From NCBI RefSeq assembly GCF_000143415.4, contig NW_003314402.1, positions 254,017-318,016 on the forward strand: a stretch of DNA of 64,000 nt, read 5' to 3'. This document shows positions 1 through 64,000 of this stretch, piece by piece (positions within the stretch are counted from its first letter, which is position 1; the number at the start of each line of letters is the position of its first letter). A program made the translations under genes and the position numbers. The DNA comes from Selaginella moellendorffii (lineage: Eukaryota > Plantae > Lycopodiophyta). Below the pieces are notes generated by a model. That model worked only from the letters and a program-made list of their open reading frames with translations. It was not told the DNA's origin and ran no database searches.

Positions 1-180
1 CAACTTCAGGGCGCGATAATCTCGGACTTTGGTACCGCCGGGGATGCTTGGGATTGCATGCCTTACGTACCAGATACGTCGAAGTGGCGATGCTTCGTTT
101 CTCTCTGCAGGAGCCACAGACACTATGAGGATAGTGCACTAACTGCGAAGCAAAAACCCGGCAAGCAACTTACGGAATGA
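1..180 (+). pseudogene. 3' end of a PPR E-domain gene, probably degenerate, truncated by the window edge
   Basis: Frame 1 reads ...SDFGTAGDAWDCMPYVPDTSKWRCFVSLCRSHRH...*, matching the E-domain motif MPYVPE.LEWRCLL seen in the PPR at 11195-13114. The HY.C.VDLLGR segment is missing. Confidence 0.55.
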
Positions 181-227
181 AATCGAAAACGCACCTTGTT
201 AGCTTACACGGTGCTGCTGTTTAATGC

Positions 228-2434
<2,207 letters not shown>

Positions 2435-2532
2435 TTCCCCCCTTCTACTCGCATTCTAGGGTTCTAGGGCTTGCTCGAGAGCAGGGTTACCGCTGGCGTG
2501 GAGCCCGCGTGGAGCCCACGTGGAGCCGTACC

Positions 2533-2555
2533 TTTGAAACAAAATGAGCGGGAAA
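2533..2555. promoter_or_regulatory. E2F site (GCGGGAAA = TTTCCCGC, 2548-2555) and CHR-like TTTGAA (2533-2538) upstream of katanin
   Basis: Exact motif matches ~100-120 nt upstream of the KTN1 ATG. Function not tested. Confidence 0.45.
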
Positions 2556-2699
2556 CGCTCGAGATAGCGAATTTGGAGAGCTTGGAATCTCCTGTAGAGA
2601 AACACGACTTTAGCGAGACAATGGGGAAGAACTAGGAACTCCAGCAACTTCTTTGAGGCACGAAAGAGAAAAAGAGCAAACTCTTGGTCGTTTTTGCCT

Positions 2700-3395
2700 A
2701 GCAGAATACGAAGGCTTGTTTGGATGAGACCATTCAATCCAAGCTAGCTTACCGGGACTCGATCTGTATAGAGATCATTCGAAAACCATCAGATGAAAAC
2801 ATGCCTGCTGAGCATACAAGGAACTTACCAGCAAGAAGCGGTACGTTTTAGATCAACGCATGGTTCCTTTCCTTGCCTGTGACCTACAAAACATTAGAAA
2901 CAGCGATGCATTGAAACAAATATCCATTAGGAGTACCGTCACGAACAGTGATATACCGAAACCTCCCATCGGCATAGCGATCTTCAGGAAAAGGAAGTGG
3001 AGAACGTCCTGTCCATCACAGAAACTCAGAACTAGAAGAAATAAGCATAGAAACAACGGAAGAAAGCGTAGCTTACCTCCAACCATGTTTGCCTATGATC
3101 GAAAAAGCTCGAGAACACAGCGTAGCGTTTTCTCCCTCCACTGTAAATGCTCCGCCACCATACTCATGGACGGTGAAACGAACATTAAATCCAGAAGGAG
3201 CGATATCTTCCACTTGCGTATTCCCATCCAAGCAAGAAAAACCTTATTTCTCAGCGCTAGAGATTGCTCTCAAAAGAATTCTTGGAAGGAAGAAGACTCA
3301 TTGCAAGGATTCTCGCAGAGAAGATTTCCATTCGCATAGTCGTGAATCCTCCGAGGCGCAGTGATGGTGACGGAAATGGAGCTTGTAGTCCACCA
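2700..3395 (-). pseudogene. Degenerate N-terminal part of an S9 / prolyl-oligopeptidase-family alpha/beta hydrolase
   Basis: Minus-strand fragments EWKSSL, EDIAPSGFNVRFTVHEYGGGAFTVEG, DRYADGRFRYITVRD and KLAWIEWSHPNKP lie in the expected order. They are broken by deletions and frameshifts, and residual splice donors remain. Confidence 0.75.
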
Positions 3396-3461
3396 TCGCG
3401 ACTCGAGAGGAAATAGGAATTATTCTAGCACAAAATATTTAGGGCTTTGTCTGTCCAGTCC

Positions 3462-5570
3462 ATGGAATCGCATCACGCTTCGCTGGGGCGCCGCAAGGTG
3501 AGCTCGCCGCCGTGGAATCCGCATTGCTCTAACGTTGATCCAGTGTAGCTGGAGGAGATCCGGCAAAAGAAAGCGACGGAGAAGAATTCCGCGAAGCAAT
3601 CGGAGCTAATTCCATCAGGTAGAGGCTCGAAACACCATGAATCTCATGTTTTTTGCTTTCTCTTTCTTGTTCTAGGCCAGGATCAGGATGTCGAGGGTCT
3701 CAAACAAGAGGTGAGAGTTTTTCTTATCTTTGAGAAGAGAGAACTTATTTGTGAGTGAATATTATAGTTAAGTTTTAGTTTTTATCTGCAGCTAGAAGCA
3801 ACTCAAAACGAACGAAATGCGCTGCAAAGGCAATTGGACGAGAAGATCGAGAAAATACAAGTTCTTGTCCGGGACCTTCAAACTTTTCAAGCTTCAGCCA
3901 GTAACGTATGTGCTTGTTAGTCTTCATGTCTTGTAAGATTCTAAGTTTTCTTCCTCGCAGGATGCAAAGCTTGTTTCGGAGCTGAAGCAGTCTGTAAAAA
4001 ATCTTACTGTTGATAGAGATGCCGCCATTACATCCAAGGTAGGCTTTATACGTCATTGCTTCAAGCAACAAGGGAAAGCTTCGATTTTGCTAGGAAGATG
4101 TTACAGCTCAGCTGCGTCTCGCAAGAAAAAGACTCCAAGAAGCCGAGAACGAGCAGTACAAGGTCCATTAGCTTGTCACAAAATACTCTTTGCAGAAAGC
4201 TAACCTCCACTTGCCAGGCCGAAGAAGATGCTGCTGTTTTGAGAGCAGAGCTGAAGCAATTGCAACAGCAGATGGAGCACTCAGCCAGCTCTCAGTCTTT
4301 CCATGCAACAATGCTTACAGACCAATATGCAATCAGCGACCAAGAGCACAAGGCCGTCAAAGAGGAGCTCCATGTAGGTTCCTGCAAGTTTTTGCGTTTC
4401 TTACTTCTCTTCTGCTACAGGATGCGCTTTTCCAGCTTCAAAACAATCGGCAACTGTTGGCCATGGAGCAGCAAAAGGTTGCTCAACTTCTTGCTGAGAA
4501 AAAAGAGCTCGAAGCTGCTCTTGCGTCATCCCGGAACAATGAAGCCGGTACGAAGTTTTCCCGTTCCTTATTTTTAATCCATGTCTTGCCTGTCTGCCAA
4601 CAGAAGCAAAGCGAGCACTTGCGAATGCTGCAAGCACTACCGAACAACAATTCACGAGTAACAAATGGAAGTCCAAGGTTCGTTTTCCTTGGCACGGTAA
4701 AATTCTTAATAGTTTTGCTCCAGGTGGACAGAGGGAAATACGAGCAACACCTTCGTGAGCTTGCCTCTATGGTTGAACGACTTGAAAATGGCCGGCAGAA
4801 GCTGCTCGCAGAGGTAGAAACGCTTCACCAGTATTTCTAATGGTAGCCTTTTTCTTTCTTTGCTAGATTGACCGGCAGTCCCTGGAGATTGAAAAGCTCT
4901 TCATGGAAAACGAAGGTCTAGTGAGTGGGTTAAACGAAACCTCGGAGATTGCAGCACAATGGGAACGCCAGGTACTCGAGACAAAAGAACTTTCAGAACT
5001 CTAACAAATCCTTTTGTTTTTCCCAGCTTCGTGAGTGCGCTAAACAGAACACAGAGCTAGAAAACAAGTTGCAAGCGCATCAAACATTATCCCAACTAGA
5101 GGATTTGGTCAAGGAGGAGGATTTGTCATCGACAGAAATACCAAAACTTAAGGTAACGCGCTGGCCGCTTGCTCGTCTTTTTGTCTGTGGAGTCTTAAAC
5201 TCTCGGCTCTGGTGTTTTTCTTCTCCCTGCAGATGGATTTAACAAAAGCATTGGGCGAAAGAGACCAGCTGGCTTTGGAGTTGGCGAGTGTCAGGATCAC
5301 CTTGAATGGATTCAACAGACTGTAAGCTTTTCTCCTTTGTTTTTGCTTTGTTTGGTTTTTTTCAGAGTTTTTTAACAGGCTGCTTGCAGATATAATCCGG
5401 TGCTCTCCAGCCTGGAGACGAGGCTTGTACAAATCAAACAAAACTCCGCGCAGCAAATCGATGTAAGTTTCTAAGGATATATGTGGAAGTCTCCGTATGT
5501 TTCTAATCTTTTTAAGGCCCGGCAAAGGGTGTCTCTTCGTTCTTCTTGCTTCTATGTGACAGCCTTTTAA
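3462..5570 (+). CDS. Conserved plant coiled-coil ('myosin heavy chain-related') protein, many exons; 3' end approximate
   Basis: MESHHASLGRRK|LEEIRQKKA start, then AEEDAAVLRAELKQLQQQ and YEQHLRELASMVERLENGRQKLLAE|ID. Short GT-AG introns throughout. Confidence 0.8.
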
Positions 5571-5897
5571 GTACACGCACAATGAAAGATCGAGGGCATT
5601 AGGGCTTTTCATCTTGTGGTGGTCGAGTTTTGAAGTACAATGCGGCAGCGCGCTGGAAGTTTTTGCGCTCTCGATCGCAGCAATCGTGGCCGTATTCCGT
5701 GCTGGGCAGCTCCATTTTCGAGGTAGGGATCTGAATTGCTAGGCTCTCGGGAAGAAGATGAGCTAAACTCTTGGCCGGGAGGATCTTCTAGAGATTCCAG
5801 TGCTCTTGAGTGATGAAGTGGGTCTCCTGGAGAGAGACGGGAAGGAGGAAATAGATCAGTGGAGCACAATGGGACCGAGCAGAGCGTAGTATAATTC

Positions 5898-6518
5898 ATG
5901 TTTAGTGGGGATGGAAGTCATGGCGGATCGGTAGCGGTTCAAATAGAAGGCTTTCGCTACAATGGCAAGGGACTCAAGAGAAAAGTGTCCGAGGTGCAAG
6001 GCACTGTTTTGACAGTGTCCGAGGAGGAAGAGGATTGCGAGTCCGAGGTTCTGGGAGGAGCTTATGGGAACTTGCAAGAGATCTTGGCAAGAAAGGAGAG
6101 GAACAAGAAGAAGAAGAAGAAGAAGAAGCAGGGATTTGACGAGGGATTTCCTTGCGAATCAAACTTTGTAGCTGTGGATGAAGAAGTCAGCACGACGACA
6201 TCCTTGGAGACCGAGGATCAGCGGCGCTGGCAGGAGCAGCAGCAGGGGAAGCAAGAGGAGTGGATCTTCGCGCGGCGGATTGGCAGGGTGGACGAGGAAG
6301 AAGTGAGCAGCGGGGACGAGTTTATGGAGTTTTGCGAGGAAGAAGATGGGGTAAAGATCGTCGCCAGTGATGATGCCAATGGCGATGACGAAGAAGATCG
6401 TGACAAACCCGGCTCGACTTACATCCTCTCGTCTGGGCGACAGACATCCCAAGTTGAGAAGAAGATCCCCACCATTGACGACGAGTTTGAGGAGTACTTT
6501 CGCCAACTCATGCTTTGA
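5898..6518 (+). CDS. Acidic low-complexity protein with a basic NLS-like run and a conserved plant C-terminal motif; function unknown
   Basis: Single-exon 206-aa ORF with RKERNKKKKKKK, ending TYILSSGR...PTIDDEFEEYFRQLML*. The ending resembles a recalled land-plant C-terminal motif. Confidence 0.75.
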   Translation: MFSGDGSHGGSVAVQIEGFRYNGKGLKRKVSEVQGTVLTVSEEEEDCESEVLGGAYGNLQEILARKERNKKKKKKKKQGFDEGFPCESNFVAVDEEVSTTTSLETEDQRRWQEQQQGKQEEWIFARRIGRVDEEEVSSGDEFMEFCEEEDGVKIVASDDANGDDEEDRDKPGSTYILSSGRQTSQVEKKIPTIDDEFEEYFRQLML

Positions 6519-7281
6519 TATAAACAAGAAAAGTTCCAGTGAGAACATTAAACCCTAATGGAATATTCTACGGATTTGAAAATGATTTGCTTGCGTGTAA
6601 TTGATCCAGTCTAAGATTCCCGGACGTGGAAGAAGCAACCATGCAGTCGCCGACAAGCGCAATCCCTCCGACATTACCACTAAACCTAAAATCGACAAGC
6701 CGCCCCTCCTTTTCAAGCAACACCTAGGTCGCTCGCAATGTATCCAAGTGTGTGATCCAACATCAACGTCCTATTGTGGGGTGGATCATGCAAAATAGCG
6801 AGCCTTGACCTAAAATATTCGGGCTCGGCCCATAGATGATAAGCGCGACCACGTAACAAAAAAGACACCTGACCATCGAACAGCGTAAGAAAGTTGGTGG
6901 ATTTGTCGGAAGCGGTCAACCAATTAGTTTTAATGCGACGTCCACTTCATCCATGGCGCGGGTGGCGTGGGCCGTACAGGTGGTCTCTGGCCGTACGGAT
7001 GCAAGCGGCCAAAGCAACGTCCACATTTCTTGCCAGAGTGAATGTCCGTACGCCAACTCCTCCCAGGGAGCGGAGATCACGGGTCTCCCTGCCGTGCCCT
7101 AAAATCCGTGCGTTGTATCCGCCCTAAAGAGAGGAAAGTCTGAGCTCCACGGGTACCCCAGTCACTCTGACTCAATGCAAGTGTAAGTGGGCCTCTAGAT
7201 TGGATAACACAATATTATACATTACAACTATACACTGTATTTTATCATTATTTTCGAGGAGCTAAAATTTATCTACACGCG

Positions 7282-7397
7282 GACGTGGCAGGAGTACGAA
7301 GCTGGTATTCCCTGGGCACGTTTACAGGGTGATTCGTTATTTGAATTGCAAGCTTGCGGGGGATATGCCTTCGCGGGGACTGGCCACTGCACGTGGC
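7282..7397. promoter_or_regulatory. ABRE/G-box pair (GACGTGGC 7282-7289; CACGTGGC 7390-7397) upstream of the DUF547 gene
   Basis: Exact ACGTGGC cores. The second lies in the palindrome TGGCCAC-TGCAC-GTGGCCA. Confidence 0.35.
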
Positions 7398-8271
7398 CAT
7401 AAACCAGTTTGCACGGCAAAGTTATGGCCCAAAGTGGCGCCGCGCAGAGCCGTTAGATTCCCGGGATCGTGCGGCTGATGGATGGAATGATTATGTGTAT
7501 GGGGTATGGGTAAAGTGGGCGTGTAAGTGTGTGTAACTTTCAGTGGTTGCCCAGTCGCATTCTTCTTAGGTAAAGACGCGAAGCTCTCTTTTGTTTCTTT
7601 AGGAGGTTTTTTGTTTTTTAGGGTAGGAGAAGGCGGCTTTCTTGCATCTGGCGATGGTGGAGCGATCGCGAGCTCTAGCGAGCGAATAGCCTTGCGCCAG
7701 GGAGAAGGTTTTGTTTCGCAGGGAAATTTGGCAATGCAGGGCACTTCTGCGCGTGATGGTGCGTAATCTCGGTGGAATTCGTCCAAATCTATGGATTGGA
7801 TCTAGAAATTCTCTCCCCCCTGCCTCGCGAAGCAAGGAATCGCCGCTGCCGGCCTTCTTCTCTCGCTTGGAGTGGCTTGGCTATCGATTGCTTCTCCTCA
7901 ATCTCGTCCTTCCCTCCCATTCTTCGTGCTTCTTGAGTGATATTTTGGAGGGAATCAATGGAGAAAGGAATCCGGGACAGGGCAGTAAATGTATCGGTGG
8001 CGCCGTGAAGCAAACGAAGGGAAAAGAATGCCCGACAAAGGCGCGGTGAAAGTGTTTGGTCCTTGCCAAGCGCCTCTCCAGACAACATACAGAAATGATA
8101 GTATCTTTAGTCCTTTGGTACGTACCATTCTCATAATTGGAGTTTTCCAACGCTTTGTTTGTAGGATTCTTTCAAACGCGCGCACTCTGCTTGCTCTAAT
8201 GGAGGCTTTGGACACACTGTAAGCTTTCACGAGTGTTTCCAAGTTTCTCCAGCAATTTTTTTGCTCTACAG

Positions 8272-11042
8272 ATGATCTGCGCACAGCTCTTGACCAATGT
8301 AGCCTCCGGGATGAGTGACAGGTATAGTGGTCTTGTATTGTTCATCACAGGAACTAACACTTTACTCTTGTGATGCGATGCGATGCAGCAATTCTCCTCA
8401 AAAGCAGACGAGGAAGAAGCACAAAGGGCGGCACGCCACGGACGCAAAGGTCCACGGTGAGCCGCTGGAGCGAATCGATGAAGAGGTACTGATCTGTTTC
8501 ATGTTTTTCGGATTAGCCTTGAGAACTCTTTGAAACTCCACCGTTTCAGGATTTGTGCGCAGAGGATTCTAGACGGAGGGACGCCTCCCGGCGCTTGTTT
8601 TCGTCATCCAGTGACGTTGTAAGCTTTATTCTTCTGCTAACAGGAAAAGCATCCCTGACGCTAGTCAGTTTTAGACTGTTGCCAACTCCATTGAAGCAAT
8701 CAGGAAGGAAGGCTTGCGTGTGCGCCGTTCTCGTCTCGAGGAGGACGTGAGTTTTAATGGTTTTGTGCATTGAATGAATAGCTAATGCAGCGATTTCTAA
8801 TTCGCAGATATTGAGGCTTCACAAGCGTTTAAGAAATGAGCTAGATCTGCGCGAAGCGCTTGAAATTGCCTTATCCGATGCGTCCGCGGCCATCCCTGAA
8901 CATGTTCCTCTGAAGGTTTATATCTTATTCCTTGATTATATAACCAGTTTTGCATAAAATATATCGTTGACTGATTGATGCAGGTGCGCAAACTACTGCA
9001 AGATATTGCAATTCTCGAAGTCACTGTTCTAAGCTTGGAAGACCAAGTGCTGGCATCCCAGTGGCAGCTGTGTAAGGAACGTAAAGAAAGTGCTGCAATT
9101 CAGAACTCTGCTCCATCGTCGTTCAGGCACAGCAAAACATTCGACAGGATCCCGCAAGCTCAATGTTCACAAAATTTATTTTGTCAAGAGGATCCTTCGT
9201 GCAGCGCTCTAGTAGACGAACTCTCGCCTGTAACCCCAGGTCTACGAAAGTCCTCTAGCCGTCTTTCGAGGTACAGCGATGCTGAAAGTTCAGAACAACA
9301 GGAAGATTCCCCCTACGAGCATGGGAATCTAGCTTTGACAATCTCGGGAGAGCCAGATACTCCAAGACGATCAAGCTTTTGGAGTAACTGCTCTGACGAA
9401 GACTACGGGCAGTCACATAAAAGAGAAAAATGCGACTCCCTTGAGGTACTTCTTGCAAGCTCTTTGGCAAAACTGTGAGCTTTTTTCTGCAGAGCGAGAG
9501 GATAAAACATAGAAAACATCAACGAAAGAAGACTAGGCAAAAGCATTCTGAGCTAGTCGCTTGTTCAAGTTGCCCTGTAAGCTACAGTTTTGTTCTCTGA
9601 TGTCATTTTACCTTGTATTCTCGACAGGAAACTCCTCCACAAGAGTTTGATGACACAATGACGCTATCCCGGAGGAGTAGCTTGCTTTTAAAAGGCCTCG
9701 CTTTACATCCTAATCGGCTTTCGGAGAAAATGCTTCGCTGCATGATGGATATATATTGCCACCTTTCAGACACTGCGCCTTTCACCGCGTCTTCGTCACC
9801 GACCTCGCCTTTTACGCAAGCGATCACAACACCTTCTATGTCATCGCTTTCAGAATCTTCGTTTCTGTCTTTTGGTAAAAGCCCACTGGTTGAGTTGCCG
9901 AACAAGGAAGATGTTGTGGGATCCGAGAGCTTGTTTGATCCTTACAGGACAAAAGAGAAGCTATCCTGGGTGGATATTGGAGTTTATAGTTCGGCGTTGG
10001 AAATCAGGTGGATAGCTGTTGGCAAGGAACAGCTTGGATATGCTGCTCGAGCTCTTCGAGAATACAAGTACGTCTTTTTCTCTTTTTTTCCTTGTTTTTG
10101 TTCTTTCTTGCTTTTTCTTCTAACTTAACTTTTCTCCACGGCAGATTGTTGGTCGAACAACTAGCCAAAGTGGACATCTTGTCCATGGCACACGAAGAAA
10201 AACTAGCTTTCTGGGTGAATATTTATAACGCTCTAGTTATGCACGTAAGTATATATTAAGAATTTCCTCGTTTTACTGATCACAACTTCAGGGATACTTG
10301 GCGTACGGCATTCCGAATAGCGAGCTTAAGTCATTCTTCCTCCTGCAAAAGGTAGATGGAGTAATAAAATAGCTATGGACTTACCACGATCTCGTTCTTT
10401 TACAGGCATCGTACGTGATCGGTGGACACACCTTTACAGCGCTTGCTATTGAGTACCATTTACTCAAGCATAAAGCTCCTGCACATCGTCCGCAAATCGT
10501 AAAAACAAAGCATTTTATTGTTCTCGAGGCTAATTCACAATTGTCTACTTTTCAGGCCTTACTACTGGCACTACACAAAATCAAACTTACATTGGAACAA
10601 ACGAGTTTTGCAGTCGATTATCCAGAACCTTTGACAGTGTTTGCTCTAAGCTGCGGTGCGCGATCTTCACCATTGGTAAGCTCGCAGTTGTATAGCTCTG
10701 TCATTCCAGATTGACAAACGGTTTGATTCTTTGCAGGTAAAGGTGTACACACCAGATAATGTTATTCAGCAGCTAAAGTCTTCGCTGCACGACTACATCC
10801 GAGCATCAGTTGGGCTCGGCGTGAGGGGTAAAGTCCTGATTCCCAAGCTGCTCTACACTTACGCGCACGAAAACATGGAGGACTCGAGCTTGCTCGCGTG
10901 GATTTACCTCCACCTCCCGAGCCCGCAGGTGGCTGTTATCAGGGAGTGCCTGCAACAGAGGCGTCACAGGTTCTTGAGCTCGAGGAATTTTTCAATCTTG
11001 CCCTTTGATTTTCGGTTCCAGTACCTGTTTCTTAGGAGCTGA
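8272..11042 (+). CDS. MIP1 leucine-zipper / DUF547 domain protein
   Basis: VRKLLQDIAILEVTVLSLEDQV, HPNRLSEKMLRCMMDIYCHL, EEKLAFWVNIYNALVMH, PEPLTVFALSCGARSSP, and terminal ILPFDFRFQYLF. The start exon is inferred from a frame-preserving splice. Confidence 0.9.
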
Positions 11043-11194
11043 GGGGAGAATGCAATCGTGTACCATATGTGAATAGAAGTAACTTATTCTTTGATTCTAA
11101 TGATATATAGTTTTCTAGTGTGATGGAAGAACTTCCATCCTTTAAGCTTCGTACCTACAAAAGCGCTTGCTCACCTGTAAGTGAGTTTGGTTCT

Positions 11195-13114
11195 TCAATT
11201 TGCTACTTCTAACTTCTCTTTTACAGGAGCATCCTTTCCGAGTCTATAGATGCTAGACAGAAGAACATACGCCGCTCCATCTCCGGGCTCCAGCGCGAGG
11301 ATCGAGCTCGTAGCACAGGCCCCGGTGTGGAAGTCCCGGTGGCCAGTGGAAGCTCCCAGCAAACACCGCCACTCGAGAGCCTCGGGAACGTAAGGCATGT
11401 TTGTGACAAGTTCCAACGCAGCATCCAGGTGACCACCTCGTCCCAGGAGATCAACCATGCAACAGTAGTGCTGCTTAGTGGGAGAGATCCCATAGTCGAG
11501 ACCCATGGACACCATGTAGCTCCTTCCAAGGTAGAGCTTCCCGGTTTGGCTACAGGCATTGAGGATGGACACAAAGCAAGTTTGATCTGGGAGCTCCACA
11601 GCTTTCATCTCATGGAAGACGTTGAAAGCTTCGATCGCTCGAGCGTTTTGCGAGTAGCCTGTCAAGATGGAGCTCCACGAGACGGTGTCAATCTCTGGAA
11701 GCCTGTGGAACCATGCTGCGGCATCGTCCACGCGGCCGGACTGGGTATATCCGCCCAGCATCGCATTCCAAGATGCCAGGTTCCTGTGTGGCATGCGGCA
11801 ATAGAAGAGCTCTTTGGCCTCGAGGATATGCCCGTTTTGGGCATATGCCACAAGCATCGCGTTCCAAGATACCAGATCTCTTTCAGGCATCAAAGAGAAG
11901 ATTCTCAGCGTCTCGTCAAAGTGGCCGTGCTGCATGTAAGATGCAAGCATCACGTTCCAGGAAACTAAATTCTTTCCGGGCATCGAATCAAACGTACATG
12001 CGGCTTTCTCCAGATTCCCACTCTGGGCATATGCCGCTAGAATGGACGTCCACGAAACCACGTCCCGGTGTGGCATAGAATCAAAGACTAGGCAAACATT
12101 CTCCAGATCTTTTGCTTGTCCGTAAGCATCTAGCATAGCATTCCATGACACTAAGTCGCGCTCTAGCATGGCATCAAACACTTGCTTTGCTAGCCACATA
12201 TGCCCTGACTGGGCATAGGCTACTAGTAAGGCCGTGGAAGATACCAGGTTGTGTTGCGGCATATTCTCCGCCAGCTCGATAGCGTCAAGAATATATGCGC
12301 TTTCTGTGTAGGCAGTGAGCAAGGTTGTGCAAGAGAAGAGGTCTTTTGCTCCCATCGCCGCAAGGATATCCTTTGCTTCTCGAATATACCCATTACGGGC
12401 ATATGCCGAGAGCATCACGTTACACGATACCCTGTCGTGCTGTGGCATCTTGTCATAGAATCTTTTTAGAGCCTCGAGATTTCCTGTGTCGCAGTAGAGC
12501 TCCAGCATTGCCGTCCAAACAACGAGATCCTGCTGTGGCATCTCTTCGAACATTCTCTTGGCATCTTTAATATGCCCTTCGCGGGCACACGCTATTAGCA
12601 CTGTCGTCCAGGAGACGAGATCCCATTGTGGCATATTCTCTAGGAACATTTTAGCGTTTTGGATGTCGCTGTTGGTCGAGTAGGCCGTGAGAAGAATATT
12701 AAAAGAGACGATGCTTCTCTGTGGCATCTCATTAAAGATCTCTTGAGCATTGAGCATATACCCGTTCTGGGCATATGCTGTGAGCATAGAGTTCCAACAG
12801 ACCAGCGTGCGATTCGTCGCCCTGTTGAAGATTCCTCTGGCTCTTTCAAGGCATCCTGTTTTTCCATATGCAGCGATCATGACCGTGTGTGAGACGATGC
12901 TCGGTGACGGCATATTCTCGAACAGGCTCTCGGCATCTCGCAGATGCCCATTGCGGGCAAATGCATAGAGCATGATATTCCAGGTGAAGGAATCTTTCCA
13001 TGGCAGGGAATCGAAGATCTTCTTGGCTTGCTTCGCGTTGCCCGACCTGCCGTACGACTGGATCTGCCTGTTCCCCGCGAGAAGCTCTTGGCTAGTATGG
13101 CATTCTTGGGTCAT
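11195..13114 (-). CDS. PLS-class pentatricopeptide repeat protein with E domain, no DYW (organellar RNA-editing type)
   Basis: About 17 tandem 31-aa repeats (WNxMLxAYAQNG...F..MP.RDLVS), then HYCCMVDLLGRGG and the E domain MPYVPEALEWRCLLGA. First ATG at 13114; the open frame extends to 13186. Confidence 0.92.
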   Translation of the reverse strand: MTQECHTSQELLAGNRQIQSYGRSGNAKQAKKIFDSLPWKDSFTWNIMLYAFARNGHLRDAESLFENMPSPSIVSHTVMIAAYGKTGCLERARGIFNRATNRTLVCWNSMLTAYAQNGYMLNAQEIFNEMPQRSIVSFNILLTAYSTNSDIQNAKMFLENMPQWDLVSWTTVLIACAREGHIKDAKRMFEEMPQQDLVVWTAMLELYCDTGNLEALKRFYDKMPQHDRVSCNVMLSAYARNGYIREAKDILAAMGAKDLFSCTTLLTAYTESAYILDAIELAENMPQHNLVSSTALLVAYAQSGHMWLAKQVFDAMLERDLVSWNAMLDAYGQAKDLENVCLVFDSMPHRDVVSWTSILAAYAQSGNLEKAACTFDSMPGKNLVSWNVMLASYMQHGHFDETLRIFSLMPERDLVSWNAMLVAYAQNGHILEAKELFYCRMPHRNLASWNAMLGGYTQSGRVDDAAAWFHRLPEIDTVSWSSILTGYSQNARAIEAFNVFHEMKAVELPDQTCFVSILNACSQTGKLYLGRSYMVSMGLDYGISPTKQHYCCMVDLLGRGGHLDAALELVTNMPYVPEALEWRCLLGASTGHRDFHTGACATSSILALEPGDGAAYVLLSSIYRLGKDAPVKEKLEVAN

Positions 13115-13609
13115 TGGGCGGCTTGGCTGTAGAGACGAGGCGAAACAATTGATATAATATGGATCAAAGTGGCAGACGAAGAACAAGATGGAGAGCTCAT
13201 AAACAATTCTAGCTCAAAAGTGTTGCTGCTGTTGATCAATCTCTTCATCTGTAAGGTATCATTAATAATGACCATGATCAGGGCGAAAGAATTGATAAAG
13301 CGCTTACTTCTGGACCATCTCCATGACCACCACACCAAGCTGGTCATAGTTCAAGAATTTTTCATGACCACCACCAACATGGCTATCTTTGGTAAGCATG
13401 ACAAGCTGCTTTGCCACACCAACAATCCCAAGGCTGCTCACACCATGAAGCCCAAAGCGTAAGCAAATCCTAAATATCAAGGTGTTTGAAACTCACAGTT
13501 CAAGAGCACTACGTATATGTATATTCAGCTTTAAGTTTCTTGAATAAATAAAATCCTATCGTTTTCTGTCATTCGATTATTCATTCCATTATGGGAAATG
13601 ATATGTAAG

Positions 13610-13980
13610 GTTGTGCACGAGTTTGCTCCCATATCTTTTGCTTCGAATGTACCCATTATGGGCATATATGCGGAGAACACACATTCCACAAGCAACGATT
13701 CAACATTCTCTTGGCATCTTTGATATACCCGCTATTTCGACGAGACGAGATCCCATTGCAGCATAGGCTGTGAGAAGAATATTTAAACATGTGGCATCTC
13801 ATAAGAGATCTCTTGAGCTCTATGAATATGCCCGGTCTGGGCATATGCCGTGGGCATAGAATTCCCAGCAAACGCGCATGCGATCTTTGCACAGCTCCCG
13901 TTTTTTCGAAAGCAAACCGTAGGTGACGGTCTCGCAGCGCAGAGCATATTCCAGGCGAAGGAATCTTTCCATTCTCATGA
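13610..13980 (-). pseudogene. Deletion-riddled copy of the 5' half of the neighbouring PPR gene
   Basis: Colinear nucleotide similarity to ~12320-13010 with many internal deletions. Confidence 0.8.
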
Positions 13981-14019
13981 AATTCTTTTTTGTTTAAAGG
14001 GTTTGAAAATGTAGGGTTT

Positions 14020-15220
14020 ATGGAAATGGCGGGTAGGGCAGACGAGTGCAAGGTCTGCGAGATCAAGACGCTAGGGCTGGAGAACGATGGCGAGGCGAAG
14101 CGACTGCTACGCGCTGTGGCTGCGCAGGTACAACCGATCATGCGGCGGCGGCGCTGGCGCGTCGGCGTTCTCAGCGAATTTCGGTATGCATTTTCCCCCT
14201 TTCTCGTCGAAATCACTGTTGCTGCTGCTGCCAGGCCGAGAAATCCTTCTTTGCTTGGGCTCAATGTGAATGGAGGACGCGAGATCAAAATCAGGCTTCG
14301 CCGCCATGGGCGAGACTCTGAGTTTTACGAGTATGATTTTGTATTGGGAACAATGCTTCACGAGCTCACTCACATCGAGCGCGGGCCTCACGATGCCAAA
14401 TTCTACAAGCTCCTCGACGAAGTCACAAAGGTAAGATTTCTCTCCTTTTCTTTTCAAGCATCTTCTTGCATAGAAAGTTTTACCTTTGTTTTCGTAAGTT
14501 TTAGCTTCCTAGCTTCGTTTACTCACGTATCTCTTTGTTTCCCCTTTCACGTAAGGAATGCGAGGATCTCATGGCCAAAGGAATCACTGGCACTGGCCAA
14601 GGCTTTGATGCTCCAGGAAAGAAGCTGAGCAACGCTTCACACAACCCGCCGGCCTCGTCGCTACGTAAGACAGCTCTTGCTGCCGCCGAGAAACGCCAGC
14701 GGCTGGGAAGCCTCTTGCCGGCGGGGCCTCAGAAACCAGGAGGAGATATCAGCATGAGGAACTCTCTCAGTCCTGCTCAAGCGGCTGCTATGGCGGCCGA
14801 GAGAAGATTCAGAGATGATTTGTGGTGTGGCGCTCCTGAGACGATTGGAGAAGACGGTGATGGCAAAGCAAAAGACAGAGAGAACAGAGGCAACACTTTA
14901 GAAGCTGGTCCCAGTGAAGCGTGTCGCTACAAAGAAGCACCTCCGCCATCAAAGCGAGCCAAAGTTCCCGAGTGGGAGTGTAACGTTTGCACTCTATTAA
15001 ATCCGGTATGTTCTTCGTTTCTTTCTTTCTTTCTCTTCGTGATTAGACATTGTTTTTGCAGCCCCTTGCGCCAATCTGCGCAGCATGTGGATCCACACAG
15101 CCGGAAGCGAATTTGTCGAAGAACAAAGCGTGGGCGTGCAAGTTTTGTGCGTCGCAAAATCCAGTAGCGATTGATCGCTGCGTTCTTTGCGACGAGTGGA
15201 GATACTCCACAGGACATTAA
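14020..15220 (+). CDS. WSS1: WLM-domain (Wss1-like) zinc metalloprotease with two C-terminal RanBP2-type zinc fingers
   Basis: VQPIMRRRRWRVGVLSEF, LLGLNVNGG, the HELTH zincin motif with GPHDAKFY, and AAAMAAERR. Fingers WECNVCTLLNP.LAPICAAC and WACKFCASQN...RCVLCDEWRYSTGH*. Confidence 0.92.
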
Positions 15221-15269
15221 CAGCAATCACAGGTACTTGAATCTACTGCAAAGATAATCGACTTTTATT

Positions 15270-15760
15270 AAGAAGATACTGTCAAGTATCTCACGCACGT
15301 TTGCCTTCTCCGCGAATTCCTAGTCGACATTGAGCTGAGCCAGTACTCGGTGGTGATCTTGGACGAAGCCCACGAGAGAACACTCAACACTGACATCCTT
15401 CTCGGCTTGCTCAAGCGCCTGGTTGCCTTGAGAAAGCCCGAGCTCAAGCTGATCGTTATCTAGATGGTCACAAGATCTCCCAGTTCTTCGGTGGCAGCCT
15501 CGTTGTCAACATTCCTGGGAAGCTCTTCCCGGTGGAGATCATGTATAGTACCGAGCAGCCAGTGGAGTAGACTTTGATAGAGATCCACGCCAAGGAGCCT
15601 CCGGCTAATATCCTCGTGTTCATGACGGGCCAGGAGAAGATAGAGAAGGTGATCGCCAAGCTGGAGCACAGGGTCCAGGCTTTGGAACAAGGCTCGCGAA
15701 TGGACGCGCTTGTTCTTGGAGACGTCTCTCACGGTTGACGGCGTTGGCTACGTATCAAGA
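15270..15760 (+). pseudogene. DEAH-box RNA helicase fragment (DEAH4/PRP22-like)
   Basis: [45 protein letters not shown]. The SAT motif is deleted, with a stop and frameshift. NIPGKLFPVEIMYS and ILVFMTGQEKIEK follow. Confidence 0.85.
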
Positions 15761-16204
15761 GCTTTGATCTGGGATGCCTGGAAGACGCTCTAGTACTGGC
15801 AGCGATGCTTTGCAACTCGTGCTTAGCATTCTTGAGGCCTTGGAGTTGTTTGTGAGTTTCTCCTCTATGGTGGTCTTGAAGCGTTTCCAAAATCTCGTGT
15901 TTCATTGTTTTATTACTGGAGGTCCTCAGGGCTCTCGTAGCTTTTCATTATGTAAAGTTGATTTTGGACAAGGTGGTGGTGGTGGTGTGACGGAGATTTC
16001 AGCCTATCCTGGACTCGTTCCCTTCTTTTGGAGAAGCCAAATTGATGCTCTCCATTCTTACTTTTGTTTTTGTAATATCTTCCAGATAAATAGTCGTTTA
16101 GTGAACTTTTTTAAAGACAACACAAAACAAAACCTTGTTCTTTTTACATAGAAAACAATTGATATAAATTATACTCATATTGCCTTTTCAAGAAGAAAAC
16201 TAAT

Positions 16205-17090
16205 ATGGATTTAAGTATTACAGTTCTTATTTTTCTACTTTTGAAAGTCATTTACACAACTAAGCTTGTTTCTAGACCAGAAGATACAAATCTTGTAAAT
16301 TCAAATACTACAAATATAATTGTTTCAAGGTTACTTATGATGGTAAATTATGCAATTCCACAGGGTCACACCATACCATTAGGCCAAGGTATAGATCGTC
16401 TTGCTATTATTGAAGATGAAATATTTGGTAATATAACTGTTGTTATGCAAATATGGCTTTTCAGTGTTGAAATACAGATATTGTTCTACTAACCCTTCTG
16501 GTGAGGAAAGAAACACTACTATAGTAAGATATGAATTAACTAACTTAATAATGCAATATCATCCTACTCTTCTAAATCTTGGATCCAGATTAATTTCATT
16601 AACATCAGGGATATATGCTATTTATTACTGGATTATGAATATACCTCCTCAAGGAGGATCTAGAGAAATATTAACTAGTGACTTTAATGATTGTCAAATT
16701 TACTCGCATTCATTATTTAGTTCTACATTATATGACATTTTATTACCCTATTATTTTATAAGCTCACTAAATAAAAAAGCACTTCTATATTTACATCCTA
16801 ATTGTAAACTAGAACTTTATATAAGAAATGAAGCAAAATGGTCAATATTAGAAAACTATAAAAATTGTTATCTTATATTACAGCCTGATGGAAATTTAGT
16901 TTTTTACTCTGAAAACAAAAAACCTTTATGGTCACCAAATAAATATTGCAAAGCTAAACCTAATTGTCTAATGAGTACATATCTTTCTTTACAAAATGAT
17001 TGTAATTTAGTTTTATATAAAAACTATCAACATATGTTTTCTAAAAATATTAAAAATATTCCTCTTTGGTCAACTAATACTTTTTGCTAA
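16205..17090 (+). CDS. AT-rich secreted protein with a C-terminal bulb-type (GNA/B-)lectin domain; two ORFs joinable by one intron or a frameshift
   Basis: Hydrophobic N-terminus MDLSITVLIFLLLKVIY. QPDGNLVFY..PLWS and QNDCNLVLY..PLWSTNT lectin motifs. TATAAA at ~16163. Intron 16389-16464 (AAG|GTATAG...CTTTTCAG|) restores the frame. Confidence 0.65.
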
Positions 17091-17321
17091 GGGTTAAGAT
17101 CTTTTCTTAATCATAAATTAGATTTATGTCCTACTTTACATTAACATTAGATAGATCCATACAAAATAAATATTATAAATATATAATATACATTCTCAAT
17201 ATGATTGTTATAATAAAGGGAGGTATGTATTATACCCTTGTTAATTTAGACTCGCACACTTAGAAAGGAAAAAGGACAATTTGTTTCTGCAACTTTTTCA
17301 AAATCAATAATGTGAGTATGT

Positions 17322-17672
17322 CGGCCGTGGCCTCAGAAACTAGGAAATATCAGCATAAGGAACTCTTTCAGCTCAAGCGGCTGCTATGGCGACCAAGAGA
17401 AGACTAGAGATGATTTGTGGTCCTGAAACGATTGGAGCAGAACAGGGAGAACAGAGGCAACGGTAGTGCCAGTGAAGCATCGGGAATGTAACGTTTGCGG
17501 TATGTTCTCGTTTCTTTCATATTTTTCTTCGTGATTTGACATTGTTTTGGCAGTCGCTTGTGCGTCGCAAAATCCAGAAGCGATCGATCGCTGCGTTCTT
17601 TGCGACGAGTGGAGATACTCCACAGGACATTAACAGCAATCACAGGTCCTTAAATCTACTGCAAAGATAATC
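17322..17672 (+). pseudogene. Deleted duplicate of the WSS1 3' half and 3'UTR
   Basis: Colinear with 14717-15260, including the near-identical stretch gatcgctgcgttctttgcgacgagtggagatactccacaggacattaacagcaatcacagg. Confidence 0.88.
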
Positions 17673-17687
17673 GTTTTCGCCTATGCA

Positions 17688-17838
17688 GATCTCTGTCAAT
17701 ATGACAAAACAATAGAGCTTCCGAGTACGCTCTATGCTTCGCTCTAAACAATGGAGATCTCCAAATTCTCTGATCTCTGTCAGTAGGATAAAACAAGAGC
17801 TTCTATGCTTCGCTCTAAACAATCGAGAACTCCAGATT
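17688..17838 (+). repeat. Two-copy imperfect tandem repeat (~85 nt)
   Basis: gatctctgtca...aaaacaa..gagctt...ctatgcttcgctctaaacaat.gaga.ctcca occurs twice. Confidence 0.7.
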
Positions 17839-18247
17839 TATTGTCATTCGCTTTTATCCTTTGATCCAAAAAAACTGTGTGTCACCTCATCCAGTGACCA
17901 CCTTCCTCTGGATTTTAAAGTTTTGCAGTGAAGGCCTTCTTTATCTGCTGTCCACACTTCTTTGGCTACGTGTCAGTTGACCCGTCTTCGTACCGCCATC
18001 GTACGTAGTGGCCGTACTTGAAGGTCCAATTTGGAGATTTTAGGGCATTATCAGGGTTCATCGATGGCGGAATGGGGCGGTGCGCTATCAGCCGCGAGCC
18101 GCGAGGTGTAAGATCCTGCCGCATTCTATCGCTTTCTTCCTAGCGATCGTGTAGCGAGCGAGCGGCCGGCGAAATTCCGGAGCTTCGGTTTCATGCCCCA
18201 GGTCTTCTTTGGAGGAGAGAGGGGATTTGGGAGATCTTTATGCCGCC

Positions 18248-19717
18248 ATGCCACCGCCAGTGGAGAATGCTGAGGCGAATTCCGGGCGATTCGTGACGCT
18301 GCGGGAAATTATGATCACAATTGCGGGGCTCCTGTTGGTGGTTCTCACCCTTGTTCTTGGAAGAGCCAGTGCCATGGTCGTTCTCATCACTGCCAAGAAC
18401 GAGACGCTGCCATTCCCGGATATGGAAGCTAGCTTCGGTAAGGAAAAGCTTTGGAATTTGTGTCTAGCGTGGAATTCTCATCTTTCTCTTCTCTTTCAGC
18501 GCCTCGAGTTCCAGCGTCTGGAATTTCCGGCCTGTTCTACGAAGCGTACCCTCTCAATGCATGCGACGCGATCATCAATGGTCCGGGGCTTTTGATCGGC
18601 AGCATTCCGGTTTTCGCGATTGTGGAGCGAGGGGGCTGTAAGTTTGACGAGAAGATCTTGAATGCCCAGGATGCTGGATTCAGTGCCGTGATCGTCTACA
18701 ACAACGAAGAGGGCCATGATTTGATCTCAAGTAAGTGGAGTGTGCTTTTTCCATGAGCAGTTCTTTGATTCTTTCCTTTCCAGTGTCTGGATCATCAGAC
18801 GACGTGCGCATTCCAGCCGTTTTCGTTTCAAAGTCCGCTGGCGAGACGCTGCTCGAGTATTCCAAACAGATTGGAGCTCGCTGCTACATTCTGCCGGCCA
18901 TTGAGAACACGGCCTGGTCAGTCATGGCCGTGTCGTTCATCTCACTGCTCGCCGTCACCGCGGTGCTCACCACTTTCCTGTTCGTCCGGAGATACAGACT
19001 GCGTCACCTCGGCTCCAGATTGCTCCTTCTGCGAGACTCTTACGGAATGAGCGCACGGGAAGTGAAAGCTCTCCCTACAGTCATATTTAAATGCTTGGGC
19101 GATGGCCAGGGGACGTCAGATACTTGCGCCATCTGCCTGGAAGACTATGAATCCGGTGAAAAGCTCCGAGTTCTACCTTGCCACCATGGTGAGTTTCCTT
19201 GTTTTCTCTTCGTGCTATGTTGTTCTTACGCTCTCTTCTTTCAGATTTCCACGCGGCTTGTGTAGATCAGTGGCTTACGACTCGACGGCCATTCTGTCCG
19301 GTTTGCAAGAGGGATGCGCACAACAAAAACGAAGAGCCGCCGCCATCCGAGAGCACACCGCTACTAGCAGCCACTGCCGTGTCCCCGCCGGCTACTACCC
19401 AACCAGCGGCTACTCAGACCTCCCCGGTTGGAGATGGAGCTTGCGACGATGAGTCCGCTCGGGGTGCTTCCTCGCTGAGAGAAACTCCCGTGGGATCGCC
19501 GTCTCCAACCGAGGAGAGCTCCTCGCCAGGTCGGGCTTTTGGATTTCATAGTGCTCCAGATACGTTTTTGCAGATTGACGATGATTCCAGCGCCGCTGCC
19601 ATCACCGACACGACCACCACCACCGCTTCTTCTTCAGACCACCATCGCCACAACCACTCGAGGTGCTACAGCGACATAAACTCGAGCAGTAGTAGCAGCG
19701 TGGAGCGCTTGTGCTGA
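18248..19717 (+). CDS. RMR: RMR-type PA-domain / transmembrane / RING-H2 protein
   Basis: Signal peptide, FPDMEASF|APR, PA domain ([29 protein letters not shown]), [24 protein letters not shown]2 CAICLEDY...[15 protein letters not shown]...CPVCK, and a Ser-rich tail. Confidence 0.92.
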
Positions 19718-20029
19718 GACTCGAAAAGAATTCACTTTGTCTCTTTTCTTACGCGTGGTTTTTGTGTAAATTTCCCTCCTCTCTGGCTTCAAAACTTTGG
19801 GACTGGCAGAGTAATGTAATCTAATAAAATGTAACCATCTGCCTTTGGAAAATCTTTTTCATGTTTTAGAGTAGTCATCAAATCGCTGTAGGATCTTTTT
19901 TATAATTTACTAATGAAATTTATCTTTTAATGCAAATTGTTTGTGTGATTATAAGTTTTTAAAAAACATTATACAACTAATTAATAACTTATCATATTAA
20001 TAATTACTGAAAAAATCACGACTTCCGGA

Positions 20030-20460
20030 ATGGCCAACACGCTCAATGCTAAAGAGTTCTTCTATTGCAGCATGCCACACAGGAACCTGGCGTCTTGGAA
20101 CGCGATGCTGGGTCGGCGCGTGGACGATGCCGCAGCGTGGCTCCACACGCTTCCAGAGATTGACACCGTCTAAACGCTCGAGCGATCGAAGCTTTCAATG
20201 TCTTCCACGCGATGAAAGCTGTGGAGCTCCCGGATCAAACTTGCTTTGTGACCATCCTCAATGCCTGTAGAAGCTCTACCTTGGAAGGAGCTACATGGTG
20301 TCCATGGGTCTCGACTATGGAATCTCTCCCACTAAGCAGCACTACTGCTACATGGTTGATCTCCTGGGACGAGGTGGTCTCTTGGACGCTGCGTTGGAAC
20401 TTGTCACAAACATGCCATACGTTCCCAGAGTGGCCTTGTGCTAATGTAAAAGAGAAGTAA
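20030..20460 (+). pseudogene. Deleted, inverted copy of the 3' part of the PPR gene at 11195-13114
   Basis: Matches the reverse complement of ~11850-11215 (CSMPHRNLASWNAML; MKAVELPDQTCFV; MVDLLGRGG.LDAALELVTNMPYVPE) with deletions. Confidence 0.88.
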
Positions 20461-20503
20461 TGAAATAGCTCTAATAGCCATAACCCCTGAACCCTAGGAC
20501 GCT

Positions 20504-21766
20504 ATGGCGATGGCGATGAGCGTCTTCCTGGCGGGCCTTCAAATGCGGGGCATTCGCGGCTCTCTGGTGGGCGCTTATTATCCTTTTGTTCGGATCTAGT
20601 GCCATTCTTTTCACTCTGTTGCGTCTTAGATAGAAGGAAAGCTTCGTTGCATTCTTGTTACTTTCTCTTCGGGTTTTAAAAGCTGGAAGTGTTTTGTGTT
20701 GGATTTTTTTTTTTTTTGCTAGCTTGCAAACAAGGACACGCATCGACCGCTTCGCTGTTCTTCCAGCGGCGGCGATCAAGACACTGCTAGTTCCAGTTCC
20801 TACGCGAGCTTCGACTGGGATTCGGAGGCTCCCTCCGCCAAGGAGCAGCGCCGGCTCATTCGCAAGGAGCTGGCGAGGAAAGCCATGACCGAAGTTGTGA
20901 AGAACATGGAGGAAGTGGACTACCCGCTGTGGATGGACGACGAGGGCGATCCCGAGTGGAACGATGACGAGCCCGACGATGGGTGGGGATTCGACGTCTC
21001 TAAGTTCTTCGAGAAGCCAGCAGCGAAGAACTCGACCAAGAACAAGCAGGACAAGAGAAATAGTTCTACTTCCAGTGTTGCTGCCACTTTGGAGAGTGAT
21101 GGTTCAGACTCAGAGGCTGATTACGATGCGTGGGATCTGGAAGACAAGTTCCAGTGGATGGTGTGGGAGATCTCTCAGAGCGAGTGGCACGACGCTGTGT
21201 TTGAAGATAAGAGGCCTTTGCTGGTGTTCGTCTATGAGAGATATGGTCCCAGGTAAGTGAAGCTATGTTTCGAGCTCTTTGTTCTAACTTGGTTTCATCC
21301 AATCCAGATCGAACGCTTGCTTTCAAACTTTGAAGGAGCTGGAGAAGGCAGTGAAGACTTTCTACGATAAGAAAAAGATTGCTCTAAGAGTACGTAGCTT
21401 TTGTATCGTTCTAGAGTTTCATATGCTTGATCTATAAGCAGGCTGCGAGGATTGACGCACAGAGAGATCGAGACATGGTCGCGGCTCTCAAGCTCGATAG
21501 CTTTCCTGCGTTGCTTGTTATAAGGGAGTCGAAGCTACTCCACCGGATATATGGTAAGTTTGTGTGAGCAATTCTAAGTTTCTCTTCTTTTTCTTGGTTG
21601 TACAGGCTCTAGGACAGAGGATGAAATCCTCCAAGCCACAGCACACTTTTTCCACGGAGCTCGAAGGCCTGCGTTTTTGGGAACCGGTTTAACAACCGTG
21701 GAAGCGGTTCCAGAGTGCAAGCCAACAAAGAAAAAAGAAAGTAAAGTCAACAAAGCTTTGGAATGA
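20504..21766 (+). CDS. MRL7: Plastid thioredoxin-like fold protein, MRL7/RCB/NCP family
   Basis: Transit-peptide-like start, then DPEWNDDEPDDGWGFDVSKFFEK, EWHDAVFEDKRPLLVFVYERY, ELEKAV, IDAQRDRDMVAALKLDSFP and RTEDEILQATAHFFHGARRPAFL. These match recalled MRL7/RCB motifs. Confidence 0.85.
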
Positions 21767-21832
21767 TGAATCCATGAATGAGTTTTATAATCTTCGCATG
21801 GTCTTAACCAGAAAACAAAAAATCTGAGTGAT

Positions 21833-23647
<1,815 letters not shown>

Positions 23648-23963
23648 CTAGAAAACCAAGTCGCTCGATGCTCTTTCGTTGCTCTCTCGATCCTCTAGAG
23701 AATGTGTATCACAAAAAAAAGGACACCTAGCTATCACGCATGTGTTTCTAAAGACCCGGTTGAGATATATACGCGCACGGATAAACACGCAGCGCGAGTA
23801 GTCAGCAGACAAAAAAAAACTCCAAACGATTACGCTCACACCTCACAAGAATAAACAAAGCAAAATTCAATACGTTGCAAAAACTAAAACAGGTAGAAAA
23901 CAAAGATCCAAAGGGGAAATGAAAATGCAATCGGATATGGACTAGCATGCAGGCCTGGATCGA

Positions 23964-24160
23964 GGATTTCATAGTTCTCCAGATGCGTTTTTGCAGATTG
24001 ACGATGATTCCAGCGCCGTTGCCAACACCAACACCACCGCCGCCACCTTCGGACCACCATCGCCATAGTCACTCGAAAGTCGAGCAGTAGTAGCAGCGTG
24101 GAACGCTTGTGCTGAGACTATTTGCTCTTTTTCGTTCTTACGCGTGGTTTATGTAAATTC
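23964..24160 (+). pseudogene. Duplicate of the RMR 3' end and UTR
   Basis: Colinear with 19541-19772 (ttttgcagattgacgatgattccagcgcc...tcgagcagtagtagcagcgtgga.cgcttgtgctgagact). Confidence 0.88.
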
Positions 24161-24183
24161 CAAGATCTCGCAAGGAGCTCAGT

Positions 24184-26220
24184 ATGAGGTGCTGCCGGTG
24201 GAGCAAAGGTATAGATGAAGAGAGTGGATTGCAAATGATTCTGGGAAAATTGCTACCCCAGCTCGAGCGACGACGAGGGAGACGATATATCGACCGCATT
24301 GGCAGCGGAGTGGCCAGTGCTGTAACTCACGGCCATGTGAAGCTTAACATGGATGCGTACAATGACAAAAACGAAGGTCGGCTTTTTCTTTGCACTCTTT
24401 TCTTTTCTTCTTCGAACACAATCTTGTTGACGATTATGTAAGTCGTTGCCTTCACTTTCCTTTATGATTTTTTCCTCCATTTTTTCCTTTTTTTTTCTCT
24501 GGGAAACTAAAGCATGGCTTTCGGGATGAGGAGGAGGAGGAGATAGAGGATGAAAGAATCAAGCCTATCTTCTGATTGTGACTGCCAAACCCAGAGATGA
24601 AGTTGGATCCTCGAGGTAGTCATTTTTTCTGTGGCTTCGCTTTTCTCTTCCTGTAGAGATTGAACAGGTGAGCTTTCCAGAAAAGTAATGGCAACAGTAA
24701 GCAGAGTTCTCTTAAGTCTCATACTACAGAAAATGACTGACAGTCTTGTACGTAGGTACAATCTGTTAGTTCAATCACAATGGCTTGTAACTCTATTTGC
24801 AAGCCAGCAGTTTATCGAGCAAAGTCAATTTGGTCCAGCTGGGTGTGCATCACCTGAAGATTTTCTGGAGCTTAGCTTGCCGGACAGCCACTGCCTCTGG
24901 GAGGAGCCACTGACGGATAATCTCGGCCGTGTCAGGACAATGCAAAACTTTTGGCTGCTCAGGCTGGAACTTTTTGTGGGAGGACATGCTTGGACGATTG
25001 CAGATCGAAAAGAATGATGATGGATGGACAGATGACGTTCAACAGCAGGATTTGTGGCATGCAAAGTTATTTCCGGCTCCATCAAGCCATCTTCACGGCA
25101 AACTCTGCAGCTAGTTCAGCGTGGAGGTCGTTCATGCCCGAGAGCATTGCCCCAAATCAGTGAACTCTTGCAGCTCTGCAAAACTGAGTCGTTTTGCAGC
25201 TAGCCACGCCTTCGAAATACTGGCAAGCGACTTCGGGGACAGAAGTGAATTTTTTGTTTCTACGTGTCCTTTACAGATGGTGTGCTGGGAAGTAACTACT
25301 TCGTCTTCAACCATCTACTGTAAGCCTTCCCGTTCGGCTTGACTTCGTTGGTGGCTGGAGCAAAGGCTGCGTGCTCAACATGGCAGTCTACTACCTGTTG
25401 GCTGCTCAAGAAGATTCCTGGCGTGAGTTTAAAAGCTCCTTTCGATGAGAACGATCCGTTTGGCCGCGCTGGTGGTAACAGGCCGGACGAGTCTCAACCC
25501 TCGAGCGTCTGTTCCCCAGTGCAGTGGTCTAGGCACCTCGAGCATTCTAGCAGCTGCGGTACTCGAAGTGAGTGGCGGTAACACGGCAAAGACAGCGTTG
25601 CAGCGCTGGAGTTGGTGCTAGAGCAACTTATGGGAACTGGAGGGCAAGTTGGAGGGATTTATCCTGGTCTAAAAGCTCACGACGAGCCTCCCATCGAAGC
25701 CACTCACATTTTCGGTCGAGACAGTACCTTTGCCTCCAGATGTCCGGGAAGAACTTGAGCATCGAATGCTCCTCGTCTTCACTAGACAGGTAAGTGTCAT
25801 TTGCAAACATCACGTTTTCTTTTCTTTCTTTTTCCAGGTGAGAGAAGGTTCTACAAAAAGTTGTCAAGCGTTACTCTGTCATCAATCCAACAAGCTGGCA
25901 AAACTGCGACGGGATGGTTTTGTCAAGCAAGATCTTGACACTGTGGGGATGATAATGCAAGAGGCATGGCAAATCCACCAAGAACTCGATCCCACGTTCT
26001 CGTCGATGCGATTTTCAAGAAGATCACCCATCTTAGCTGCGGCTACACGCTCGTAGGCGCTGGTGGAGGTGGATTTGCGATTGTTATGGCCAAAGAGGGG
26101 GACTCGGCAGGAATTATCAGAGAATTTCTCTCCTCCAGTTTCAAGGATTCGATCGAGCTCTACAGCGGAGTGGCTATGATATATAATGATCCAAGTGTTA
26201 TTTACATCGGCTACGTTTAA
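24184..26220 (+). pseudogene. FKGP: Bifunctional fucokinase / GDP-fucose pyrophosphorylase remnant; 5' boundary approximate
   Basis: VSLPVRLDFVGGWS, GCVLNMA, PFDENDPF, SGLGTSSILAA, LVLEQLMGTGG..GGIYPGLK, ELEHRMLLVFT, EAWQIHQELDP and GYTLVGAGGGGFA, in multiple frames with deletions. Confidence 0.85.
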
Positions 26221-26224
26221 GTGT

Positions 26225-26800
26225 AGCAAGCTCTCGTTCACAAAAGCCAAGCACAAGAGTTCCTTGATATTTTTGTAATGCCACATTTGCATGATGCAGA
26301 GTTTGAATAACTTCATGAGCCTTCCTTGATACTACAATCGCCATGAATTCCAGCTCTTGTGTAGGTTAGCTTTCAGAGCGAGGAAGACCTGATTGCCACA
26401 GGCGACTTCAAGCTGTAGCCTTCGGCAAGGATGAGCGTCTTGAGCAGCCGACAGTTGGATAGAAAATTTGAGATGTCGTCAATAGTCAAGCTGTGAGCTG
26501 AGCTCCTGTATCAGAGAGAAGTTGGTGTGATCAAAAGCTTGCAACCATGATCAACTTCTCAAGCCTGTCACAACCTATAACTTTCACAACAACGCAATCC
26601 CCTACGGGTAAAAATCCAGCTCTTTCAGATCCACCATATCCATCCATAACCAGAGTTTTACTTCCATATAGCTTACAGTCCTCCATAACTAATACTTCAA
26701 GCTTCAGACAAGCTTGCACCATATCATCAAAACAGACTTGGGTATAGAGGCGAAAGAACTGGAAGCCCAGTTTTGAATGCCATTTCCTTCGGTTTCATGC
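26225..26800 (-). pseudogene. LRR (F-box/LRR-like) fragments
   Basis: ACLKLEVLVMEDCKL, IGCDRLEKL and NCRLLKTLILAE-like cysteine-containing LRR pieces; no continuous ORF. Confidence 0.45.
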
Positions 26801-27379
26801 TTGAAACCCATTCAAAACCTCCTAGAAACCAGAAACATCAAGTGCTGATAGATTTGTCAAGCTTTGTCCAATCAATGCCACTCACCTCCATTTACCATCT
26901 TTTTTAGTTCATCATTACCCTGCTTCCTCCATGCTTCACGATCACTCATAAAAGCATGAGCATTGTGAGTCTTGACCAGCCAGGATGCCAACTGGTGCTA
27001 AACTCAGTTGAGACTTCCAAAAAAAACCCTTAATTTATGTCCTAAAATGCAAATAATGATTTTAATGAATTGATTCTTAGAACAATGGTGCTTGATTAGG
27101 AATGTCAATCTCTTCATTTATGTTTTTGGTAAAGGAATTAAATATATATAGTGGTCTACCAAAACGAATCAAAGTGCATTTTACTAAAGTTTTAGGCATG
27201 ATATTAAAGCATATACTACTTTTTCTCCATGTTCAAAACAAATTTGCTAAATGTTTATAGAGCAAATCATAAATGTCTTTTTGGCTTTACCTTTTACAAC
27301 AAATTTATAGAGTTGGCATTTTGATAAAGCATTTACTTCTAGAACTAGTATATAGAGTGTTACTCAATCTAATGCTACA

Positions 27380-27575
27380 AGTGCTTCTATAGGCTATAAG
27401 GGATTATTTGTTGGTCGAAAGCAAATGCAAAATAATAACATTGAGGAAATATTTGATGACATAAGAAATATGAATTTAAATTATATGATATCAAAGTTCA
27501 TCATCTTAAATGCCATACCATTTAATATTGTCAAAAATCTGTATTTTCATGAAATGATTAAGATATTGTAATGTT
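27380..27575 (+). mobile_element. Highly decayed hAT transposase remnant in AT-rich DNA
   Basis: FIILNAIPFNIVKNLYFHEMIK* resembles the IPFN.....F..M motif upstream of the hAT DUF659 domain. Confidence 0.45.
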
Positions 27576-28215
27576 AGACTTGGTGCTGCATAAAAAATTC
27601 TTGGTTACAAGAAGCTTCATACTACTCAAACTCACTCATCACTATACTCTAATCAAATGATAAGTGAATTGAGTAGTATGAAGTTTTTTATAACTAAGAA
27701 TCCTCAATTGTAACATAAGGTTTAACATTACAAACGATTGTAAATATTATGTGAAAATATAGCATTTGACAATTGTAGAAAGTAAAGCCAACAAAGCATT
27801 CATGATTTACTCCATAAACATTATATGAGTTTGTTTCTGAACATGGAAAAAAGAATGTTTGAAACATTACATATTTCAATATTATACCTAGAAATTTTAA
27901 TAAAATGAACCTTGATTCATTTTGGCAAACTACTATATATTTGTCCATAGTAATTACACCTTTAATATTCAACTCCTTTGCCAATAACACAAGTGGAGAT
28001 ATGGGACCAAGTAAATGCCATTGTTCCAAGTGTCTCAAAATCAATTGCTAAACATTAGAATATAATTGATGGAATTACTGGAATCATGAGTTGCATTACA
28101 AAGGACGTTTTTTGGGAATAAATAAAACTAAGTGTTTCACTGAACAGACTGCATTCAGAAGCAATTGCCATCCTAGCTGAATGCAGTCAAGATTCACAAT
28201 GGTCTAGTTCATATG

Positions 28216-28873
28216 AGCTTTCGACTGGTATTGACAATGGGTGGAATTCGACTTCTCCAAGTTCTTTGAGAAGCCAGCACAAAGAACTTGACCAACAAAA
28301 AATAGGACAAGAGAAAAGGTTCTACTTCCAGTGCTGCTGCCACATTGGAGAGTGATGAGTCAGACTCGGAGGCTGATTATGATGTGTGGGATCTGGAAGA
28401 TAAGTTCCAATGGACGAGAGAGATCTCTCAGAGCCGGTGGCATGACATTGTGTTTGAAGATAAGAGGCCTTTGCTGGTGGCCGCACGAGAGATATGGTAT
28501 GTTTTCGAACTCCTTGTTCTAACTTCGTTTGATCCAATCCAGATCGAACGCTGGCTTTCAAGCTTTGAAGGAGCTGGAGAAGGCAGTGAAGACTTTCTAT
28601 GATTTCACGTAACTTTTGTACTATTCTGGAGATATATATGCTCGATCATAAACAGGCTGCGAGGATTGATGTGCAGAGAGATCGAGACATGGATCTCGAT
28701 ATCTTCCCTGCATTGCTCGTTATAAGGGAGTTAATGCTGGTTAGTCTTTGTGAGAATACGCTTTCTCCTCTTTTTCTTGCTTGCACGGGCTCGGATGAAA
28801 TCCTCCAAGCCACCACACACTTTTCCACAGACCTGCAACTAGTTCCGTGGAAGAAGAAAAAAGATTTGGAATG
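28216..28873 (+). pseudogene. MRL7: Pseudogene copy of MRL7/RCB-like gene
   Basis: Colinear with ~20807-21766 (SEADYDVWDLEDKFQW...VFEDKRPLLV; ARIDVQRDRDM; DEILQATTHF). It lacks the 5' end and has lost splice donors and internal segments. Confidence 0.9.
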
Positions 28874-28920
28874 AATCTTCTAATAAGTCTTATTATACGA
28901 AAACAAAATGCTTGAATAGC

Positions 28921-30802
<1,882 letters not shown>

Positions 30803-31199
30803 ATAAGGACTCGTTCCTAAAGATCCGGTTAAGATTTATACGCGCACCGCACGGATAAACACGCAGCGCAAGTAACAAGTCAGCAGGAGGGAAAAAAAAG
30901 GGACTCCAAACCCCAAACGATCACCTCACATGAAAGAAATCCATAAACAAAGATAAAGTCCAACACGATCAGCGAGGAAAAAATAAAACAGGTAGAAAAC
31001 AACAGCCTACCTCGCGCTTGGCCAAAACCCCACCTCCAAAGTGCGCCAAAAACGCTCCTTTCGCGCAGCTGATGATCACGAAACGCTTCTCGCTAGTGAC
31101 AAAAATCTGATTAGGTTTCAACCATGTTTTTCACATTTGGACATTTCTTCGAATATACTTGAATATTGACTAAAAGGGATGCCACGTATCAGATATATT

Positions 31200-32075
31200 T
31201 TAGGGTTCTTCAATCTCCCTATGGTTTTCGAGAATTCCGGACGGATCTTCTCAACGAGCAGCTTGCGATTCGGGACGCATTTGCGCGCAAGAACAAGGTA
31301 TGGGATCGCCAATGCCATGCATCTTCTCTCTTTGTTTCTTCGGCAGCATGATATTAGGAAGAATCCAGCGTTCCGGGCTCTATGTTTTTCCTCTACTTTT
31401 TTCTTCGGCGTCCAAATTGTAGAGATCTGCCTTGCAACTCGATTTCACAATGGAGGACTCATTGTCTCAACGAGATTTGGTCGAACTTCCCGAATCCGGG
31501 GAGCCAATCACGAGCGATGATTGTCTCAAGGCGATTGACAAGTGTTTTCATTCGGTATGTTTTTCTTCTACCTTGTGAAAAAAGTTTTGATAATCTCGTC
31601 CAGATTGTAGTCTCACTAATTGATCTCAACAAAGAAGAGACGAACTTCACGCGAGCCAATCACTCAAGATATCGAAAAAAGGAAAATATTGGACAGAAAA
31701 GCACATATGTTTTCATTCTGTTCGCCTTTTTTTTCATTGATTTGTTTCCAAATTGATAGGTTTGATTTTGCAGACATGGTCCCATGACGGATTATATAAC
31801 AGTGTTTTCACCGTAGGCAAAAAGAAGCTCGTTCAACCGAGCTCAACAAAGACCACAGCCAGGTTTTAGAACTCCCAGAGGTGATTTATTGATCACACAA
31901 AAGCTTTTGAAGCTTTACAGCGGATCTTTAACGTATCCAGGTCCATGGATTTGTTCTGGTTGAAGACGTAGAACGCGCTCTATTGTGGCTCGAGTGATCG
32001 ATGCTTTGGGAACATGGGATGCTCTCACTTGAACTTCTAGGAAAATAAAATACTGGTTTCCTCAAGTTCTAGCAA
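31200..32075 (+). pseudogene. VPS22: ESCRT-II VPS22/SNF8 (EAP30) remnant with an internal partial duplication
   Basis: AFARKNK|HDIRKNPAFRA, GVQIVEICLATRFHNGGLI, EPITSDDCLKAIDK, VGKKKLV..TELNKDHSQVLEL, RVIDAL and YWFP, broken by deletions. Confidence 0.85.
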
Positions 32076-32153
32076 TGCGGGAGAAATCTAAAAAGCTTTT
32101 CAAAAGTAACGAGCATTCGCTTTATATCAGTATCAATGGTGTTCACTTTGGAA

Positions 32154-33600
32154 TCAAGGAGCTAGCAAAGATGGTGTAAACAGAAAGATAGACTTCAAAT
32201 GAAAAGCCTCCTGATTTTCATGACAACTCCAGGTTTTGGTCCTGTAATCGAAAAATACCTTACGAAACACAGACGAAACCAATAAGGTGTCCTTGTAAGA
32301 ACAGGCTCCAAGGCAGGAGTCGCTAATAAACCATGGTTCATACCTTCCCTCTTCAACAAAACTCATTGAGGCAGGATCCAACCTCATCACCACCAATTCG
32401 AATAATCTTGGTTTTCCAATGTCAAATGTGAGGAAATGTGAGGTTGATGACACCGGAAAGGGACCTCGAAACCAACGCCATTCTTTAATCTCAAATGCTG
32501 CCATTCATTCCATGGACCAGCTCATGTCTTCCAGGTTGAGGCACCACACCCCCCAATGCCCCCGCTGCGAATGATTTGTCCAAAACATTCTTTGCTGTAC
32601 CATTAGAAAGACACTCATACAGTCAGCTTTGAAATCTTGAGAGCCGCAAGAAGCATCAAAATCCACGCACAACCAAGCGTGCCATTCGCTTCCCTCCCAG
32701 CAATCAAGCACTTTTTAACTCGAAAGCAGGGAGCACACGGCTGAGACTCGCAGCTGAAGGAGACAACGCGCCAGACTACACAATGAGGGCAGTTTTGGTG
32801 GTCGCTTTAATTTGGAGTCAAAGAGCTAGCAAAGATAGAAAGATAGACTTTGAAAACAAGGCCTTCTGGTTTTGATGACGTCCTGTAATCCAAGAATGCC
32901 TTCTGCTTCACAGCCGAAACCAACAAGTTCATTCAAGTTCATTCAAAGTTCAAGTTCAGCGTTTACATGTAAACCTAGCTATGTTAACACAGTCATTCTT
33001 GCGCATTATATGTGCAAGAGGATATTCAGAGGGTACATATGATTCAAGATCAGGGATGTGGACTAGCAAAGGCTGGTGTTTTTATTATTCGTTTGGAATG
33101 AACCATGTTTGGAATGACCAATTGTACTACTTTTGTTCGCAGCAGGGGCATTGGGGGGTGTGGTGCCTCAACCTGGAAGACATGAGCTGGTCCATGGAAT
33201 GGATTGCGCCACTTAATGAGAAAGGAGAGACTTTTATTGTTGAAGAGGGATGTTTTGGACCATGGAAAAGTGGCAACTCCAAAATCCACCAGTTGATTGC
33301 AACTCTAATTAACAGCACATATGCAGTTTTGGGAGCACCTTGAAAGCTCCAGTGAGCGGATTGAAAACAACATAGTCATTTCTCCTCTTTCCAAATGCTA
33401 GTGATAACTTATATTTGGTTGGAAGAATATGGGAACTAATCCTTGTGTCCAGGAAATGGATTGACTCTGTCACCATATTGAATGACATGCAAAACATGAG
33501 GGAAATCTCATGGTTCCTAGAATGAAACTTTGCAAAACTTAGTGTATCTATTTGGTGTACACACTGCTCTATAAAAGATCCCTTTTCAAACTTTCGAATA
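32154..33600. pseudogene. Two rearranged fragments of a lineage-specific F-box-associated beta-propeller gene
   Basis: YVVFNPLTGAFKVLP (minus strand, ~33340-33380), YDSRSGMW..., GHWGVWCLNLEDMSWSME on both strands, and terminal FLFTPSLLAP*. 32150-32285 is directly repeated at 32810-32925. Confidence 0.6.
32506..33201. repeat. 66-bp inverted repeat (32506-32571 / 33136-33201), one mismatch
   Basis: cattccatggaccagctcatgtcttccaggttgaggcaccacaccccccaatgcccc[c/t]gctgcgaa and its reverse complement. Confidence 0.92.
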
Positions 33601-34066
33601 TTCTCTCTATAACAATCCCGCCTTTTTTCTTCAAGCTTTGGCTTTCTCCTTTTCTTTGGCGGCCTTCTTGTCGCGCTCCTTCAATTCATGCTGGACCCAG
33701 TTCAGCATAAACAAGTATGGATCTGCGCGTATCGATCAATAGCGCTGAGAATTATCCCGAGAACTGGGCAGGAATGGGGAGGAATTGGATGAAATTCGAT
33801 GGGAAAATCTTACCGGCGGGCTGGGAAGTGAACATACAAGTGAGGAATTGGAACATCATCGTGTGCACATCGGATCTACATGTGTAATCTTCCATCGCCG
33901 CGCGCCGTGGGTTCTTGCGCTTCTCGTCTTCCATCGCGAGACAGAACCGAAATGCCTCCCCTAATTTGGACGGTGGAGATAAGGAGCTGAATGGACGGCC
34001 CACGATGAGCGGCATTGTTTTGTATAGCTCCAGATGTAGGGCTGGAGAGCTCGGAGATTGACCGCG

Positions 34067-36401
34067 ATGTTCTCTCGGCGATCTCGAGAATTCAAGTCTG
34101 GCGAGTCGAGATTCTCCACCGGATCGGACAACGATGTCAAGATCGATGACAGCACAATCCGAGCTGTGGAGACCTCTCTCCGCGAGGCGCTCACCCTCAA
34201 TAACGAGGTATGGCATTTCTTTCCTGCTCGCCGCATCGATCGATCGGACAATTAGGAAGCGAGAGCTTTGCTGGGAAGAATCGAGTTCCAGAAGGAGGAT
34301 TTCCAGTCGGCTTTGCATATCCTGGAAGGGATCCAAGTCGACAATATATTTCCTCGCGTGAAGTTCTTGGTCCCGGCCAAGAACAAGCACAAGCGAGGGA
34401 AAATTCGCAGTGAGATCGTCAAACACCAGCGTCGCAGCGATGTTCCACAGCCGCTAACACTACAATCGGCAATCCTTCTTCTGGAAGGAGTCTACCTCAA
34501 AGTGATGTCTCTGGAACACCTTGGTCGATCATCAGGTATGAAAATTCTATAGCCACTTTGTTTTCTATCTTTTCTATGGACACTCTTGATGCTGTGTTCA
34601 CAGGTTTTACGTTGCTTATTTCCTTGCAGACGCTGCTGAAGTGTGCAACTTCTTGGTCGAAAGTTTTGATGCAACGTTTCCTCACGGCCTTCCTGATCAT
34701 CTAGCCGGCACGAAGATCCAAGAGTTTTACAACAAGGTCTTGGAGTTCTTGCCCGAGTTTTTCAAGCGAGAGGGACACTATGCCGACGCTGTGGTGTCGT
34801 ATAGAAAAGCTCTACGCAGCCACTGGGAGCCCGGCTCGAAAACTCTGTGCTCCTTGCAACTTGGCTTGGCCGTGTTACTCTTATACGGTGGTTTCGAAGC
34901 GCCACCTTGCCCGAGTGGTGTCTACGAAGGAGACTTTGTTCCAAACAACAATGTGGAAGAGGCCATCTTGTTGCTGATAGATGCTGCGACGAAATCCATG
35001 GTCGCTAGGACGCCGAGGTGCCTGGAAGTTATGGAGCATCTCTGCTTTGCTCTAGCAACGTGCGGGCATTTCGAAGCATTGGCACAGCAGTACGAGAGTG
35101 TGGTTCCGGGGATTTATAGCAGAACAGAAAGGTGGTTTAGCCTTGCGCTATGCTACATGGCCGCCAGAGATAACAAGGCGGCTTTGAATCTACTTCGGAA
35201 AGCTCTCGGGGAAGTGGAGAGGCCCAACGACGTTTCTTCTCTACTGCATGCGGCATCAATCTGCTCGGGGAGTGCGAGGCTTGCTCCAGAGGGAGTGAAG
35301 TATAGCCAGAAGGCGATAGACAACGCTACAGGTGAAATGGAGTACTTGAAAGGCAAAGCTTGGCAGGTTCTCGGGATCGTTTTGAGCGTCAAGGCCAGAG
35401 CTGCTGCGTCAAATGCTGAGAGGTCTGCGATCACCAAGGAGGCTCTTTCAGCTTGGCACGAGGCTTCCAAGCTGGAGCGTGTTGATGCCAAGACGCTCTT
35501 CCACTTCGGCCTGGTTCACGCAGAAGAAGGAAATCTCAGGGTGGCCATGAAGAGCGCGAAGAAGTTTCTTGAAGTAAGCTGTGCGTCGGCAACAGGATGG
35601 AGGTTCCTCGCTCTCGTGCTGTCTGCGCAGCAGAGGTTTCGCGAGTCGGAGCTTGTGATTGATGCCGGCTTGGAAGAGGTGAACTCCTGGGAGCAAGGGG
35701 AGCTGTGGCTCAGGAAGGCGAAGTTACAGGTTGCTCAAGGCAAACACCTCGATGCACTGGAAACTTACAAGCTACTCTTGGCACTTTCGGCTGAGAAGAA
35801 GGTGACCTCTTATTCGATCTAAGTTTATGGCAGAACTAAGCGAGCTATCGTATCCATTACAGACGAGCATCCCCGAGCTGACCGTGTGGCGAGAGATGGC
35901 CGATGCCTGCATAGCTTTGTCTCAGTGGAACGATGCAAAAACTTGTTTGGAAAAGGCCAAGTTTTTGGACGTGGCTTGCGCGGGTACTTGGCATGGATAC
36001 GGTAAGCACCTAGTTCGAGAAACTCCATTGATATAAACTCGCGGTTTTTTCTTTTCGAACCAGGTTTGTTCTTCATGGCTCAAAGCAAGAGCGACGAGGC
36101 ACTAGCAGCATTCGACACTGCTCTCACTTGCGACCCGGAGTACGTAGAGAGCAAAGTCCAGATTGGAGCTGTGCTAAGCGGCTATGGTGGAAAGTCCCTT
36201 CCGGTGGCCAGGAGCTTCCTCAATGACGCTCTCCGGCTTGAGCCCAGGAATCCATCGGCGTGGTTCCATCTCGGGGCCGTGCACGAGATGGAAGGCCGGA
36301 TGGAGCAAGCCGCCGAGTGCTTCCACACAGGTTACATCCTCGACCAGTCTCTCCCGGTGGAGAGCTTTGGAACTCTCCTGGAGATCAAGAGGGGACAATA
36401 G
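34067..36401 (+). CDS. NPG1/NPGR-family TPR calmodulin-binding protein (TTC7-like)
   Basis: ETSLREALTLNNE|EARALLGRIEFQK, FVPNNNVEEAILLL, PGIYSRTERW, GWRFLALVLSAQQRFRE, LPVARSFLNDALRLEP and PVESFG. Start codon uncertain. Confidence 0.9.
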
Positions 36402-36580
36402 AGCGCTCAAACTTTTCAGGCTTTGCAACTCTCCTGGAGACCGAGAGGGGGCGATGGAACTCTCTCTGGATCAATCAATTCAAAGAACAGTGGAGAGCTT
36501 TGCAACTCTCCTGGAGATACTCAAACGATTCAAATTATAAAAAGGAATAAAATGGCGGTGTCGAGGCTTCCGAATATTCT

Positions 36581-36590
36581 GACACGTGGC
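36581..36590. promoter_or_regulatory. G-box/ABRE GACACGTGGC upstream of ABCB
   Basis: Perfect extended G-box ~180 nt before the ATG. Confidence 0.4.
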
Positions 36591-36766
36591 GTGTCCATAT
36601 TGGCTGGGGATCCTCGCATTGCAGTTGGCAAAATCCCACGCTAGGGCCAGTGCCGGCGCTGGAAATGGCCTCGCGGAGTTGCGCTCCAGGGATGGATTCC
36701 TCGCGAATGATTGCTGTTTCCTTGCGAAATATCGCCGATCGATGAGATTCTAGGGGCGACCGCGGG

Positions 36767-39700
36767 ATGGGGACGCTCTCCAACGAAGATCTTGCGCGAT
36801 TCATAGCTCCTTGCGGCGGCGGCGGCACCGAGCGCGAGGTGGAGGTGAGCGCCGAGAACAATGTGAGTGCTAGCTCGGAGGTTCCAGTCGGGCTGGAGCT
36901 GGACGACTCGGAGCTCCTCTTCATCGAGGAGCTAGCTGGGAACAGGGATTACTTCGACTCGGATGAATTCTTCCGGCTGGAATACGGCTCCAGCAAGTCG
37001 TGCATCGATGTCGAGGGCCGGAATTTCAAGGATATCGATCAGGTCGAGCCGGAGGACCTGGATTTTGCGTGGAAGGGCGGGAGGGATGATAGCTGCTTGG
37101 AGGACAAGGATAGGCAGCCGGCAGGATCTTCCAAGGACTCCATTCCCAGAGTTCCATTTTACAAGATGTACGCTTTTGCTGATCCTCTTGACTATCTTCT
37201 CATGGCGATTGGAACACTGGGAGCTGTGGTGCATGGGCTTGCGGTGCCCGTGTATTTCTACTTTTTTGGGAGGCTTGTGGACGCTTTCGGGGAGAACTAC
37301 GCGAATCCATCCAGTATGGCATCCGAGGTTTCAACTGTAAGTGGTCTTTTTCTATCCAAACTTTTTTTTTCGTGGTGTTTGATCTTTTGTCTTCCCAGTA
37401 CTCCTTGTATTTGCTCTACTTGGCGCTGGTTGTTCTAGGCGCAGCTTGGCTTGGTAAGTCTAGACAGTGCAGATTTGAGAATTTCTATGCTTCGTTTTGT
37501 ACTTGTAGAGGTTTCGTGCTGGATGCACTCTGGTGAGCGGCAATCTGCCAAGATACGCATCAAGTACCTCAAGTCGATCCTCGTTCAAGATGTGGGATTT
37601 TTTGACACGGATATGTGTGTTGGCGAGATTGTGAACCAGATATCAAGTGATATACTCATCATTCAAGATGCCATCAGTGAGAAGGTTGGTCTTTATTTTT
37701 TTCTTACACTCTCCGTTTGAGCTTACGACGCAATGTTGTCAGGCTGGCAACCTTATTCACTTTCTAGCAAGATTTATAGGAGGTTTAGTTGCAGGTTTTG
37801 TGGCAGTATGGCAACTTGCACTTATTACAGTTGCTGTGGTTCCTGCAATTGCTCTTGCTGGAGGTAAAATCTATCTAAGCTGGCTTTTAGAATCTTAACT
37901 ATGTTCTATAAGCAGGTGCCTATGCAGTTTCACTTATCAACACTGCTGCAAAGAGCCAGAAAGCTAATGAAGAAGCTGGAAAGATTGCAGAACAGGTATG
38001 ACAACATGAATCAAGTCTAAAAGCCTCTAATTTAAGAACTTTCGCGTCCATAGGGGCTGAAAGGGCTTACAGGTCGATGGCTTGCCAGGTCATTGCTCAA
38101 GTGAGGACTGTTTATTCTTTTGGAGGAGAAGCAAGGGCCGCTAAGGCTTATTCAGACGCCTTGCAGCCAACCTTGAGGCTTGGGAAGCGAGCAGGCCTTG
38201 TTAAGGGCCTTGGAATTGGAGTAACTTACGGGCTTGTTTTATGTGCCTGGGCTCTGCTGCTATGGTACGCCGGCGTTCTTATTCGGCATGGAATGTCTGA
38301 TGCTGGAAAGGCTTTTACGACTATTCTCAACATAGTTGTTAGTGGTTTGTAAGTAATGCTTCATTTCCTCGTAACGTTTTTTCTCACTGATATTTGGCAG
38401 TTCTCTCGGACAAGCGTTCTCCAACTTTCCTGCTCTTGCGGAAGGTCGGGCAGCAGCTTCCAACATAATACAAATGGTGAAAAGAAGGCCGGCCATGCTT
38501 CATAATCAAGGCGGACGACTTGAAGAAGTTTATGGGGACATTGAGCTGCGAAATATTTGCTTTAGCTATCCTTCCCGACCAGAGTCTTTGGTTCTGAAAG
38601 ACTTTTCTTTGATGGTGCCTGCTGGAAAGACAATTGCGATTATCGGTAGCAGTGGCTCTGGCAAAAGTACCGTGGTTTCTCTCATCGAACGTTTCTATGA
38701 CCCGCTTTCCGGTACAGTACATAAATTTATCGTATTGTGTTGCGAGCTGAAATTTGAAATGATTTGTTTAAGGTGACGTTCTTTTGGATGGAACAAACAT
38801 AAAATATTTGGAGCTTCAGTGGTTGAGAAAACAGATTGGTCTTGTAAGTCAGGAGCCGATATTGTTTGCAACCACTATTCGAGAAAATCTGCTCTACAGC
38901 AAAGAAGATGCAACCATGGAGGAGTTAATAGAAGTCTCTAAAGCTTCAAACGCACACGAATTTATTGATCTCTTTCCTGAAGGCTACGAAACTCAGGTTG
39001 GTCATTTGGATTTCCTACACGCCAAGGGCTGAACTTGTTTACAGGTTGGTGAACGAGGTGTGCAACTTTCTGGCGGAGAAAAACAAAGGGTGGCACTGGC
39101 AAGAGCGATGCTCAAGAATCCAAAGATACTTCTTCTGGATGAGGCTACAAGTGCACTGGATACAGGTTCGCAGCAGCTGGTTCAGGATGCACTTGATCGA
39201 TTTAGAGTCGGCCGAACAACAGTGGTGATCGCTCACCAGCTTTCAACTATCAGGCATGCAGATAGTATTGCGGTTGTTCATCACGGAAGAATCGTTGAAA
39301 TGGGAACGCATGAAGAGCTATTAGCTAAAGGGGAGAAAGGTGCTTATGCTGCGCTCTCAAAGCTGCAGGATACTGGTCTATTCCTAGTTCAAATGGCCGA
39401 AAACATGGCTACTATCGCTACGAGAAAGTCTGGGTAAGGACGTCCGTATTCAGTTTTTCAAAAAGGACTTGGTTTGTATGCAGACTATCGGACGAGTTTT
39501 CTTCCGAAGAAAGCTGTTTTGACCTGGACCTTGGCGCAAATCAGGCTGTTGAAGAACCGGAAGGGCCACGTCCGCCCAGACCCTCGATCTGGAGGCTAAT
39601 GCAACTCAACAAACCGGAATGGCCATATGCTTTACTCGGTACTATTGGAGCAATCATATCCGGATGCGAGTTTCCTTTGTTTGCCTTGGCCATCACGCAA

Positions 39701-41522
39701 GTTTTGATTACGTTCTACAGTCCTGACAAGGAATTCCTCAAGAAAGAAGTCAGCAAGTTCTCGCTCATATTAACCGGTTCCACCATCTGTGTTGTTTTCA
39801 GCCACATGCTCCAGCACTATTCGTTTGGAGCCATGGGTGAAAGTCTGACGAAGCGAGTGCGAGAAATGATGTTCCTAGGTACATAAACTCACTCTCATCC
39901 ATGGCTGGTAATGGAAGGTAAGATTGAGTTTAACAGTGCATTTTATTCATTCTCTTGTCACAGTGGACTAACTTTTGACATTTCAGGTATTCTCAACAAT
40001 GAAATATCCTGGTTTGACGAGGAAGATAACAGATGTGGACTAGTAGCTTCTCGCCTGGCATCTGATGCGACAATGGTCCGAGTCGTCATCGCTGACCGCA
40101 TGTCCACTATTGTTCAAAATCTCGCCTTGATGTTCGTGGCTTTCTTCATTGCATACGTTCTGGAATGGCGCGTGGCTGTTGTCATTACAGCGACGTTCCC
40201 ACTGTTGCTCATAGCGTTGGTTGGCGAGGTACGAAGCTCCTGAATTTTGACGCATAGCTATGTATCTATATTCACACTTAGCTCTTGACTTACAGCAAAT
40301 GTTTCTAAAAGGCTTCAGTGGAGACCTCTCAAAAGCATACTCGAGAGCCAGTACGGTGGCGAGCGAGGCCGTCGGAAACATTCGCACAGTTGCTGCCTTT
40401 TGCTCCGAAAAGAAAGTCATCGATTCTTTTGTTCGAGAGCTCCAGGTACCGAAGCGGAAGGTCTTCCTCAGAGGTCATGTAGCGGGTGTTTGCTACGGCA
40501 TCTCTCAGTTCTTCCTTTACACCTCGTACGCGCTGGGATTGTGGTACAGCTCCGTGCTGATCAAGAAAGGCGTGACAGGTTTTGCGAACGCTATCAAGAC
40601 GTTCATGGTGATTATAATCACTGCATTCGGGGTTGCTGAGACTCTGGCCACAGCTCCAGATTTGATCAAAGGCAGCCAGGCATTATACGCAGTTTTCGAG
40701 ATCATGGATCGTAAGGGCCAGATAAATCCAAACACGCGAGCCATGGAGATCAGCAACGTGAAAGGCGATGTAGACTTTAGGCACGTCGAGTTCAGCTATC
40801 CAGCCCGCAAAGACGTGGTTATTTTCCGGGACTTGAGCTTGAGGATCAGAGCCGGCAAGAGTTTGGCCTTGGTTGGAGCTAGCGGCTCAGGCAAGAGCTC
40901 CGTGGTGGCTCTCATCCAGAGGTTTTACGACCCGGTATCCGGCTACATCATGATAGACGGCAAGAACATCAGGAGCCTCAACCTTCAGTCTCTTCGCAGG
41001 CACATCGGCTTAGTCCAGCAGGAGCCGGCTCTCTTTTCATGCAGCATTTACGAGAACATCCTCTATGGCAAAGAGGGAGCCTCCGAGGCCGAGATCGTGC
41101 AGGCAGCAAAGACGGCCAATGCTCACGGCTTTATCAGCAGCTTACCAAACGGCTACCAGACACAAGTCGGCGAGCGAGGCGTCCAGCTCTCGGGTGGCCA
41201 GAAGCAGCGAGTCGCCATTGCTCGAGCGGTTCTCAAGTGTCCCGCGATCCTCCTCCTGGACGAGGCGACGAGTGCGCTGGATGCACACTCCGAGAAGCAG
41301 GTCCAGGAGGCGCTGGACCGAGTGATGCGAGGCAGGACGACGCTCATCGTCGCGCACCGATTCTCGGCCATCCGGAACGCGGACATCATCGCGGTCGTGC
41401 AGGACGGCACGGTGGTGGAACAAGGCAGCCCCAAGGAGCTCCTCAGCAACAGGAACAGTGCTTACTTCCAGCTCGTCAAACTCCATGCCCGCCACCGCAC
41501 GAGCAAGCTGGAAATCTTGTAA
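36767..41522 (+). CDS. ABCB: Full-size ABCB (P-glycoprotein/MDR) transporter
   Basis: TMD-NBD-TMD-NBD layout: [80 protein letters not shown] and [14 protein letters not shown]. Confidence 0.95.
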
Positions 41523-41966
41523 ATCAAAACTCTGGTACGTCCCCTCGCTCTCTTTCTCTCTTTTTCTAACGCTACTTTTGTAGGAGCAGCAACACCTCGT
41601 CGTTACATTGGCTTGCATTTCATTTTGATATGAAGAGGAGAATCATCGCGAATCAATCAGACGAAGCCGAAAGAAGGTATGGAGTTTTTGCTCCTCATCT
41701 ATCTCAGAGAAGTTGGATTCTTACGAACGAAACTACGCACAGTTTGGACAGCATTCTATCAAAGTTTTTAACTTCTTTTGGGCAAAACGAAAGCTTGTGC
41801 TCCTATTTAGAAGGTATGTCTTTGCGATTTTCATGTTTTGAGGAGCCGGAAGTTTGTCTACTGAGCTCGAGACATCTGGCCTCACCGGATTCCAACTTCC
41901 AAGCTCGCGCAAACTCCCTGTGACCCGCTACTCGTGTTTCTCGCGCGGCCCATCCAACTCTCCAGC

Positions 41967-41975
41967 TATATAAGA
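41967..41975 (+). promoter_or_regulatory. TATA box (CTATATAAG) of the lectin gene
   Basis: Consensus TATA ~90 nt upstream of ATG 42060. Confidence 0.6.
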
Positions 41976-42059
41976 CCGACGCGACGAGCCGGAGCTATCC
42001 ATCGAAAGCCCATCCGCACAGAAGAAGCTCCTCCACAGCTCTTTCCAGAGTTCTAAACC

Positions 42060-42497
42060 ATGGAGAAATCCATGGCTGTGACGTGCATCGCGCTCCTCCT
42101 GCTGGCCACCATCGCCCTCTACTGCGACGCCGCCGGCCCCCCGGCCCCCGCCAGTGACACTCTCTTCACCAACAAGCAGCTCCGCTCCAACGAGGAGCTG
42201 CGATCCAACAACAGCTTCTTCGTCTTCAAGGTCCAGAGCGATTGCAACATGGTGCTGACGCGGGTCTCGGATTCCAGCGTGCTGTGGTCGTCCGGGACGG
42301 GCGGAAAGGCGGCCGGGTGCTGGGTGACGATGCAAGGCGATGGGAATTTGGTGCTCTACTCCAACCAGAACAACGCCGTGTGGATGAGCAAGACGGCGCG
42401 CAAGGAGGATCTCTACACGCTGATGGTGCAGGACGATGGGAATGCCGTGATCTACACCGCCTCCCACGTCGCGATTTGGTCCACCAGTTACGATTGA
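42060..42497 (+). CDS. Secreted GNA-type (bulb) mannose-binding lectin
   Basis: Signal peptide and three QxDxNxVxY-type sites (QSDCNMVLT, QGDGNLVLY, QDDGNAVIY); ends AIWST. Confidence 0.92.
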   Translation: MEKSMAVTCIALLLLATIALYCDAAGPPAPASDTLFTNKQLRSNEELRSNNSFFVFKVQSDCNMVLTRVSDSSVLWSSGTGGKAAGCWVTMQGDGNLVLYSNQNNAVWMSKTARKEDLYTLMVQDDGNAVIYTASHVAIWSTSYD

Positions 42498-42711
42498 TTG
42501 ATCTGATTGAGTCGATGGTTGCTTCTTTTCTACTGAAATAAACTATATGCCAATTTGTTCTATGATCATTCAATATCTTTCTTGCTTTGCTTTGCTTTGC
42601 TTCTTTCCTAATGAAATAAACTACCGTAAAAGATATTTCTTGTGATCATGTAAAAAGATAAGATCCCCACTTTGTATGAACTTTACCACACCAAAAGCCT
42701 GAAATACAAGA

Positions 42712-44334
42712 ATGTTGACAAAAAGAGTCTTATTTCCAAACGCTCCCAGCGATGGGAGGTTTGGGGACAGAGACGTGTTTCTCCGGAACAGGGAGATCGA
42801 GATGCATGGCAAGAATGGAGATTTGGCTGCGGCAGTAGAGGTCTTTGAAGTTCTAGCTTCTCGGAGGGATGTTTACTCGTGGGTGTTTATTCTGGTTGCG
42901 TTTACTCGGAACTGCCGGTTGATGCAGGCAAGACGATGTTTTGAATCCATGCCGCAAAAGAATCTTGTTGCGTGGAATGTGATGTTGTCAGCATATGCCA
43001 AAACGGGGCATCTGCTGCAAGCGAAAGCGCTCTTTTGCGAGATGCCTTTCTGGGATTTGGTGTCTTGGGATTCAATGCTTTTGGCGTTTTGTCGTGCGGG
43101 TTTGCTAGATGATGCGAGAGGATTTTTTGCGAGAATGCCAGAGTGGGACTGCGTTGCGTGGAATCTGTTGCTGAATGCGTATGCCCAACTTGGGCATATA
43201 GATGAAGCTGCATTCTTCTTCAGTGGTATGCCGGAACGAAGTTTGGTTTCGTGCACGGCAATGGTTCATGCTTATGTCCAAAACGGGGATTTAGAAAGTT
43301 CCAAGCTTGCGTTTGATTCCTCTCGTGAACACGACCTTGTGTTGTGCTCTACGATGATCTCAGCGTTGTCTTCCAAAGGAGACCTAGCAGGAGCAAAATG
43401 GGTGTTTGATTCCATGAAAGAGAGGGATGTGGTCGCATATACCGCACTGCTTACTGCATATTCGCATTCTGGGGATCTCCCCAAGGCCCAGGAGACCTTT
43501 GACGCCATGAAAGAGCACAATGTAGCTGCATGGAATGCCTTGCTTGCGGCATATGCCCGAAACGGGAATCTTCCGGGAGCTAGACGAATCTTTGACGAGA
43601 TGCCCCACAGGGATCTCCAGACCTGGGTTTCTATGCTCTCGTTTTACTCTCGAGCCGGTGAGATAGAAAACGCAAAGCTCGTGTTTGATTCCATGCAAAG
43701 CTGGGACCAAATCTCATGCAACTCGATGCTCGCGGCATATGCCAAGTATGGGGATATTCGAGATGCCGAGAATCTCTACTGCTCGATTCCCACCCACGAT
43801 ACCGCCACCTTGAACTCCATGCTCGCGGCCTACTTGCACAGGGGCTGCTTCACAGAGGTCAAGAGGCTCTTTAACACCGCCCAAGAGAGGAATCTTATCA
43901 CCTGGAACATAGCTCTGGGGGCATATTCCAGCACTGGGAATCTTGCCCGGGCCAGGACCATTTTCAGTCGCATGCCGTACCACGACATGGCCGCGTGGAA
44001 TGCCATGGTGGGGGCATATGCACAGAACGGTCCGTACAAGAAAATGCTTGAATTCTTCCATTTGTTGAACCTGATGGGTGAAGTTCCAGGTGAGCTCGTG
44101 TTTGCCCTCTTGTTTCTGGCATCAAGTCATGCGGGAGCAATCATTGATCGATCAGGGTGGAGCACTCTTTTGGGAGATTTCGGTGTCAATCTAACCAAGC
44201 AGCATTTCTCATGTGTGATTGATCTTCTTGGGCGATGTGGATACTTGAAAGATGCCAGGGATCTGGTTACAAATATGCCATATGAGCCTGAGGTGTTGGA
44301 TCAAGCTTGTTTGATCAGTAGCTCACCTCGCTAA
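42712..44334 (+). CDS. PLS-class PPR protein with a truncated E domain
   Basis: Tandem 31-aa repeats, HFSCVIDLLGRCG and MPYEPEV, followed by an early stop. Confidence 0.88.
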   Translation: MLTKRVLFPNAPSDGRFGDRDVFLRNREIEMHGKNGDLAAAVEVFEVLASRRDVYSWVFILVAFTRNCRLMQARRCFESMPQKNLVAWNVMLSAYAKTGHLLQAKALFCEMPFWDLVSWDSMLLAFCRAGLLDDARGFFARMPEWDCVAWNLLLNAYAQLGHIDEAAFFFSGMPERSLVSCTAMVHAYVQNGDLESSKLAFDSSREHDLVLCSTMISALSSKGDLAGAKWVFDSMKERDVVAYTALLTAYSHSGDLPKAQETFDAMKEHNVAAWNALLAAYARNGNLPGARRIFDEMPHRDLQTWVSMLSFYSRAGEIENAKLVFDSMQSWDQISCNSMLAAYAKYGDIRDAENLYCSIPTHDTATLNSMLAAYLHRGCFTEVKRLFNTAQERNLITWNIALGAYSSTGNLARARTIFSRMPYHDMAAWNAMVGAYAQNGPYKKMLEFFHLLNLMGEVPGELVFALLFLASSHAGAIIDRSGWSTLLGDFGVNLTKQHFSCVIDLLGRCGYLKDARDLVTNMPYEPEVLDQACLISSSPR

Positions 44335-44804
44335 AGTATTATTTTTTATAGCCATAACTTAAATATAAAATTCTGTAACTTTATTTTGTGAGTGCATGGA
44401 ATTTTTGGACCTCACAATATTAATATATTATTAAATTATCATTTGATTTATAAAGAATCCAACAGTGTAAGCACCAAAATCTCAACAGCATATAATGCCA
44501 TGCCCACACCAGCTACCAAAAATTAGATGTGAAGCTCTACCAAAAATTTAGTATTTGCTTAAATAAATAATTATAGCTACTCATTTTTAAACGCAGTTTA
44601 AAAATATAATAAAAATTGGAGTAACTAAATTTTAACCTAATAATTCTCTGAAATGGGAAATTAAAGACTGGAAAAGGAAATATATGCTAGAATAAGGGGG
44701 TTTAAAGTTACATGCGGAGGCCCATGTTTTAGGGCTTAGGGTGCCCAAAGATTTCTTCCTTCTTCTTGATCGCGGACTTGGATCGATCGCGAGCTCTTCC
44801 AGCG

Positions 44805-46433
44805 ATGGCGAGGGATCATCACCAGCAGCAGCACGGGCAGCAGCAGCTCGAGGTCCTCTCGGCGCTGGACAAGGCCAAGACGCAATGGTACCACTTCACC
44901 GCCATCGTGATCGCGGGCATGGGCTTCTTCACGGATGCTTACGATCTCTTTTGCATCTCCACCGTCACCAAGCTCCTGGGGAGGATCTACTACTACGATC
45001 CAGCGTCTGGCAAGCCCGGATCGCTCCCCCCAAACGTCTCGGCGGCCGTGAATGGAGTGGCGCTGTGCGGGACGCTCGCCGGGCAGCTCTTCTTCGGCTG
45101 GCTGGGCGATCGATTCGGGCGCAAGAAGGTCTATGGCATGACGCTCATGCTCATGGTCATGGCCTCGGTCGCCTCGGGGCTCTCTTTCGGCCACACTGCC
45201 AAGAGCGTGATGACCACGCTGTGCTTCTTCCGGTTCTGGCTTGGATTTGGCATCGGTGGCGACTATCCTCTCTCGGCCACGATCATGTCCGAGTATGCCA
45301 ACACCAAGACTCGCGGAGGATTCATCGCGGCGGTGTTTGCCATGCAAGGATTCGGGATCCTCGCCGGTGGCGCGGTGGCGATCTTCGTGGCGCTGGGATT
45401 CAAGACGGCGTATCCTCGCGAAGCGTTTGAGCTCGATCCGGCTGGATCCACTCCACCAGAGGCGGACTTCGTGTGGAGGATCATCTTCATGCTTGGAGCT
45501 CTCCCGGCGGCGCTCACGTACTACTGGCGGATGAAGATGCCCGAGACCGCGCGCTACACCGCGCTGGTGGAGGGGAACCTCAAGCAGGCGACGCAGGACA
45601 TGAGCAAAGTTCTCGCGGTGGAGATCACGGAGGAGAACTCCGCCGCCAAGGCCGCCGCGATCCAGAGCCAGCACAGGAACAAGTACACGCTCTTCTCGGC
45701 GGAGTTTCTTCGCCGCCATGGCTTGCATCTCCTCGGCACCACCTCCACTTGGTTCCTCCTCGACGTCGCCTTCTACAGCCAGAACCTCTTCCAAAAGGAC
45801 GTTTTCACCGCGGTGGGATGGCTCCCAAGCGCCAAGAAGATGAGCGCGCTGGACGAAGTCTACCGGATCTCGCGAGCGCAGTGCCTGATCGCGCTGTGCT
45901 CCACGGTGCCGGGTTACTGGTTCACGGTGTTCCTCATCGACCGGATCGGGCGATTCACCATCCAGCTCATGGGCTTCTTCTTCATGACGGCTTTCATGCT
46001 CGGGCTGGCCATCCCTTACAACGCTCTCCGCGATGGCAGCCATATGACGTTCATCGTGCTCTACTCGCTTACGTTCTTCTTCGCCAACTTTGGGCCGAAT
46101 TCCACCACCTTCATCGTCCCCGCGGAGGTGTTCCCGGCGCGGTTTCGATCGACTTGTCACGGGATCTCGGCGGCGGCTGGGAAGGCCGGGGCGATTGTCG
46201 GAGCTTTCGGGTTCCTCTATGCCGCGCAGAGCCCGGACAGGGAGAAGACCGATGCCGGGTACCCGACTGGAGTGGGGATCCGGACGGCGCTGCTCATGCT
46301 CGCGGTTTGCAATGGTCTGGGCTTCTTCTTCACGCTGCTTGTTCCGGAGACTAAAGGGCGGTCGCTGGAGGAGATCTCTGGCGAGAATGGTGGCGAGGGT
46401 GGTGATCATCCCAGGCCGATCCTGCCAGTGTAA
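44805..46433 (+). CDS. PHT1: PHT1 phosphate:H+ symporter (copy A), intronless
   Basis: [17 protein letters not shown], signature [26 protein letters not shown] and [11 protein letters not shown]. Confidence 0.96.
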
Positions 46434-46837
46434 GTCCCCCCTTTTTCGTTTTCGCTTTTTTGAAAGATCTGGAGCTCTCTCCCCTTCTCGGTTCTAGTTT
46501 CGGGCAAAGCTGCCTCTCTCGGGCGAGAGTTTGAGCTCTTGCTCTTCGTTTCGAATAAAAAAAAAAAAAAAGGCAAAAAGAAAAGTATTTTAGTTCGAAG
46601 GTTTCTTCTTTCTTCCAAGTTCTTCACAAGTTTTTTACTTTTTCTTCCAATATTCTTACTCTCAAAGTTCTTCCAAGTGTCCTAATCTTTCTTCGAAGTT
46701 TGGTACTCTCCGAGTTCTTACAAGTGTTAACTTTTTCTTCCAAGTTGTCTTACTTCCAAGTTCTTCCAATTCAAGACAACCTCAACATAACTAACAAAGC
46801 TCCACTATGTCCATTCTCCTTACGTGATTCTTACGAA

Positions 46838-47395
46838 ATATGACAAGATTATATCCTGTAGCTCTTGACAAAACTTTAGCTTCGAATAGTGTGATCATCA
46901 TATTTTCGAGCACCACAAACCTTGTGCCGCACACATCTTTTACTCGTCATTTTTCTATTCGTTCTATGATTTAAAAAGAGGATCCATTAGCCTCGACTTT
47001 TCATCACGGTTGTCTAGAACGCACGATGTTGTTGACTTTACCTTTTATTAGTGTATAATAATATTTGTATAATCAAATGAGACGCGGCGACGCGCCACAC
47101 GAATAAATTAATTTTCCACAAGCAAAAAGCTGGCGATAGAGAGAATAATCTTATATAAGATATGACAAAACTTTTAGCCTAGTGGCTCACGGAAATTGCA
47201 AGGTTTTCAAATTATAAATGACAACATTGACGTGATCATCATATCCTCGAGCACCGCTTGCACCAAACTTGCCATGGAAAAGATTTTTTTTGCCCCCATT
47301 CTTGATTTCTTTAATGTTTTCTATGATTCTTTAGCAGGATTCACTTCCACTTGATTAAAACTTTTCATCGCAGTTTTCTAGAATGCATGACCAAA
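46838..47395 (+). repeat. Degenerate ~200-nt direct duplication between the PHT1 3' ends (~46838-47030 vs ~47160-47395)
   Basis: Shared colinear words tgacaaaactttagc, gtgatcatcatat..tcgagcacc, ttctatgatt and acttttcatc...tctagaa.gca.ga. Confidence 0.6.
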
Positions 47396-47647
47396 CTTTA
47401 ATTATCTTCTAGATGACAATATACAATATAATATAATGACAATTTATCGATACGACATCTAATATTCTTTCACTATAGGTGACAATATAATGATAAAATT
47501 TAGCATGAAAAATCAAATGTTCTCTCTTGTGTTAAGAGCATGCTTATTGACAAGAAACACTGAAGATATACAAGTATATATCTGCTCAACTTGGCTTGTA
47601 AGAAAAACTTCCTTCCTCGCTTGCTTCTCTCAGCGATGATCATGAAC

Positions 47648-49261
47648 TTAGACTTGTTGGATCGATGGGGGAGTAGGCGCGGGGGCAGCGACCATCTCCT
47701 CCTCGTTCTCCCCGGACAAGTCCTCGAGCGACCGCCCCTTGGTCTCTGGAACCAGGAACGTAAAGATGAGCCCGAGAGCGTTGCATCCTCCGAGCAACAG
47801 CAAAGCCGTCCTGATCCCCACTCCCGGCGGATACCCGGCCTCGGTATCGGCCTTGTGAGTGCTCTGCGACGCGTAGAGGAACCCGAAAGATCCAACGATG
47901 GCTCCGGCCTTTCCAGCCGCGGCCGAGATCCCGTGACAAGTCGATCGCAGCCGAGCCGGGAAGAGCTCCGCGGGGACGATGAAAGTGGTGGCGTTTGGCC
48001 CGAAGTTTGCGAAGAAGAAGGTGAGCGAGTAGAGCACGATGAACGTCATATGGTGGCCGCCGCAGTAGCCATCTGGGCACTTGTCCCCGCGGAGATTGTT
48101 GTAAGGGATGGCGAGCGCGAACATGAACACCGTCATGAAGAAGAAGCCCATGATTTGGATGGTGAAGCGTCCCATCCTGTCGATGAGAGCCACCGTGAAC
48201 CAGTACCCGGGAACAGTGGAGCACAGCGCGATCAGTGTCTGCGCTCGCGAGATCTTGTAGACTTCGTCCAGCGCGCTCATCGTCTTGCCGTTTTTGAGCC
48301 ATCCCACCGCGGTGAAAACGTCCTTCTGGAAGAGGTTCTGGCTGTAGAAGGCGATGTCGAGGAAGAACCATGTCGTCGTGGTTCCCAGGAGCTGGAGGCC
48401 GTGTCGCCTCGCAAACGCTCCCGTGAAGAGGCCATACTTGTTGGTGGCGCCTTGGATCTTGGCAGCCTCGGCCCCGACTTCCAACTCGAGAACTTTGCTC
48501 ATGTCCTTGGCAGCCTGCTTGAGATTCCCTTCCACCAGCGCGGTGTAGCGAGCGGTCTCGGGCATCTTCATCCGCGAGTAGAACGTCGCGGCGGCGGGGA
48601 GAGCCCCGAACATGAAGATGAGCCGCCACACGAAGTCCGCCTCGGGTGGCGTCGACGCTACCGGATTCACGGAAAAGATTGGGGCCGGGAAGGCCTTTCG
48701 AAAAGCCGCGGCGACGATGAGTGACACTGTTCCACCCGCGAGGATCCCGAATCCTTGCATGGCAAACACCGCCGCGATGAAAGATCCCCGGGTTTTGGTG
48801 TTGGCATACTCGGACATGATCGTGGCCGAGAGAGGATAGTCGCCACCGATGCCAAATCCGAGCCAGAACCGGAAGAAGCACAGCGTGGTCATCACCGACT
48901 TGGCAGTGTGGCCGAAGGAGAGCCCCGAGGCGATCGAGCAGATGACCATAAGCAGCAGCGTGATCCCATAGACTTTCTTTCGTCCCATCTTGTCACCGAG
49001 CCAGCCGAAGAAGAGCTGACCGGCGAGCGTCCCGCAGAAGGCCACACCCGTCACGGCCGCCGCTACGTTTGGAGGGAGTGATCCGGGCTTGCCCGAGGCT
49101 GGATCGAAGTAGTAGATCCTTCCCAGGAGCTTGGTGACGGTGGAGATGCAAAACAGATCGTAGGCGTCGGTGAAGAAGCCCATCCCCGCGATGAGAATGG
49201 CCGTGAAGTGGTACCACTGCGTCTTGGCCTTGTCCAAGGCGGACAGCACCTCGAGCGCCAT
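47648..49261 (-). CDS. PHT1: PHT1 phosphate:H+ symporter (copy B), intronless
   Basis: 537-aa ORF with [13 protein letters not shown] and all PHT1 motifs. Confidence 0.96.
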
Positions 49262-49705
49262 GGCGTGATCCTTCTCTCCTCCAAGAGATTTGGATGATCC
49301 TAGCGCTCGATAACACGAGCTTTCGCGATCGATTCCCTGTCCAAAACAAGCAACAGTGAGATTTCTCTAAGAGAATCCTCTCTCTCGGCTTGATCCAAAG
49401 CATGCGAATTCGGTGAGAAGGACGGGGATGGAATGCATGCTCGCCAGGAATGCCAAGAAAGCTTTGCTCGAATAGAAGATTCCAAAGAAACCAGGCTCAA
49501 ACAATCGAACAAGGCAGCAAATCCTCGCGCAGGAGCCGCGCACGGCATCCGTGAGGGAATGTGGATGAAAGAAACTTGCCTGGATCGATCGATCGCTCGA
49601 TCTTTGGAGCGCGTCCACTGCTAGAGCCCTAATCCCGCCCACACTTTTAAAGTCGCAGTCCGGCCGTCAAACTCACAGAAGAGACGTACATTCCCTCTAA
49701 AATGC

Positions 49706-49713
49706 GAATATTC
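49706..49713. promoter_or_regulatory. P1BS (PHR1-binding GNATATNC: GAATATTC) in the PHT1-B / beta-tubulin divergent promoter
   Basis: Exact match ~445 nt upstream of the PHT1-B ATG. Confidence 0.55.
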
Positions 49714-49770
49714 GAGGGGTTGACCCGCGATAAAAGCCCTAAAATATTACGCCCGATCTGTCCGTATCAA

Positions 49771-49820
49771 GGCCGTTGAATTTGCACTTTACCAACTGGC
49801 GCGAAAATCCAGCGAACGGA
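49771..49820. promoter_or_regulatory. MSA cores (AACGG x2) and E2F site (GCGCGAAA 49799-49806) upstream of beta-tubulin
   Basis: ggccgttgaa (= TTCAACGGCC), ggcgcgaaaa and gaacgg within ~110 nt of the ATG. Confidence 0.45.
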
Positions 49821-49879
49821 TATTTGCGCTTTTAGGGCTCTTCAATTTCTAGGGTTCTTCGCGAAGAGAGGGAAGGAGG

Positions 49880-51520
<1,641 letters not shown>

Positions 51521-51648
51521 AACAGATAGAGAGAGAATCTCTTACTTTGTGTGTTTCGATTGGGTCGCGCAAGCGACCATCTTCGAGTAAACCCAATGAA
51601 ATCCTTTGCTCCCAGAAGTTTTGAATTTTAAAAGCAGAATATTCGGGT

Positions 51649-51666
51649 TTTGGCGGGTGATTTGAA
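51649..51666 (+). promoter_or_regulatory. E2F/CDE-CHR tandem element TTTGGCGG-GTGA-TTTGAA upstream of GCP2
   Basis: TGGCGG + 4-nt spacer + TTTGAA, ~80-95 nt upstream of ATG 51746. Confidence 0.5.
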
Positions 51667-51745
51667 AGCGGCATATTCTGTTTTGGTGCTCTTAGGGCTT
51701 TTGAGCTTAAAAGCCCTAAAGTTTTTGAGTGTGGGAAAAGAAACG

Positions 51746-52335
51746 ATGGAGGGAGATCCCGCGAGCGCGCCCAGGGTAAAGGAGCTCCTCCACGATCTGG
51801 TGAGCATCTGCCGCTCCTCTTCCGATGCTGCGTCGGTGCCGCTGCTCACGGATCACGTAATCTCGGATTCCGGCGAGCTCTTGCCGTCTCTCCAGAAGCT
51901 CTCGGGGCAGATTGTGCCGATGGTAAGCTACATTGTGGGTTTTGTGCTTAGTTCCTTGGTTTCCCTTTGTCCCGCGCAGATCCAGCTCTATCAGGAGAAG
52001 AGGCAGCTCCTTGCAGCCTCTCCATTTCCTCAAAAACTTATTGAGAAAATCGAGCAACTCAAGGACGGCGGGTATGGCAAGCTACATTGTTGCTATTTTC
52101 GTTTTGTTCTCCTTTCATACTTTTGTTTCGTTCTCATTTCATCCTTTCTTTCCTGGCGTTTAAGCGGTATTTTTCTCTTTTGTTTGTGTTTCTTCAGGGC
52201 TCATGGACTTGATCGTTACCTTTGGCTGGTGAGCCAAATTCTGGCCGACCCCGACTTAAAGAAACTGGTATCGTTGGATCGTGCTACTGGGGAAAGACAC
52301 AGGCCTTCTCTTGGAGACTTTGAGGTGAGTTTCGT

Positions 52336-52366
<31 letters not shown>

Positions 52367-55300
52367 TTTTTTCATAGTTTTTTTTATTTTGGAGAAAGAG
52401 CTTAATCGTCCTATTGCTTTTGTTAGTCGCCAGCACCGACTCTACCAAGTGTGGAACAGCGTATAACACGCAGCGGCAGAGAAAATCGGGATGCCTCTGT
52501 TACGGCAAATGGAGTTGCGAAGAGTCTTAAGAATCTTTCCATTCCTGATTCAACGCAAACTCAGCCAACAAAGCCATCGAGTAAGTCGATTTTTTCTTCT
52601 TTTTTCGCTCATTTAATCATTTATTAAACAGAACATGTGAAAAAAGCAAAGCCCCTGATCGAGGGAGTGTCGTTCCCCGCAACTCCACGCTGGAACATAG
52701 ACAGGCCATATCTGACTGGTCAGTTTGTTTACGAGGTAAGCAGGCTGTTAATTCTCAAAGACATGCTTAATAGGCTTCTTTTCTCTTGCAGGAGGAAGTT
52801 GTAGAGTATTCCAAAAGCCTGATCAAAGGTATCATCACGGAACGAGATGCTTTAAGGTTTGTTTGGTGATCAATGACTAACATGTATATAAAGTTTGATT
52901 TTATTTGTAGCAACGATGGTGACCGGGCTATAGGCCTATTTGCACCTTCTGTGCAGGTACATTGTCTTCTTTTTAAAATAACGAGAACTAACGAGGCTTT
53001 CAGGAGCTACTTGTGATTGATGATCTGCTCTTTGCAATGGTTGGCATCGAGGGAAAGAGTATTCGCATTACAAGAGAAAAATCAAGAGACAAGGCTCTAA
53101 CTTTTCAAGTTGATCCCTCAATGGACTTGTCAATACAGGTGTTTGTTTGTATGTAGTCCTTTACACTAAATCTCTTTTTCTTTTCTGTATTCAGGAGCTG
53201 ACAAAGAGAGTTTTACCTCTCTGTGAAAACTACATGGTAGTCAGCCAATTCAACGAATCAAGGCTGCAATTTAAATACGGGCTGGTGAATCACGCGTTTG
53301 CTGCAGCTTTGAGAGCAATCTTGCAGGTTTAGGATGATAGCTTATATTGCTTATGTTTGAGCTTTTGTACAGGACTATCACGCCATGGTAGCACAATTGG
53401 AGCACCAGTTTAGACTCGCCAGACTTTCGCTTCAAGGTTTATGGTTCTTTTGCCAGGTAATATATTCTTTTGTCTTTGCGTTTGATGGGCCGTAAACTTT
53501 TTTAATAGCCTATGATGGGCGCAATGCAAGCTTTGGCCGTTGTTGTGAGAAAGGCATTTGTAAAGAGCCTTTCAGGAGCTGCCGTATTAAATCTGCTTCA
53601 AGGCCAGGTGCTTGCTATGAGCTTGGCTGAAAATCTTCCTGATATGTCTATATTCACAGGCAGCCGCAATTGCTGGAGATAATGCTGCCAGAACATTGCT
53701 GCAGAAACTCACTCAAGCTGCAAGTGCCCCGTATTTTGGAATATTGGAGAGGTAAGTGATACCGGTTTTCTAGGCCTGTATGTGATAGCTTTTCTAGGTG
53801 GATACACGAGGGAGTCATTGACGATCCTTATGGAGAATTTTTTATCGACGAGAACAAGGCGCTGCAGAAGGTTGTTCCATGTTGTACTGGTCAAGCACGC
53901 GTTTCCAACAATATCGTTGCAGGAAAGCCTTAGCCACGACTTCAATGCCACGTACTGGCAACAGCGATACAGCTTGAAAAATGACGTTCCTGGTTTTCTT
54001 GCATCCGCGGCTGAAAATATATTGACGACGGGCAAGTACCTTGATGCGATTCGGGAATGCGGTCAAAATGTTCGGGTATGGACCTTGTAATCAAGATGGA
54101 TTCGACGTTTTTTAATGCAGATACCTTTCTCTGAGGATGCTAAACTCACGAACTCTGGATCGAAGCGGCATTACCTGGATAAAATAAACGTTGCATACAA
54201 TTTCGCGAGTGCTGAGCTCTTGAGTTTGATTGTGCGAAAGGTGAGTTTTCAGCGCAGGTAAATTATGGACTATAACCTGTCTCTGTGTTCTATGCAGTTT
54301 GATCTCATGGGAAGGCTGCGGTCAGTGAAGCATTACTTTCTTTTGGATCAGGTAGCTCTTTAGTTTTTGCGATCAATATGGACGTTCCTGACCTCCTGAC
54401 CTTGCAGGGTGATTTCCTTGTCCACTTTATGGATATTGCAAAAGAGGAGCTTGCAAAACGACCTGTTGCGCTGTCGTTGGAAAAACTGCAGGTTTGTTCT
54501 TTTTATCTCGAAGATCTCATTTCAGCTTCTTGTTCTGCAGTCACTTTTGGAGCTTGCACTGAGAACCTCCGTTGCTGCGAGCGATCCGTACCATGAGGAT
54601 CTTACGTGCAGTCTGGTGTGGAATTCTACGTCTTTGCAAGTCCTGTCTAATCTGTTTATATATCTTTCCAGGAAAGATCGTCGTTGATGGTGCAGTTACG
54701 AAGTTTTATGAAGAACGGAATTTTGAAGATCGATTCTCCTTTAGAATCCAACTCAGAGCCCGGCAGCATGACTGGTTTGGAGACCTTCACTCTTGACTAT
54801 AAGGTACAAGGTATAATAAGTTTCCTTTGTCACTAAAGCCGTCTGTAGACGCGGTGGCCATTATCCCTCGTGATTTCAAGGAAGGCTCTCACAAAGTACC
54901 AGCTAATTTTTCGTCATCTCTTTCATTGTAAACATGTAGAAAGGCAACTCTCTGGCACCTGGCAAGCCCATCAGGTATGACAAGTATTAAGCAACAATTC
55001 GTATTGTTAACCTTCGTTTGCAGGCGACTCGTGGCCTTGACTTTGTTGGACATTCAATATCAAGATCGTACGTACTTTGCCAACAAATGCTGCATTTTAT
55101 GCAGAGCTTCGAACATTATATGACATTCGAGGTTTCAATCGTAAGCTTTCTGTGTTGAATCTTAGTCCTTTTGCAGGTGCTAGAGCCCAACTGGCATGTC
55201 ATGGACACTAAACTCCAGAGTGCTAAGAGTATTGACGAGGTTCGCCGTTTCCTTTCCTCTGATTATTTTACACATACCCACTGCTTTCAGGTCATTCAAC

Positions 55301-55766
55301 TACACGACTTTTTTCTAGACAAGTGTTTGAAAGAGTGCATTTTGTTATGGCCTCACATATTGAAGGTTCTTAGTTTTATCAAAGTTTTTCGTTGTGCTTA
55401 TCTAAACGTTCGATTTTTTCAGAGCGTGGAAAAGCTGAAATCCCTCTGCCTGCAGTATGCAATAGCAATACAATGGCTGATCCCATCACTCTACACGCTC
55501 GAATCTCCAGCAGAGACCAAAAAGACAAAGCGTTGTCGAGGGCAGCGCTTGCGAATGGTGAAAGACGGCGAGGATGCGAACTTCAAGAACACAATCGGGT
55601 ATGCGTGCCTTTCCTTCTCATTGAGAATTCTAACGTTCGAACTTCCAGGCAAATGGAAAACGATTTTCGGAAAGAAATGAAAGAGCTGCTAAGTCTTCTA
55701 AGTAGCAGCTCACAAACCGAGCCATACTTGGCACACTTGGCTCAAGGCCTCCAGGGACAGCACTAG
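51746..55766 (+). CDS. GCP2: Gamma-tubulin complex component 2 (Spc97/GCP2), about 25 short exons
   Basis: [106 protein letters not shown] and EPYLAHLAQ. Confidence 0.95.
52336..52360 (+). repeat. (CT)n microsatellite in a GCP2 intron
   Basis: About 12 CT units. Confidence 0.85.
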
Positions 55767-55843
55767 AAGTAAGTCCACTCTTCCTGCCATGCAAGCTTTA
55801 TTAATTGGTTTTTTCTTCTCTAAGGGTCGTGAGTTCGACACCC

Positions 55844-57102
55844 ATGACGAAAAACTGGATTTCTCCTTGGGCTGCGACGATCCAAGACCTAGCGAGGAAT
55901 GCTATGGAGTCCGAGGTAGCTGGCAACACCCCCATCACGCATTTGGCATCCATCAGCGAGGCGCTGAGCCAAGGTTTGCAAAATCTATGCCGGATAGACG
56001 AAGACAGCCGTGGAGAGGTAGAGCAAAGGGCAGCATCATCTCTGGACAGCGAAGTGTGGTGCAATCTTCCAGAGCATCTCGTCGACACCGTCTTGGCATG
56101 GCTGCCACCCGCCAGCCTTTTCCGGCTCAGGACAGTTTGTAAGAGGTGGAACAGTGTGGTTTCGAGCAGGGCCTTCCTCGACGCTTGCTCCAAGATAAAG
56201 TCCCGGCTTCCATACTTCCTCATGTTCGCCGACCACTTCCACCGCAGAGTAGCCGCCGTCTACGACGTGAGTGTCTCGAGCTGGCACTTGCTACCGTTCT
56301 CCTCCTTCATGCACTGCCGGTTCCCGGAGTCGTTTCTAGTTCTAGCAGCAGCCGGGGGGCTGCTGTGCTTGGAAGGCACGGGGTCGCAAAGCGGAACTAT
56401 GTTCGTCTCCAATCCCATCACTCGGGTCTACAAGAAGCTTCCACGGATATCGCGATGAAGTCGCCTTACGTGGTCGGGATGGTGGTGGACGACGAGATGA
56501 AGTCGTATAAGATCTTGGTAGCACAGGACGGGGAAACGCTAGCGTCGCAAGTCTACGATTCCTCGACCAACAGGTGGAGCTTAACAGGAGTTTACCACCG
56601 GAGGACCGCCATCCTCGCCGGTGCTACGTTCTACAACGGGCTGCTCTTCTGCTTGACGTTCTCGCCAAACGGATTGCTCGCGTTTGATCTGGAGAGGGGG
56701 CAGTGGCTGGAGGTGAAGCTGGCGCTGCCACCATCGCTCAGCTGTCCGAACCTCATGACTCACCAGGACAGGCTGTTACTCATCGGCGGGATCGAAGAGC
56801 TCGGCAGCCTCCAGAGCGTCCACGTCTGGCAGCTCCATCCGACCAAGCCCGAGTGGATGGACGTGGAGAGAGTCCCGGACGATCTGTTCCAGAGGCTGTT
56901 CACGTCCTCGTCGGGGCACTTCATCTGCGTCGGGCAGGGGGACTTTATCTGCCTGCACGAGTACTACTCGCCGGAGATACTCATGTATGACATCGTCAGG
57001 AGGTCGTGGCAGTGGCTACCGGGGTGCTCGCTCAATGACAACATCGAGGCTAGATCGGTGCTGGGCTTCGCGTTCCAGCCCCGGATCGAGGCAGTGCCTT
57101 GA
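55844..57102 (+). CDS. F-box / kelch-like beta-propeller protein (UFO/LCR-like) with a 1-nt frameshift at ~56448
   Basis: WCNLPEHLVDTVLAWLPPASLFRLRTVCKRWN, AAAGGLLC and VSNPITRVYKKLP in one frame. MKSPYVVGM...YDSSTNRW...GFAFQPRIEA* continues in another. Confidence 0.85.
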
Positions 57103-57299
57103 GACAAAGCTTGGGATTCTACGATCCAGGATCCTTGGAAGTGGAGGGGTGAGAAGAAGTTTTTGGGAGAACAACGAAGTAGTGAAGGTGGAAGAAGTTT
57201 GGAGGCGCCACTGATGTGTGATGGTGGAAGAAAGGCAACGTTTAGTGGCAAAGGTTTTCCTTTGGTCTTTTTCTAATGGTCAAGAGAATATTCGAAAGT

Positions 57300-59000
57300 T
57301 TGAAAGTTTACATAAGAGTGTATATTTCCAAGCGTCATATGTCGGAGTTCGTATTCCTGCGACTTTGCTTATGAATATATTCAAAGCTAAAAACGAAATG
57401 AGAGTACCATCACCTTACAAACTTGAGTCTCCAGATCATCCAGTTTTCCTTTCAGCTGCACTTCACCGAGAGAGAGACAACGAAAGGAAGTTACAATTCC
57501 AGCACGGGACCCGACCTTCGCAGGAGCTCTCTGTCTTCCTTGATAGATTTTTTGGCTTCATGTAAAGGCTCGCTCGATGATGGCTAACACAAAAACAATG
57601 CAATTCAATTTCAAACTGCGAGATCAGACAAATCGATACCTTCGAAACTCCACATTTTGTTGTAGCTGCTGTACTTTACTGAGAGACATTCGCAGGAGCT
57701 CGACGTCTTCCTTGATAAATTTTTCTGCTTCATGTGTAGGCTCGCTCAGCGATTCTTGTCGTTGATGCATCTCGCTAACACACAACAAATTAAATTCAAT
57801 GTAAAACTCAGAGTTTTTTCTTTCTTTTTTTTTTTTTGGACAAGATCGATACCCATGAAACTCCGCAGCGATTTGGAGCAGTCCTGACGACGATGTGGCG
57901 GTTCCCTTCCGGACTGGTCGCGTACTTAATTTTCCTGCGCGTTTGATCTGCATGTTACTGAGATCTTTCTTGCAATCTGCACAAGAGAGGTTAAATGCGA
58001 CAAAGACGCGAAATGTTACCCGAGTCGCTGCAAAACTTCGTCTGGATCGGCTCCTCACAGGGAGGCCGCGGAAGTTGCTGGAAGCCGAGTGCTTTCTGCT
58101 GCTGGTGGTGGTGGAAGCCATTGTCCTGGATTTCCTGGACCGCCGCCGTGGGGAATATCTGGTGCCTCTCAGAAACGGATCTCGATGAATGGTTCACTGT
58201 TCGTTTCCACCGAGCCCGAAGATGATCTCAGGGAGAGTATGTCTCGGTACGAGGGACCGGTGCTGCCACAGGGAGTTGAGGCCGGAGGCATGAGAAACGT
58301 CCCTGGTGGCCTGCATAGCTTGCATGGCTGGTCGCCAGGAGATTGTACAAGCCAGTGAGAGAAGACTCTATGATGTTGGTAACGACGATTGTTTTCCATG
58401 TTCACCAGCTTTTCCTGGATGACCACGAACATTCACGCACTCATTGTGACAATTGTATTACCTGCATTGTTATGACAGTATTCCACATGTTTGCGATATG
58501 TGTATCGAGTGTCTGCTTCTCCACGATCTGGAGCTCTGCCTTCCTGAGAAAACGATTTGCTTGTAAACATGTTCTAAGCTAAATGAAATGAGAGTAAGAG
58601 TATGCCTCCATCATCTTGCGAACTTGTGTCTCCAGATCATCCAGTCTCTCGACAGGTTTTCCTTGCAGTTGCTGCACTTCACTGCGAGAAAGACAACGAA
58701 AGGAAGTTAGCTACAAACTAAAACGTTTCCAGCACGGGACCCGACCTTCGACCTTCGCAAGAGCTCTACCTCTTCCTTGAGAAATTTTATCGCTTCAGGT
58801 GAAGACTCACTCGACGATTCCTGTACTCATCTCACTCAGCACGAAACCAGAACTTGGAACGTCAAAGCTTACGAAAAATTCGACAAGCTCTCCTCCTTCT
58901 CTTCCTCTCTTCTCTTGAAAGAAGCATCTCCACGCTTGGGTCTTGATTTCTCCTAAATGGCTGGGAGTTTCTTTGATTCCTTTGTAGGAGTGGAGCACCA
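57300..59000 (-). other. Two tandem, intron-containing paralogous units of an unknown coiled-coil gene, possibly degenerate
   Basis: 57387-57580 and 58579-58818 are a direct repeat. The module (S)LSE...EA.KF.KE..ELLR occurs three times. Splice-site-bounded exons encode QLKGKLDDLETQV. Confidence 0.45.
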
Positions 59001-60065
59001 CGTCCTCCTACAACAATGCAGTGATATTTGCCACAGATCTGGAGATCTTGCTTACCCTAGTTGTGGTAGCAGTTAGGGTTTGCAAGCTTCCACGATTTGG
59101 GGCTTTTGGTTCTAGGGGGAAATTAAGTTGTGGGAGTGATTGAAGTGAGGAAGAGGGACGTCGCCAACAACAACAGCCCTCCATTAGCTTCATCGGAGCA
59201 GTTATGGCAAAGGACGGGCTTGTTTTCTCCTCTTTTCGCTTCTATAGTTTGGTTTTTGCTCGTTTTCTTGATTCAACATGGCTGGCATTTAGGGAGTGGC
59301 AAAAAGCACTTCTAGTGGTGGTGCTTCATTCAGATCTGGGATCCAAGATCTGGATGATCCTAACTCGTGCTCTGGAATTAGGGTTCTTGGGCAATAGCTA
59401 GGGTTAGGGTTTGCCCTGTTCTAGGGCTAGGGTTCCTTGGCATGGGTTGCTGCAGTCTTAGAAGACTCTCAAAGCATCTCAATGGTGGATGGACAGTTGC
59501 AAAAGCTTTAGAAATGGAGTTTTTTGCTAAGATCTATGCGATTTTGCTTGCTTTGATGCGTGACAAAGACGGTAGCGGTCAAGGATTGGGAGCTAGAGGT
59601 CACTTTAGTGGTGACTTGGAGCAGTTAGTACTTAAAAGAGTTTCCAACTTTCTGGATTTTTTATGGAAGACTATGCATGGTGTCTTGCTTTGAGGAAGAT
59701 CGAGGAGGGAGGATTTTTGGAACTAGTGGTAGGGATTGTTGCCACAATTAGGGCTAGTGGCTAACAGGGTTGATTTGGTGATACACATGTAGGGGATTCA
59801 TATATCTCTTCTCCAACACCTACTTTGGAGTTCACTCCCTTAGGAGGAGGTTTGTGACCTTTCTCTAGTCCCTATTGCAGGGCTAGGACTCAGTTGAAGA
59901 TGAGCTAACACACTTGTCTCGTATGGGAGGCAAGGTAGCACACTCTCGCCTTGAGTTGGAGGATGTTCACACCTCGCTTGGAGTTACGAGTTGGAGCTAT
60001 GTTGCAATTGGACACTATTTTGGGCTTGGAAGCATGTTGATAGTGGAGCGTAGTTTTGCAGGTCA

Positions 60066-60240
60066 TGGAGCGTAGCAGGTGGCTTCAAGTTTCGTGGTGG
60101 AGTCACCTAGGAAGCAGATGGCCCAAGAGCAACACTGGGCATTCGTGCTTATGGAGTGTAGCAGGTGGCCTCTAGTTTTGCGGTGGAGGCACCTGGGAGG
60201 CGGACGACCCAAGAGCAGTGCTAGGCTTTTATGCTCATGG
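60066..60240 (+). repeat. Two-copy ~85-nt tandem repeat within TE-like DNA
   Basis: atggag.gtagcaggtggc.tc.agttt.g.ggtggag.cacct.gga.gc.ga.g.cccaagagca occurs twice. Confidence 0.75.
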
Positions 60241-60899
60241 TTTTGTTAGTTTCACTAGTTTCCCTGAAAGTGCGCTCTTAATATTGTATTAGTTCCTAAG
60301 GGGCAATTGAGAAATGTACCTATATATTGCATCAATCCAAGGTGCCCATATCAAGAAGGATGAATTTGGGACCCTTGGTGATGGTCATAAAGATGCACTG
60401 CCAATGGTGTCATGGAAAATGAAGTCATTGTGTTTGAATTATAATTATGATGTTCTCTTTGGATAAGAGTGTTGATGAGGGTATAGAGAGATGATGAGGA
60501 GTAGGATATATGGCTGGGAGACGAGTTGTCATTGTGTTGACAAAACTGAGTCATCAAGTTTGGTGGTCTAGCATTGCATAAATGTTAAAATTACAAGTAG
60601 ATTTTTTTAAAAAGAAAATTCCTTCAAGAATATAAAAGGGTAAGTATTATAATGTTCCACTTTATATTCTACAAGTGGACAATAATAAGAGGTATAGTGT
60701 CATTGTTGTCCCACTTATGTAGCCCAAATGTTCAATAAATTCTGCTTAGACAAGTGGAAGAAATGCTTGTCATATATTAATCCCAAAACCTAGCATCAGA
60801 AACTCATGACAATTGCTATAGTAAAATTAATTTTATTGGTATAGAAGTTTATATAATGAAACACCAACAAAACTCCATACTTTTATAATATATGTATAC

Positions 60900-62100
60900 C
60901 GAAAAGAAGGTAAATAAATATCTCAATCCGAATGTTGAAAGTTTATATACTTCACGATCATCCCTTTAAAGGTTTGAACGAGTGATTTCACTAAACCATC
61001 TATTTGTGAATGATAAACACTTGTGAAAGTGTGGTGTATCTTTAGCCGAGAAGTTAAAATGTGAAATGCTTCAATAATAAATATGGGATTATTATCTAAG
61101 AGAATTCGCTTTAGACAAAAATGCTAAAACACCACTTAATTAAGGAGGAAGTATTCAATAGTAGTTGCAAATGCACTAGCAAAAGCACAAATTTCCATTT
61201 AGCAAGTCAAGTAGTTAAAAGCAATAATGATATATTCATTGCTAGCAATCGACTATGGAAAACACCCCATTAAATCAAATGCCACCAATTGAAACAGACA
61301 ATAAATTATAATTGATTCCAACCGTCCTACAGTACAAGGGGGAATATTACAAACTTGGCATCAAACACAACTACACACATACCGGATAACATTATATTGC
61401 ATCTCCAGTCAATAGAAAGAACTGCATAGCTTCTCAATCATACAACGATGTCCTATATGCCCACCTAGAAAAGGAGAATCATAGTAGACATGAAGAAAGC
61501 ATAAAATAAATATCGAATGCACCACCAACCATAAATGATCATCAAGATCCGACTCTATAAAATAAAAGAAAGTCGTCCTCAAGGCAATATTGAAAATATA
61601 AATGCTAAAATGGCAAGTCATCAATAAATGATGTAGGATTCTCAAACCCATCATGAAGCCTTCGGATCTATAACTCAACCTTTTAAGCTTCATGAACCTC
61701 GTCAAGAGAAGGTAAATCTTGCTCCACACCTTATGGATATTAAACATCAAGTACAATAACTACTAATAGCATGGAATCTTTATCTAAAAAATCCACAAAT
61801 ACTAAAATAATAGACTCATCAAGAATAAGAGAAAAGAGTGAAAAAGGAAAAAAAGTTTAAGAAAGGGCATTAACATTAGCCATAGAACTCTTTAGACAAT
61901 GAATAACTTCAAAATCATATATTTAAAGCTTTAGAGCCTATCATACAGTACAACTAACTAAGTTCTTTTACTTTAATAACAAATTAATTGTAATAGAATC
62001 ACCTTTTAGTAATGTTTGAAAACCATGGAAATATGTATAAAGCTTCTCAAAACCCTAAACTACTACTAAACACTTCTTCTTTATCATATAATAGTTCACC
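60900..62100 (+). mobile_element. Heavily decayed Ty3/gypsy pol (RNase H to integrase) remnant
   Basis: WDYYLREF...IVVANALA (cf. ..VVADALSR) and YNDVLYAHL (cf. integrase Zn-finger H...GH) in AT-rich, CpG-poor DNA with no ORF. Confidence 0.45.
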
Positions 62101-62630
62101 TCTGTAGCACATTTTATCTCTCTCCCCTTAAACCAACTAGAAAAGGGGCAATTGTTTAATGAGAGAGCCCTTAGTGGCTATTTTATCCCCATTTAAGTGT
62201 TTTTAGGTTTAAATAGTATTGGGTTGAGTAAACTCTCAGAAAGTCTAAATTCAGGAACTTATATTTCCATCTTAGAGAAAAAATTCACAGTGACAGTATA
62301 TCCAAATCTCATCCTATGATTACATGCACTACACTCACCCCCCTTTCAGAGATGTCAATGTCTTCATTGACTATTGATTAACAACCCCTATTGAGAAGGG
62401 GAACTAACACTTCCATTTTTGCACTGAATTTGCCAATCCTTCTATTGTGTAGACTAGTTATTTCATGTGAAGCAACTAGTCATCTACCCGTACCGTAGTC
62501 CCACAGTGGATACTTTCGTCCACGGATACTCCACACAAGAGGAAGGACGTATGCATGGATGCCTAATACATATGATTTCAAATTTAGGGGTAGGAATATA
62601 CCTTGCTCAAGGGTATATTATATTTTTAAG

Positions 62631-64000
62631 CATAGTTACGAACACGAACACGGAACACGAACACGAGCCTCAGATTTCAGGAACCCGAACACGGAACACG
62701 ATCACGGCCCACGATGGCTCACGAATATTCTACTGAATATTCTAAGAATATGTTACTTAAAAATTATATTCTATTTCTTATTATATTATTATAGGAATAT
62801 GCTATATTTTATTATATTATTCTTAATATTTTTATTTGCACATAAACTACTTCACACTTTTAAACTACTCAAATATCCTGCATCTCATCGTCATCTTCAA
62901 CCTCATGATCTTCGACCTCACGATCTTTGACATCATCTCCATCTTCCTCTTCCTGTCTTGACTCAAGCTCGTCTTCAGGATGAGGAACTGTCTCCAGGAC
63001 TTTGTAGCTTACAAACTTGTCGTAATCACGATCATTTTTGCAGGTTAACAACCTGGTGTTGCAAGCCACAAAAACTAGATCTGCTGTCCTGTCCATGGTA
63101 AGTCTGTTCCTCTTTTTTGAAGAAACATGCTCGAAAGTACTGAACAATCTCTCCACCGAGGACGACGAGCATGCCTGACTTAGAACTCGAATGGCCAACT
63201 TCTGAAGAGCTGGAGTTTCATAACCATAGTCCTCCCACCAATGTACAGCTCCCCTCTTAGTGCGATCAGCCTTAGCATCATATGAGTTGAAAATGCCTCC
63301 TATCCTCCGGTAAGTTAAAAGCTCATCACATATCACATCCCTCTCACTGGATGTAAACATGGCCAGCAGATAAGCATTCCAGTCCTTCATGACCTCTCTG
63401 TTAGCATGCTTTTCATACTCCTGAAACTCGGGGTCCAACATGTACGCCACCGAGTGCATGAGCGAGTGATACTCATGCCACCTATTAGACATGATCTGAT
63501 GAAGTTCCCTGTACCTGCCATAATCCGACTGTCCTTCCTCTAAACTTGCATCCAACCTGTTCATGCACTCATATATCTTTCCAATCGCAGGTATATCACC
63601 GTCCACAACACGAAGAAGCAGCATAACATCCTTGGACACCTCTAGCATGTCCTTAACCTGTTGCCAGAAACTGTCATCAAAAACCGTTGCATAACTGTCC
63701 CTTCCTGCTCTCGAGTTCGACTCAGGCCTTGCTCTGTACGCAGGGCATACGAACATCTGTTGTAAAGCTTCTCGGAGCTCCACCAGCCTCTCCATCATAA
63801 TGAAGTTGTAGCCGAACCTGGTATCACAATAACACAGCAATCGCTTGTGAGTAAACTCCGCCAGCAGTGCCACTATATGAGAGTGGTTTCTAACGAAGAT
63901 CACCAAAGACTTTCCACGCTCCAGAAGTGTTGCCATCCATGGAAGTACACCGAAGTCTTTCAAGGCATTGTTCAAGCAATGGGCAAAACATGCTGCCCAT
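62631..64000 (-). mobile_element. 3' end of a hAT DNA transposon with terminus and subterminal repeats
   Basis: Terminus CATAGTTACG at 62631 followed by clustered GAACAC(G) repeats (62640-62700), ~240 nt beyond the transposase stop. Confidence 0.8.
62869..64000 (-). CDS. hAT transposase (DUF659 + C-terminal dimerisation domain), 5' truncated by the window
   Basis: Uninterrupted frame: CFAHCLN (CxxH), DTRFG, LLRVVDGD, LMHSVAYMLDP, WWEDYG...[23 protein letters not shown] and KKRNRL. Confidence 0.93.
   Translation of the reverse strand, partial: WAACFAHCLNNALKDFGVLPWMATLLERGKSLVIFVRNHSHIVALLAEFTHKRLLCYCDTRFGYNFIMMERLVELREALQQMFVCPAYRARPESNSRAGRDSYATVFDDSFWQQVKDMLEVSKDVMLLLRVVDGDIPAIGKIYECMNRLDASLEEGQSDYGRYRELHQIMSNRWHEYHSLMHSVAYMLDPEFQEYEKHANREVMKDWNAYLLAMFTSSERDVICDELLTYRRIGGIFNSYDAKADRTKRGAVHWWEDYGYETPALQKLAIRVLSQACSSSSVERLFSTFEHVSSKKRNRLTMDRTADLVFVACNTRLLTCKNDRDYDKFVSYKVLETVPHPEDELESRQEEEDGDDVKDREVEDHEVEDDDEMQDI

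What the first reader, a model, noticed from the sequence alone, without database searches (positions are those of the whole stretch)
55760..55850. Intron just after the GCP2 stop splices in frame into the downstream F-box ORF: candidate dicistronic or readthrough unit
Seen: GCP2 ends CAC TAG (55766). Two nt later is a perfect donor AA|GTAAGT (55769), then a TTAAT branch-like site, a pyrimidine tract and AAG| (55824). This gives a 56-nt intron, the typical size here, and the same AAG acceptor is used at 14555. The spliced product reads CAC TAG AAG GTC GTG AGT TCG ACA CCC ATG ACG AAA, so the F-box ATG (55844) is 6 codons after the stop and in the same frame. Only 77 nt separate the two ORFs, leaving no room for a poly(A) site plus promoter. 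Inference: one mRNA carries both ORFs (reinitiation, or UAG readthrough giving a GCP2-F-box fusion linking gamma-TuRC to SCF), or the F-box promoter lies inside the GCP2 CDS. In-frame phase has a 1-in-3 chance by coincidence.
Basis: partly seen in the sequence, partly recalled or inferred. Interest (0 to 1): 0.78.

Follow-up and report, generated by a model that had tools for sequence, protein, structure and literature searches.

The report
Intron-like spacer between GCP2 and F-box genes
In the spikemoss Selaginella moellendorffii, a gamma-tubulin-complex gene (GCP2) and an F-box/kelch gene lie only 77 bases apart, and the gap looks like a typical 56-base intron; it is most likely a tight tandem pair with overlapping or read-through RNA, not a fusion or a true two-protein message, and no RNA data could be reached to settle it.

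Summary
The sequence facts hold. GCP2 stops at TAG 55764-66. GTAAGT starts at 55769, TTAAT lies 20 nt before AAG|55824, and the F-box ATG is at 55844. Splicing would leave 21 nt (7 codons, not 6), in frame. The window is the end of S. moellendorffii scaffold GL377706.1, and the other haplotype has an identical spacer.

The candidate scores like a median GCP2 intron (13.4 bits). However, its AAG acceptor and A at donor -1 are atypical: 0/24 and 1/24 among GCP2 introns. Between 1% and 6.5% of null spacers score as well.

Whether the element is spliced is therefore roughly even odds.

A fusion or two-protein reading is unlikely:
- UAG-A is a strong termination context.
- ORF1 is 887 codons long.
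- The conserved F-box start is the second ATG (55904, good context).
- The two genes are not adjacent in other plants.
- This haplotype's F-box gene carries a 1-nt frameshift.

The only AT-rich patch between the GCP2 stop and the F-box 3' end lies inside the candidate intron. This fits the "intergenic splicing" read-through known from Arabidopsis.

The parts
51746..55766 (+). GCP2 gene (gamma-tubulin complex component 2): 25 exons, 24 GT-AG introns, 887 aa; stop TAG at 55764-55766
   Evidence: The hand model gives 887 aa, equal to the annotated product length, with Pfam GCP_N_terminal and GCP_C_terminal. The best PDB matches of one exon are GCP2 chains.
55649..55766 (+). Last GCP2 exon (...[18 protein letters not shown])
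55769..55824 (+). Candidate 56-nt intron: donor AA|GTAAGT, branch-like TTAAT at 55801-05 (A 20 nt from the 3' end), T/C tract 55809-21, acceptor AAG|G
   Evidence: The sequence is. It scores 13.4 bits, within the range of real introns, or 19.3 bits if donor -1 and acceptor -3 are ignored. The AAG acceptor and A at -1 are atypical. Splicing is not shown.
55790..55825 (+). Only AT-rich patch (at least 70% A+T in 20-nt windows) between the GCP2 stop and 57255. Candidate GCP2 poly(A)-signal region (UUUAUUAAU plus a U-rich tract) and/or pyrimidine patch of the F-box core promoter. It lies inside the candidate intron.
   Evidence: the function is inferred
55844..55846 (+). First in-frame ATG of the F-box ORF, used by RefSeq models; weak context cccATGa; the 20 codons after it are not conserved
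55904..55906 (+). Second ATG (M21, MESE...), strong context gctATGg; aligns with the start of homologues from Diphasiastrum, Marchantia, Riccia and others; likely the real start
   Evidence: the JGI model EFJ36037.1 starts here
56057..56176 (+). F-box domain (residues 72-111 of the ORF)
   Evidence: Pfam PF00646, E 1.4e-11
56448..56458 (+). Frameshift: one G missing after 56448 relative to the other haplotype, giving a premature TGA at 56456-58
56455..57102 (+). Kelch/beta-propeller part of the F-box protein, in the other reading frame in this haplotype
   Evidence: Pfam Kelch_2 and others; 100% and 99% identical to the two S. moellendorffii proteins P0001 and P0002
57255..57390 (+). AT-rich F-box 3' flank; likely poly(A) region for the F-box gene and for any read-through RNA
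   Evidence: composition only
51647..51695 (+). Second intron-like element (49 nt, CGG|GTTTTG...CTCTTAG|G) in the 225-nt beta-tubulin-to-GCP2 spacer
   Evidence: 16.5 bits; reached by 4.2% of shuffles of that spacer; not verified

Best explanation
These are two separate genes packed head to tail, with overlapping transcription.

GCP2 mRNA normally ends using the single AT/U-rich patch at about 55790-55825. That patch sits inside a 56-nt GT-AG element. When the element is spliced out, the signal is removed and transcription runs on through the F-box gene to its 3' end at about 57300. This is an 'intergenic splicing' intron as described in Arabidopsis. The resulting two-ORF RNA yields only GCP2.

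The F-box/kelch protein is made from its own mRNA, which starts in or just after the spacer, and most likely begins at ATG 55904.

Shown here: the sequence geometry, the gene identities, the typical size and branch spacing of the element, the position of the AT-rich patch, the alignment of protein starts, and the frameshift in this allele.

Inferred: the splicing itself, the poly(A) site, the F-box start site, and which ORFs are translated.
For: - The geometry is confirmed and identical in both haplotypes.
- The element scores at about the median of 24 real GCP2 introns. Its length of 56 nt and TTAAT at -20 match real introns.
- It contains the only AT-rich stretch before 57255, and no AAUAAA-type hexamer lies elsewhere.
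- S. moellendorffii poly(A) sites follow a U-rich region and then an A-rich region, and AAUAAA is used in only 7.8% of cases (PMC6413133).
- In Arabidopsis, 158 of 271 read-through loci show intergenic splicing that removes the first gene's poly(A) signal, and second ORFs are rarely translated (PMC9768141).
- F-box homologues start at the residue aligned with M21, and ATG 55904 has the better context.
- The neighbouring tubulin-GCP2 spacer also holds an intron-like element.
- Leads from this scan report several very close or intron-bridged tandem pairs in the same genome. I did not check them.
Against: - There is no RNA evidence at all.
- The acceptor is AAG (0 of 24 in GCP2) and donor -1 is A (1 of 24).
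- 6.5% of composition-matched shuffles look equally intron-like.
- The T-rich tract has other plausible roles, as a poly(A) cleavage element or a promoter pyrimidine patch.
- Identity between the haplotypes is uninformative, because 8 of 24 real introns also show no differences.
Confidence: 0.4

Rival explanations
1. There is no splicing. The 77-nt spacer is simply a very compact intergenic region. The AT/U-rich patch is the GCP2 poly(A) signal and cleavage region, giving a 3'UTR of about 50-80 nt. It also doubles as the pyrimidine patch of a TATA-less F-box promoter. The GT...AG arrangement is a chance by-product of that composition.
For: - 6.5% of dinucleotide shuffles of the spacer reach the same intron score.
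- The AAG acceptor and A at donor -1 are both disfavoured.
- The AT-rich patch is the only plausible poly(A) region.
- The genome is very compact: the beta-tubulin stop and the GCP2 ATG are 225 nt apart.
- No TATA box is seen by eye in the region.
Against: - The perfect GTAAGT, the modal 56-nt length, and TTAAT at the same spacing as in real introns together place the element in the top quartile of real introns once the two odd positions are ignored.
- A 3'UTR under 60 nt would be unusually short for a plant gene (general knowledge).
Confidence: 0.38
2. The element is a 5'UTR intron of an independent F-box mRNA whose promoter and start site lie inside the last GCP2 exon or exons. The F-box gene therefore overlaps GCP2 without read-through from the GCP2 promoter.
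For: - The acceptor sits 19 nt before the first ATG, a common place for plant 5'UTR introns.
- The same sequence evidence for the intron applies as above.
Against: - No promoter motifs were recognised in the GCP2 3' exons (by eye only).
- Such an mRNA would carry GCP2-frame AUGs as upstream ORFs.
- No RNA data are available.
Confidence: 0.12
3. A functional dicistronic mRNA: one spliced RNA from the GCP2 promoter yields both GCP2 and the F-box protein, by reinitiation or internal entry.
For: - After splicing the ORFs would lie 21 nt apart.
- Polycistronic nuclear mRNAs exist in green algae (PMC7896298), and the CDC26-TTM3 bicistron exists in land plants (cited in PMC9768141).
- Leads from this scan report similar pairs in this genome.
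Against: - ORF1 is 887 codons with many internal AUGs, so leaky scanning and reinitiation are not credible. Algal bicistrons rely on leaky scanning past short first ORFs (PMC11291117, title and abstract).
- Arabidopsis second ORFs are rarely translated (PMC9768141).
- Adjacency is not conserved in Marchantia, Physcomitrium or two further plant contigs.
Confidence: 0.05
4. UAG readthrough on the spliced RNA makes a GCP2-linker-F-box fusion protein that ties the gamma-tubulin ring complex to an SCF ubiquitin ligase.
For: The frames match after splicing, a 1-in-3 coincidence.
Against: - The context is UAG-A (UAG AAG GUC). It matches none of the known plant or viral readthrough contexts (UAG-CAR-YYA, UGA-CGG/CUA; textbook knowledge), and a purine at +4 favours termination.
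- The linker and the first 20 F-box residues have no counterpart in homologues.
- The unspliced RNA has tandem stops.
- In this haplotype the downstream ORF breaks after 204 codons.
- The two genes are not adjacent elsewhere.
Confidence: 0.01

Closest known systems
Intergenic-splicing read-through transcripts of Arabidopsis (Kurihara et al. 2022, PMC9768141)
   Same: Both involve two complete same-strand neighbours. A short intron has its donor in the 3' region of gene 1 and its acceptor in the 5' region of gene 2, and it covers gene 1's poly(A) signal region. The expected outcome is a bicistronic RNA in which only ORF1 is translated.
   Different: Here splicing and read-through are not shown. 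The gap is far smaller (77 nt), and the donor lies 2 nt after the stop. The junction would therefore not itself mark the stop as premature; only the long 3'UTR would.
CDC26-TTM3 bicistronic transcript of land plants and polycistronic mRNAs of green algae (PMC7896298, PMC11291117)
   Same: Two unrelated ORFs would sit close together on one nuclear mRNA.
   Different: Those cases have short first ORFs, or contexts that allow leaky scanning, and their gene order is conserved across species. Here ORF1 is 887 codons, and adjacency is absent in the four other plant loci examined.
Programmed stop-codon readthrough (e.g. the plant eRF1 and viral UAG-CAR-YYA contexts)
   Same: An in-frame ORF follows a UAG.
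   Different: The context does not match, the extension is not conserved, and in this allele the downstream ORF is broken.
F-box/kelch-repeat protein At5g15710 family
   Same: The protein has an F-box domain plus a kelch beta-propeller. It is 41-57% identical to lycophyte, moss and liverwort members over the kelch/beta-propeller part, and the coding region is a single exon as in Marchantia.
   Different: The window's allele has a 1-nt deletion. The family's substrate is unknown; At5g15710 is mainly used as a qPCR reference gene.

Membership tests
U2-type GT-AG intron of this genome | GT...AG with length in the genome's range | tested here: met
   The element is 56 nt. GCP2 introns are 45-126 nt with a median of 52, and four are exactly 56 nt.
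U2-type GT-AG intron of this genome | Branch-like YTNAY 10-40 nt before the acceptor, plus a pyrimidine tract | tested here: met
   TTAAT lies 20 nt from the 3' end, as in GCP2 introns 3, 5 and 18. A 13-nt T/C tract follows.
U2-type GT-AG intron of this genome | Usual YAG acceptor and G at donor -1 | tested here: not met
   The candidate has an AAG acceptor and A at -1. In GCP2 these occur in 0/24 and 1/24 introns. Among the 20 best intron-like elements of the window, 2 have A at acceptor -3, one of them this candidate.
U2-type GT-AG intron of this genome | Removed from RNA (junction reads) | not testable with these tools
No Logan RNA contig was found.
Intergenic-splicing read-through locus (PMC9768141) | Two complete same-strand adjacent genes | tested here: met
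Intergenic-splicing read-through locus (PMC9768141) | The intron removes the first gene's poly(A) signal or site | tested here: inconclusive
   The only AT-rich patch before 57255 lies inside the element. The actual poly(A) site is unknown.
Intergenic-splicing read-through locus (PMC9768141) | RNA molecules spanning both genes | not testable with these tools
   No reads or RNA contigs were available.
Functional bicistronic mRNA (CDC26-TTM3 / algal type) | First ORF short or skippable, so that ribosomes can reach ORF2 | tested here: not met
   ORF1 is 887 codons with a strong start context, acgATGg.
Functional bicistronic mRNA (CDC26-TTM3 / algal type) | Gene order conserved across species | tested here: not met
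   There is no GCP2 within 1-10 kb upstream of the F-box homologue in Marchantia, Physcomitrium, an unidentified plant (Logan contigs) or a JGI contig.
Programmed stop-codon readthrough | Known leaky stop context | tested here: not met
   The spliced context is UAG AAG GUC; the unspliced one is UAG AAG UAA. The motif list comes from general knowledge.
Programmed stop-codon readthrough | Conserved in-frame extension | tested here: not met
   The first 20 F-box residues are not shared by homologues. The ORF is frameshifted in this haplotype.
GCP2 (gamma-tubulin complex component 2) | GCP N- and C-terminal domains, closest to GCP2 rather than GCP3-6 | tested here: met
   Pfam PF17681 and PF04130 hit the 887-aa product. 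One exon matches GCP2 chains 6tf9 and 7as4 at E about 1e-11.
F-box/kelch At5g15710 family | F-box domain followed by a kelch propeller in one open frame | tested here: not met
   Both domains are present, but in this window they are split by a 1-nt deletion. The other haplotype is intact at 419 aa.

The most novel reading that the evidence does not exclude
The spliced GCP2-F-box RNA is the main or only F-box message, and both proteins are made from it. It would be one instance of a genome-wide set of intron-bridged, operon-like gene pairs in Selaginella, here coupling a microtubule-nucleation subunit with an SCF substrate adaptor. It would lie next to a beta-tubulin gene that may be bridged to GCP2 in the same way.
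Probability: 0.05. Interest if true: 0.75.

Novelty: new member of a known kind. Interest (0 to 1): 0.3.

Why it matters
If the element is spliced, this locus would be a clean, minimal example of splicing competing with 3'-end formation to decide whether a plant gene's transcription runs into its neighbour. The donor lies 2 nt after a stop codon, and the whole poly(A) region lies inside a 56-nt intron.

Together with other very tight tandem pairs noted in this genome, it could help show how a compact land-plant genome handles gene boundaries.

By itself, without RNA evidence, it is an ordinary tight gene pair. It does not support a physical GCP2-F-box link.

Tried and rejected
- **RNA contigs via proteins.**
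  - Word searches were run with both halves of the F-box ORF and with the penultimate GCP2 exon inside a mechanical ORF.
  - Exact look-ups were also made.
  - These found only the two genome-annotation proteins of S. moellendorffii and no Logan RNA contig.
- **Haplotype conservation of the spacer.** It shows 0 differences in 77 nt. This is uninformative, because short GCP2 introns differ at only about 1.8-3.5% and 8 of 24 have no difference.
- **Automatic exon chaining by dynamic programming.** It over-spliced or under-spliced. I replaced it with a hand model that reproduces the annotated 887 aa.
- **Window-wide screen for other 'stop - intron - ATG' bridges.** The other hits are ordinary internal introns.
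- **GCP2 C-terminal exons against PDB sequences.** There was no useful match, so conservation of the C-terminus was not checked that way.
- **Alternative donors upstream of the stop.** These include the intron-24 donor and two GT sites in the last exon. Joined to the 55824 acceptor, all run into TGA within three codons, so no spliced fusion is possible (read).
- **Literature.** Nothing in the held library covers read-through or polycistronic nuclear RNAs in Selaginella.
- **Joined sequences.** The spliced GCP2 model was built and used only inside scripts. The spliced junction was not searched or folded.

Full report
**What the window is**

The F-box ORF matches two Selaginella moellendorffii proteins at 99-100% identity. 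The encoding contig shows that the window is the last 64 kb of scaffold GL377706.1, with record position = window position + 254,016.

The annotated genes around the finding are:
- a sugar transporter (-)
- beta-tubulin (+, stop 51518-20)
- GCP2 (+, 51746-55766, 887 aa, Pfam GCP_N_terminal and GCP_C_terminal)
- the F-box/kelch gene (+, from 55844)
- an unnamed gene (-)

An internal exon matches solved GCP2 chains at E about 1e-11.

The second haplotype of the assembly (GL377567.1, locus L002) has the same gene order and the same 77-nt gap.

**Checking the observation**

The details are:
- TAG at 55764-66
- AA|GTAAGT, with GT at 55769
- TTAAT at 55801-05
- a 13-nt T/C tract at 55809-21
- AAG ending at 55824
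- ATG at 55844

Removing 55769-55824 leaves 21 nt between stop and ATG. That is 7 codons, not 6, and it is in frame. Unspliced, the frame meets TAA one codon after TAG.

I built the GCP2 exon chain by hand. It has 24 GT-AG introns and gives exactly the annotated 887 residues. Intron lengths are 45-126 nt with a median of 52, and four are 56 nt. 'Typical size' is therefore correct. TTAAT or CTAAT about 21 nt before the acceptor is seen in three real introns.

Two features are atypical:
- All 24 acceptors are CAG or TAG, never AAG.
- 23 of 24 donors follow a G, whereas here it is an A.

**Is it more than chance?**

A donor and acceptor weight matrix plus a length term, trained on the 24 introns, gives the candidate 13.4 bits. 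Real introns scored leave-one-out span 6.5-24.5 bits, with a median near 14. Ignoring the two odd positions, it scores 19.3 bits. At 18 bits or more the window has 20 such elements, against about 2.3 expected from Markov-simulated sequence (about 1.2 per strand, both strands).

Simulated sequence gives about 30 pairs at 13.4 bits or more per 64-kb strand, or about 0.01 per 77-nt gap. The stricter control is dinucleotide shuffles of the spacer itself, and these reach 13.4 bits in 6.5% of trials.

I combined this with rough priors for UTR introns and with the penalties for AAG and for A at -1. On that basis I put the chance that the element is really spliced at about one half.

The spacer is identical in the two haplotypes. 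This says nothing, because 8 of 24 real introns are also identical and the local noncoding event rate is only about 2-3.5%.

**RNA evidence**

None could be obtained.
- Word searches with the N-terminal and C-terminal halves of the F-box ORF found no RNA-derived contig of this species.
- Neither did a search with the penultimate GCP2 exon, nor exact look-ups.
- I sent no spliced or read-through sequence to any search tool. The joined GCP2 model lived only in scripts.

**The F-box gene**

Pfam finds an F-box at residues 72-111 and kelch/beta-propeller matches in the downstream frame.

In this window the gene is broken. One G is missing after 56448 relative to the other haplotype, which gives TGA at 56456-58. 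The other allele is an intact single exon of 419 aa (XP_002962574.2).

The RefSeq model on this scaffold (XP_024522235.1, 380 aa) hides the frameshift. It uses a 118-nt pseudo-intron (56052-56169) that deletes the F-box and reads about 96 residues out of frame (compared).

The alleles differ by 9 synonymous and 6 non-synonymous changes. The gene is therefore under constraint, and the frameshift is either recent or an assembly error.

**Where the F-box protein starts**

Homologues were aligned from Diphasiastrum, Marchantia, Riccia, mosses and others. Several begin at the residue aligned with M21 of the Selaginella ORF (MESE.. against MDSE.., MEDH.., MDDN..), and the moss homologues carry an internal Met there. 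The 20 residues before it have no counterpart.

ATG 55904 has a strong context (gctATGg), whereas ATG 55844 is weak (cccATGa). The original JGI model also started at M21. The real start is probably 55904, which makes the gap between coding regions 137 nt.

**Signals in the gap**

Between the GCP2 stop and 57255, the only stretch with at least 70% A+T is 55790-55825. It lies entirely inside the candidate intron. There is no AAUAAA-type hexamer anywhere before the F-box 3' flank.

In S. moellendorffii, poly(A) sites follow a U-rich and then an A-rich region, and AAUAAA occurs in only 7.8% of cases (PMC6413133). This patch is therefore the only credible GCP2 poly(A) region short of the F-box 3' end. 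If the element is spliced, that region is deleted and transcription should continue through the F-box gene.

This is the mechanism shown for Arabidopsis 'intergenic splicing' read-through transcripts (PMC9768141):
- 271 loci were found, with intergenic splicing seen at 158 of them.
- Splicing removes the first gene's poly(A) signals.
- Second ORFs are rarely translated.
- The RNAs are targets of nonsense-mediated mRNA decay (NMD).
- Most second genes also have their own start sites.

The same T-rich tract could instead be only a cleavage element and/or a promoter pyrimidine patch. That is the main rival.

**Why a fusion or a two-protein message is unlikely**

- The stop context UAG-A matches no known readthrough motif (general knowledge).
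- The first ORF is 887 codons with a strong start. This rules out leaky scanning and makes reinitiation very improbable.
- Other donors upstream of the stop, joined to the 55824 acceptor, run into TGA within three codons (read).
- GCP2 is not found upstream of the F-box homologue in Marchantia (L008), Physcomitrium (L010), an unidentified plant (L003-L005) or a JGI contig (L006, L007).

**Context from this scan**

Earlier notes on the same genome describe several very tight or intron-bridged tandem pairs, some said to be seen spliced in assembled RNA. I treated these as leads only.

In my own window, a screen for other stop-intron-ATG bridges found only ordinary internal introns. However, the neighbouring beta-tubulin-to-GCP2 spacer holds a 49-nt intron-like element. 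It scores 16.5 bits, a level reached by 4.2% of shuffles.

**Verdict**

- Splicing is plausible but unproven, at about even odds.
- The most likely biology is an ordinary tight tandem pair with overlapping or read-through transcription of the known intergenic-splicing kind.
- The F-box protein is most likely made from its own mRNA.
- The dicistronic-translation reading (about 5%) and the readthrough-fusion reading (about 1%) are poorly supported.

Noticed in passing
window 56448-56458 (and 56052-56169): This haplotype's F-box/kelch gene lacks one G relative to the other haplotype, giving a premature TGA. RefSeq model XP_024522235.1 (380 aa) masks this with a 118-nt pseudo-intron that removes the F-box domain and reads about 96 residues out of frame. 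It is either a real pseudo-allele or an assembly error.
   Followed up: yes
window 49880-55766: A beta-tubulin gene and GCP2, a gamma-tubulin ring complex subunit, lie head to tail on the same strand, 225 nt apart. They are two microtubule genes in a row. The order is the same in both haplotypes.
   Followed up: partly
window 51647-51695: A 49-nt intron-like element (CGG|GTTTTG...CTCTTAG|G, 16.5 bits) lies in the tubulin-GCP2 spacer, downstream of AGTAAA and AATGAA hexamers at 51586 and 51595. It may be a GCP2 5'UTR intron or a second bridging intron. It shows no haplotype differences, while five substitutions lie just upstream of it.
   Followed up: partly
CACGTAAG|GAATG, a 61-nt intron-like element with an AAG acceptor 3 nt before an ATG. 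It is an unverified prediction of the same kind, not evidence that AAG acceptors are used.
   Followed up: partly
window 52325-52426 (GCP2 intron 3) and 52072-52197 (intron 2): The two long GCP2 introns carry CT and T-rich simple repeats. They account for most of the haplotype divergence: 17 substitutions and indels of 30, 13 and 26 nt. The short introns differ by only 0-2 changes.
   Followed up: no
window 62869-63936 (-): An annotated 355-aa gene with a hAT-family dimerisation domain (PF05699) lies near the scaffold end. The other-haplotype locus fetched (L002) lists no counterpart.
   Followed up: no
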